From Deltaproteobacteria bacterium (GTDB taxonomy: Bacteria > Desulfobacterota > GWC2-55-46): 46,301 nucleotides of DNA. Positions within the stretch are counted from its first letter, which is position 1. The number at the start of each line of letters is the position of its first letter. The notes beneath the pieces were generated by a model. The model was not told the origin of the DNA and did not search any database. It was given only the letters and a program-made list of their open reading frames with translations. The position numbers and the translations under genes are program-made. This document shows, in pieces, positions 1 to 46,301 of this stretch. The stretch lies in the NCBI GenBank assembly GCA_038043305.1, contig JBBTCG010000024.1, positions 1 through 46,301 on the forward strand, given 5' to 3'.

Positions 1-23
1 GACAGGTATCAGTAGATACCGTC

Positions 24-56
24 TTTCACGGACACGGACACGGTTCACGGTCTTTT
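24..56 (-). repeat. Tandem 6-7 nt CACGGN array, a reverse-orientation copy of the GTGACCG-type repeat family (family H)
   Basis: The sequence reads tttCACGGACACGGACACGGTTCACGGTCtttt. Its reverse complement AAAGACCGTGAACCGTGTCCGTGTCCGTGAAA matches the arrays at 698-723, 19368-19400 and 24886-24918. A bulged 9-bp hairpin lies just upstream at 1-23. Confidence 0.8.
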
Positions 57-68
57 GAGGGATTTTTC

Positions 69-707
69 ATGGAGCTTGGCAACGACGATACGCGGGGGAA
101 TGCCGCGATACTCTCCCGCATCCTCGCGTATACGGAGCGCGGCGGTAAAGGCGGCGCGCTCTTAGAGGCCCTCGGCAACGGGTCTAACGGCCTTGCCCGC
201 GCGTTTGACGCAAGGACAGAGGATCTGAAGGCCGCAGGGGCTTCGGGAAACTCCTGCCTTCTTTTGAAACTCATAAAGGAGTTGGCGACCGAGGCTCTGA
301 GGCTCCGCGTCATAGGCAACAGGTACGACGGGCCGCAGGGCCATTTTCTCGACTATTTGTTCATGTCCCTTTCCGGGATAAGGGTGGAGAAATTTGAAGC
401 CGTCTTTCTCGACTCAGATAATGTCCTTGCCATTGAAACGTTAAGCGAGGGGAGCATTGCCCACACCGCCGTGTACCCGAGAAAGGCCGTGGAGGCATCT
501 TTAAGGCTTGGCGCCAATCAGGCGATATTCCTGCATAACCATCCGAGCGGAGACGCTGCCCCTTCCGATACCGACAAAGAATTGATTGTAACGCTTGACA
601 AGGCCTTTGCCGCCGCCGGATTTATCGTAAGGGATCATCTCATTATAGGCTCACGGCGACATTGGAGCGCGGCTAAAGAAGGGTGGAGTATGGGCAAGAG
701 ACCGTGA
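69..707 (+). CDS. radC: RadC-like JAB/MPN domain protein (UPF0758)
   Basis: 212-aa ORF. The C-terminal half carries the RadC/JAB signature FLHNHPSGDAAPSDTDKELI (HxHPSG...S/D). The TGA stop lies inside the family-H repeat (AGA CCG TGA). Confidence 0.8.
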   Translation: MELGNDDTRGNAAILSRILAYTERGGKGGALLEALGNGSNGLARAFDARTEDLKAAGASGNSCLLLKLIKELATEALRLRVIGNRYDGPQGHFLDYLFMSLSGIRVEKFEAVFLDSDNVLAIETLSEGSIAHTAVYPRKAVEASLRLGANQAIFLHNHPSGDAAPSDTDKELIVTLDKAFAAAGFIVRDHLIIGSRRHWSAAKEGWSMGKRP

Positions 708-838
708 ACCGTGACCGTGAAAGGATTCAACCCCCAACCCCCTAAATCCCCCTTATCAGGGGGACTTTATCAGGGGGACTTCTACGGTTCACGGTCTTTA
801 TAGTGTTTTGTTTTTTCACGGTCACGGTCACGGTCTTT
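698..838. repeat. Composite repeat block filling the whole radC / histidine-kinase convergent intergenic region
   Basis: Left arm is GAGACCGTGAACCGTGACCGTGAAA (698-723). The centre is GATTCAACCCCC(AACCCCC)TAAATCCCCCTTATCAGGGGGACTT(TATCAGGGGGACTT) at 724-781. A short reverse H unit lies at 783-799. The right arm TTTCACGGTCACGGTCACGGTCTTT (814-838) is the inverted complement of the left arm. The central module recurs at 43995-44030. Confidence 0.85.
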
Positions 839-2696
839 ACACAGCCTTTACGCCGTCTTCCTCCATGCCTTTTGCATGCAACGGAGCGACAGGCAGGTAT
901 ACCATGAACTGTGTGCCGCGTCCCGACTCGCTTTTTACCGTAACCCAGCCGTTATGCTTCTTTATGATGTTGTAGACCACGGACAGGCCAAGCCCTGTGC
1001 CTTTGTCAGCGCCCTTGGTCGAGAAGAACGGCTCAAAGACCCTGTCCAACACGTCCTTGTCTATGCCCATGCCCGTGTCCGCGATGGTTATGCGCACGGC
1101 ATCCCCGGGATGGGCCTCGAGCGATGAGGCGGCCTCCTCCCCGCTTATGGTTACATTTTGCGTCCGTATCGTAAGGGTGCCGCCGTCCGGCATGGCGTCC
1201 TTTGCGTTGACGGCCATGTTCATGATGACCTGTTCAATGGAGCCTTCATCGCCCGTAACTGTCCACAGGCCGTCCTCAAGCTCGGTGGTTACGGTTACGT
1301 CCTCGCCTATGATGCGCTCTATCATCTTCAATATGTTCATTACGGCCTTGTTGATGTCAATGGGCGTTATTATTGCCGATTGCCCGCGGCTGAAAAGGAG
1401 AAGCTGGCGCGTAAGGTTGGTCGCAAGGGCAATGGAGTGAAGCACTTCTTTTAGACGCGCCTGCACGGGACTCTCCGGCGGAGTTTCATCGCTGGCCAAC
1501 TCTGAGTATCCGCGTATGACCGTCAATATATTGTTGAAGTCGTGAGCTATGCCGCTGGCCAGCCTTCCTATGGCCTCCATCTTCTGCGACTGCGAAAGCC
1601 TGATCTGCAGCGCCTCTTTGTCCCTCTCGGCGTTTCTTTTTTCAGTGATGTCGCGTATCGTGCCGGTGAAGTAAACATCCCCGGCCAATGAGAAGCTGCT
1701 TAGCACGAGTTCTATCGGGAAGACCTGTCCGTTTTTTTTAAGCCCCTGAAGCTCAAGCACCTTGCCCTGCACCGAGCTGACGCCTGTAGAGAGGAAGCGT
1801 TTCCTTGCATTTTCATGCCTCTCCCTGTATTCAGACGGCATCAGACTGATAAGAGGCGTGCCTTTGAGCGTACCGGGCGCGAAGCCGAATATCTTTTCCG
1901 CCGCCGGGTTACAGTCAACCACCATGTCGTCGCCGTTGGCCACGATAATGGCGTCAAAGGCCGTGTTGTGAACCAATCTGTATCTCGTCTCGCTCTGCCC
2001 AAGAGCCTCCAGCGCGGCCACGTGGTCAGTTATGTCCTCGCCGGAATACAAAAGGCCGGTGGTCTGCCCGTTCTCTATGAACGGTTTGTTGCGCCAGCGG
2101 ATAAGCCGCTCGGCGCCGCCCCAGCATGTTACCGGTATCTCGTAATGCTCCAGCAGTTCTTCCGAGCTTGTCAGCAGATGGTCGAAGATCGTCCTCGCGT
2201 CGGTTCTTGACGGCTCTGGTATGAAGGCGTCAAACCAGTTTTTGCCGATTATATCCTCTTGGGAACGGCCAAGTATCTCCATGCCCTTCCTGTTTATGAA
2301 CATGACGCAACCAGCCTTGTCGAGGGAAACAACCATGACGCCGACGACCTCCATTACGTGTTCCTTTATGTTCCTCAACTCAGCCTCGGCAGACCCAAGT
2401 TTATTCATGAGCTTTAATATCGGGCGGACGATGAGAAGATAAAGCAGAGGAGAGAGGAGCAACACGAGCAACGTCGAGTCAAGTAGTCCGTGCTCAATCG
2501 GGGTGAGCCACGAAGATATGAACGGAAAGATTTGAAATGCCATCATGACCAGAAATTCAGTCAGGAATATGGTCGCGGCCATGGCAACGACTATTTTCCA
2601 CGGGGAAGGGTTCTTTACAACGGTCGAATCGTTTGGTTTGAGCGGCACTGAGCCAAGTTTTGTCACGTTTTCGCCTCTTGATCCGTGCGATTGCAA
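837..2696 (-). CDS. Membrane-anchored sensor histidine kinase (N-terminal TM segments, two PAS-like regions, HisKA, HATPase_c)
   Basis: 619-aa ORF. H-box GIAHDFNNILTVIRGYSELA, N-box VIMNMAVNAKDAM, G-boxes DTGMGI and GTGLGLSV. The hydrophobic N-terminus is followed by PAS-like repeats; there is no receiver domain. The track start is TTG at 2696. A GTG at 2666, preceded by AAGAGG with 7-nt spacing, is a plausible alternative start. Confidence 0.85.
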   Translation of the reverse strand: MQSHGSRGENVTKLGSVPLKPNDSTVVKNPSPWKIVVAMAATIFLTEFLVMMAFQIFPFISSWLTPIEHGLLDSTLLVLLLSPLLYLLIVRPILKLMNKLGSAEAELRNIKEHVMEVVGVMVVSLDKAGCVMFINRKGMEILGRSQEDIIGKNWFDAFIPEPSRTDARTIFDHLLTSSEELLEHYEIPVTCWGGAERLIRWRNKPFIENGQTTGLLYSGEDITDHVAALEALGQSETRYRLVHNTAFDAIIVANGDDMVVDCNPAAEKIFGFAPGTLKGTPLISLMPSEYRERHENARKRFLSTGVSSVQGKVLELQGLKKNGQVFPIELVLSSFSLAGDVYFTGTIRDITEKRNAERDKEALQIRLSQSQKMEAIGRLASGIAHDFNNILTVIRGYSELASDETPPESPVQARLKEVLHSIALATNLTRQLLLFSRGQSAIITPIDINKAVMNILKMIERIIGEDVTVTTELEDGLWTVTGDEGSIEQVIMNMAVNAKDAMPDGGTLTIRTQNVTISGEEAASSLEAHPGDAVRITIADTGMGIDKDVLDRVFEPFFSTKGADKGTGLGLSVVYNIIKKHNGWVTVKSESGRGTQFMVYLPVAPLHAKGMEEDGVKAV

Positions 2697-2777
2697 TGGG
2701 TATGCCTATATCCGCTATTATAGCCTAAAATTATTGCAACGCATCAATCTTTTTTACCGAATCGGCGAGGTTATCAG

Positions 2778-2925
2778 TTAAGGAAGCTCTGATTTATTCT
2801 CTTTCTGTCTTTGCGAGGAGCGCTTTTGCGACGCGGCAATCTCGTAACTTGCTGATTTACCTACGAGCACGGGATTGCTTCCCCCGCGAGAATGACAAAC
2901 TAAGAATAAATCAGAGCTTCCTTAA
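2778..2925. mobile_element. MITE-like non-autonomous element with perfect 23-bp terminal inverted repeats
   Basis: TTAAGGAAGCTCTGATTTATTCT (2778-2800) is the exact reverse complement of AGAATAAATCAGAGCTTCCTTAA (2903-2925). The 102-bp core has no ORF and contains partially complementary GCAATC / GATTGC segments. The outermost TTAA is itself palindromic, so it could be a target duplication rather than part of the inverted repeat. Confidence 0.7.
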
Positions 2926-2979
2926 GAACAAATATTTTTACCTCCACAGATAACCGATAACGTTTTCAAGAAAGGTGGG

Positions 2980-3007
2980 TTGACAAACCCGTTTTTGGTT
3001 GTACAAT
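2980..3007 (+). promoter_or_regulatory. Sigma70-like promoter for the CxxCH protein gene
   Basis: TTGACA (2980-2985), a 16-nt spacer, then TACAAT (3002-3007). It lies about 30 nt upstream of the GGAGG and ATG at 3039. Confidence 0.55.
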
Positions 3008-3038
3008 CAGAATAATTTTTTACCGCATGGAGGTCATT

Positions 3039-3806
3039 ATGAAGCGTTTGTTGCCATTGGCAATGCTGGTCGGAGTTGTTGTTTTGCCGTCAATCTCATT
3101 TGGGTATCCTAATGGGACGCCGATGTATGTAACGGATGCCGCGCCGTTTTGCGCCGCGTGTCATTCGGCTGTAAAGGCAACGTACATGTCTGAGATGCCG
3201 CAGGAGGCCGCAGTCAAGGAACTGCCTGAGAACAAGCATTACGGCATGGTAATGGCCCCCGGGCAAACGCCTTACGCGGAGCTGACCGAGGAGCAAAAGA
3301 AGAAGGTCCTTGACGACGCGAAGAAGATTGATTCCAACTCGTCCGTCGCCATAAACGCGCCTGCAAAGGTCAAGGCAGGCAAGGAGTTTAAGGTTATTGT
3401 CAAGGCAAAGGGCGGCAACGGTCCGGTTATAGGGATAATGCTTTTGGACAAGGCGTCAAGGTATCAGTCCCGCCCGATTGCGGCATCTGGTTTTTATATA
3501 ACCGGAGAGCCTGAGGTAAAAGGGCAGGACAATCAGATTCAAAAGACATGGCTTGACAGGCGTCAAGCTGGTATGAAGCGGAATCTCAACTACATTGTCG
3601 TTGAAAAGCAGAGGTTCGATATTGACAAGGGGGTCTGGCCGACCGCTGAGGTAACATACGCGCTTTTAGCGCCGATTGCGCCGGGCGCATACACGATTAC
3701 CGCCGCATTTTTGTACGGAACCGAGAACGTTGAAAAGGCCGGTTTCATGCAAAGACCGTCGGGCAGGATACTCTTTTCAGACGAGACGGCCATCATGGTG
3801 GAGTGA
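3039..3806 (+). CDS. Secreted hypothetical protein with a single c-type heme-binding motif (CxxCH)
   Basis: The signal-peptide-like N-terminus MKRLLPLAMLVGVVVLPSISFG is followed by FCAACHS (CAACH). The remainder is predicted beta-rich (KVKAGKEFKVIVKAKG..., YTITAAFLYG). GGAGG at 3029-3033 lies 5 nt before the ATG at 3039; the track start at 3027 is probably 4 codons too long. Confidence 0.6.
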   Translation: MKRLLPLAMLVGVVVLPSISFGYPNGTPMYVTDAAPFCAACHSAVKATYMSEMPQEAAVKELPENKHYGMVMAPGQTPYAELTEEQKKKVLDDAKKIDSNSSVAINAPAKVKAGKEFKVIVKAKGGNGPVIGIMLLDKASRYQSRPIAASGFYITGEPEVKGQDNQIQKTWLDRRQAGMKRNLNYIVVEKQRFDIDKGVWPTAEVTYALLAPIAPGAYTITAAFLYGTENVEKAGFMQRPSGRILFSDETAIMVE

Positions 3807-3867
3807 AGATGAGCCGGATGAGGACACGGGATGGCGAGCCGCATATAAACAACGCATCACGGCTTTT

Positions 3868-4041
3868 TTACGAAGACCGGTCAAGATTTTTCTGCATGTC
3901 CGTAAACATGTTGCCCTTGATGGTGGTCTTGTCCCCGCACTTGGGGCAGCTGACTATCGTGCCGTCCTTCATGTCCTTTGCCTTTTTGTCGAACTCGTTG
4001 GCGCACTTTGGGCAGGTGACGTTTATTACTATGTCCTCCAT
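3868..4041 (-). CDS. Small zinc-ribbon protein (57 aa, two CPKC knuckles)
   Basis: Hand translation of the minus strand gives MEDIVINVTCPKCANEFDKKAKDMKDGTIVSCPKCGDKTTIKGNMFTDMQKNLDRSS, then TAA. GGAGGAG lies 3-5 nt upstream of the ATG, and the gene starts 19 nt after the NYN gene stop. It is absent from the ORF track because it is shorter than 60 aa. Confidence 0.7.
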   Translation of the reverse strand: MEDIVINVTCPKCANEFDKKAKDMKDGTIVSCPKCGDKTTIKGNMFTDMQKNLDRSS

Positions 4042-4060
4042 CTTCTCCTCCGTTAATTGT

Positions 4061-4921
4061 TCAAGTTGATTCCTGCGTTGAGGAACGCGGCGGGTATACG
4101 CGGGATATGTTCGTGGCCTGCAAACCCTTATCGCCCTGAGTCAGGTCGAACTCGAAAATCATGTCCCTGCTCGGCAGTTGATTTCTGTCAACGGACGTCT
4201 CAAACGCCGAATCATGGGCGAATGCCGTGCCGTATGGAGACTCAGGCACGCGGGTGTCCGTGATCCAGAGCCCTGGGCCGATGCGCTTTAAGAAACGCAT
4301 GAAGCCGAAGTTTTTTGAGCGGTTGAAGGTGTAGCAGATACCCCTTGCGCGGCCTCCGGGCTCGCCCCATGCCTTTTTGATTTCAGCGCCCTCGATTATC
4401 GGCAGGGGCAGAAGGTGCGGGATAAGGTAGCCTGACATGAACAGGTCAACCTCGCGCTTCAAGTTCGACGACACGTTCTGAAAGGCCACTGCCTCCACCC
4501 TGCAACCCTTGTTCTGAAGGGCGCGCACTACTTGTATAAAGTCCCCGTCTCCGGTGGCCATGACGACCTTTTCAAGGTTCTCCGACTGCATGAGCGCGTC
4601 TACGGCCATGTCAAGGTCCGCGTTGGCCTTGCCGAAGCGGTTTCCGGTCTCGTCAATGTACCATGCGACGACCTTCTCGATGACCTTGTAGCCGAAGTCC
4701 CTTAGCGTGGAGTGGAAGTTAAATGTCCTGTCCCTGTAGTCGTGATCCGTGCGCGCCCTCTCCTCGTCGTAGGCGACGTAGGCGTTCAGGCGCACCGGCT
4801 CGCCGTTGTCCCTGCAGGCGAAGTCCCTCAGCATGTCAAACCTCATGCCGTAGCCGCCGTTTCGCGTGATGTTGGCAACGTCAATGTACAGACCGACTCT
4901 TTGAGATTTTTGTTTGGTCAT
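4061..4921 (-). CDS. NYN (LabA/DUF88-like, PIN-fold) ribonuclease domain fused to a C-terminal cold-shock/OB-like domain
   Basis: The NYN acidic motifs are GLYIDVANI, NADLDMAVDAL and MATGDGDFIQVVRALQNKGCRV. The C-terminus GICYTFNRSKNFGFMRF...AFAHDSAF...MIFEFDL...GLQATNI resembles a CSD with an insertion. The likely start is the ATG at 4921 (MTKQKSQRV...), which overlaps the ATPase TGA stop as ATGA. Confidence 0.75.
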   Translation of the reverse strand: MTKQKSQRVGLYIDVANITRNGGYGMRFDMLRDFACRDNGEPVRLNAYVAYDEERARTDHDYRDRTFNFHSTLRDFGYKVIEKVVAWYIDETGNRFGKANADLDMAVDALMQSENLEKVVMATGDGDFIQVVRALQNKGCRVEAVAFQNVSSNLKREVDLFMSGYLIPHLLPLPIIEGAEIKKAWGEPGGRARGICYTFNRSKNFGFMRFLKRIGPGLWITDTRVPESPYGTAFAHDSAFETSVDRNQLPSRDMIFEFDLTQGDKGLQATNISRVYPPRSSTQEST

Positions 4922-6117
4922 GGTTTTTTGATTGGGAACATACAACAATATAATTGCAACATCTTGCTGGTAAAAATATATTCTCCCATCTCCTCTCCTG
5001 ATCTCAAGACATTCAGCTTTTTCATGCGCTGTAAAAAGTTATTGAACTTCTTTTTTTCATCGGTGGACAAACCTTTCTCGACGGACGCTTTCTTAAAAGA
5101 CAAATCAAAAACTTTCTCGCCAAGCATTGTTAGAATTGAGTGATATGCAGGACTTCGCAGGGCTTTATAAATCTGTTGGTCAACGAACTTTCTTCCGATT
5201 TCCTTCACGGCCTGCACAACGGCCATAACGGCATCGTTCCTGTCTATTTTATTGTCTTTATCAAGCCAGAACGCTTGCTCGCCAATGACGTGCATGACCT
5301 TTGGAAGACCGGCTCCGTAGAGGCAAAAATATTCCATAGCCTTCATGTCAATTGTAATACCGACAGTGCCGAAGGCTTTATTAAAAAAATCCATCATCTC
5401 AACCTTATCCATTGGTTCAATATCAATGATCTTGAATATCCTGTCCATTGGCTCGTGGCACTGAATCATCTTGGCTCTGCGCTCCTCAACGCCGCATAAC
5501 ATAAGCAACAACGGCAGGGGGTCGTTAGACAGGGCATTTTCGTCTACAATACCTTTTATGAAATAGGCAAAGTCAGGATTTGCCGCGATCCCATTAAGCT
5601 CGTCAAAAATAAGCATAACGCCCTTAATCTTATCTTCCTTAAATCTTTCACATAGACCGCGCAAAAAGGGCAGATACCCATGGGCAATGCTTGGAGTGTC
5701 AGCCTTTAAGACCTCCATATTGATGGTCAGGCCAAATAGCGACTGTGTACCGATATATCTTGCAAATATATTCCTGATCTTTTCGGTAATCGTCGGCTCG
5801 TATGCCCGTGTATTGATGGCGGCTTCAAGGGTCTTAGCCGCCACATCTTCCACTGTCCTTGCGCCGCCAAGCTGAACATGTATCCCCAACAGATGGTGGT
5901 CTCTTTCAGCAACGACGCGCATATAACCGGCAAGAGAGCTTTTGCCTATGCCATATTCACCGGCTAAAAAAAGCGCCTGAGGTTTCCCAAGCTCCACCTG
6001 TTGGATCGCGCGCAGTATACTATTGACCGCCGTCTCTCTTCCGACAAATAAATCTATCTGCACAGGAGAGCCGGAATCAAACGGGCATCTTCCTTTATTG
6101 ATAACGTTATTATCCAT
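4918..6117 (-). CDS. P-loop ATPase of the ORC/Cdc6 - Arch_ATPase/AAA_16-like type with a probable C-terminal winged helix
   Basis: 399 aa. It has an FVGRE lead-in, Walker A LAGEYGIGKSS and Walker B VMLIFDELNG. The basic C-terminal ~90 aa is helix-rich. The ATG lies 9 nt after the gyrB stop, preceded by GAGAAGG. It is visibly AT-rich compared with its neighbours. Confidence 0.7.
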   Translation of the reverse strand: MDNNVINKGRCPFDSGSPVQIDLFVGRETAVNSILRAIQQVELGKPQALFLAGEYGIGKSSLAGYMRVVAERDHHLLGIHVQLGGARTVEDVAAKTLEAAINTRAYEPTITEKIRNIFARYIGTQSLFGLTINMEVLKADTPSIAHGYLPFLRGLCERFKEDKIKGVMLIFDELNGIAANPDFAYFIKGIVDENALSNDPLPLLLMLCGVEERRAKMIQCHEPMDRIFKIIDIEPMDKVEMMDFFNKAFGTVGITIDMKAMEYFCLYGAGLPKVMHVIGEQAFWLDKDNKIDRNDAVMAVVQAVKEIGRKFVDQQIYKALRSPAYHSILTMLGEKVFDLSFKKASVEKGLSTDEKKKFNNFLQRMKKLNVLRSGEEMGEYIFTSKMLQLYCCMFPIKKP

Positions 6118-6126
6118 TGCCTTCTC

Positions 6127-8601
<2,475 letters not shown>

Positions 8602-8765
8602 TCAATTGAGGCCGGCGGAATCTTTCCGGCGCGAGGCAGAGAATCAAGGGAGCTGCTTACCGCAGGGGTAACATAAGTATTGTCGCCCGTGCCATGAATA
8701 TACTGCATGGCTTTTATTTACACGGGTAATTTTATACTGCCGCGAGAGGTTTCAGACGTTAAAAT

Positions 8766-8842
8766 TGGGGTGGACGAGGGGTCTCGAACCCCCAGCCTCC
8801 GGAGTCACAGTCCAGCGCTCTAACCGTTGAGCTACGCCCACC
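8766..8842 (-). tRNA. tRNA-His (anticodon GTG), CCA encoded
   Basis: The reverse complement reads GGTGGGCGTAGCTCAACGGTTAGAGCGCTGGACTGTGACTCCGGAGGCTGGGGGTTCGAGACCCCTCGTCCACCCCA. It has the extra 5' G(-1) typical of tRNA-His, the anticodon loop CTGTGAC and a TTCGAGA T-loop. Confidence 0.93.
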
Positions 8843-8937
8843 ATTAAGGGTTTTCCGCAACACATCTTGTATCACAGGGGAAGGAAGGATGTCAATGAAA
8901 TAGGGCGTTCAGGTACGGACTTATCAGTCGGTTTTAT

Positions 8938-8973
8938 AAGCAAAAGGGGTCTGGCGAAATCGCCAAACCCCTT
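8938..8973 (-). terminator. Rho-independent terminator downstream of tRNA-Arg
   Basis: On the minus strand AAGGGGTTTGGCG-ATTT-CGCCAGACCCCTT forms a 13-bp stem with one mismatch. It is followed by TTTTGCTTAT. Confidence 0.65.
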
Positions 8974-8981
8974 GATTTAAT

Positions 8982-9058
8982 TGGTGCGCCCGACTGGATT
9001 CGAACCAGTGGCCTACTGCTTAGAAGGCAGTTGCTCTATCCGACTGAGCTACGGGCGC
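8982..9058 (-). tRNA. tRNA-Arg (anticodon TCT), CCA encoded
   Basis: The reverse complement reads GCGCCCGTAGCTCAGTCGGATAGAGCAACTGCCTTCTAAGCAGTAGGCCACTGGTTCGAATCCAGTCGGGCGCACCA. The anticodon stem-loop is ACTGC-CTTCTAA-GCAGT. Confidence 0.93.
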
Positions 9059-9077
9059 GTTGGCGGAAAAAAAGAGG

Positions 9078-9833
9078 TTATTTTTTTGAGAGATAGGCTT
9101 TTTTCAAATCTTCCGCGATATGTTCGAGGTCAGGATAGATATAGCTGTTGGTAATCCCAAATCCTTCGATTGTTTTGCGTATGCTATCTTTGCCTTCAGT
9201 TGTGATAATGATTTTTTTGCAAAATTCGTCATGTCCTTGCAACTCATTAATCGCCTCGTCGTTATTATGACATGTAAACCGCGACGATTGCACCAAATGC
9301 CTGATGTCAAAATGCGGAGGGAATACCGCTAAAATTTTGCCACGTGGTGGTTTGGGACTCATAGCCTTTACAATATCGTTTCGTACTCTTTGAGAAGCGC
9401 CTGAGAATACGACTTTTTGCCCGGTTTGGTCCTCGTTAAGTAGTACCGGGTTCATTACCCACAATGCGCCACCATCCGTAGCAGGCTCGTCTTTACAGGC
9501 GAAAAACAAGGCTATCAGCATCGAGCTTGTCCAATCAAACAGCCGCGTGGGCAACCCATAATGTTGCGCGAGAAAAAGCCATAACACTTCTTCATTGTAT
9601 TCAGGGACATTGTCGGCGCAAACCTTTGCGCGCAACTTAAATCCTTCCAACAAACTTGTTTCTGCTTTTTTGTGCCCTTCATTACGATAAAGCGTCGGCC
9701 TTAAGTCCCAACTCTCCTTGCCATGCCCCCTCCACCAGAGTTCGCTGGGCGCTTTTTCGAGGAAATCGATAATCGGAGTAACGGCATTATATAACTCAAT
9801 GAAGTTTTTAACCGTCGCGGGTTGTTCGTTCAT
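9078..9833 (-). CDS. FRG-domain protein (function unknown)
   Basis: 251 aa. LWWRGHGKESWDLRPTLYR is an (F/Y/W)RG motif, and LAQHYGLPTRLFDWTSSMLIALFFAC matches the FRG family core QHYGLPTRLLDWT. It is AT-rich compared with the window. Confidence 0.75.
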   Translation of the reverse strand: MNEQPATVKNFIELYNAVTPIIDFLEKAPSELWWRGHGKESWDLRPTLYRNEGHKKAETSLLEGFKLRAKVCADNVPEYNEEVLWLFLAQHYGLPTRLFDWTSSMLIALFFACKDEPATDGGALWVMNPVLLNEDQTGQKVVFSGASQRVRNDIVKAMSPKPPRGKILAVFPPHFDIRHLVQSSRFTCHNNDEAINELQGHDEFCKKIIITTEGKDSIRKTIEGFGITNSYIYPDLEHIAEDLKKAYLSKK

Positions 9834-9940
9834 AGTCCGATTACCGTGGTTCGCCGTTATATGACTGACGATACTCCTTGATTATGCCTTCAACTTTTTT
9901 ATGTAATTCACCGAAGTTGTTGATGGCGACAGTGTCCGTG

Positions 9941-10273
9941 TTATCCGCCATATACAACTTCACCCTCTTTGGCGTAGTCCGCGACAATCGAATCCTTGTT
10001 TTCGAGTTCCGCATCTGTTTTCGTAAGGATGTCGAAGGGCATCATGAATTTTTTAATGGCCGCGATCTCGGCCTCTTTGGTCATTTGTGCCCTTTCGAGC
10101 CGGTCTTTTCCATTGAAGTCGTCCGACACAATGATTATATCAATGTCGCTTTCCGGCGTAGACGCACCTTTCGCATGCGAGCCGAACAGGATGATCTTTG
10201 ACACGTTAATGCCTGCCTTTTCCAGCCGCTTTTCCAGAAAATTAACGGCTTCTATAATTCTGTCTTCAGCCAT
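9941..10273 (-). CDS. Minimal nucleotidyltransferase (MNT, pol-beta superfamily), putative antitoxin partner of the HEPN protein
   Basis: 110 aa. It carries the GS-x10-DxD signature LFGSHAKGASTPESDIDIIIVSDD. Its start overlaps the upstream HEPN gene by 22 nt. Confidence 0.8.
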   Translation of the reverse strand: MAEDRIIEAVNFLEKRLEKAGINVSKIILFGSHAKGASTPESDIDIIIVSDDFNGKDRLERAQMTKEAEIAAIKKFMMPFDILTKTDAELENKDSIVADYAKEGEVVYGG

Positions 10274-10632
10274 TGCAGCGTCTCCCCGCCCTTTTCAAGC
10301 ATCTCTTTGACCATGTCCTTGCGATAAAACCCGGCCATCTCTTGTATATCGTCAGGGTAGCGGGTTGGCACACTCAACCTGTTGAGATTAAAAAACCAAT
10401 CGGATAATCCGCTTGGAACTTCAAGTCCGATCTTTTCGGCTAAGAAGATAAGGTTATGGGACCTCGGCGGCATTATGTCGAGTTTTTTAGCGTACAGCCC
10501 CTTTAATGCCTTCTCAATAGAAAGATGACACATAAAAACGGCGTGTATATACCGTCCGTTTTCATAGAGCACTTGTGCCGTCTTTAGATCATAGTCCGCC
10601 TGCCTGAACCATTCCTCCGGTTTTTTTGTCAT
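10252..10632 (-). CDS. HEPN domain protein, putative toxin of a HEPN/MNT pair
   Basis: 126 aa. HLSIEKALKGLYAKK and LSVPTRYPDD are typical of the kanamycin-NT-C-terminal-like HEPN family. It lies immediately upstream of, and overlaps, the MNT gene. Confidence 0.75.
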   Translation of the reverse strand: MTKKPEEWFRQADYDLKTAQVLYENGRYIHAVFMCHLSIEKALKGLYAKKLDIMPPRSHNLIFLAEKIGLEVPSGLSDWFFNLNRLSVPTRYPDDIQEMAGFYRKDMVKEMLEKGGETLQWLKTEL

Positions 10633-10641
10633 GCTGCCTCT

Positions 10642-10672
10642 AAAAAATTGGTCATGGTAACAGGATTCGATA
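10642..10672 (-). other. Degenerate duplicate of the tRNA-Pro 3' end plus its flank (possible integration scar or tRNA fragment)
   Basis: AAAAAATTGGTCATGGTAACAGGATTCGATA aligns ungapped with GAAAAAATGGTCGGGGCGAGAGGATTCGAAC (10693-10723). 22 of 31 positions are identical, including TGGTC and AGGATTCGA. Confidence 0.4.
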
Positions 10673-10699
10673 TTGTTCAGTTATTGCAAACTGAAAAAA

Positions 10700-10776
10700 T
10701 GGTCGGGGCGAGAGGATTCGAACCTCCGGCCCTCTGCTCCCAAAGCAGATGCGCTGCCAGACTGCGCTACGCCCCG
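10700..10776 (-). tRNA. tRNA-Pro (anticodon TGG), CCA encoded
   Basis: The reverse complement reads CGGGGCGTAGCGCAGTCTGGCAGCGCATCTGCTTTGGGAGCAGAGGGCCGGAGGTTCGAATCCTCTCGCCCCGACCA. The anticodon stem-loop is TCTGC-TTTGGGA-GCAGA. Confidence 0.93.
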
Positions 10777-11009
10777 TCCGTGTGCCGTAAATAAGCATGT
10801 CCCCGCATGTTTGAAGCGGGGAGCAGACCTTTCTATTTAGCACAGACATTGATATTTTGCAAGTTTTTTTGCCCCTTCCATGTGCATTGTTGCATTTGCG
10901 GTTGCTGGACGTGTATACTTACACAACCAAGCCGTGCTTATCCGGCGCGGGTGCTGGGCGCGAATTTTAATGAAGATTTATTAAAATCTTTCAGGTATTT
11001 TTAATCATT

Positions 11010-11777
11010 ATGGGCGATAATAAGTCATATAATATGCGACGATACTATCCGATATTCGTTGACCTTGTCGGCAGGCCGTGCGTCGTTGTCGGAGGAGGCT
11101 CCGTGGCCCAACGCAAGGCGCGCTCGCTTGTGGCCTCTGGCGCGCTTGTTACCGTCATATCGCCGCGTCAGACGCCGGGCATTATATCTCTTGCGGCAAA
11201 AGGCCGCTTAACGCTTGTCGCGCGAAGATACAAAAAGGGAGACGTTAAAGGCGCCTTTCTCGTCATAGCGGCAACGGACTCGGAAGAGACGAACCGTGCG
11301 ATTGCCGAGGAGGCGCGGCTTGGCAAGGCGATGGTAAATGTAGTTGACAGCCCCTTGCTTTGCGACTTCATAGCGCCGTCGGTAGTTCTCCGGGGCCCTC
11401 TCGCGCTCGCCATATCAACCTCAGGCGCTTGTCCCGCGCTTGCGAAGAAGCTGCGTAAGGATTTGGAAAAGGTTATCGGTAAAGAGTATGCGATATTCAC
11501 GGACATGCTTGCCGTTGTAAGGGACAATCTGTTGAAAAACCGCGTTGGACGTGTTAAAAAAGAACGGATAATCAAGACGTTAATAAACTCCCCTGCCGTT
11601 GAATGGATCAAGGCCGGGCAAGTCAACCGGCTGGAACGATATATTGATAAGCTTGTAAAACGTGAGAGCAGCCCCCTCACCCCAACCCTCTCCCCTAAGG
11701 GGAGAGGGAGCAAAGGGGAAGCTCCTCCCCTTTTTTCAAGGGGAGGCTGGGTGGGGTCGGGAAGAAAACGCAAATGA
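11010..11777 (+). CDS. Precorrin-2 dehydrogenase / sirohydrochlorin ferrochelatase (CysG N-terminal domain-like, SirC/Met8 type) with a repeat-derived C-terminal tail
   Basis: The Rossmann lead-in YPIFVDLVGRPCVVVGGGSVAQRKARSLVASGALVTVISP is followed by the siroheme-synthase central motif ALAISTSGACPALAKKLR. The last ~35 aa (SSPLTPTLSPKGRGSKGEAPPLFSRGGWVGSGRKRK) are encoded by repeat family G. The start is uncertain: ATG at 11010 or ATG at 11034, neither with a clear SD. Confidence 0.75.
   Translation: MGDNKSYNMRRYYPIFVDLVGRPCVVVGGGSVAQRKARSLVASGALVTVISPRQTPGIISLAAKGRLTLVARRYKKGDVKGAFLVIAATDSEETNRAIAEEARLGKAMVNVVDSPLLCDFIAPSVVLRGPLALAISTSGACPALAKKLRKDLEKVIGKEYAIFTDMLAVVRDNLLKNRVGRVKKERIIKTLINSPAVEWIKAGQVNRLERYIDKLVKRESSPLTPTLSPKGRGSKGEAPPLFSRGGWVGSGRKRK
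11671..11762 (+). repeat. Double-hairpin repeat element (family G), copy 1
   Basis: Hairpin 1 is CCCTCTCCCC-TAA-GGGGAGAGGG (11686-11708). Hairpin 2 is CCTCCCC-TTTTTTCAA-GGGGAGG (11724-11746). The 36-mer CTCCTCCCCTTTTTTCAAGGGGAGGCTGGGTGGGGT (11722-11757) recurs at 25015-25050 with one mismatch. Confidence 0.85.
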
Positions 11778-12595
11778 GCGGACTTTTTCTACATATAACC
11801 GTTGTATTGTACCTTGCGGCAACGTGCGTATACGCGGCATATCTTTTTACGCACAGGGATTCTCTTATTAAGGTTGCACAGGGTATTTTTATTGCCGGTT
11901 TTGCCGCGCATACGCTGACCATCGGGCTGCGTTGGTTTGAGGCGGGCCGAACCCCGGCAACAAACCTCCATGAATCGCTGACGCTTTTTTCATGGGTGGT
12001 TGTCGCGGTGTATATGGCCCTTCTCGTCAAGTATGCTCAAAGGGTGCTTGGCGCGTTCGTTGCCCCCTTTGCGCTCCTTCTCGTAATCTCGGCCTCCATT
12101 CTGCCAAAGGAGATAGTGCCGCTTGCGCCTGCGCTTGAGAGCTACTGGCTGCCGGTGCACGTTATAATGGCCTTTTTCGGCAACGCCTTCTTTGCCATCG
12201 CCTTCTTCCTCGGCGTCATGTACATAATTCAGCAGCATTACCTGAAGAGCAAGAAGCTCAAGGGACTGTTCTTCGTGCTGCCATCGCTTGAACTCCTTGA
12301 CGAGCTTAGCTACAAATGTCTTCAATACGGCTTTCCGCTCCTTACGCTTGCGATAATAACCGGCGCGATATGGGCCGAGTACGCGACGGGAAGCTACTGG
12401 GATTGGAAGCCAAGGCAGGTCTGGTCGCTCATAACGTGGTTTCTCTATGCCGCGCTTCTTCACGGACGCCTTACAGCCGGATGGAGAGGCAAAAAAGCGG
12501 CCATATTCTCAAGTATCGCGTTTGCCGCGCTCATAGGCTCCTTCATTGTCATAAACCTTGCGCTTGGCGGGGCGCACGGCCTGTCAGGCCGCTGA
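11774..12595 (+). CDS. CcsA-family cytochrome c assembly / HemX-like integral membrane protein
   Basis: 273 aa and polytopic. It carries a Trp-rich CcsA-type motif AIWAEYATGSYWDWKPRQVWSLITWFLYAALLHGR. It sits directly upstream of hemA, like hemX in Bacillus-type hem operons. The junction with the preceding gene is an ATGA overlap. Confidence 0.75.
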   Translation: MSGLFLHITVVLYLAATCVYAAYLFTHRDSLIKVAQGIFIAGFAAHTLTIGLRWFEAGRTPATNLHESLTLFSWVVVAVYMALLVKYAQRVLGAFVAPFALLLVISASILPKEIVPLAPALESYWLPVHVIMAFFGNAFFAIAFFLGVMYIIQQHYLKSKKLKGLFFVLPSLELLDELSYKCLQYGFPLLTLAIITGAIWAEYATGSYWDWKPRQVWSLITWFLYAALLHGRLTAGWRGKKAAIFSSIAFAALIGSFIVINLALGGAHGLSGR

Positions 12596-12752
12596 AAAAG
12601 TCCCATCTGCGGCGTTGTCTTCGTCGCTTCTCACTGCGGCGCACAACAAAGTGCGCCTCATTCGGCGCTCCTTGACGCCTTGCATCTGGAACTTTTTGAG
12701 CGGCCTGACCAGATTTTGAGTTTCTTCGTAACTTGCTGGGGAGATAATCAAG

Positions 12753-14048
12753 ATGAACCTCGTCATAGTCGGACTCAATCATAAGACCGCGCCCATAGAG
12801 ATACGCGAGAGGCTCTCCTTCCCGACGGACTCCATCGGAGAGCCTTTGAAGCGGCTCGTGTCGAGGTACGGCCTGAACGAGGCGGTCATACTTTCCACCT
12901 GCAACCGGGTCGAGGCCGTTGGCATAACCGCTGACATGGAAAAGGGCGCGGTCCAGATAAAAAGATTTCTCTCCGACTATCATAACATCCCCATTGAACT
13001 GTTGAACGAGCACCTCTACGTCCATTTTGGACAGGAGGCGGCCACACACCTTTTCCGCGTGGCCTCCGGGCTTGATTCAATGGTAATGGGCGAGCCGCAG
13101 ATATTGGGGCAGGTAAAGGATTCTTACGGATACGCGGTCGAGCACGGGAGCGCGGGCGCGATAATCAACAAGCTCTACCATAAGGTCTTTCAGGTGGCAA
13201 AGAGGGTGAGGACCGAGACGCGGATCGGCGAGGCCGCGGTTTCCATAAGTTTTGCCGCCGTTGAGCTTGCGAAAAAGATATGCGGCAGGCTCGACGACAA
13301 ATCCGTTATGCTCATCGGCGCGGGCGAGATGGCCGAGCTTGCGGCAAAGCACCTCATGACCAACGGCGTAAGGCAGCTCTTCGTCGCAAACAGGACATAT
13401 GAGCGCGCCGTGGAGTTCGCAAAGCGAATCGGCGGAGCAGCGATAATGCTGAGGGAGTTCCAGCATTATCTCAAGGACGTGGATATAGTCATAGCCTCCA
13501 CGGCCTCCACGAGCTTCATCATCAGGCAGGAGCATATAAGCGAGGCCATGCGGCTAAGGAAGTTCATGCCCATGTTCTTCATTGACATGTCGGTGCCGAG
13601 GAACATTGACCCGCTCGTCAATAATATTGACGGCGCTTTTGTCTACGACGTGGACGACCTCACCGGCGTGGTGCAGGCCAATCTTCAGGAGAGAAAGAAG
13701 GAGGCCGACGCCGCAGAGCTTATCATAAGCGAGGAGATAGAGAAGTTCTACCGCTGGATAAAGACCATTGACGTCGTGCCTACCATAATCGCGCTCAGGC
13801 GTTTTGCCGACGAGGTGAGAAAGGCCGAGTTTGAAAAGGCCGCCTCGGCCCTGAAAAACCTGTCGGATGACGATAAGAAGGTCATCAGCGCCATGACCAG
13901 CGCCATCGTGAACAAGATACTCCATAATCCGATCGTGCATCTCAAGAAAGAGGCCGACAAGATAGAAGGCGACAGGGCGATTGACACGGTAAGGAAGCTC
14001 TTTGATCTTGAAAACGACAAGGATGAAATAAAAAAGGCCAGAGGCTGA
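12753..14048 (+). CDS. hemA: Glutamyl-tRNA reductase
   Basis: MNLVIVGLNHKTAPIEIRERLSF, the active-site region LSTCNRVE and the NADPH-binding segment MLIGAGEMAE. GGGGAG lies 9 nt before the ATG. Confidence 0.95.
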   Translation: MNLVIVGLNHKTAPIEIRERLSFPTDSIGEPLKRLVSRYGLNEAVILSTCNRVEAVGITADMEKGAVQIKRFLSDYHNIPIELLNEHLYVHFGQEAATHLFRVASGLDSMVMGEPQILGQVKDSYGYAVEHGSAGAIINKLYHKVFQVAKRVRTETRIGEAAVSISFAAVELAKKICGRLDDKSVMLIGAGEMAELAAKHLMTNGVRQLFVANRTYERAVEFAKRIGGAAIMLREFQHYLKDVDIVIASTASTSFIIRQEHISEAMRLRKFMPMFFIDMSVPRNIDPLVNNIDGAFVYDVDDLTGVVQANLQERKKEADAAELIISEEIEKFYRWIKTIDVVPTIIALRRFADEVRKAEFEKAASALKNLSDDDKKVISAMTSAIVNKILHNPIVHLKKEADKIEGDRAIDTVRKLFDLENDKDEIKKARG

Positions 14049-14084
14049 CAATCCCTGAAGAGCCGCAGAAGGAGAGGCATTGAA

Positions 14085-15029
14085 GTGAAGGAAAGATTGA
14101 TTATAGGCACGCGATCAAGCGCCCTTGCGCTGTGGCAGGCCGAGTGGGTAAAGGCCGAGCTTCTCCGAAGATACCCCGGGGTGGAGGTCAGGCTTGAGAG
14201 GATAAAGACAACGGGAGATAAGATACTCGACGTGCCGCTTGCAAGGGTGGGCGGCAAGGGCCTGTTCGTCAAGGAGATAGAGGAGGCGCTTGAGGACGGC
14301 AGGGTTGACCTTGCCGTTCATTCCATGAAGGACGTGCCGACCGTGTTCCCAAAGGGGCTGCATCTCAAGGCAATAACAAAGAGGGAGGACGCGAGGGACG
14401 CCGTTATCTCAAGGAGCGGGGTCAGGCTCAAAGACCTGCCAATGGGCGCGTCCATAGGGACTTCGAGTTTGAGGCGTCAATCACAGATACTCAACATGAG
14501 GCCCGACTTTCAGATACAAAGCCTTCGAGGCAACCTTGACACGCGCATCAGGAAACTTGAGGAGGGCCGCTTTGACGCCGTCATCCTTGCCTGCGCGGGC
14601 ATAAAGAGGCTTGGACTGGAGGCGAAGATAACCGAACTGCTTGATCCGGAGGTATGCCTTCCCGCAATAGGACAGGGCGCGCTCGGCATCGAGACGAGGA
14701 TTGAGGACGAGGATGCGAACGAGATGGCCGCATTTTTCAACCATCCGGACTCATCCGTTGCCGTGAGGGCCGAACGGGCGTTTTTGAAAAGGCTCGAAGG
14801 CGGCTGTCAGGTTCCCATAGCGGCGCACGCCGAGGTAAGGGGCGACGGGGTTAAACTCATCGGCCTTGTGGCGAGCGTTGACGGCAAAAAGATAGTGAAG
14901 GATTCGGCGTCAGGCTCAAGGCTGGATGCGGAGGATATAGGTGTTGATTTAGCTGAAAAACTCCTTCGCTCCGGCGCGTGGGAGATACTCAAAGACCTTT
15001 ATGAGGTCAAGCCGCCGGGCGGGGCGTAG
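14085..15029 (+). CDS. hemC: Porphobilinogen deaminase (hydroxymethylbilane synthase)
   Basis: IGTRSSALALWQAEWV, GDKILDVPLARVGGKGLFVKEIE and the cofactor-Cys region LEGGCQVPIAAHA. GTG start preceded by AAGGAGAGG. Confidence 0.95.
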   Translation: MKERLIIGTRSSALALWQAEWVKAELLRRYPGVEVRLERIKTTGDKILDVPLARVGGKGLFVKEIEEALEDGRVDLAVHSMKDVPTVFPKGLHLKAITKREDARDAVISRSGVRLKDLPMGASIGTSSLRRQSQILNMRPDFQIQSLRGNLDTRIRKLEEGRFDAVILACAGIKRLGLEAKITELLDPEVCLPAIGQGALGIETRIEDEDANEMAAFFNHPDSSVAVRAERAFLKRLEGGCQVPIAAHAEVRGDGVKLIGLVASVDGKKIVKDSASGSRLDAEDIGVDLAEKLLRSGAWEILKDLYEVKPPGGA

Positions 15030-15089
15030 TGTGCAAAATAGGTCGTTGTCTCTGGTGTCGGCATAACGTAATCGAGAGGCGTTTTTATC

Positions 15090-16616
15090 GTGGTGAAAAC
15101 CGGAAAGGTATATCTCGTGGGCGCGGGGCCGGGAGACCCCCTGCTCATAACAATCAAGGCTGTCGCTGCGTTGGCCTTGGCGGACTGCGTCATCTATGAC
15201 TTTTTGGCCAATGAGCGTCTCCTTGAGCACGCCAAAAAGGGCGCGGAGCGCATCTATGCCGGAAAGAAGGGGCGCGCAAAGACCATGGCTCAGGAAGAGA
15301 TAAACGCCCTTATTATCAGAAAGGCCAAGGCGGGCAAGACGGTCGTGCGTCTTAAAGGCGGAGACCCGTTCATCTTTGGACGCGGCGGCGAGGAGGCTGA
15401 GGAGTTGGTAAAGGCCGGACTTACGTTCGAGGTCATACCCGGCGTGAGTTCGGCGATAGCGGCCCCGGCCTACGCGGGCATACCGCTTACGCACAGGGAC
15501 TTTGCCTCGTCCGTTACCTTCATAACCGGTCAGGAAGACCCTCGTAAAGAAAGCTCAAACATCGCATGGGACGCCCTTTCAAAAGGCACTCTGGTTTTTC
15601 TCATGGGCTGGAAGAATCTGCCGACAATAGCCGCAAAGCTCCATGAAAACGGCTGGGACGACTCAACGCCTGTCGCGCTCATCAGGTGGGGCACCATGAC
15701 CAAGCAAAGGTGCGTTACCGGACGGCTTGACAACATCGCTCGCCTTGCCGTGGAGAGCGGGATGAAGCCGCCAATGATAACGGTCGTGGGCAACGTTGTG
15801 AAGCTCAGGGATAAACTGAATTGGTTCGAGACAAAGCCGCTTTTCGGCAAGCGGGTGCTTATTACGCGCACCAGCGCTCAGGCAGGGGCGTTTGCCCGGC
15901 TCCTTGAGGCTGAGGGCGCGGAGCCAATTGGTTTTCCGGTAATAAAGACGATTCCGCCCGCAAGCTGGGCTGCCTTGGACAGGGCGATAAAACGGCTTTC
16001 AAGTTATGACTGGGCCATATTCACGAGCGTAAACGGGGTAAACTATTTTTTTGAAAGGTTGTATAAACTCGGCAAGGACGTAAGGGCGCTCTACGGGGTG
16101 AAGCTTTGCGCCATCGGGCCAAAGACCGCCGAGGCTCTGAAAGGACGCGGCCTGAACGTTGATCTAACGCCGTCAGAGTACAGAGCCGAGGCCATAATAG
16201 AGGCGCTTGGCAGGAGACGTATAAGAGGAAAAAGGTTTTTGCTTGCGCGGGCGCTTGACGCAAGGGAGGTGCTGCCGACAGAGATAAAAAGGCTGGGCGG
16301 CATGATTGACGTTCCCTGCGCCTATAGAACGATATTGCCAGTCAAGGAGGCCGGAGCCTTGAAGGAGGAGCTTTCAGCGGGCAATATAGACGTAGTTACA
16401 TTCACGTCATCCTCGACTGTTACGAATTTTATGAGTATCTTCAAAAAGGGCGAGGCTCAGCGGCGACTGGGAAACGTAAAGATTGCCTGCATAGGCCCCA
16501 TCACCGCAAAGACGGCTGAGGACGCCATGCTCAAGGTTGATATAATGCCGGGCGATTATACGGTGGAGGCGCTTTGTTGCGCCATGACAGACTATTACGG
16601 AAAAGGAGAGGCTTAA
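15090..16616 (+). CDS. Bifunctional uroporphyrinogen-III C-methyltransferase / uroporphyrinogen-III synthase
   Basis: The N-terminal half carries SUMT motifs: [33 protein letters not shown] and [22 protein letters not shown]. The C-terminal half is HemD-like ([38 protein letters not shown]). This is a CobA-HemD fusion. Confidence 0.9.
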
Positions 16617-17590
16617 TGGATTTTCCGATCTACAGGCCAAGACGTCTAAGAAGCAGCGCAACGCTCCGGGCAATGGTCTCTGAGACCTCTCTTTCAACCG
16701 GGGACCTCATCTTGCCGCTCTTCGTGTCTCACGGCAAGGGCGTTGAAAGGCCAATAAAGTCAATGCCGGGGCATTATCAGCTTTCGGTTGACAGGCTGAA
16801 AAAGGAGATAAAGGAGATAAGAACGCTGGGCATACCCGGCGTAATCCTGTTTGGCATACCTGAGCATAAGGACGCCGTAGGCACAGCGGCCTCGGACGCT
16901 AAAGGCCCGGTGCAGCAGGCGATAAAGGCCATAAAGGATATTGCCCCTGAGATTATCGTAACCACCGACGTCTGCTTATGCGAATACACTTCGCACGGGC
17001 ACTGTGGTATCATAAAGGATGGAGACGTTGACAACGATTCGACGCTTGAGGCGCTCTCCGTGGAGGCCGTGTCCCACGCAAAGGCCGGGGCCGACATAAT
17101 AGCGCCCTCCGACATGATGGACGGCAGGGTGGGACGAATACGAGAGGCGCTTGACGATGAGGGTTTTTCGCGCTTGCCGATAATGAGCTACGCGGCAAAA
17201 TACTCAAGCGCGTTTTACGGGCCGTTTCGCGAGGCCGCTGAGTCCTCGCCGCAGTTCGGGGACAGAAAGACCTATCAGATGGACCCCGCCAATTCGGATG
17301 AGGCGCTAAGGGAAGTCGCCCTCGACATAGCCGAGGGCGCGGACATCGTGATGGTCAAGCCCGCGCTGCCGTACCTTGACATCATTAGACGGGTAAAGGA
17401 CGAGTTCGGCTATCCGACTGCGGCCTACAGCGTGAGCGGCGAGTTCTCCATGATAAAGGCCGCGGCAAAGGCCGGATGGATTGACCATGACCGGGCAATG
17501 ATGGAGTCCCTTACGTGCATAAGGCGCGCCGGGGCCGATATGATAATCACCTATTTCGCCAAGGAGGCTGCGCGGCTTATCAATAGATAA
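16616..17590 (+). CDS. hemB: Porphobilinogen synthase (delta-aminolevulinate dehydratase), Zn-type
   Basis: [12 protein letters not shown]..., the cysteine-rich metal site [14 protein letters not shown] and the Schiff-base region [12 protein letters not shown]. The ATG at 16616 overlaps the upstream TAA as TAATG. The 14 extra codons in the ORF track are probably not translated. Confidence 0.93.
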
Positions 17591-17636
17591 AAGTACGCAA
17601 ACGCACACAGACCTATAAGGATAAGGAGTCACATAT

Positions 17637-18827
17637 ATGCACGGTGAAAAACCAAAGGGGCATCCGATGGGGCATCCGGGCGCGGGGCACGGCGCTTTCG
17701 GCAAAGGCGGCGGCCCGGCAGTTACCGACAAGAGCGGCGGCAGGAAGTGGCTGCCGAAATTAATAGCGTGGGAGCTTACAAGGTCATGTAACCTCAACTG
17801 CATACATTGCAGGGCCGCGGCGCGTTTCGGCAAGTATCCGAATGAGCTTACGACCGAAGAGAACATGAAGTTCCTTGAGGACGTGGCCTCTTTCTCAAGC
17901 CCCATAATGATAATGACCGGCGGGGAGCCGATGCTCAGGGAAGACATCTGGGATCTGGCCAAGCACGGCACAAAGCTCGGCCTTCGGATGGTCATGAGTC
18001 CGTGCGGCTTTCTCGTAACCGAGGAGACGGCAAGGAAGATGATAGAGTCCGGCATACAGCGCGTGAGTTTTTCCATAGACGGCGCGACGGCGGAGAGCCA
18101 CGACAACTTCAGGCGCGTTCGCGGCGCGTTCGAAAGCGTCATGACGGCCATTGAGAACGTAAAAAAGGTGGGCCTCGACTTTCAGGTGAACACCACGATC
18201 ACCAAGCATAACCTTGCGGAGCTGCCAAGGATACTCGACCTTGTGATAAGCCTCGGCGCAAAGGCGCATCATCCGTTTCTCCTTGTGCCTACAGGCAGGG
18301 GCGCGGATCTGAAGGATCAGGAGATAGCGCCGGAGGATTACGAGAAGGCGCTTACGTGGTTTTATGATATGCGCGAGAAGGTGCCCATTCAGTTCAAGCC
18401 GACGTGCGCCCCGCATTACTATAGAATCTTCAGGCAGCAGGAGAGCGCCAAGGGCATAAGCGTAACGCCTGAGACGCACGGCCTCGACGCCATGAGCAAG
18501 GGCTGCATGGGCGGACAGAGCTTTGCCTTCGTGTCTAACACTGGCAAGGTGCAGATATGCGGCTTTCTTGAGACGGAGTGCGGGGACATAAGAAAGGAGT
18601 CGTTCGTCAAGATATGGGACACCTCAAAGGTGTTTCAGGAGATGCGCGCATGGGACGACTACAACGGCAGGTGCGGATACTGCGAGTTTCGCAAGGTGTG
18701 CGGCGGCTGCAGGGCCAGGGCATTCGCCTTTACCAAGGATTACATGGACGAGGAGCCGTTTTGCACCTATCAGCCTTCCGAGGCCGCGAAAAAGGCGAGG
18801 GACGCGAAAAAGGCCGCTAACGAGTAA
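17637..18827 (+). CDS. Radical SAM/SPASM protein of the NirJ / AhbC-AhbD type (siroheme-dependent heme biosynthesis)
   Basis: CNLNCIHC (CxxxCxxC) follows WELTRS. The C-terminal Cys cluster is CMGGQSFAFVSNTGKVQICGF...CGYCEFRKVCGGCRARA. The N-terminus is His/Gly-rich (GHPMGHPGAGHG). It is the last gene of the hem cluster, with AAGGAG 8 nt before the ATG. Confidence 0.6.
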   Translation: MHGEKPKGHPMGHPGAGHGAFGKGGGPAVTDKSGGRKWLPKLIAWELTRSCNLNCIHCRAAARFGKYPNELTTEENMKFLEDVASFSSPIMIMTGGEPMLREDIWDLAKHGTKLGLRMVMSPCGFLVTEETARKMIESGIQRVSFSIDGATAESHDNFRRVRGAFESVMTAIENVKKVGLDFQVNTTITKHNLAELPRILDLVISLGAKAHHPFLLVPTGRGADLKDQEIAPEDYEKALTWFYDMREKVPIQFKPTCAPHYYRIFRQQESAKGISVTPETHGLDAMSKGCMGGQSFAFVSNTGKVQICGFLETECGDIRKESFVKIWDTSKVFQEMRAWDDYNGRCGYCEFRKVCGGCRARAFAFTKDYMDEEPFCTYQPSEAAKKARDAKKAANE

Positions 18828-18830
18828 GGC

Positions 18831-18852
18831 GGTTATCGGTGAACCGATAACC
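18831..18852. promoter_or_regulatory. Perfect 22-bp palindrome between the rSAM gene and the RDD gene (operator or terminator stem)
   Basis: GGTTATCGGT-GA-ACCGATAACC, followed 9 nt later by GGGGTTTTCG. It begins 4 nt after the TAA of the upstream gene. Confidence 0.45.
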
Positions 18853-18866
18853 GATATGGGGTTTTC

Positions 18867-19385
18867 GTGATGGGGGAAGGAGTTTCGCTTAACAACGCCC
18901 AGAGCGGCGCGAAAGAGAGCGCGTTGACCGCGACGACGGCGGCAAGGGCAGACGTGGTAGAGCGCTTTATGGCCAAGTTCATTGACGTGCTCATCGTCCT
19001 TGCCTTCATGGCCTTTCCGACGATCGCGGGGTATCTTGCCGGGGCGGCCTACATACTTATCTCGGACGGCCTCATGTCCGGCAGGAGCATCGGCAAGCGG
19101 ATAATCGGATTGAGGGTGGTCAGACAGGCCGATAATTCCGTTGCGTGCGATTTGCGTTCATCCATCATAAGAAATGCGGAGTTCGCCTGTATCATCGCTC
19201 TGTATATCGTCCTTGGCTGGATACCGTATCTCGGCAAGGCCGTCGTGTTTCTTTTTGCCGTTGCATTGGCAACGGTGGAGATGCTTCTTATCTATACGGA
19301 TGAACAGGCTGGGATGCGGTTTGGAGACCGCGTTGCCGACACCGCTGTTGTTTCGGAAAAAGGGCTTAAAGACCGTGAACCGTGA
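18867..19385 (+). CDS. RDD-family membrane protein
   Basis: ERFMAKFIDVLIV... followed by three hydrophobic segments fits the RDD domain layout. The last five codons (K DREP stop) are read from the family-H repeat. Confidence 0.55.
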   Translation: MMGEGVSLNNAQSGAKESALTATTAARADVVERFMAKFIDVLIVLAFMAFPTIAGYLAGAAYILISDGLMSGRSIGKRIIGLRVVRQADNSVACDLRSSIIRNAEFACIIALYIVLGWIPYLGKAVVFLFAVALATVEMLLIYTDEQAGMRFGDRVADTAVVSEKGLKDREP

Positions 19386-19400
19386 CCGTGACCGTGAAAA
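19368..19400 (+). repeat. Family-H tandem array AAAGACCGTGAACCGTGACCGTGACCGTGAAAA
   Basis: Read directly. It contains the TGA stop of the RDD gene at 19383-19385. Confidence 0.85.
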
Positions 19401-19537
19401 CAAGGGCAAGGCTCATAGCCTTCAGCCTAAACACCTTCAGCCCAACTAAAGACCTTCGACGCATCACCTGTCCTTTCAGCCAGCCGTAATAGCCCCCAAC
19501 CAGCCGTTTTCCAGCAGGATTTCAGCCTAATTTTTAC

Positions 19538-19566
19538 TTGACAAAAACATCAAGCAGGAATATAGT
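19538..19566 (+). promoter_or_regulatory. Near-consensus sigma70 promoter of the dcw cluster (Pmra equivalent)
   Basis: TTGACA (19538-19543), a 17-nt spacer, then TATAGT (19561-19566). It lies about 100 nt upstream of the mraZ ATG. Confidence 0.7.
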
Positions 19567-19577
19567 CTACCCAAGGC

Positions 19578-19607
19578 GTGGTATAAAGTGGTATGAAGTG
19601 GTATGAA
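19578..19607 (+). promoter_or_regulatory. Three tandem 10-bp direct repeats GTGGTATRAA, candidate MraZ operator
   Basis: GTGGTATAAA GTGGTATGAA GTGGTATGAA starts 12 nt after the -10 hexamer. The 10-bp periodicity and promoter-proximal position match what is known of MraZ-binding repeats. Confidence 0.6.
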
Positions 19608-19666
19608 TCCGTCCAGAAAAGGGATGTGGATGCATTCAGCGGCCTCTAAGACAGGAGCGTTCTAAG

Positions 19667-20101
19667 ATGTTCAGGGGACGGTTTGAACATTCGATTGACT
19701 CAAAAGGCAGGTTGAGCATTCCGTCAAGGTTCAGGGAGACGCTTGCCGAGAGGTATGACGCTCGTCTTGTCGTTACGGCTTACGACAATCTGCTTTTGGC
19801 CTATCCGTTCGCGGAATGGCAAAGGCTTGAAGACAAGGTCAGAGAGCTTGCCGAGTTCAAAAAAGACACGCGATCGTTCTTGAGATTTTTCTATTCCAGC
19901 GCCGTGGACTGCGCCATAGACAAACTCGGCAGGGTGCTCATACCGCCGACGCTTCGTGATTATGCGCGTTTAGAGAAGGACGTGGTTCTTATAGGCACGC
20001 TCAGGAACATCGAGATATGGAGCAAGGCCGAGTGGGAGAAGGCGCAATCGGCCGTATCCGTGGAGGACATAGCCGGCACGCTTGACCGGCTCGGTATATG
20101 A
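19667..20101 (+). CDS. mraZ: Transcriptional regulator MraZ
   Basis: MFRGRFEHSIDSKGRLSIPSRFR and a second SpoVT/AbrB-like repeat DKLGRVLIPPTLR. AGGAG lies upstream. Confidence 0.95.
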   Translation: MFRGRFEHSIDSKGRLSIPSRFRETLAERYDARLVVTAYDNLLLAYPFAEWQRLEDKVRELAEFKKDTRSFLRFFYSSAVDCAIDKLGRVLIPPTLRDYARLEKDVVLIGTLRNIEIWSKAEWEKAQSAVSVEDIAGTLDRLGI

Positions 20102-21042
20102 CCGTAGGCTTTTCGCATCTGAGCGTTATGCCGAAGGAGACGATCGAATATCTTGCGTGCGTTCAGGGGGCCGTAGTAGTGGACTGCACCGTTGGCGGAG
20201 GCGGACATGCCGGTCTGATAGTTGAGGCCATTGGCGCGTCCGGGATGCTCATAGGGATTGACCGGGACGACGACGCCATCGAGTCTGCAAGGGCAGAGCT
20301 CTCCATGTTCGGCGGCCGCGTAAAACTCGTGAAGGCGAATTTCAGCCGTTTGCGCGCCGTGCTTGATTCTCTTGGGGTTGAAAAGGTGGACGGCATTTTA
20401 TTCGACCTTGGCGTTTCGTCATATCAGTTCGACTCGCCGGAGCGCGGCTTCAGCTTCCGGGCAGACGGGCGGCTTGATATGAGGATGGATACGACGCAGA
20501 CGCTATCAGCCTTTGAAATCGTAAACGAATACGAAGAGGCGGCCATTGAGCGCATCCTCAGCGAATACGGCGAGGAGCGGCACGCAAGGCGGATTGCAAG
20601 GGCAATCGTGAGGGCAAGGTCTGAGGGAAATATCGAAACGACCGGCGCGCTCGCAGCCATTGCGGCAAGGCAGTATCCGGCAAGATGGAATCGTCAGGAG
20701 AGGATAGACCCGGCCACGCGCACATTTCAGGCGTTGAGGATTGCGGTGAACAACGAGCTTGAGGCAATAAGGCCGGCGCTTGACGCCGCGCTCGCGTCAT
20801 TGAAGACAGGCGGCAGGTGCGTGGTCATATCCTTTCACTCGCTGGAGGACAGGATCGTGAAGGAGACGTTCAGGGAGTTTGCACAGGGATGCGTCTGTCC
20901 GCCGCGCTTTCCCGTTTGCGTATGCGGCAAACGCGCCCGGGCGAGGATAATTACAAGAAAACCGGTAAGGCCGCTTGAGGCCGAGGTCAGAGTAAACCCG
21001 CGCGCGAGAAGCGCGAAACTCAGGGCGATTGAACGGATTTAA
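20098..21042 (+). CDS. rsmH: 16S rRNA (cytosine1402-N4)-methyltransferase
   Basis: HLSVMPKETIEYL, DCTVGGGGHA, DGILFDLGVSSYQFD and the ISFHSLEDRIVK motifs. ATGA overlap with mraZ. Confidence 0.95.
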   Translation: MTVGFSHLSVMPKETIEYLACVQGAVVVDCTVGGGGHAGLIVEAIGASGMLIGIDRDDDAIESARAELSMFGGRVKLVKANFSRLRAVLDSLGVEKVDGILFDLGVSSYQFDSPERGFSFRADGRLDMRMDTTQTLSAFEIVNEYEEAAIERILSEYGEERHARRIARAIVRARSEGNIETTGALAAIAARQYPARWNRQERIDPATRTFQALRIAVNNELEAIRPALDAALASLKTGGRCVVISFHSLEDRIVKETFREFAQGCVCPPRFPVCVCGKRARARIITRKPVRPLEAEVRVNPRARSAKLRAIERI

Positions 21043-21053
21043 CGGGTGGGGAC

Positions 21054-21371
21054 ATGCAGCACATTTTGTTTGGACAGGACGTGCGGGTCAGGAGGAATCT
21101 CAGGAACATGCAGTTCCTCTATCTTGCCGTCGTAGTGAGCGTGCTCCTTCTGAGCGCCGTCATGGTCTTCATCTGGTGTAGGATGAAGGTGGTCAATATC
21201 GGTTACGAGATATCAAAGGCGAGCGTCGAAAAAAAGGCGCTCATAGATAAGAATAACCGGCTGAGGATAGAGCTTGGGAAGTTAAAATCGCCTGAGAGGA
21301 TAGAGCGCGCCGCCAAAGCCGAACTTGGCCTCATCTATCCTGCCTCAGAGCGCATGGTGACGGTGCGATGA
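21054..21371 (+). CDS. ftsL: Cell division protein FtsL
   Basis: 105 aa with a single TM segment followed by a coiled-coil region (KKALIDKNNRLRIELGKLKSPERIE). Its position between rsmH and ftsI supports the call. Confidence 0.75.
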   Translation: MQHILFGQDVRVRRNLRNMQFLYLAVVVSVLLLSAVMVFIWCRMKVVNIGYEISKASVEKKALIDKNNRLRIELGKLKSPERIERAAKAELGLIYPASERMVTVR

Positions 21372-23365
21372 AGAATAAAGCGCCAAAAAAATCGTACGTG
21401 AGGCTGCGCATCATACTGTGCGCCGCCATGTTTTTCGTCTTCTTCGCGGCCATATTCGCAAAGGCCGTGAAGCTCCAGGTGGTTGAGGCGGAGCGTTTCA
21501 GGAAGCTGGCCGAGCGCCAGCACACCAAGACCGTCAGCATACAGCCGAGGAGAGGCGAGATATACGACAGGAACTCAAGGGAGCTTGCGGTAAGCCTTGA
21601 GGTGGACTCCGTGTACGCAAACCCGGACAAGGTGCGCAACCCGAGGAAGGCCGCCGGCTTGCTCTCGCCGGTGCTGTCGGTAGAAAGGGCCGAGCTGGAA
21701 AAAAGGCTTGGCTCCCGCGCCGGATTCGTGTGGCTTAAAAGGCAGGTTGATCTCAGCGACGTTCAGCGCAAGGCGTTGGACGGCATCGTTGGCATAGGGC
21801 TTACGCGGGAGAGCAGGCGCTATTACCCCAACGCTTACCTTGCCGCCAATATCATCGGTTTTACCGGCGTTGACGCCAACGGGCTTGAGGGCGTGGAACT
21901 GCGCTATGACGGCATGCTCCGGGGCGCGTCGGTAAGCCGCGTCGGCGAAAAGGACGCAAAGGGCAGGGTACTGCTTTATGAGGACATGGACAAGACGCAT
22001 CAGGCGTCCGGTCAGGTGGTTGAGCTGACCATTGACAAGAGCATACAATTCATAGCGGAGAAGGCGCTCAAAAAGGCGGTTGAAGGCGCAAGGGCAAAGG
22101 GGGGCATGGCCGTGGTCATGGAGCCGTCCACGGGCGAGGTGCTCGCGATGGCCGCGCTTCCTTCGTTTGATCCGAACGACATAAAGAAGTTCAATCCGAA
22201 AGAGTGGCGTAACAAGGCCGTGGTGGACGCATTTGAACCGGGGTCCACGCTCAAGCTCTTTCTCGTCGCAGGCGCGCTCGAGGAGAACGTGGTCAAGCCG
22301 AATGATCTGTTCTTTTGTGAGAACGGCTCGTATCGGGTGGCTGACAGGGTCTTTCACGACACCGAAAAACACGGCTATCTTACGGTCTCCGACGTTATCA
22401 AACATTCAAGCAACATCTGCGCCGCCAAGATAGGCGCAAGACTGGGCAAGAACGGCCTTTATAAGTATATGAACTCCTTCGGCTTCGGAGAAAAGACCGG
22501 CATAGACCTGCCGGGAGAGACCGCCGGCGTACTCAAACATTACAAGAACTGGTCCGGCGTTAGCATGGAGACCATCTCGTTCGGCCACGGGGTGGCCGTA
22601 TCCGGCCTGCAGCTTGCAAACGCCGTGTCCGCCATAGCCAACGGCGGATTCCTTATGAAGCCTCATATCGTGCGGTCGGTCAGGGACAAGGACGGGAAGG
22701 CCGCCACTGAAACCGCCCCGTCCGTTGTAAGGCGTGTTATATCGGATGAGACGGCTGGGAAGCTGACTAAGATGCTTGTAAGCGTAACCGAGTCCGATGG
22801 AACCGGCACAAAGGCCGCAATCAAGGGATTTGACGTCGCTGGCAAGACCGGCACGGCGCAAAAGCCGGACTTGAAAAACGGCGGGTACGAGAAGGGCGCG
22901 TACATGGCCTCCTTTGTAGGGTTTCTCCCCGCAAAGAATCCAAGGCTTGTGATACTGGTCGTCGTTGATGAGCCTCAGGGGGATTATTACGGCGGGGCAG
23001 TCGCGGCGCCAGCCTTCAAGGAGATAGCCGAGGAGAGCCTTGCCTATCTTGGGGTCTTTTCGGAGACGAGCGGCAAGGCCGCTCCATTACTGGGGAGAGC
23101 CTCTGTTGAAGGCGTCTCAGCGAATGTAACATCAGGCGTTGACAAGACCGTTTCAGCTCAATTGCAAGGAGACGGCATGGAGCACGTCGGCGCTTTAAGC
23201 AACGGCAAGGTTCCGGATTTTACGGGCAAGACCATGCGTGCCGTGCTCAGGATGGCCAAGGCCGCGTCTCTTGACGTGGACGTGGTCGGGAGCGGGGCGG
23301 CCGTGTCGCAAAGGCCGGGTCCGGGCATGAGCGCTGGCAGCAAGGTCATCGTGCGTTTTGAATGA
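21368..23365 (+). CDS. ftsI: Penicillin-binding protein (FtsI / PBP2B class transpeptidase) with a C-terminal PASTA domain
   Basis: It has an N-terminal TM segment, a dimerisation domain and the transpeptidase motifs FEPGSTLK (SxxK), HSSN (SxN) and KTGTA (KTG). The last ~55 aa, VPDFTGKTMRAVLRMAKAASLDVDVVGSGAAVSQRPGPGMSAGSKVIVRFE, are PASTA-like. Confidence 0.9.
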   Translation: MKNKAPKKSYVRLRIILCAAMFFVFFAAIFAKAVKLQVVEAERFRKLAERQHTKTVSIQPRRGEIYDRNSRELAVSLEVDSVYANPDKVRNPRKAAGLLSPVLSVERAELEKRLGSRAGFVWLKRQVDLSDVQRKALDGIVGIGLTRESRRYYPNAYLAANIIGFTGVDANGLEGVELRYDGMLRGASVSRVGEKDAKGRVLLYEDMDKTHQASGQVVELTIDKSIQFIAEKALKKAVEGARAKGGMAVVMEPSTGEVLAMAALPSFDPNDIKKFNPKEWRNKAVVDAFEPGSTLKLFLVAGALEENVVKPNDLFFCENGSYRVADRVFHDTEKHGYLTVSDVIKHSSNICAAKIGARLGKNGLYKYMNSFGFGEKTGIDLPGETAGVLKHYKNWSGVSMETISFGHGVAVSGLQLANAVSAIANGGFLMKPHIVRSVRDKDGKAATETAPSVVRRVISDETAGKLTKMLVSVTESDGTGTKAAIKGFDVAGKTGTAQKPDLKNGGYEKGAYMASFVGFLPAKNPRLVILVVVDEPQGDYYGGAVAAPAFKEIAEESLAYLGVFSETSGKAAPLLGRASVEGVSANVTSGVDKTVSAQLQGDGMEHVGALSNGKVPDFTGKTMRAVLRMAKAASLDVDVVGSGAAVSQRPGPGMSAGSKVIVRFE

Positions 23366-23376
23366 GAGGCGTTTGA

Positions 23377-24909
23377 GTGAAGATAACCGAGATCGCAAGG
23401 TCATTGAGCGAGGCAGGGCTGGACTGTACGCTTATCGGCGACGGCGCGGTTAACGCGGCCTCGGTATGTTTCGATTCGAGAGATGTTAGAAAAGGCGATT
23501 GCGCTCTCTTTGCGGCCCTTCCCGGCGAGCACGTTGACGGCCTCGCTTACATAGCAAGCGCGGTTAAAAACGGCGCAGTTGCGGTGCTGGCTCAAAGGCC
23601 TACCGACGGGTTGGCCGTCCCGCAATTGATCGTGAGTGACGCAAGGGCCGCATTCTCAAAGGCGTCGCACCTTGTTTACGGCGAGCCGTCAAAAAGGCTC
23701 GTTGTCATAGGCGTAACCGGCACAAACGGCAAGACGACCACAACGTATCTGATAGAGGCGATATTGGAGGCCGCGGGTTTCAAGCCCGGGGTCATCGGTA
23801 CTGTGAACTACCGTTACAACGGCAGGGTATTTGACGCGCCGCATACGACGCCGGAGGCGAGCGGGGTGCACGGAATCCTGAAGGACATGGTTCAAGCGGG
23901 CATGACGCACTGCGTAATGGAGGTCTCCTCCCACGCGCTCTCTCAAAAGAGGGTGGAGGACTGCGTCTTTAAGGCGGGCGTATTCACCAACCTTACGCAT
24001 GAGCACCTTGACTATCATCACACGATGGAAGAGTACTTCGATGCAAAGGCCATACTGTTCAAAAGGCTTTTGAAAAACTCCGGCGGAGTTCCGGTAATCA
24101 ACGTTGACGACGCTTGGGGAAGTCGTCTTGCAGGCGGGCTGAATGAAGCCATTACCTTCAGCCTCTGTTCCGATAAGGCCGCTTCAATCGCCCCTAAGAG
24201 AGCGACCCTTGGGGACTCAGGGATTCAGGCGGTGTGCGACACCCCGGCCGGCGCAATCGCCATACGCTCAAGCCTCGTCGGAGAATATAATCTGCAAAAT
24301 ATCCTCGGCGCTATCGGCGCGTCAATCGCCGTGGGCATCAAGCCGGAGCGAATAGAGGCGGGCATTGCCAATCTCAAGAGGGTGCCGGGCAGGCTTGAGA
24401 AGTCAGCCGGGCAGATGGGGATTGCCGCTTACGTTGACTACGCGCACACCGGGGACGCGCTGAAGCGGGCGCTTGAGGCGCTTAGACAAGTGGCCAAGGG
24501 CCGCATCATCACGGTCTTCGGCTGCGGCGGAAACCGCGACAGGGGCAAGAGACCGGAGATGGGCGCGGTATCGGCCGCGCTCTCAGACATAACGATAATA
24601 ACGTCGGACAATCCGAGGGACGAAGACCCGCTGGAGATTATTAAAGAGGTTGAGGCGGGCGCGATAAAGGCGGGCGCAAGAAGATGCAACGGGTCTGAGA
24701 CGCCGGAGACAAAGGCCTATGTCGTCATGCCTGATAGGAGAGAGGCCATACAAAAGGCGGTATCCCTTGCAAGAGAAGGCGACACCGTGCTTGTAGCCGG
24801 CAAGGGACACGAGGTCTGTCAGATAGCGCTCGGCGTAAGCTCCCATTTCAACGACCTTGAGGAGCTTGACGGAGCGATAAGCCGTAAAGGCCGTGACCGT
24901 GAACCGTGA
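23377..24909 (+). CDS. murE: UDP-N-acetylmuramoyl-L-alanyl-D-glutamate--2,6-diaminopimelate ligase
   Basis: [14 protein letters not shown], and the DNPR motif (TSDNPRDEDP) that indicates meso-DAP specificity. GTG start. The last 7 codons (KGRDREP) and the stop lie in the family-H repeat. Confidence 0.93.
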   Translation: MKITEIARSLSEAGLDCTLIGDGAVNAASVCFDSRDVRKGDCALFAALPGEHVDGLAYIASAVKNGAVAVLAQRPTDGLAVPQLIVSDARAAFSKASHLVYGEPSKRLVVIGVTGTNGKTTTTYLIEAILEAAGFKPGVIGTVNYRYNGRVFDAPHTTPEASGVHGILKDMVQAGMTHCVMEVSSHALSQKRVEDCVFKAGVFTNLTHEHLDYHHTMEEYFDAKAILFKRLLKNSGGVPVINVDDAWGSRLAGGLNEAITFSLCSDKAASIAPKRATLGDSGIQAVCDTPAGAIAIRSSLVGEYNLQNILGAIGASIAVGIKPERIEAGIANLKRVPGRLEKSAGQMGIAAYVDYAHTGDALKRALEALRQVAKGRIITVFGCGGNRDRGKRPEMGAVSAALSDITIITSDNPRDEDPLEIIKEVEAGAIKAGARRCNGSETPETKAYVVMPDRREAIQKAVSLAREGDTVLVAGKGHEVCQIALGVSSHFNDLEELDGAISRKGRDREP

Positions 24910-24918
24910 CCGTGAAAG
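24886..24918 (+). repeat. Family-H tandem array AAAGGCCGTGACCGTGAACCGTGACCGTGAAAG
   Basis: Read directly. It contains the murE TGA at 24907-24909. Confidence 0.85.
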
Positions 24919-24964
24919 CTGTAGGGCAGGGCTGTGATGAGTTGAGCTCCTAAAGACTGAAAAC

Positions 24965-25052
24965 TTCCTCCCCCAGCCCCTCCTTGGTAAGGAGGGGATT
25001 TAAAGGGTCTCAAACTCCTCCCCTTTTTTCAAGGGGAGGCGGGGTGGGGTTA
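24965..25052 (+). repeat. Double-hairpin repeat element (family G), copy 2
   Basis: Hairpin 1 is CCCCTCCTT-GGT-AAGGAGGGG (24977-24997). Hairpin 2 is CCTCCCC-TTTTTTCAA-GGGGAGG (25017-25039). The 36-mer at 25015-25050 matches 11722-11757 at 35 of 36 positions. Confidence 0.85.
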
Positions 25053-25070
25053 GCCTTGCGCGGAAGGAAT

Positions 25071-26483
25071 ATGAAACTTAAACTGAGCGACATAGTCAGG
25101 GCAACCAAGGGAGAATCGAGGTATGCCAATCAGGACGAGGCCATAACCGGCGTATCCACGGATTCGCGGAGCATAGTCGCGGGCACCGTCTTTTTCGCGT
25201 TGAAAGGGCCGCGCTTTGACGGCCATGCCTTTGTGCGGGACGTCTTGAGAAAGGGCGCGATAGCGGCGGTCGTTCAGGACGTTGCCACGGTCGGCTTTGC
25301 CGCCCCGCTGATTGTAGTTAAGGATACGCTCCAAGCGCTTGGAGATATGGCTTCTTACGCGCGCAAGCTGTACGGAACACGAATCGTTGCGATAAGCGGC
25401 AGCGCGGGCAAGACCACGACAAAGGAAATGACGGCCGCGATCCTGAGAAAGTCAAGGCAGGTCTTGAAGACCGAAGGCAACAAGAATAACCTCATCGGGC
25501 TTCCGCTTACGCTCATGGGGCTTGACGACTCATACGCCGCGGCCGTGGTCGAGCTTGGCATAAGCGAGTCGTGGGAGATGCAAAGGCTCGTTGAGATATG
25601 CGCCCCTGACGTTGCGGTTATAACGAATATAGGCAGGGCGCATCTTGCAACGCTCGGCGACATCGAGGGCGTGGCAAGGGCAAAGGGGCCGCTCTTTACC
25701 GCGCTCTCCCCTGAAGCGGTAAGGGTAGTCAACGCTGACGACCCAAGGGTTGTCAAGTTGGCCGCGGCCGCGGCAAATATCGTTACGTACAGCCTGAATC
25801 AGGACGCGGACGTCAGGGTGATAAGGTATTCCGTTGACGAAGGGTTCGAGTCAATCGAGGCTGTTTACGACGTGAGGGGCGCTGAGGTGAAAATAAGATT
25901 CAATTCGCCGTCAATGGTTTATGTAATGAACGGCGCCGCCGCGCTTGCGGCCGTGCTGCCGTTTGGCGCCACGACCTCCGAGATGACGGCCGGGTTAAAC
26001 GGCTTTCAGCCGCTCAACGGACGCATGGGCGAGTGGCGTTCGCAAGGGGTAACGATACTGGACGACACATACAACGCCAATCCTGAGTCTGTCGCCTCGG
26101 CGCTCAGGACGCTTGCCCTTGCAAGGGGCAGAAGGGTGGCGGTGCTCGGCGCCATGCTTGAACTTGGCGATGCCGCCGGGCAGGAGCACGCGGCCATTGG
26201 CCGGATGGCCGCATCTCTCGGAATCGAGATGCTTATTGCCGTTGGAGCGTTGGCCGGGGCAGCGGCTGAGGCCGCGCTTGAGGCCGGCATGAAGCCGTCT
26301 CGGGTCTTTAGTTTCAAGGACAATGGCGCGGCTCAGGCCGGACTTAAAAACCTTATTGCCGCCGGGGATACCGTGCTTGTAAAAGGTTCGCGGGGCGCGG
26401 CGCTTGAAGATGTGGTGGAGGCGCTCAAGGAAATTGTTACCGGCTCTGCCGGGTATTCTCAGCCGTCAATTACAATAAGGTAA
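25071..26483 (+). CDS. murF: UDP-N-acetylmuramoyl-tripeptide--D-alanyl-D-alanine ligase
   Basis: MKLKLSDIVRATKGE..., AISGSAGKTTTKEM and DDTYNANPES. GGAAGGA lies 3 nt upstream of the ATG at 25071. The 29 upstream codons in the ORF track are read through repeat family G and are rejected. Confidence 0.93.
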   Translation: MKLKLSDIVRATKGESRYANQDEAITGVSTDSRSIVAGTVFFALKGPRFDGHAFVRDVLRKGAIAAVVQDVATVGFAAPLIVVKDTLQALGDMASYARKLYGTRIVAISGSAGKTTTKEMTAAILRKSRQVLKTEGNKNNLIGLPLTLMGLDDSYAAAVVELGISESWEMQRLVEICAPDVAVITNIGRAHLATLGDIEGVARAKGPLFTALSPEAVRVVNADDPRVVKLAAAAANIVTYSLNQDADVRVIRYSVDEGFESIEAVYDVRGAEVKIRFNSPSMVYVMNGAAALAAVLPFGATTSEMTAGLNGFQPLNGRMGEWRSQGVTILDDTYNANPESVASALRTLALARGRRVAVLGAMLELGDAAGQEHAAIGRMAASLGIEMLIAVGALAGAAAEAALEAGMKPSRVFSFKDNGAAQAGLKNLIAAGDTVLVKGSRGAALEDVVEALKEIVTGSAGYSQPSITIR

Positions 26484-26495
26484 GATAAGGCATAG

Positions 26496-27572
26496 ATGCT
26501 CTACCATCTTCTATATCCGCTTGCAAAGTATCATACGGTATTCAACGTATTTCAGTACATTACGTTCAGGACGATCTACGCGGCCATAACCGCGCTCATC
26601 TTAAGTTTTCTTATAGGGCCTTATATCATAGAGAGGCTCAAGTCAATGAATGTCGGAGAGGTGGTAAGAGAGGACGGCCCGCCCAATCATCTCAGCAAGG
26701 AAGGCACCCCTACAATGGGCGGGGCGCTAATACTGCTTGTGCTTGTCGTCTCGGTGCTCCTGTGGGCAAACCTAACTAACCCTTACGTCTGGGTGCTTTT
26801 GTTCGTAACAATGGGCATGGGCGTCATAGGCTTCATGGACGACTACAGCAAGGTGATAACGAGGAAAAAGGGGGGCATGAAGGCGCTACCCAAGTTTTTG
26901 GCGCAGGCAACGGTGGCCTCAGCTGCGGCGCTTTACGTCTACTATTACCTGAACGTGGATACGACAATCACCATCCCGTTTTTGAAGGACGCAAGGCTTG
27001 ATCTCAAGATGTTCTACGTCCCGTTTGCCGTTTGCGTGATCGTGGGGGCATCTAACGCCGTGAATCTTACCGACGGGCTTGACGGGCTTGCCATAGGCCC
27101 GATGATCATGGCCGCGGCAACGTACATGCTCCTTGCCTACCTCGTGGGGCACGTCAAGATTGCCAACTACCTTCACGTCATGTACGTGCCAAAGGCCGGA
27201 GAGCTTGCCGTGTTCGCCGGCGCAATGGTAGGCGCTTCTCTCGGTTTTTTGTGGTTCAACACCTATCCGGCGCAGGTCTTCATGGGCGACATGGGTTCTC
27301 TGTCGCTCGGCGGCGCGCTTGGCACGCTGGCCGTGATAACCAAGAACGAAGTGCTTTTGCTGCTCGTGGGCGGGATATTCGTGCTGGAGGCGCTCTCCGT
27401 AATAGTTCAGGTGGCGTCCTTCAAACTTACCGGCAAGAGGATATTCGCAATGGCACCCATCCATCATCACTACGAACTAAAGGGCTGGCCCGAGCCTAAG
27501 ATAATAGTGAGGTTTTGGATAATATCAATAATACTGGCGCTCATGGCCATAAGTACGCTCAAGATAAGATGA
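26496..27572 (+). CDS. mraY: Phospho-N-acetylmuramoyl-pentapeptide transferase
   Basis: MLYHLLYPL..., [19 protein letters not shown] and [11 protein letters not shown]. Confidence 0.96.
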
Positions 27573-28957
27573 ACAAGACCGGGGTTGAAAGGGCTAAGAT
27601 AGAACTTAAAGGGGTGCGCGCCGTTGTCGTGGGGCTTGGGTCAACCGGCGTATCCTGCGCGAGGTTTCTTGCGGGGCGTGGAGCAAAGGTGGTGCTCGCA
27701 GACGATCTGAGCATGGACAAGCTGGAGAAGGCAAAGGCGCTGATCGAGGCGTGTCCTGACGTTGATATAAAGGCCGGAGCCCAAGGGGGCATTGATCTAA
27801 CCGGCGTCTCACTTGTCATAGTAAGTCCTGGCGTGCCTTACGCTCATCCTCTTTTGAGCGAGGCGAGGAGGCGCGGGGCCGAGGTTATAAGCGATATAGA
27901 GCTTGCATGGCGTTTCATTGACGCGCCAATACTGGCTGTGGCAGGCACGAACGGCAAGACCACGACGACCACGCTCCTCGGAAGGACGCTTCAAGAGGCC
28001 GGATTCAAGGTCTTTGTTGGCGGCAATATCGGCACACCGGCCATAGAGTACGTTGAAAACGGGGCGGCCTACGATTTTTGTGTGCTTGAGATAAGCAGTT
28101 TTCATCTTGAGACGACTTTGACGTTCAACCCGCATATAGCGGCGCTTTTGAACATAACCGAAGACCACCTTGACAGGTACGATAGCTTTGAGCATTACGC
28201 GAACACCAAGTTTCGTTTGTTCGAGAATCAAACATCGGAGGACTTCAGCGTTGTGAATATAAATGACCCGGTGATAGCAAAGAGGGCAGGCAGCGGCCTT
28301 GGACGCGGCGCTGTGGTGCCGTTCACGGTTTCAGGCGAGGTTGACAAAGGGCTTTTTCTGAGGCCGGGCGAGATAGTTTACAGGCCGGGTAACGACGGCG
28401 AAGAGGTCTATCCGACCTCTGGATTCAAGCTGATTGGCCTGCATAACATGGAGAACATAATGGCCGTTATCGCTATGGCGCGGCTTGTCGGCGCTCCTCA
28501 AGAGAGCGTGCTGGCGAGCATATTCGGTTTCAAGGGGCTTCCCCACAGGATGGAGTTCGTGAGAACCGTTGACAACGTAACGTATATAGACGATTCAAAG
28601 GGCACGAACATCGGCGCGCTTGAGATGGCGCTCAGGGGAATGAACTCTCCGGTGGTGCTCATCGCCGGGGGCAGGGACAAGGGCGGCGACTATGGTGTGC
28701 TTAAGACGCTTGTAAGGGAGAAGGTCAGGGCAATGGTTCTCATTGGAGAGGCAAGGTTTAAGATACAGGATGCCCTTGGCAATCTAACCGACACGCTCAT
28801 GGCCTTGACGCTTGATGAGGCCGTAGCCGTGGCCCGTTCAAAGGCAATTGCCGGAGATACGGTGCTCTTATCCCCGGCCTGTTCGAGTTTTGATATGTTC
28901 AAAAGTTACAAGGAGCGCGGAGAGCGCTTCAAAGCGCTCGTGGAGGGGCTCAAGTGA
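27569..28957 (+). CDS. murD: UDP-N-acetylmuramoylalanine--D-glutamate ligase
   Basis: [30 protein letters not shown] and DDSKGTN. The ATG at 27569 forms an ATGA overlap with mraY. The track start at 27515 lies inside mraY. Confidence 0.93.
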
Positions 28958-30057
28958 TAAGACCGGCCGACACGGATAAGCTCCTTATCATATCCTTTGT
29001 CTTTCTCGTGGCAATGGGCATTGCAATGGTCTATTCGACGAGCTACATCTACGCCACGTCGCGTTTCGGCGACGGCTACCTTTTTTTCAGGAAGCACGTC
29101 GTTTATGCGGTCATCGGCCTCGGATGCTTCATCGCCGGAGCGAAGATACCTTACGGGGCGTACAGAAAACTCGCGTATCCGGCTCTGATAATTGCCTTGA
29201 TAGCGCTGATAGCCGTGCTCATTCCGGGCGTAGGATACGTTGCCGGAGGGGCGAGAAGGTGGTTGAGGATTGGGCCTCTCGCGTTTCAGCCCTCGGAGGC
29301 GGCAAAGTTGGCGCTCGTGTTTTTCATGGCGATGAACCTTGCCCGGAAGCAGGAGAGGATAAAGGAGTTCTGGGCCGGGTTCATGCCGAACATGCTCATC
29401 CCCGGCGTACTAATAGGACTCATCATGCTTGAGCCCGACCTTGGCACCGCCGTTTGCGCCGCGCTCATAGTGCTGCTCATGAACTTTATCGGCGGCGTAA
29501 GGATGAGGTATCTCGCCGTAGCCGCGCTTGCCGCTCTTCCGGTCGTCTATTTTTTCGTCATAAAGAACTTCGGCTACATGATGACGAGGATAATGGTTTT
29601 TCTTGACCCGTGGAAGGACCCGGAAGGCAAGGGGTTTCAGATGGTGCAGTCCTTCATCGCATTCGGCTCCGGCGGCATACACGGAGTGGGCATCGGCGAG
29701 AGCAAACAAAAGCTTTTTTATCTGCCGGAGGCGCACACGGACTTCATATTTTCGGTCATAGGCGAGGAGACCGGCCTGATAGGCGCTGGACTCGTCATCA
29801 TGTTTTATGCGCTATTTTTATACAGCGGCACACGCATAGCATTGAAGAGCAAGGACTTGCACGGAAAGTTTCTCGCAATCGGCGTAACGTTCATGATAGT
29901 CATGCAGGCCGCGATAAACATGGCCGTTGTGCTCGGACTCTTGCCGCCCAAGGGGCTGCCTCTGCCGTTCATAAGTTACGGCGGGACATCCCTCGTGGTA
30001 AGCATGTTCGCCGCAGGGATACTCCTTAATATCAATATGAGGAACAATGAGGCGTGA
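28954..30057 (+). CDS. ftsW: Lipid II flippase / peptidoglycan glycosyltransferase FtsW (SEDS family)
   Basis: Polytopic. It carries the SEDS motifs RWLRIGPLAFQPSEAAKLALV, PEAHTDFIFSVIGEE and LPLPFISYGGTS. GTGA overlap with murD. Confidence 0.9.
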   Translation: MIRPADTDKLLIISFVFLVAMGIAMVYSTSYIYATSRFGDGYLFFRKHVVYAVIGLGCFIAGAKIPYGAYRKLAYPALIIALIALIAVLIPGVGYVAGGARRWLRIGPLAFQPSEAAKLALVFFMAMNLARKQERIKEFWAGFMPNMLIPGVLIGLIMLEPDLGTAVCAALIVLLMNFIGGVRMRYLAVAALAALPVVYFFVIKNFGYMMTRIMVFLDPWKDPEGKGFQMVQSFIAFGSGGIHGVGIGESKQKLFYLPEAHTDFIFSVIGEETGLIGAGLVIMFYALFLYSGTRIALKSKDLHGKFLAIGVTFMIVMQAAINMAVVLGLLPPKGLPLPFISYGGTSLVVSMFAAGILLNINMRNNEA

Positions 30058-31181
30058 ATGATAAGGGAGACAGGCGCAAAGGAGCGGCATCTTTAACGCT
30101 TGTAATGGCCGGCGGTGGAACCGGAGGCCACCTCTTTCCGGCAATGGCCCTTGCCGGAGAGTTTAAGTCGAGATACCCGGACGCGAGGATAGTCTTCATA
30201 GGCGGCAAGGGCGGCATAGAGGAGAAGCTGGCGCCGGGTCTTGGGTATGAGTTAAGGCTCCTTGACGTGGAGGGTGTAAAGAATCGGCGCGGCATAAGGC
30301 GGATAAGGGCGCTTGTAAAGGCGGTAATGGCCGCGGTTAAGGCCGTCGGGATATTGAGGGAGATTCGCCCCGACGGGGTCATAGGCAGCGGCTCTTATTC
30401 GTCCGCGCCGGTGGTGAGCGCCGCGTGTCTTCTCGGCATGAAGACCGCGATACTGGAGCAAAACGCCCTGGCAGGTCTTACCAACAGGGTACTTGGCAGG
30501 TTCGTTGACAGGGTATACATCGCGTTCGCCGAGGCGAGGCGCTTCTTCCCAATGCCTCGCACGGTTGTAAGCGGCAACCCGGTAAGAAGGGAAATACTCG
30601 GCAGGGCGCCGGACGAGGCAATCGGGAAAGGCGACAAATTCACGATACTCGTATTCGGCGGGAGTCAGGGCGCGACCGCCATAAACACGGCCTTTGTTGA
30701 CGCGACTGAGTATCTGACCGATATATGGCCGGGGCTGACCGTCGTGCATCAGACCGGCAAGGACGGCTATGATCAGGTCGTCCGTGCTTACAGGAGGAAG
30801 GGGTTGAAGGTGGATGTGCACATGTTCATTGACGATATGGCCGGGGCGTACCGCGGCGCGGACCTTGCAGTGTGCAGGGCGGGCGCAACCACGCTTGCCG
30901 AGCTTACCGCCCTTGGCGTTGCTTCCATATTGATACCGTATCCATTCGCCTCGGACGACCACCAGAGCGTGAACGCAAGGTGCATGGCCGACTCCGGCGC
31001 GGCAGTGGTCATTGAGCAGGATAAACTTACTGGTGCGGCGCTTGCCGCGGCGATTAAAAGGTTTTATGGATTTCCGGGAGAGTTGAAGGCCATGCGCGAG
31101 AAGGCGAGGGGCATGGGCAGACCAAGCGCGGCGGTAACGATAGCCGATGACTTTTTGAAGGTGTTGAATAAGGGAGCATAA
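30054..31181 (+). CDS. murG: UDP-N-acetylglucosamine--N-acetylmuramyl-(pentapeptide) pyrophosphoryl-undecaprenol N-acetylglucosamine transferase
   Basis: MAGGGTGGHLFPAMALA, FGGSQGA and CRAGATTLAELTALGVASILIPYP. GTG start overlapping the ftsW stop. Confidence 0.93.
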   Translation: MNDKGDRRKGAASLTLVMAGGGTGGHLFPAMALAGEFKSRYPDARIVFIGGKGGIEEKLAPGLGYELRLLDVEGVKNRRGIRRIRALVKAVMAAVKAVGILREIRPDGVIGSGSYSSAPVVSAACLLGMKTAILEQNALAGLTNRVLGRFVDRVYIAFAEARRFFPMPRTVVSGNPVRREILGRAPDEAIGKGDKFTILVFGGSQGATAINTAFVDATEYLTDIWPGLTVVHQTGKDGYDQVVRAYRRKGLKVDVHMFIDDMAGAYRGADLAVCRAGATTLAELTALGVASILIPYPFASDDHQSVNARCMADSGAAVVIEQDKLTGAALAAAIKRFYGFPGELKAMREKARGMGRPSAAVTIADDFLKVLNKGA

Positions 31182-31184
31182 CGG

Positions 31185-32573
31185 ATGTACAGAGGCAGAA
31201 TACAGCGGATACACTTCATAGGCATCGGCGGGGCCGGTATGAACGGCATCGCCGAGGTGCTGATAAACATGGGTTACAAGGTCAGCGGCTCTGATCTTGC
31301 CTCAACCGACGTTACGAGAAGGCTTGGCGGCCTCGGCGCGGTTATCTACGCCGGACACGGCAAGGGCAACGTTACCGGGGCGCAGTGCGTGGTCTATTCG
31401 TCAGCCGTTAAAAAGGACAACCCTGAGATGATAGAGGCATCGGCAAGGCAGATACCGGTCATACCGAGGGCCGAGATGCTCGCCGAGCTGATGAGGCTCA
31501 AGTACGGCATAGCGATAGCGGGCACGCACGGCAAGACCACCACCACGTCAATGGTATCAGCGATACTTGCCTCAGCCGGGATGGACCCGACCATCGTAAC
31601 TGGCGGCAAGCTCAACAGCCTTGGGGCAAACGCAAGGCTGGGCACCGGGGACTTTCTCGTTGCCGAGGCCGACGAGAGCGACGGGAGCTTTCTAAAGCTT
31701 AACCCGACCATCGCGGTGGTAACGAACATAGACCGCGAGCACATGGACTATTGGGCCACGATGGACGACGTAAGACAGGCGTATCTGGACTTCATCAACA
31801 AGGTTCCGTTTTACGGATGCGCCGTGCTGTGCCTTGATCATCCGGGCATACAGGGCCTTATCCCGGCCATAACGCGCAGGTTCCTATCCTATGGATTGAC
31901 GGCGCAGTCCGACACCAATGCAAGGCGCATTCGCTTTGACGGCATGAAGACCTCGTTTGAGGTCTGGCAGAATCGAGGCGCCCTTGGAGAGATAACGTTA
32001 AACCTCCCCGGCGAGCATAACGTCTACAACGCCCTTGCCGCGCTATCCGTGGGGCGCGAGCTGGAGATAGACTTCGCGCTCATAAAGGCCGGGCTTGAGA
32101 GCTTCACCGGCGTGGAGCGGCGGTTTCATGTAAGGGGCGTCGTCAACGGCATAACCGTGGTGGACGACTACGGCCACCATCCTGAGGAGATAAAGGCGGC
32201 GCTCAGGGCCGCCAAGCTCGGCTTCGGGGGGCTACGGGTCGTTGTCGTGTTTCAGCCGCACAGGTACACGAGGACCAAAGATCTCTTTAAGGAGTTTTGC
32301 TCGGCCTTCAACGACGCGGATAAGCTCATATTGACTGAGGTCTACGCGGCGGGCGAGGAAAAGCTGGAAGGCGCAACCGGAGAGGCGCTCTACGAGGGCA
32401 TAAGGGCGTACGGCCATAAGGACGCCTCTTATGTGCCTGATGCGAGCGCGCTGGCCGGTCATTTGTCAAAGGTTTGCTCCCCGGACGATCTGGTGATAAC
32501 GCTTGGCGCGGGCGACGTGTGGAAGGCAGGGGTTGGCCTCCTTGAGCTTTTGAAGGGAGATAGCAAGGCATGA
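31185..32573 (+). CDS. murC: UDP-N-acetylmuramate--L-alanine ligase
   Basis: IHFIGIGGAGMNGIAEVLINMGYKVSGSD, IAGTHGKTTTTSM and DDYGHHPEEI. Confidence 0.95.
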   Translation: MYRGRIQRIHFIGIGGAGMNGIAEVLINMGYKVSGSDLASTDVTRRLGGLGAVIYAGHGKGNVTGAQCVVYSSAVKKDNPEMIEASARQIPVIPRAEMLAELMRLKYGIAIAGTHGKTTTTSMVSAILASAGMDPTIVTGGKLNSLGANARLGTGDFLVAEADESDGSFLKLNPTIAVVTNIDREHMDYWATMDDVRQAYLDFINKVPFYGCAVLCLDHPGIQGLIPAITRRFLSYGLTAQSDTNARRIRFDGMKTSFEVWQNRGALGEITLNLPGEHNVYNALAALSVGRELEIDFALIKAGLESFTGVERRFHVRGVVNGITVVDDYGHHPEEIKAALRAAKLGFGGLRVVVVFQPHRYTRTKDLFKEFCSAFNDADKLILTEVYAAGEEKLEGATGEALYEGIRAYGHKDASYVPDASALAGHLSKVCSPDDLVITLGAGDVWKAGVGLLELLKGDSKA

Positions 32574-33493
32574 GCGACAAAAAAAACTCCACGCAGTATT
32601 CGCTCTTTTTCATACAGCGCTTTAAGGGCAAGGTGCTGTTCAACGTGCCCATGAGCGAATACACGTCTCTTAGGATAGGCGGCCCGGCTGACGTAATGGC
32701 TTTTCCACAGGACGACGCGGACCTTAAAAATCTCATTACGTTTGCCGAGGATAAAAACTTCCCGTACCAGATACTCGGCAACGGAACGAACCTCTTGGTG
32801 CGCGACGGAGGCGTAAGGGGGGTCGTGATAAACATGTGCGAGGGCTTCAAGGAGATCCTCTGGCAGGACGACATGAGGGTCGTTGCCGGGGCCGGCATGA
32901 CCCTTGTCGCGCTCCTTAACGAGTTGAGGGACTATGGCGCATCAGGGCTTGAGTTCGCGGTCAACATCCCCGGCACCGTGGGCGGCGCAATCGTGATGAA
33001 CGCGGGCGCTTATGGCGCCGAGATACAGGACGTATGCGAGGCAATTGAACTCATAGGCAAGAAGGGCAAGCTGACGCTCGTCAAGAAGGAGGACGCGGGC
33101 TTTGGCTACAGGAAGAGCGCGCTCCCGAAAGGCGCGGTGGTTATCCGGGCGCGCCTGAAGTTTGAGAAAAAGGACGTTGAGGAGATACGAAAAAAGATTG
33201 ATGAATACCGCGCAAAGAGAAGGGCGGCAATGGCCGTCCATCTTCCCAACGCCGGGTCCATATTCAAGAACCCTGAAGGGCATATAGCCGGAAGGCTCAT
33301 AGAAGAGGCGGGGTTAAAGGGCGAAAGGATTGGGGACGCCGAGGTCAGCGAGGCGCACGGAAATTATATCGTCAATCGCGGCAATGCGCTGGCAAAGGAC
33401 GTGCTTGCGCTCATGGCGCTCATAAGGGACAGGATATACGGCACGAGGGGTATTGTGCTTGAGCCGGAGATAAAGGTCATCGGCGAGGACTGA
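32570..33493 (+). CDS. murB: UDP-N-acetylenolpyruvoylglucosamine reductase
   Basis: The FAD-binding segment is SLRIGGPADVMAFP...ILGNGTNLLVRDGG, followed by GTVGGAIVMNAGAYG and AGSIFKNP. ATGA overlap with murC. Confidence 0.93.
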   Translation: MSDKKNSTQYSLFFIQRFKGKVLFNVPMSEYTSLRIGGPADVMAFPQDDADLKNLITFAEDKNFPYQILGNGTNLLVRDGGVRGVVINMCEGFKEILWQDDMRVVAGAGMTLVALLNELRDYGASGLEFAVNIPGTVGGAIVMNAGAYGAEIQDVCEAIELIGKKGKLTLVKKEDAGFGYRKSALPKGAVVIRARLKFEKKDVEEIRKKIDEYRAKRRAAMAVHLPNAGSIFKNPEGHIAGRLIEEAGLKGERIGDAEVSEAHGNYIVNRGNALAKDVLALMALIRDRIYGTRGIVLEPEIKVIGED

Positions 33494-34417
33494 GTGGTAA
33501 AGTCGTTCAAAAATAAAAGGATAGGCGTACTCATGGGCGGCATCTCCGAGGAGAGAGAGATTTCCCTTAGGACCGGACGCGCCGCCATCTCCGCGCTATC
33601 GTCACTTGGATACGAGGCCGTGGCTATTGACGCCGGGAAAGACCTGCCTGAGCGTCTTATTTCGGAGCGCGTTGACGTTGCCTTTATCGCGCTGCACGGG
33701 CGCTTCGGCGAGGATGGCTGCGTTCAGGGTCTGCTTGAGGTTATGGGCATCCCGTATACGGGTTCAGGGGTGCGCTCATCAAGCCTTTGCATGGACAAGG
33801 CTGCGGCAAAGAAGGTGATGTCGTTTAACCGCGTTTCAACCGCGCCGTTTGTCGTGGTGAGGCAAGGAGAGGACTCTTCTGACGTCAAGCTCCCGCGCCT
33901 GCCGGTGGTGGTTAAGCCCTGTCGCTCAGGATCGGCCATCGGCGTGAGCATCGTAGGTAAGAAAAAAGAGTTGGCTCCGGCCATTAAAGAGGCTCACCGG
34001 CACGGATCCGAGGCGGTCATCGAGGGTTACATCAAGGGCAGGGAGCTTACCGTCGCCATACTCGACGGGCAAGCCCTGCCGATAGTGGAGATACGTCCGA
34101 GGCGCGGTTTTTACGACTACAGAGCCAAGTACACCAAGGGGCTTACCGACTTCATTGTGCCCGCGGCACTGAAAAAAACCGAGGCGGCCAGAGTGGTCAG
34201 GCTCTCGCTTGCCGCCTATAACGCCCTTGGTTGCTCCGGCGCGGCGCGGGTTGACGTGATGCTCTCCGAGGCAGGGAAGCCGTATGTGCTTGAGGTCAAC
34301 ACCATACCCGGGCTTACGGAATTGAGCCTTTTTCCAAGGGCCGCATCCGCCGTTGGCATTGACTATCCGTCGCTCGTGGAGCGTATGCTTTTGTCGGCGT
34401 TTACCAACAGGGGTTGA
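33494..34417 (+). CDS. ddl: D-alanine--D-alanine ligase
   Basis: IGVLMGGISEEREISLRTG, ALHGRFGEDGCVQGLLEVMGIPYTGSG and EVNTIPGLTELSLFP. The GTG start is contiguous with the murB stop. Confidence 0.93.
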   Translation: MVKSFKNKRIGVLMGGISEEREISLRTGRAAISALSSLGYEAVAIDAGKDLPERLISERVDVAFIALHGRFGEDGCVQGLLEVMGIPYTGSGVRSSSLCMDKAAAKKVMSFNRVSTAPFVVVRQGEDSSDVKLPRLPVVVKPCRSGSAIGVSIVGKKKELAPAIKEAHRHGSEAVIEGYIKGRELTVAILDGQALPIVEIRPRRGFYDYRAKYTKGLTDFIVPAALKKTEAARVVRLSLAAYNALGCSGAARVDVMLSEAGKPYVLEVNTIPGLTELSLFPRAASAVGIDYPSLVERMLLSAFTNRG

Positions 34418-34423
34418 AGGATT

Positions 34424-35239
34424 ATGCGAATTCACACAAGACAGGCGATAAAGGGGCGCGGCAACAGAAGGGCCAAAGAGCCGCTTCCAAAAAGAATGAG
34501 GCGGTTTTTTTCAGGCGTCGTGAAGACGGCGTTGATAGCCGTCGTCATCGGGGCCGCCGTATACGGCGCATGGTGGGTACGCGCTGCCCTCACGTCGTCG
34601 CCGTATCTTGCGATAAGTTCGATTAAAGTAAACGGCGTTGAGAGGATTACCGTGGGCGAGGTCTTGAGCGCATCCGGCATCCGTACAGGGGACAATATAT
34701 TTAGTTTTTCCGCGTCCGAGGCCGAGGCGAGGATAAAGGACAACCCCTGGGTGAATGAGGCCGTAGTGCGCAGGACGTCGCTTGGCGCGGTGAGCATCGA
34801 GATAAGCGAGAGAAGGCCCGTTGCGCTCATAAGGCTTGACGCCCTTTACGTGATGGATTCGTCGGGCACTGCCTTTAAGAAGTATCTGGGGAGCGACGCC
34901 CTTGACCTTCCAGTCATAACCGGGCTTACGAGGGAGGAACTCAAGGAGGACGCATCCGGCCTTTCGGCGTGGGTCGTCGCGCTTCTTCGCGCGCTCTCAG
35001 GCAGGCGCGGTTTCAACATCGCCGACGTATCGGAGATACACGTTGACAAGGCCTTCGGCCTGAGCGTCTATACCGTTGACGAGGGAGTAAGGCTTGATCT
35101 CGGGGTCGGGAGGTTTGAGGAAAAGCTGTCGGCTTACGAGAAGATATTGAAGTCAAGGGGATCGCTCAGGGGTATAGAGGCGATAGACCTGAACAACACG
35201 CGCGGCGTCGTAGTGAAGTTCGCGGCCAACATGGTTTAA
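34424..35239 (+). CDS. ftsQ: Cell division protein FtsQ
   Basis: It has a basic N-terminus, one TM segment and a POTRA-like segment (ISSIKVNGVERITVGEVLSASGIRTGDNIFSF). Its position between ddl and ftsA supports the call. Confidence 0.85.
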   Translation: MRIHTRQAIKGRGNRRAKEPLPKRMRRFFSGVVKTALIAVVIGAAVYGAWWVRAALTSSPYLAISSIKVNGVERITVGEVLSASGIRTGDNIFSFSASEAEARIKDNPWVNEAVVRRTSLGAVSIEISERRPVALIRLDALYVMDSSGTAFKKYLGSDALDLPVITGLTREELKEDASGLSAWVVALLRALSGRRGFNIADVSEIHVDKAFGLSVYTVDEGVRLDLGVGRFEEKLSAYEKILKSRGSLRGIEAIDLNNTRGVVVKFAANMV

Positions 35240-35260
35240 GCAAGGAAGGCGGTGCACGGG

Positions 35261-36490
35261 ATGGGAAAAAGGGAAAATCTCATAGTCGGACTCGACATAG
35301 GCACCACCAAGATATGCGCCGTTGTCGGAGAGAAGACCAAGGACGGCATTGAGATAATAGGTGTCGGAAACCATCCATCCAAGGGTTTGAGAAAGGGCGT
35401 GGTGGTCAACATAGACTCCACCGTGGAGTCCATAAAGCGCGCGGTCGAAGAGGCGGAGTTGATGGCCGGGTGCGATATAAACAGGGTCTACTGCGGCATA
35501 GCGGGCGGGCACATAAGGGCATTCAACAGCCACGGGGTCATCGCCGTAAAGAACAGGGAGATAACTCAGGCCGACGTTGACAGGGTCATCGAGGCGGCGC
35601 AGGCCATAGTGATACCGCCGGACAGGGAGGTCATACACGTCATCCCTCAGGAGTTCATAGTTGATGATCAGGAGGGCATACAGGAGCCGGTCGGGATGCT
35701 CGGCGTAAGGCTTGAGGTCAAGGTGCACATAGTAACGGCGGCGGTTACGTCGGCTCAGAATATAATAAAGTGCGCCAACAAGGCGGGTCTTGACGTGGCC
35801 GACATCGTGCTCCAGCAGATAGCGAGCGCCGAGGCGGTCTTAAACTCGGACGAGCGGGAGATAGGCGTCGCGCTCGTGGACATAGGCGGCGGCACGACCG
35901 ACATAGCCGTGTACCACAACGGCGCGATAAAATACACGACGGTCATATCCCTTGGAGGCAATCAGGTTACGGGCGACATATCCGTGGGCTTAAGGACCCC
36001 GGTCTCTGAGGCGGAGAAGATAAAAAAGCAGTGGGGCTGCGCGGTTTCGGCGATGGTTCCAAAGGACGAGAGCATAGAGATTCTCTCGGTCGGCTCAAGC
36101 AGGCCGAGGTCCGTTTCAAGGTACACCCTGAGCGAGATAATCGAGCCGAGGATGGAGGAGATGCTCGAGCTTATAAAGCGCGAGATAATGAAGTCAGGCT
36201 ACGACAGCTTCATCACCTCCGGCGTCGTGCTCACCGGCGGGGCAGCAGCCCTTGACGGCATTACCGAGCTTGGGGAGCAGGTCTTCGGCCTGCCCGTAAG
36301 GCGCGGCTTTCCGGCGAACATAGGCGGGCTTACCGACGTGGTAAGAAGCCCGGCCTTCGCAACCGGGGTCGGCCTTGTCCATTACGGCAGCAAGCACTTT
36401 GCGGCAACACAGTTCAGGCGCGGCAGGGAGAACACCATCTTCAACAAGCTGAGCGCGAGGATGAAGATATGGATAAAGGATTTTTTCTAG
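35261..36490 (+). CDS. ftsA: Cell division protein FtsA
   Basis: LIVGLDIGTTKICAVVGE, the actin-fold motifs VDIGGGTTDIAVY and VLTGGAAALDGI. I prefer the ATG at 35261, 10 nt after AAGGAAGG. The track GTG at 35252 lies only 1 nt after the SD. Confidence 0.93.
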   Translation: MGKRENLIVGLDIGTTKICAVVGEKTKDGIEIIGVGNHPSKGLRKGVVVNIDSTVESIKRAVEEAELMAGCDINRVYCGIAGGHIRAFNSHGVIAVKNREITQADVDRVIEAAQAIVIPPDREVIHVIPQEFIVDDQEGIQEPVGMLGVRLEVKVHIVTAAVTSAQNIIKCANKAGLDVADIVLQQIASAEAVLNSDEREIGVALVDIGGGTTDIAVYHNGAIKYTTVISLGGNQVTGDISVGLRTPVSEAEKIKKQWGCAVSAMVPKDESIEILSVGSSRPRSVSRYTLSEIIEPRMEEMLELIKREIMKSGYDSFITSGVVLTGGAAALDGITELGEQVFGLPVRRGFPANIGGLTDVVRSPAFATGVGLVHYGSKHFAATQFRRGRENTIFNKLSARMKIWIKDFF

Positions 36491-36560
36491 CGTTGGCGTT
36501 TCACATCAAAGGATATTGCAAAACGGAGATGCATCGGTCTAACACAAGGAGGCGGACGAT

Positions 36561-37724
36561 ATGATTGAAATGGCTGACGGTTTCAACAAGGGCGCGAAGC
36601 TCAAGGTCATAGGCGTTGGCGGAAGCGGCGGCAACGCGGTGAACACGATGATAGAGAGCGGCCTTGACGGCGTTGACTTCATCGTGGCTAACACCGACGT
36701 GCAGGACCTGAGGAGGTCCCTTGCAAACGTGAAGATACAGCTTGGGGTTGAGCTTACCAAGGGTCTTGGCGCTGGGTCAAACCCGGAGGTCGGCAGGAAC
36801 GCGGCCATTGAAAGCAGGGAGACGCTCATGGAGGCGCTTGCCGGCGCGGACATGGTCTTCATCACCGCGGGCATGGGCGGCGGCACCGGCACAGGCGCGT
36901 CGGCCATAGTGGCCGAGGCCGCAAGGGCCACAGGCGCCCTTGTCGTGGCCGTGGTAACAAAGCCCTTTGCCCACGAGGGCACGAAAAAGATGCGCGTCGC
37001 CGAGGACGGCTTGAAGCGCCTCAAGGAGGCGGTTGACACGGTCATTACCATACCCAATCAGAGGCTTTTGTCGGTCGCTGAAAAGAGCACGTCGGTAAAG
37101 GAGGCGTTCAAGAAGGCGGACGAGGTTCTCTTTCAGGCCATAAAGGGCATCTCCGACATAATAACCGTACAGGGACTTGTCAACGTGGACTTCGCGGACG
37201 TAAGAACCATAATGGGCGAGATGGGGCAGGCGCTCATGGGTTCGAGCGTGGCCAGGGGCGAGAACAGGGCAATTGACGCCGCAAGAAAGGCTATTTCGTC
37301 GCCTCTCCTTGAGGACATATCCATCAGCGGCGCCAGAGGCGTGCTTGTGAACTTCACAGGCCCGATGGACTTAGGGATACACGAGGTCGAGGCGGCCATG
37401 AGCCTCATTCACGAGGAGGCGCACGCGGACGTCAACATTATCTACGGCATAGTCCTTGACGACAGCGTAGGCGAGGATCTGAGGGTAACTGTCATTGCAA
37501 CCGGGTTCGGAAAGAGCGAGGCGAGGGGACACCTCAAGGACGGCCTCCAACCGGCGCTTATACTCGGGGACGCGGATATGCCGTCTATCATGCGAAAAGG
37601 CGGGGACAAGCTGCCGGAGCTTAGGAGCGGCGAGATAAGAAGGCTCGGAAAGGCCGGCGGCTTCAACGTTGAGGACGAGGACAGGTACGATACGCCGACC
37701 TTCCTGAGAAAACAGGCGGATTAA
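36561..37724 (+). CDS. ftsZ: Cell division GTPase FtsZ
   Basis: KVIGVGGSGGNAVNTM, the tubulin signature GMGGGTGTGA and the C-terminal peptide DTPTFLRKQAD. AAGGAGG lies 8 nt before the ATG. Confidence 0.97.
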   Translation: MIEMADGFNKGAKLKVIGVGGSGGNAVNTMIESGLDGVDFIVANTDVQDLRRSLANVKIQLGVELTKGLGAGSNPEVGRNAAIESRETLMEALAGADMVFITAGMGGGTGTGASAIVAEAARATGALVVAVVTKPFAHEGTKKMRVAEDGLKRLKEAVDTVITIPNQRLLSVAEKSTSVKEAFKKADEVLFQAIKGISDIITVQGLVNVDFADVRTIMGEMGQALMGSSVARGENRAIDAARKAISSPLLEDISISGARGVLVNFTGPMDLGIHEVEAAMSLIHEEAHADVNIIYGIVLDDSVGEDLRVTVIATGFGKSEARGHLKDGLQPALILGDADMPSIMRKGGDKLPELRSGEIRRLGKAGGFNVEDEDRYDTPTFLRKQAD

Positions 37725-37785
37725 AGAGCGTCTTAATACATGCGAGGGCAGCGTTCGTATTCTACAAGCCGGCTGATTGTTCCCA

Positions 37786-37827
37786 ATTAAAAGTTTTTTG
37801 GCTTACCTTTTTTACAAAAAAGGTAAG
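37786..37827 (+). repeat. Flank-plus-hairpin repeat (family T), copy 1
   Basis: ATTAAAAGTTTTTTGG is followed by a perfect 12-bp stem, CTTACCTTTTTT-AC-AAAAAAGGTAAG. It is about 85 percent identical by eye to the reverse complement of 46181-46222. Confidence 0.75.
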
Positions 37828-37922
37828 TTGTAAATAGGCGCGTCTTATGCGATAATTCAACCTCATGGCCGCATGCGGCGCGGAGGTTAGAACTCATAAG
37901 CTGGAGGCTCAAAAACAAGGTT

Positions 37923-39614
37923 TTGAAGAGGCTGGACAAGGAGCGCGGACGGGTGCGTAAAGAGCACGGCGGCCGCCTTGCGGTCTGTCTTGTATACCCC
38001 AATGTTTATCCTCTTGGCATGGCCAATCTGGGCTTCCAGACCGCCTGCCATTTTTTCAACGCTCTGGACAACTGCGTGTGCGAAAGGGCGTTTTTGCCGG
38101 AGCCTTCGGATATTGAAGAGCACGCCCGGACAAACACGCCTCTTTTCTCTTATGAGAGTCAAACCCCGCTTAAGGAGTTCGACCTCATCGCCTTTTCCAT
38201 CCCATTCGAGCAGGACTACTTGAACATACCGGCGATACTCAGGATGAGCAACGTCAATCCAACGGCGCTCGAAGCCAAGAGCAAGGGCTGGCCAATGCTT
38301 ATGGCCGGAGGGGCCGCCGTATCATTAAACCCTGAGCCGCTCGCGGATTTTTTCGACGCATTCTTAATAGGCGAGGCCGAAGGCGCGGTGCCCGCGCTTG
38401 TTGAGCGTCTTTGGGCGTTGAAGAATATTGGGGCTGATAAAAAGGATACGCTGCTCGCGCTTGACGAGTTGGACTATGTTTACGTGCCGTCGCTTTATGA
38501 TTTCAGTTTCGAGGGCTTATCCGGCGATATAACGGGCGCAAGGCCGGTGAACGGCGCCAAGAACAAGGTTAGGGCGCGAAAGAACATGAGCCTGGACGCC
38601 TATCCCCTTCCATCGTCATTTATCACCGCGCCGGAGGCCGAGTTCTCAGGCGCGCATCTTGTCGAGATAGAGCGCGGCTGTCCAAGGGGCTGCAGGTTCT
38701 GCGCCGCCGGGTTTTTGTACCTGCCTCCGAGATGGAGGGATCCGGAAGAGGTGAAGGCCGTTGTAACCGAGGGCATCAAGCGGGTCGGCAAGGTCGGTCT
38801 CGTCGGCGCGGCGGTGAGCGAGTACCCGCATCTGAAAGACGTTCTCGACTGCGGGATGTTGCACAATGGCTCCATGACATTGTCGTCCCTGCGTCTTGAT
38901 ATGCTGGATGCGCCGCTCTTAGGAAAGCTCAAGGCCGCAGGCTATTCGACCATTACGGTCGCGCCGGAGGCCGGAAGCGAGAGGATGAGGGCCGTCATCA
39001 ACAAGGGACTCACCGAGGCGCAAATATCAGAGTCTGTCCGGCTCATAACCGAGGCCGGATTTACAAAGCTCAAGCTTTACTTCATGATAGGTCTTCCGAC
39101 TGAGACCGACGAGGACGTTGAGGCCATCGTTAACATGGCGCTCAACGCCCGGCGCATGATGAAAAAGGGCGCGCTTACGCTGAGCGTAAACTCGTTCATA
39201 CCAAAGCCTTTTACTCCCTTCCAATGGCACGGGTTCGAGGATACGGGATGCCTCAAGCGAAGGATCGCCATGATAAAAGACGGTTTGAAAAAAGAGCGCG
39301 GCATAACCGTTAACGTGATGCCGACGAATGAGGCGTTTGTTCAGGCGTATCTTGCAAGGGCGGACAGGAGGGCCGGAGGGATCATCAAACAGTCCGCTGA
39401 ACACGGTTTGAAGGCAACGGTGAGAGGGCATGTTGAACTGATGCGCTCATCGGTCTCATCATCAAGACAGCGGGACGCGATATTGCCGTGGGAGTTCATT
39501 GACCACGGCCTGTCAAGCGCGTATCTTTGGATGGAATATCAAAAAGGGCTTACAGGCGGCTCTACGCCGCCGTGCGACGTGGGCAGTTGTTTTAGATGCG
39601 GGGTGTGTGTTTAA
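37923..39614 (+). CDS. Radical SAM protein with an N-terminal B12-binding-like domain (TIGR03960-like), paralog 1, no DUF2344 domain
   Basis: EIERGCPRGCRFCAAG (CxxxCxxC), KLYFMIGLPTETDEDVEAI and a terminal Cys cluster PPCDVGSCFRCGVCV. It aligns motif-for-motif with the next gene. TTG start with a weak SD, so the start is uncertain. Confidence 0.7.
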   Translation: MKRLDKERGRVRKEHGGRLAVCLVYPNVYPLGMANLGFQTACHFFNALDNCVCERAFLPEPSDIEEHARTNTPLFSYESQTPLKEFDLIAFSIPFEQDYLNIPAILRMSNVNPTALEAKSKGWPMLMAGGAAVSLNPEPLADFFDAFLIGEAEGAVPALVERLWALKNIGADKKDTLLALDELDYVYVPSLYDFSFEGLSGDITGARPVNGAKNKVRARKNMSLDAYPLPSSFITAPEAEFSGAHLVEIERGCPRGCRFCAAGFLYLPPRWRDPEEVKAVVTEGIKRVGKVGLVGAAVSEYPHLKDVLDCGMLHNGSMTLSSLRLDMLDAPLLGKLKAAGYSTITVAPEAGSERMRAVINKGLTEAQISESVRLITEAGFTKLKLYFMIGLPTETDEDVEAIVNMALNARRMMKKGALTLSVNSFIPKPFTPFQWHGFEDTGCLKRRIAMIKDGLKKERGITVNVMPTNEAFVQAYLARADRRAGGIIKQSAEHGLKATVRGHVELMRSSVSSSRQRDAILPWEFIDHGLSSAYLWMEYQKGLTGGSTPPCDVGSCFRCGVCV

Positions 39615-39623
39615 TTGACCGAC

Positions 39624-42200
39624 ATGAACGACATAAACATAAAAGACCTTCTCACGCTGGTGAGAAAACCGTCGCGCTACATGGGCGGCGAGGTCAATTC
39701 GATAACGAAAGACCCGTTGTCCGTGCGTCTTAGGTTCGGTCTTGCCTTTCCCGACGCTTACGAGGTCGGGATGAGCCACCTTGGAATCCAGATACTCTAT
39801 CAGGCGCTCAACTCAAGGGACGACATTGCTTGCGAGAGGGTCTTTGCCCCGTGGCTGGACATGGAATCTCTCCTGAGAAAACTCGGACAGCCTCTGGCAA
39901 CGCTTGAGTCTGGCATCCCGCTTAACGGCCTCGACGTGCTTGGATTTTCCTTGCAGTACGAGCTGTCCTACACGAACGTGCTAAACATGCTGGAGCTTGG
40001 CAACATCCCTCTTCTTTCTTCAGGCAGGGGGCAGGGGCAGCCGTTCGTCATCGGCGGCGGCCCATGCGCCTTCAACCCTGAGCCGATCGCCGATTTTTTC
40101 GACGCCTTCCTTCTCGGCGACGGCGAGGAGGCAATAATCGAGATTGCCGAGGCGATTATCGCCTCTAAGGAGGCGGGCGAGGACAGGCAGATGACGCTGC
40201 AACGCCTTGCGGCAATACAGGGCGTGTACGTGCCGTCGTTTTTCAGCGTCTCGTACAACGCGGATTCTACGGTCAGGGAGATTCGCGCCCTTGAGAATGG
40301 ATACGAGCGCGTGGTTAAGAGAACGATAGCCGATATGAACGGCCTGCCCCGTCCCTCAAGGCCGGTTGTGCCGTTCATGGAGACGATCCATGACAGGGTA
40401 AGCGTCGAGATAAACCGCGGGTGCACCCGAGGGTGCAGGTTTTGCGGCGCAGGGAGCATCTACAGGCCGTCGCGTGAGAGAGAGCCGGATGACGTAATCA
40501 AGATAATTGACGAGACGCTCAGGAACACCGGCTATGACGAGGTGTCGCTCCTGTCCCTGTCAGCCGGGGACTATACGGCCATAGAGGAGTTGATGAGCGC
40601 CTTGATGCGCCGGTACTCATCCGACTCCGTGGCAATCTCTTTGCCGTCCATGCGCGTTGGCACGCTCTCCGCCTCCCTTGCCGCTGAGATACGAAAGGTC
40701 AGAAAGACCGGTTTTACGCTCGCGCCGGAGGCCGGAAGCGACAGGCTCCGCGTCCTTATAAACAAGGGTATAAACGAGGAGGATTTGAAAAGGTGCGCCA
40801 AGGACGTCTTCTCCCTCGGCTGGAAGGGTATGAAGCTGTACTTCATGATAGGCCTTCCGACTGAGACCGATGAGGACATATCGGCGATCGCCTCCCTTGC
40901 CGCGTGCGTCAGGGAGATAGGAAGGGCCGCCTCCGGCGGCAAGCCTCCAGAGATTTTCGTCTCTGCCGCCTGTTTCGTGCCAAAGCCGCATACGCCTTTT
41001 CAGTGGGAGCCGCAGTTGGCGCCGGACGAGTCCGCAAGGAGACTTTTTGGTCTTAAAAGGGAAGTGACGCGCCTCAAGCTTGGCTTCAAGTGGGGGGATT
41101 CCGGCATGAGCGTACTTGAAGGCGTGTTCTCAAGGGGAGACAGGCGCTTATCAAGCGTGATAGCCGTTGCCTTCAGGAAAGGGGCGCGGTTCGACGGTTG
41201 GACCGAACAATTTAACCTCAAGCTCTGGCAGGAGGCGTTTTTAGAGAGCGGCATTGATATGCGGTTTTATACCGAGAGAAGGCGCGGCTTTGACGAGGCG
41301 CTGCCGTGGGACCATCTCTCGTCAGGCGTTACAAAGGAGTTTCTTCGTAGGGAGTACGAACAGGCAATCAAAGGCGTTGAAACAAAGGACTGCAAGGTCT
41401 TCAACTGCACCAACTGCGGGGTCTGCGACCACAAGGTTATAAAGAACGTGTCCGCAAAAGAGGCGGTTGGGCCGGACAACGCGCCTGCCCGGCAACCGGA
41501 GGCTCTCGCGTACAGGTTGAGGTTCAGATTCTCAAAGACAGGGGATGCCCGCCTCCTTAGCCACTTAGAACTCATAAACGCGGTTGCAAGAGCCGCAAGA
41601 AGGGCGGCCATTCCGCTTGCTTACTCACAGGGCTTTCATCCGCTTCCGAGGTTGAGCTTTGCCTCGTCCCTTCCGGTCGGGCTTGAGAGCGATGGAGAGG
41701 TCATGGACATGGAACTGAGGCCGCATAACGGCAAGTTGAGCCCCTCAGAGGCGTTATCAAGGTTAAAGATGTTCAGTCCAAACCACATAGAGTTTTTTGA
41801 ATGTGAGGAGGTTCCCTTGAAATCAGGCTTCCCCTCTGCTATGATAACAGAGTATGTCCTATCGCTTGGCGCTGCCTCCAAAAGATTAAAAGCCGTCGGT
41901 TTACATATAAATTTTGACGATGTTGACGGGATTGTAAGGGATTTTCAGGCAAAAGACACGTGTGTCGTCCGCATTGAAAAGGCGGATAAGACTATTGGCA
42001 TAGACATAATGCCGATGGTTCACGAGCTGGAAGCCTTGGGCAACGGCCGAATAAGGCTTTTACTCAGGACAGGCGCGGGCTCCGGCGTCCGGCCGTTTGC
42101 CGTGGCTCAAGGACTTTTGAGCCTTTCCGCTGAAGCGGCCTCCCTGATTCCCATCCGAAAGATTCGCGGCACCTTTGACAGGGCCGCCCATTCGCTTTAG
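39624..42200 (+). CDS. Radical SAM protein (TIGR03960-like) fused to a C-terminal DUF2344/TIGR03936-like domain, paralog 2
   Basis: LLTLVRKPSRYMGGEVNS, EINRGCTRGCRFCGAG, KLYFMIGLPTETDEDISAI and the auxiliary cluster CKVFNCTNCGVCDHK. From about nt 41517 the DUF2344-like region reads YRLRFRFSKTGDARLLSHLELINAVARAARRAAIPLAYSQGFHPLPRLSFASSLPVGLES. An alternative TTG start lies at 39615. Confidence 0.75.
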   Translation: MNDINIKDLLTLVRKPSRYMGGEVNSITKDPLSVRLRFGLAFPDAYEVGMSHLGIQILYQALNSRDDIACERVFAPWLDMESLLRKLGQPLATLESGIPLNGLDVLGFSLQYELSYTNVLNMLELGNIPLLSSGRGQGQPFVIGGGPCAFNPEPIADFFDAFLLGDGEEAIIEIAEAIIASKEAGEDRQMTLQRLAAIQGVYVPSFFSVSYNADSTVREIRALENGYERVVKRTIADMNGLPRPSRPVVPFMETIHDRVSVEINRGCTRGCRFCGAGSIYRPSREREPDDVIKIIDETLRNTGYDEVSLLSLSAGDYTAIEELMSALMRRYSSDSVAISLPSMRVGTLSASLAAEIRKVRKTGFTLAPEAGSDRLRVLINKGINEEDLKRCAKDVFSLGWKGMKLYFMIGLPTETDEDISAIASLAACVREIGRAASGGKPPEIFVSAACFVPKPHTPFQWEPQLAPDESARRLFGLKREVTRLKLGFKWGDSGMSVLEGVFSRGDRRLSSVIAVAFRKGARFDGWTEQFNLKLWQEAFLESGIDMRFYTERRRGFDEALPWDHLSSGVTKEFLRREYEQAIKGVETKDCKVFNCTNCGVCDHKVIKNVSAKEAVGPDNAPARQPEALAYRLRFRFSKTGDARLLSHLELINAVARAARRAAIPLAYSQGFHPLPRLSFASSLPVGLESDGEVMDMELRPHNGKLSPSEALSRLKMFSPNHIEFFECEEVPLKSGFPSAMITEYVLSLGAASKRLKAVGLHINFDDVDGIVRDFQAKDTCVVRIEKADKTIGIDIMPMVHELEALGNGRIRLLLRTGAGSGVRPFAVAQGLLSLSAEAASLIPIRKIRGTFDRAAHSL

Positions 42201-42235
42201 TCTTGCAACGCTCAAGGCAAGAAAAAAAGGACTAC

Positions 42236-43714
42236 ATGACAACGGGAGTAAAAGAAATACTCATCAACACCAATCCGTTTGAAAAACGGGTTGCCATCGT
42301 CGAAAACGGAAGGCTTGTGGAGTTTTACGTGGAGAGGGCCAAGGACAGGGTCATCACCGGCAACGTCTACAAGGGCAGGGTCGTGCGCGTGCTTCCGGGG
42401 ATGCAGTCCGCGTTCCTTGAGGTCGGCCTTCAGAGGACCGCCTTTTTGCACGTGTCGGACGTAACTGAACCGTTCGACGACGATGACGACGACGAGGACG
42501 ATGACAAAGGCAGACGCAAGCGCAGCCTTCCGCGGATACAGGACGTGGTAAAGGAAGGCCAGGAGATGATGGTGCAGGCGGCCAAGGAGCCGATAGGCTC
42601 GAAGGGCGCGCGCCTTACCTCATACATATCCCTTCCGGGGCGCTACCTTGTGTTCATGCCCGCCTATGACAAGATATCCATATCAAGGAGGATATCGAGC
42701 GAGAAGGAAAGAAGAAGGCTGAGGGATATCGTGGCAACGCTTAAATCCCCCGGACACGGCTTTATCATACGCACGGTCTGCGAGGGCATGGCGCGCGAGG
42801 ACGTGCAAGCCGACATGGACTTTCTCGTGAGGCTGTGGAAGAGCATCCTGAAGAAAAAAGAGAAGGTGAGCACCCCCGGGGTTCTCTACGAGGAGCCTGA
42901 CCTGACGCTGAGGATAATAAGAGACCTGTTTTCAACGGGCGTGAAAAAACTCGTCATGGATTCCAAGGAAGAGTACGACAGGGCGATGAAGTTCGTGGAG
43001 GAGTTCATGCCCGCCCTTTCCGGCAGGGTCGAGCTCTATGAGGGCGAAGAGGAGATATTCGACGCGCACGGCATCGAGATTGAGATGACCGACGCCCTTG
43101 AGAAGAAGGTTTGGCTCCGCTCCGGCGGACATATCGTCATTGACCAGATGGAGGCGCTTACCGCCATAGACGTCAATACCGGCAAGTACGTCGGCAAGAA
43201 ATCCTCGGACGAGACGATCTTGAAGACCAATCTTGAGGCGGTAAACGAGGTAGTCTATCAACTGAGGCTCAGGAACATCGGCGGCATAATCGTCATAGAC
43301 TTCATTGACATGTCAAAGGCCGCTGACAGGGAAAAGGTCTATAACGCATTGAAGGACGCCCTGAAGGGCGACAAGGCGCGCACGAACATATTAAAGATAT
43401 CAGAGCTTGGCATCGTTGAGATGACGAGGAAAAGGATACGGGAGAGCCTCACGCAGTCGTTGTGCGCCCCGTGTCCGTACTGCGACGGAAGCGGGCTCGT
43501 CAAATCGCTTGACACCATAATGATGGACATATACAGGGACCTTGCAAGGGAGTTCAAGACCGGCGTAAACTTGAACCTCTACGTCAGCCCCGGCATAGCC
43601 GGGCATCTCAAGTCCGACAGGAGCGCCTTGGACGACCTTGAAAAGAGATTCAGGAAAAAGGTGCTCGTAAAGCAGGACGACTCCTTTCACCTTGAACGCT
43701 TTGAGATTGCTTAA
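42236..43714 (+). CDS. rng: Rne/Rng-family ribonuclease (RNase G-like)
   Basis: ILINTNPFEKRVAIVENGRLVEFYVER, the S1 domain GNVYKGRVVRVLPGMQSAFLEVG, the DNase-I-like region ALTAIDVNTG and the Zn-link CPYCDGSG. ATG at 42236 after AAAGGA. It contains an unusual poly-acidic insert. Confidence 0.88.
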   Translation: MTTGVKEILINTNPFEKRVAIVENGRLVEFYVERAKDRVITGNVYKGRVVRVLPGMQSAFLEVGLQRTAFLHVSDVTEPFDDDDDDEDDDKGRRKRSLPRIQDVVKEGQEMMVQAAKEPIGSKGARLTSYISLPGRYLVFMPAYDKISISRRISSEKERRRLRDIVATLKSPGHGFIIRTVCEGMAREDVQADMDFLVRLWKSILKKKEKVSTPGVLYEEPDLTLRIIRDLFSTGVKKLVMDSKEEYDRAMKFVEEFMPALSGRVELYEGEEEIFDAHGIEIEMTDALEKKVWLRSGGHIVIDQMEALTAIDVNTGKYVGKKSSDETILKTNLEAVNEVVYQLRLRNIGGIIVIDFIDMSKAADREKVYNALKDALKGDKARTNILKISELGIVEMTRKRIRESLTQSLCAPCPYCDGSGLVKSLDTIMMDIYRDLAREFKTGVNLNLYVSPGIAGHLKSDRSALDDLEKRFRKKVLVKQDDSFHLERFEIA

Positions 43715-43732
43715 AGGCCTTGACCGTGAACA

Positions 43733-43921
43733 ATGACCACGATACTTATGATATTGGGCGCGCTCCTCGTGCTTGAGGGCATACCGTACTTCGCCTTTCC
43801 GGTAAGGGCAAGGCGCTGGGCCATGATGGTGCAGGAGGTGCCTGAAAAGACGCTCCGCATAATGGGGTTTATCGCCATGCTTTCAGGGCTTGTAATACTT
43901 TTCGTCGTTAGGTTTGCCTGA
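43733..43921 (+). CDS. Small two-TM membrane protein, DUF2065 (YjeT)-like
   Basis: 62 aa: MTTILMILGALLVLEGIPYFAFPVRARRW...LRIMGFIAMLSGLVILFVV. This layout fits DUF2065. The ATG sits in a degenerate family-H unit. Confidence 0.5.
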   Translation: MTTILMILGALLVLEGIPYFAFPVRARRWAMMVQEVPEKTLRIMGFIAMLSGLVILFVVRFA

Positions 43922-43980
43922 TATGATAAACATCGGTATTCGTCAGCCCGTAAAGACCGTATACATGAAAGGCCGTAAAC

Positions 43981-45135
43981 GTGTTGCGTGAAAAGATTCA
44001 ACCCCCTAAATCCCCCTTATCAGGGGGACTTTTACGGTCACGGTCACGGACAACGGTCACGGCCTTTATCTTTCTTGCCGTGTCTCTCCTCTTATCCGGC
44101 TGCGCCTCGGTTTCGCCGTCAAGACGCGGCGCTTCCGAGGGTATAAAAGTGCTTGTCCTCAGGGACTCAAAGGCCCTTGAAATAAAAGGCAGGGGAGAGG
44201 CGTTTGGTATCGTCTTGTCCGGCAACGGAGAGGCTTTTGTTAACGGCGTTGAAAGGTCTCTGCCGATAACGTTTTCGCCAAAGGGCGAATTTTTGTACCT
44301 GAACAACGCCCCGTATCGCGGCACGCTTATAGTCATGCGCGGAAAGAAAGGGCTTGCCGTTATTAACGACGTGCCGCTTGAGGCGTATGTGGCCGGCATC
44401 ATCAATAACGAGATATCATCCAAGTGGCACAAGGACGTAGTAAAGGCGCAGGCGGTCATAGCAAGGACTTACGCGCTTCATCAGAAGAAAAAACGCTTAT
44501 CAGAGCCGTATCACGTCGAGGCTACGGTCATGGGTCAGGTCTATAACGGCGCATCGGCTGAGGACGCGGCCTCGTTCGAGGCGGTGCGCTCAACCGACGG
44601 GGAGATGCTGTTCTACGACGGCGCTCCGGCATTGACCGTGTACCACGGGAACGCCGGAGGCATGACCGATTCGTCAAAGGAGATATGGCGCTCCCATCAC
44701 CCGTATCTCGTATCGGTCCCCAGCGAATACGACTCAAAGGACGGGAAGTTTAACTGGGAGTTGGAGATAACCGGAGCCGCGCTTGGGGGAAGCCTCGGAA
44801 GGGCCGGGTACTCCATAGGCGAGGTCGAGTCAATAACCGTGGATACGAAAACAACGGCGGGAAGGGCAAAGACCATTGTCATTGAGGACGCTTCAGGCGG
44901 CTCCATCCGTCTGAGCGCCGAGGATTTGAGAAAGGCGCTTGGATACGCCGTGGTAAAAAGCGCCATGTTCGAGGTCTCGGTCTCTGATGGCTTGTTCGTC
45001 TTCAAGGGTAAGGGAGCAGGCCACGGGGTAGGGCTTTCGCAGTGGGGGGCAAAGGGCATGGCCGAGGCCGGATACTCATACAAGGAAATATTGAACCACT
45101 ACTACCCGGGCGCTGAACTCGTCAGTGCCTATTAA
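43981..45135 (+). CDS. SpoIID/LytB-domain protein (lytic transglycosylase / amidase enhancer family), probable lipoprotein
   Basis: VVKAQAVIARTYAL, TVYHGNAGGMTDSS and GHGVGLSQWGAKGMAEAG. The lipobox-like LLLSGC follows a basic n-region. The only in-frame starts before the signal peptide are GTG at 43981 and TTG at 43984, so the first ~28 codons read through the repeat element. Confidence 0.8.
   Translation: MLREKIQPPKSPLSGGLLRSRSRTTVTAFIFLAVSLLLSGCASVSPSRRGASEGIKVLVLRDSKALEIKGRGEAFGIVLSGNGEAFVNGVERSLPITFSPKGEFLYLNNAPYRGTLIVMRGKKGLAVINDVPLEAYVAGIINNEISSKWHKDVVKAQAVIARTYALHQKKKRLSEPYHVEATVMGQVYNGASAEDAASFEAVRSTDGEMLFYDGAPALTVYHGNAGGMTDSSKEIWRSHHPYLVSVPSEYDSKDGKFNWELEITGAALGGSLGRAGYSIGEVESITVDTKTTAGRAKTIVIEDASGGSIRLSAEDLRKALGYAVVKSAMFEVSVSDGLFVFKGKGAGHGVGLSQWGAKGMAEAGYSYKEILNHYYPGAELVSAY
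43995..44067 (+). repeat. Composite repeat (GATTCAACCCCCTAAATCCCCCTTATCAGGGGGACTT module plus reverse family-H array), copy 2
   Basis: GATTCAACCCCCTAAATCCCCCTTATCAGGGGGACTTTTACGGTCACGGTCACGGACAACGGTCACGGCCTTT. It has the same modules, order and orientation as 724-799. It lies inside the only open N-terminal region of the SpoIID-like ORF. Confidence 0.85.
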
Positions 45136-45154
45136 CGTGTTGCCCTCCAATGTC

Positions 45155-46180
45155 ATGAACGTCAATGAGTTCGACTACAGCCTTCCTGAAGACCTTATTG
45201 CCAAGAGGCCGTGTGAAAACAGGGAACAATCAAGGTTGATGCTGCTTGATAGGCTTACCAAGGACGTGCGCCACGGCCGGTTTACGAACCTGCCGGACTA
45301 TCTCAGGGCAGGAGACCTTCTGGTGCTCAACGACACCCGCGTGATGCCCGCAAGGCTCTTTGGCAGGAAAAAGACCGGCGGCAGGGTAGATGTACTTATT
45401 ATGAAGACGCCGGGCATCTCCGCGTGGCGATGCATGATTAAAAATTCCAAGGGCATGAAGCCGGGTTCGGTCATTATCCTTGACAACGGCGTTGAGTTGG
45501 AATTGCTTGGTGAGCCTGTGAACGAGCTATGGCCGTGCGGGTTCTCAAGCGCGCTTATGGGTGAGGCGGTTGAGGAGATGCTTGAACAAAGCGGAGTAGT
45601 GCCGCTTCCGCCGTATATCGGGAGAGAGGCTGATTCCAATGACATCGAGCGGTACCAGACCGTGTTTGCGCAACGGCGCGGGGCAATTGCCGCGCCGACC
45701 GCAGGGTTGCACTTCACAGATGAATTACTTGCAACGCTAAGGGAAAAAGGCGTTGACGCGCGCTTCCTTACGCTTCATATCGGGCCCGGAACCTTCATGC
45801 CGATAAGGGTTTCCAATCCGCGCGACCACAAAATGCCTGAGGAGGAGTACGAGATATCGTCATCTGTTCTCGAAGCCGTTTGCGACGCAAAGAAGGAAGG
45901 CAGGCGTGTAATCGCCGTGGGCACGACCACGACAAGGGCGCTTGAGACCGTTTTCCTCACGGGCTCCCAGCTTTGCGGCTCGACCGGGCTGTTCATCTAT
46001 CCGGGCTTCAAGTTTCAGGCGGTGGACGGCCTTATCACCAACTTCCACCTGCCATGCTCAACCCTTTTGATGCTCGTATGCGCCTTTGCCGGACAGGACA
46101 ACGTAATGGCCGCTTACGCCGAAGCAATCAGACAAAGATACAGATTTTTCAGCTATGGCGACGCGATGCTGATATTATGA
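45155..46180 (+). CDS. queA: S-adenosylmethionine:tRNA ribosyltransferase-isomerase
   Basis: MNVNEFDYSLPEDLIAKRP, LLVLNDTRVMPARLFG, VPLPPYI, TAGLHFT, AVGTTTTRALE and FFSYGDAMLI. I prefer the ATG at 45155 over the GTG at 45125, which overlaps the SpoIID gene. Confidence 0.93.
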   Translation: MNVNEFDYSLPEDLIAKRPCENREQSRLMLLDRLTKDVRHGRFTNLPDYLRAGDLLVLNDTRVMPARLFGRKKTGGRVDVLIMKTPGISAWRCMIKNSKGMKPGSVIILDNGVELELLGEPVNELWPCGFSSALMGEAVEEMLEQSGVVPLPPYIGREADSNDIERYQTVFAQRRGAIAAPTAGLHFTDELLATLREKGVDARFLTLHIGPGTFMPIRVSNPRDHKMPEEEYEISSSVLEAVCDAKKEGRRVIAVGTTTTRALETVFLTGSQLCGSTGLFIYPGFKFQAVDGLITNFHLPCSTLLMLVCAFAGQDNVMAAYAEAIRQRYRFFSYGDAMLIL

Positions 46181-46222
46181 CTTACCTTTCTTGAAAGAAA
46201 GGTAAGCCCAAAGAACTTTAAT
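46181..46222 (-). repeat. Flank-plus-hairpin repeat (family T), copy 2, inverted orientation
   Basis: A perfect 12-bp stem, CTTACCTTTCTT-GA-AAGAAAGGTAAG, starts 1 nt after the queA TGA. It is followed by CCCAAAGAACTTTAAT. The reverse complement ATTAAAGTTCTTTGGG+hairpin parallels 37786-37827. Confidence 0.75.
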
Positions 46223-46301
46223 AGGGAATAAGCAGCAGGGCAGATAAAAACTTATATTGCCCGCGCGGCAAGCGCCCTTTTTTGAAAAAAAGGTGGGCCA
46301 A

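Follow-up and report, generated by a model that had tools for sequence, protein, structure and literature searches.

The genes downstream of gyrB in a Deltaproteobacteria bacterium (assembly GCA_038043305.1, contig JBBTCG010000024.1, positions 1 to 46,301; this stretch of 46,301 nucleotides is hereafter the window) probably represent a composite locus rather than a system: a foreign ATPase gene appears to have been inserted between gyrB and a lineage-conserved gene that encodes a fusion of an NYN nuclease with a cold-shock domain (NYN-CSD). In the initial annotation, the ATPase, the NYN-CSD protein and a small zinc-ribbon protein encoded next to it had been interpreted as a single functional system. 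However, among the 80 genome loci carrying the ATPase, this gene is flanked by NYN, gyrB and zinc ribbon genes, besides the window, only in L001 and L013, which together with the window form the sister set used below; the triad was found nowhere else in these loci or in 80 NYN-CSD loci. The ATPase seems to be the sole unusual part of the locus and to behave as a swappable cassette.

Organization of the locus

All four genes are located on the minus strand. The gyrB gene (8595..6127, 822 aa; Pfam architecture taken from the L001 orthologue), the backbone gene on the 5' side of the insert, ends with TAA, and its product shows 93-95% amino acid identity to those of L001 and L013, with dS of 0.22-0.35. 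A spacer of 9 nt (6118..6126, minus strand, GAGAAGGCA) with the RBS-like sequence GAGAAGG precedes the ATPase gene (6117..4918, 399 aa), which starts with the ATG at 6117 and encodes a stand-alone AAA+ protein carrying a winged helix at the C-terminus. The tetranucleotide ATGA at 4921..4918 is common to the TGA of this gene and the ATG of the next one (4921..4061, 286 aa), which encodes a LabA-like NYN nuclease joined to an OB fold of the cold-shock-domain type; given that the orthologues begin with the same MTKQK, ATG 4921 rather than the upstream TTG 4948 is the real start. The end of the NYN gene (4061) is separated by 19 nt, including the ribosome-binding site GGAGGAG, from the gene of a 57-aa zinc-ribbon protein of the CPxC-x18-CPxC type (4041..3868). 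The motifs GEYGIGKSS, LIFDELNG, IDVAN, DLDMAVD, GDGDF and CPKC-x18-CPKC are all present, and re-reading of the sequence confirms the initial annotation throughout, for the spacings and the overlap as well as for ribosome-binding sites, motifs, and gene and domain calls.

The gaps of 9 nt and 19 nt and the 4-nt overlap leave no space for a terminator. A terminator scan of the locus yields only chance matches inside ORFs (9 compared to 7.6 expected), and the sequence 3' of the zinc ribbon gene folds no better than shuffled sequence (z = -0.39). Judging from the spacing, gyrB and the downstream genes are likely co-transcribed, as had been suggested originally. Given that neither the 9 nt on the 5' side nor the ATGA overlap on the 3' side can accommodate separate signals, the ATPase gene would ride on gyrB transcription and would be coupled to the translation of the NYN gene, and the overlap implies stoichiometric co-expression of the two proteins.

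A family of stand-alone Orc/Cdc6-like ATPases

The ATPase matches the Pfam profile AAA_16, in agreement with the initial expectation (35.4 bits with the cut-off of 32.6). The AF2 model (pLDDT 83.5) consists of an AAA+ core, a lid and a C-terminal winged helix. The Foldseek search started with this protein identifies 2qen, the PABY2304 protein from Pyrococcus abyssi, as the best match (E 1.4e-9, TMq 0.60, TMt 0.67), followed by the Orc/Cdc6 structures 1w5s, 2qby, 1fnn and 2v1u (E ~1e-8, TM 0.46-0.54), so that the Orc/Cdc6-like fold proposed at the outset is borne out. A profile search against the PDB detects 2fna with an E-value of 0.096 over the C-terminal half. The family includes 292 clusters at 50% identity (E<=1e-30), nearly all of 395-420 aa and without extra domains, and is characterized by two invariant motifs, KGxSPFYPGQPVP..F.GR at the N-terminus and FNNFLQRMKKL..L.SG..GEY at the C-terminus. 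Nuclease, integrase and transposase domains are not found in the ATPase by Pfam search. Strong purifying selection acts along the entire length of the protein, with a dN/dS of 0.13-0.15 and a column identity that averages 72% across phyla, which argues for a selected biochemical activity. The family is compact, has sharp limits and is uncharacterised; its members are stand-alone Orc/Cdc6-like proteins of uncultured bacteria. Literature searches for DUF2791, PABY2304 and single-gene AAA_16 defence revealed nothing relevant.

The family is represented by at least 157 pattern-confirmed loci when one genome is taken for each of 185,579 species, a number that is a lower bound. The 80 loci examined, about 75 of which are distinct, come from more than 20 phyla, with the taxon labels taken from MAG records, where binning errors are possible. 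Nearest relatives that share 77-88% identity belong to different phyla. In the window, the ATPase gene has a GC content of 42-48% compared to 53-59% in the flanks, in line with its original description as AT-rich; the gene is accessory, as suggested originally, and foreign-looking. A GC content below that of the flanks is observed at 73 of 77 loci, and at 4-fold sites the values are 0.52-0.60 versus 0.70-0.78. Part of the low GC content is an effect of the protein being rich in Lys, Asn, Ile and Phe. Given this effect of protein composition, and given that the GC content of the gene tracks that of the host (r = 0.83), many of the copies have long been resident.

There is no recurrent neighbour of the ATPase across the about 75 distinct loci: the 120 immediate neighbours belong to 154 Pfam families, none with more than 4 occurrences. 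Both neighbours are co-directional with gaps of 100 nt or less in 34 of 65 loci, with stop/start overlaps in 11. The sites lie within conserved operons, namely after gyrB or gyrA, in the mcsB-clpC and yggS-proC intervals, and between Mod and Res. The gyrA gene truly adjoins the ATPase only in L046 and L059; in L016 and L026, the supposed gyrA neighbours are ClpC and BamA. In L065, the gene order is Mod, ATPase, Res, i.e., within a Type III R-M operon (L011 and L062 are similar), and in L064, the ATPase follows HmaB, with HmaC further downstream; the possibility that this ATPase is itself HmaC was rejected, a separate HmaC of 1095 aa being encoded there. No motif conserved at the DNA level, no repeat and no att-like site is seen at the borders of the ATPase gene, and no mobility machinery was found; a search of viral contig and plasmid collections produced no matches.

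A selfish, gene-sized element that persists through insertion into essential or well-expressed operons, with no benefit to the host, could account for the tight co-directional packing inside conserved operons, the patchy spread across phyla and the lack of a conserved partner. We consider this explanation unlikely given the strong purifying selection on the protein, the absence of a nuclease, integrase or transposase domain or of terminal repeats for mobility, and the absence of copies in the plasmid and viral contig collections.

The NYN-CSD and zinc-ribbon proteins

The NYN-CSD protein matches the Pfam profile for NYN (PF01936) with 74.2 bits and an E-value of 2e-20, far above the cut-off of 24.2. 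The second domain anticipated in the initial annotation, CSD (PF00313), scores 22.1 bits, below the cut-off of 27, but several orthologues have precomputed PF00313 matches, and the OB fold of the AF2 model is similar to CspA/CspB with TMt of 0.72-0.79 (0.79 for CspA). The best fold match of the NYN domain is 2qip (TMt 0.70). In a set of 30 orthologues, the acidic residues D14, D102, D104, D108, D125 and D127 show no variation. Orthologues have identities of 65-86%. All orthologues with at least 72% identity for which upstream sequence is available have gyrB directly upstream, within 200 nt in 14 of 16 cases and within 320 nt in the other two, and no ATPase, contrary to the original view of the NYN protein as the effector of a module; those with 63% identity or less have other housekeeping neighbours in place of gyrB. 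Neither the ATPase nor the zinc ribbon is encoded beside NYN-CSD in 80 metagenome loci. An example of the empty site is L004, where the spacer between gyrB and NYN is 18 nt long and contains no ATPase. Two relatives, L093 and L100, have intrinsic terminators 3' of gyrB, and no remnants of the ATPase are found in the gyrB-NYN spacers of the relatives. NYN-CSD is strongly conserved and inherited vertically, normally is encoded directly after gyrB in the deltaproteobacterial lineage and most likely is a housekeeping endoribonuclease. No relevant literature on bacterial NYN-CSD fusions was found, and functional studies of bacterial NYN proteins have been noted to be missing (PMC5499597).

The zinc ribbon evolves under purifying selection in the three genomes (dN/dS 0.04-0.07), but only two near-identical clusters of homologues are present in a database of 5.8 billion proteins, and neither tblastn nor a scan for CxxC...CxxC ORFs detected any elsewhere in 78 NYN loci and about 75 ATPase loci. 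The adaptor of the initial annotation is a gene under selection that is confined to the window clade. Its matches to known families are all sub-threshold: YnfU (NF038384) with 30.2 bits and the cut-off of 36, NF047912, a test for YnfU/ECs_2282, with 27 bits and the cut-off of 37, the Lar-like phrog_6422 with an E-value of 1.6e-5, and DUF7836. It seems to be a separate, clade-specific small gene that evolves with the backbone. Its appearance falls on the same branch as that of the ATPase.

These results bear on the model in which a single abortive-infection or RNA-surveillance system, co-transcribed with gyrB, is made up of the ATPase as the sensor, NYN-CSD as the RNase effector and the zinc ribbon as the adaptor. 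The combination of a STAND-like ATPase with a nuclease is common in defence, and the tight packing with the ATGA overlap, together with the restriction of both the ATPase and the zinc ribbon to the triad-bearing clade, fits such a model. Weak partial matches in PADLOC v2.0 include a generic NYN model (2.4e-9) and PDC-M14A for the zinc ribbon (1.9e-5), as well as SspC (7.6e-5) and SngB. However, a PADLOC check of the kind proposed in the initial annotation gave no system-level match for the locus, and, apart from generic domains, the three proteins matched no system or named family when scanned against PADLOC, NCBIfam and PHROGs. The co-occurrence is confined to three near-identical genomes, NYN-CSD is conserved and vertically inherited without these partners in hundreds of loci, the ATPase alleles are swapped apart from NYN and the zinc ribbon, and the ATPase is a minimal AAA+/wHTH protein without a sensor repeat domain. 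The neighbourhood analysis has largely refuted this model, and we regard it as very unlikely. Given that the triad is present in three genomes only, co-occurrence statistics are compatible with a newly formed partnership within the clade.

A hyper-divergent cassette

Among the three sisters, the ATPase differs sharply from its surroundings. The hyper-divergent cassette (4916..6150, minus strand) diverges from the sister genomes far more than the backbone does: in 50-nt windows, nucleotide identity drops from 0.92-1.0 to 0.4-0.85 across this segment and returns to 0.94, with sharp edges at the ORF ends. The amino acid identity of the ATPase is 70-77% compared to 93-98% for the backbone, and NYN and the zinc ribbon remain 94-98% identical while the ATPase alleles diverge. 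The dS values are 1.05-1.60 for the ATPase and 0.22-0.62 for six flanking genes, a 2.5-4.5-fold excess of synonymous divergence with a dN/dS that is still low; the difference at 4-fold sites is 0.39-0.46 compared to 0.11-0.32 in the flanks. The tree of the ATPase has the topology ((L001,L013),window), whereas those of gyrB, the histidine kinase and RadC are ((window,L001),L013). The same behaviour is observed in a second lineage, L070/L088, with flanks that are 92-100% identical at the nucleotide level and ATPases that share 67% amino acid identity, with saturated dS, the nearest relatives of the two alleles being found in different genomes (L073 and L086). Cassette turnover is not universal given that conservation of the ATPase equals or exceeds that of the flanks in several lineages (Nitrospirae L015/L023/L055, L031/L041). 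Amelioration was rejected as the source of the high dS, the rate increase being only about 1.2-fold by our back-of-the-envelope estimate. The ATPase appears to evolve and to be exchanged independently of both neighbours.

That the ATPase was ancestral to the three genomes and merely evolved faster there, under relaxed constraint or in a mutation hotspot and with no replacement, is highly improbable: the three alleles are indeed closest to each other (with at most 64% identity to all others) and occupy the same position, but the elevated dS combined with low dN/dS, the coincidence of the divergence edges with the ORF ends, the conflicting topologies, the small effect of amelioration and the different nearest relatives of the L070 and L088 alleles all contradict it.

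Proposed origin and function

Under the composite-locus reading, gyrB followed by NYN-CSD would be an old positional pairing in the deltaproteobacterial lineage. From the domains, the role of the cold-shock OB fold would be to capture single-stranded RNA and hand it over to the Mg-dependent, NYN/PIN-like active site. Into the short spacer between these genes, a single foreign gene for the ATPase of about 400 aa would have been placed precisely, in a recent ancestor of the three known genomes. The ATPase probably functions alone, without NYN or the zinc ribbon, most likely as an ATP-dependent DNA-binding switch that would oligomerise like Orc1/Cdc6 and archaeal Walker ATPases. The patchy horizontal spread, the occasional location of the gene within Type III R-M or Hma operons, and the in situ allele replacement suggest a role in genetic conflict, be it defence, exclusion or regulation. 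Taken together, the fold and the context point, with low confidence, to a DNA-binding switch that acts in genetic conflict rather than in core metabolism.

A broader and rather doubtful conjecture is that the family constitutes a hitherto unrecognized class of conflict elements made of a single gene. A unit the size of one ORF would be spliced into the operons of hosts from more than 20 phyla, where it would borrow transcription and often translational coupling, with deeply diverged alleles maintained and swapped in situ between otherwise near-identical genomes. Such a signature of balanced polymorphism would be one commonly associated with immunity or exclusion genes, yet the ATPase has no recognizable effector, partner or mobility machinery.

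Given that the triad fails as a defence candidate, the effort of a three-gene construct can be spared. What stands out is the unusual behaviour of the ATPase family, namely, tight splicing into operons and in situ allele replacement in two independent lineages; should frequency-dependent selection underlie this pattern, the family would add a new participant, encoded by one gene, to genetic conflict. In addition, NYN-CSD emerges as a conserved RNase candidate in Desulfobacterota-like lineages, with the prediction that the OB fold brings RNA to the nuclease.

Comparison with known systems

The NYN domain is shared with LabA-like NYN proteins (COG1432; 2qip), but the gyrB linkage of NYN-CSD is lineage-specific. 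The NYN-OST-HTH proteins, predicted to be stand-alone RNA-degradation units (PMC5499597), similarly combine the nuclease with a C-terminal RNA-binding module; in NYN-CSD, this module is a cold-shock OB fold rather than OST-HTH. The zinc ribbon resembles small prophage-type zinc ribbons (YnfU, ECs_2282, Lar-like, DUF7836) in the two CxxC knuckles and the length of 50-60 aa, but matches them below the family cut-offs and has homologues in the window clade only.

As regards the ATPase, the BREX proteins BrxD/BrxC (PF10923) give 26.6 bits with the cut-off of 22.2, but over only about 60 residues around the N-terminal P-loop, and some members of the family carry the NCBI name "BREX system ATP-binding domain-containing protein". 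The specific BrxD models score low, with only about 50-60 residues around the P-loop aligned (NCBIfam BREX_BrxD, NF033438, with 13 bits and the cut-off of 350; PADLOC BrxD with 13.7 bits), and no BREX genes (PglX, PglZ, BrxA/B/C/L) are present near the ATPase in the window or in the family-wide tally, where the neighbours are mostly housekeeping genes. For STAND and Avs NTPases, the nSTAND1 profile gives 20.4 bits, below 27.1, with no sensor repeat or effector domain. The similarity to modification-based defence lies in a few family members that are encoded within operons of the Type III R-M or Hma kind.

With Orc1/Cdc6, the ATPase shares the AAA+ and winged-helix fold and likely ATP-dependent DNA binding. 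It differs in that TIGR02928 gives only 16.1 bits with the cut-off of 181.3, over residues 20-75, and that there is no Pfam match to Cdc6_C; Orc1/Cdc6 is universal, whereas the ATPase is accessory and patchy, with unrelated contexts and no link to replication origins. PABY2304 (2qen; PF01637, ATPase_2 or "Arch_ATPase"), likewise uncharacterised, is similar in size, P-loop AAA+ core, helical lid and winged helix, but only 17% identical in sequence; the ATPase family has its own terminal motifs and is bacterial and horizontally scattered. The match to PF01637 expected in the initial annotation did not materialize for the ATPase of the window at E<=1; some homologues, and ORF7 of the archaeal virus MSTV1, match it weakly (28.4 bits with the cut-off of 33.2).

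This ORF7, annotated as "Orc1/Cdc6" in Methanobrevibacter smithii tailed virus 1 (PP537965), is a full-length homologue of the ATPase, with 28% identity across 97% of the query (E 2e-43) and a probability of 100% in hhalign. It has both terminal motifs of the family, and no other relative was found that had been annotated or discussed. It is an archaeal virus gene located beside a wHTH repressor and an integrase, whereas the ATPase of the window belongs to a bacterial chromosomal operon. The authors of the virus study hypothesize that ORF7 activates the lysogeny-lysis switch (PMC11375127).

Gene organization of the locus

On the reverse strand of the window, gyrB (8595..6127) ends with TAA and is followed, after 9 nt (GAGAAGGCA), by an ATPase ORF of 399 aa (6117..4918), the TGA of which is overlapped by the ATG of a 286-aa NYN-CSD ORF (4921..4061), i.e., a NYN nuclease fused to a cold-shock-domain-like OB fold. 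A zinc-ribbon ORF of 57 aa (4041..3868), preceded by GGAGGAG, begins 19 nt past the NYN-CSD gene. The initial annotation described these coordinates, spacings, the overlap, the ribosome-binding sites and the motifs accurately: the Walker A and B motifs of the ATPase, the acidic motifs of the NYN domain and the CPKC-x18-CPKC pattern of the 57-aa protein are all confirmed. Its report of no terminator between gyrB and the three genes agrees with our scan of the stretch from gyrB to the zinc ribbon, where signals stay at chance level and the gaps are too short to hold a terminator; the ATPase is indeed AT-rich (42-48% GC vs 53-59% in the backbone).

A gene (3027-3806, forward strand) that faces the zinc-ribbon gene across 61 nt, in convergent orientation and with no convincing terminator in between, encodes a 259-aa protein with a signal-like N-terminal segment and no Pfam match, 89-90% conserved at the amino acid level in L001 and L013, two close relatives of the window that carry the same three genes. 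On the other side, 5' of gyrB, a low-GC islet (8766-10776, reverse strand; 43-48%) lies amid tRNA genes, in the order tRNA-His, tRNA-Arg(tct), an FRG-domain protein (9078-9833), an overlapping nucleotidyltransferase/HEPN pair (9941-10273 and 10252-10632) that is toxin-antitoxin-like in appearance, and tRNA-Pro.

A probable composite locus

The three genes had been proposed to form a defence or RNA-surveillance module. Genomic context argues against this: among 80 genome loci with the ATPase, the NYN, gyrB and zinc-ribbon genes adjoin it only in L001 and L013, which are syntenic with the window (gyrB 93-95% at the amino acid level), and none of 80 metagenome loci with NYN-CSD contains the ATPase or the zinc ribbon, so that the triad does not recur in unrelated genomes, an outcome that the initial annotation had itself named as refuting the proposal. 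PADLOC yields nothing over threshold for the ATPase. When the eight nearest neighbors per ATPase locus were clustered, each family occurred in at most 5 of ~75 distinct loci, and the families common to several loci reflect local synteny; the immediate neighbors (n = 120) represent 154 Pfam families, with a top count of 4. The locus is thus probably a composite, not a system: a gyrB/NYN-CSD pair conserved in the lineage, its spacer occupied by an inserted foreign ATPase, with a small gene specific to the clade further downstream. The relative L004 represents the empty site, with 18 nt between the gyrB TAA and the NYN-CSD ATG.

The NYN-CSD protein matches PF01936, as anticipated, far over the cut-off, and its N-terminal half matches the LabA-like structure 2qip. 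The expected CSD is sub-threshold by sequence; the C-terminal domain resembles CspA/CspB structurally (TMt 0.72-0.79). The homologs (65-86% identical) come nearly all from Deltaproteobacteria/Thermodesulfobacteriota. Orthologs with at least 72% identity and sufficient upstream sequence have gyrB just 5' (spacer 7-314 nt), except for an 85% ortholog in L173 that does not adjoin gyrB, so that the linkage is common, not fixed. At 63% identity and below, the orthologs occupy another housekeeping context: BamA-like and IspG genes are found upstream, and Ppx/GppA and aldolase genes downstream. In two relatives without the ATPase, strong intrinsic-terminator hairpins directly follow gyrB (L093:663-976 and L100:4862-5000), so gyrB and NYN-CSD are separate transcription units there despite the conserved adjacency, and the pairing is positional, with no obligatory operon. 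Within a known nuclease family, NYN-CSD forms a subfamily that is new and unstudied.

The 57-aa protein is a generic two-knuckle zinc ribbon; all matches to the YnfU, ECs_2282, DUF7836 and Lar-like families are sub-threshold, and a protein database search detected no homologs outside the window clade. Judged by its sequence, it is a real gene, as the initial annotation held, because it has a good ribosome-binding site and, with 2 amino acid differences across three genomes, a dN/dS of 0.04-0.07 at the same synonymous divergence as the backbone.

The ATPase family

The ATPase matches AAA_16 above the Pfam cut-off; BrxC_BrxD and nSTAND1 match the P-loop region only, and no NCBIfam or PADLOC profile reaches threshold. 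A confident AF2 model (pLDDT 83.5), built on a 37-sequence alignment (A1), is closest in the PDB to 2qen, the Walker ATPase PABY2304 of P. abyssi (TM 0.60/0.67), followed by archaeal Orc1/Cdc6, RuvB, clamp loaders and NB-ARC domains. The designation "ORC/Cdc6-like" is therefore appropriate for the fold and not for sequence membership, tests of which failed for Orc1/Cdc6, for BrxD and for PF01637, another of the anticipated matches. The family comprises 292 clusters at 50% identity (E<=1e-30), nearly all of 395-420 aa and without fused domains. It is an uncharacterized family within the AAA_16/archaeal Walker ATPase/Orc-like superfamily, and no account of its genomic behavior was found in the literature.

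The homologs (47-70% identical) all come from MAGs, of Nitrospirota, Omnitrophota, Elusimicrobiota, Planctomycetota, Zixibacteria, Spirochaetota, Acidobacteriota, Verrucomicrobiota, Bacteroidota, Proteobacteria and other phyla, and the closest relatives span different phylum labels at 77-88% identity. Both neighbors are co-directional and at most 100 nt away in 34 of 65 loci, and in 11 loci the ATPase stop overlaps the start of the gene that follows. Two insertion points lie inside conserved housekeeping operons: one separates yggS from proC in a yggS-proC-yggT-divIVA cluster and has an ATGA overlap (L009:5276-7985; also L036), the other separates mcsB from clpC (L016:1303-6013). Further insertions are found between bamA and skp (L026), after uvrA (L027) and after gcvP (L043). 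Gyrase genes adjoin the ATPase in three unrelated lineages, vs ~0.1-0.2 adjacencies expected by chance, an observation made post hoc: gyrB in the window clade (4918-8595), and gyrA in a Rickettsiales MAG (gyrA-ATPase-gatB, L046:673-6190) and a gammaproteobacterial MAG (ATPase-gyrA, L059:145-2574). An apparent enrichment likewise noted post hoc involves four modification-based defence operons, where the ATPase lies between Type III Mod and Res with overlapping stops and starts (L065:2-6040), directly before a Mod..HEPN/NTase..Res cluster of Type III (L011:6001-13189), before and overlapping a Res-like helicase (L062:31-3386), or between HmaB and HmaC (L064:3-9123). In 73 of 77 loci, GC is lower in the ATPase than in its flanks (mean difference -7.9 points). 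ATPase GC correlates with host GC (r = 0.83); the deficit extends to 4-fold sites, so amino acid composition is not its sole cause.

A hyper-divergent cassette

In comparisons of the window with L001 and L013, and of these two with each other, dS is 0.22-0.62 and amino acid identity 80-98% for six backbone genes (gyrB, NYN, the zinc ribbon, the 259-aa protein, a PAS kinase and RadC) vs 1.05-1.60 and 70-77% for the ATPase, the dN/dS of which (0.13-0.15) indicates that it is functional. When only the 4-fold sites of conserved codons are considered, the ATPases differ by 0.39-0.46 and the backbone genes by 0.11-0.32. Nucleotide identity in 50-nt windows is 0.92-1.0 until the final ~25 nt of gyrB, ~0.4-0.85 in the ATPase and again 0.94-1.0 starting at the first NYN codon. 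The trees conflict: the ATPase pairs L001 with L013, and gyrB, the kinase and RadC pair the window with L001. In a second, independent case, from delta-proteobacterial MAGs (L070:5890-7290 vs L088), the ATPases are 67% identical at the amino acid level with saturated dS, the flanks 92-100% identical at the nucleotide level (dS 0.05-0.24), and the divergent tract runs from ~100 nt 5' of the ORF to ~40 nt inside the downstream gene; each allele has its closest relative in another genome (L073 and L086). Local rate acceleration is rejected given the dS excess, the boundaries at the ORF ends, the tree conflict and the recurrence. On these comparisons, the divergence is taken to reflect either in-situ allele replacement or a polymorphism that has long been maintained and that recombination has shuffled. 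The search for insertion signals revealed neither repeats nor an integrase nor a conserved motif in the flanks. The pattern is milder in L049/L050 and is lineage-dependent, since conservation of the ATPase equals or exceeds that of the flanks in Nitrospirae and in several further syntenic sets.

The L049 and L050 MAGs are labelled KSB1 and Cytophagia, and their ATPases (82% identical) have the same neighbors, a 3-hydroxyanthranilate dioxygenase and a Peptidase_S9 protein (86-88% at the amino acid level), which suggests that a contig was mis-binned or mislabelled, or that the whole segment was transferred recently.

Predicted functions and related systems

The interest of the locus rests on the ATPase cassette phenomenon, not on the original three-gene hypothesis. 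The ATPase is predicted to act on its own, most likely as a switch that binds DNA through its winged helix in an ATP-dependent manner, and would be expressed via read-through from gyrB; its role is most probably conflict-related (defence, exclusion or regulation). These functional assignments carry low confidence. The family was not found in the plasmid and viral-contig collections searched. A full-length relative (E 2e-43) with common terminal motifs is ORF7 of the archaeal virus MSTV1 (PP537965, 3990-5213), labelled "putative ORC1/Cdc6". Its authors name it Orc1/Cdc6 and hypothesize, solely from transcriptomes and analogy with virus SNJ2, that it activates a lysogeny-lysis switch (PMC11375127). 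A canonical Orc1/Cdc6 identity is rejected for ORF7: the Pfam search identifies only AAA_16 and ATPase_2, with Cdc6 domains absent, and the protein belongs to the family of the window ATPase. NYN-CSD is most likely a housekeeping endoribonuclease, the OB fold of which would recruit single-stranded RNA. This proposed combination of a nuclease with an RNA-recruiting module parallels the NYN-OST-HTH units, which are predicted to be stand-alone RNA degraders (PMC5499597).
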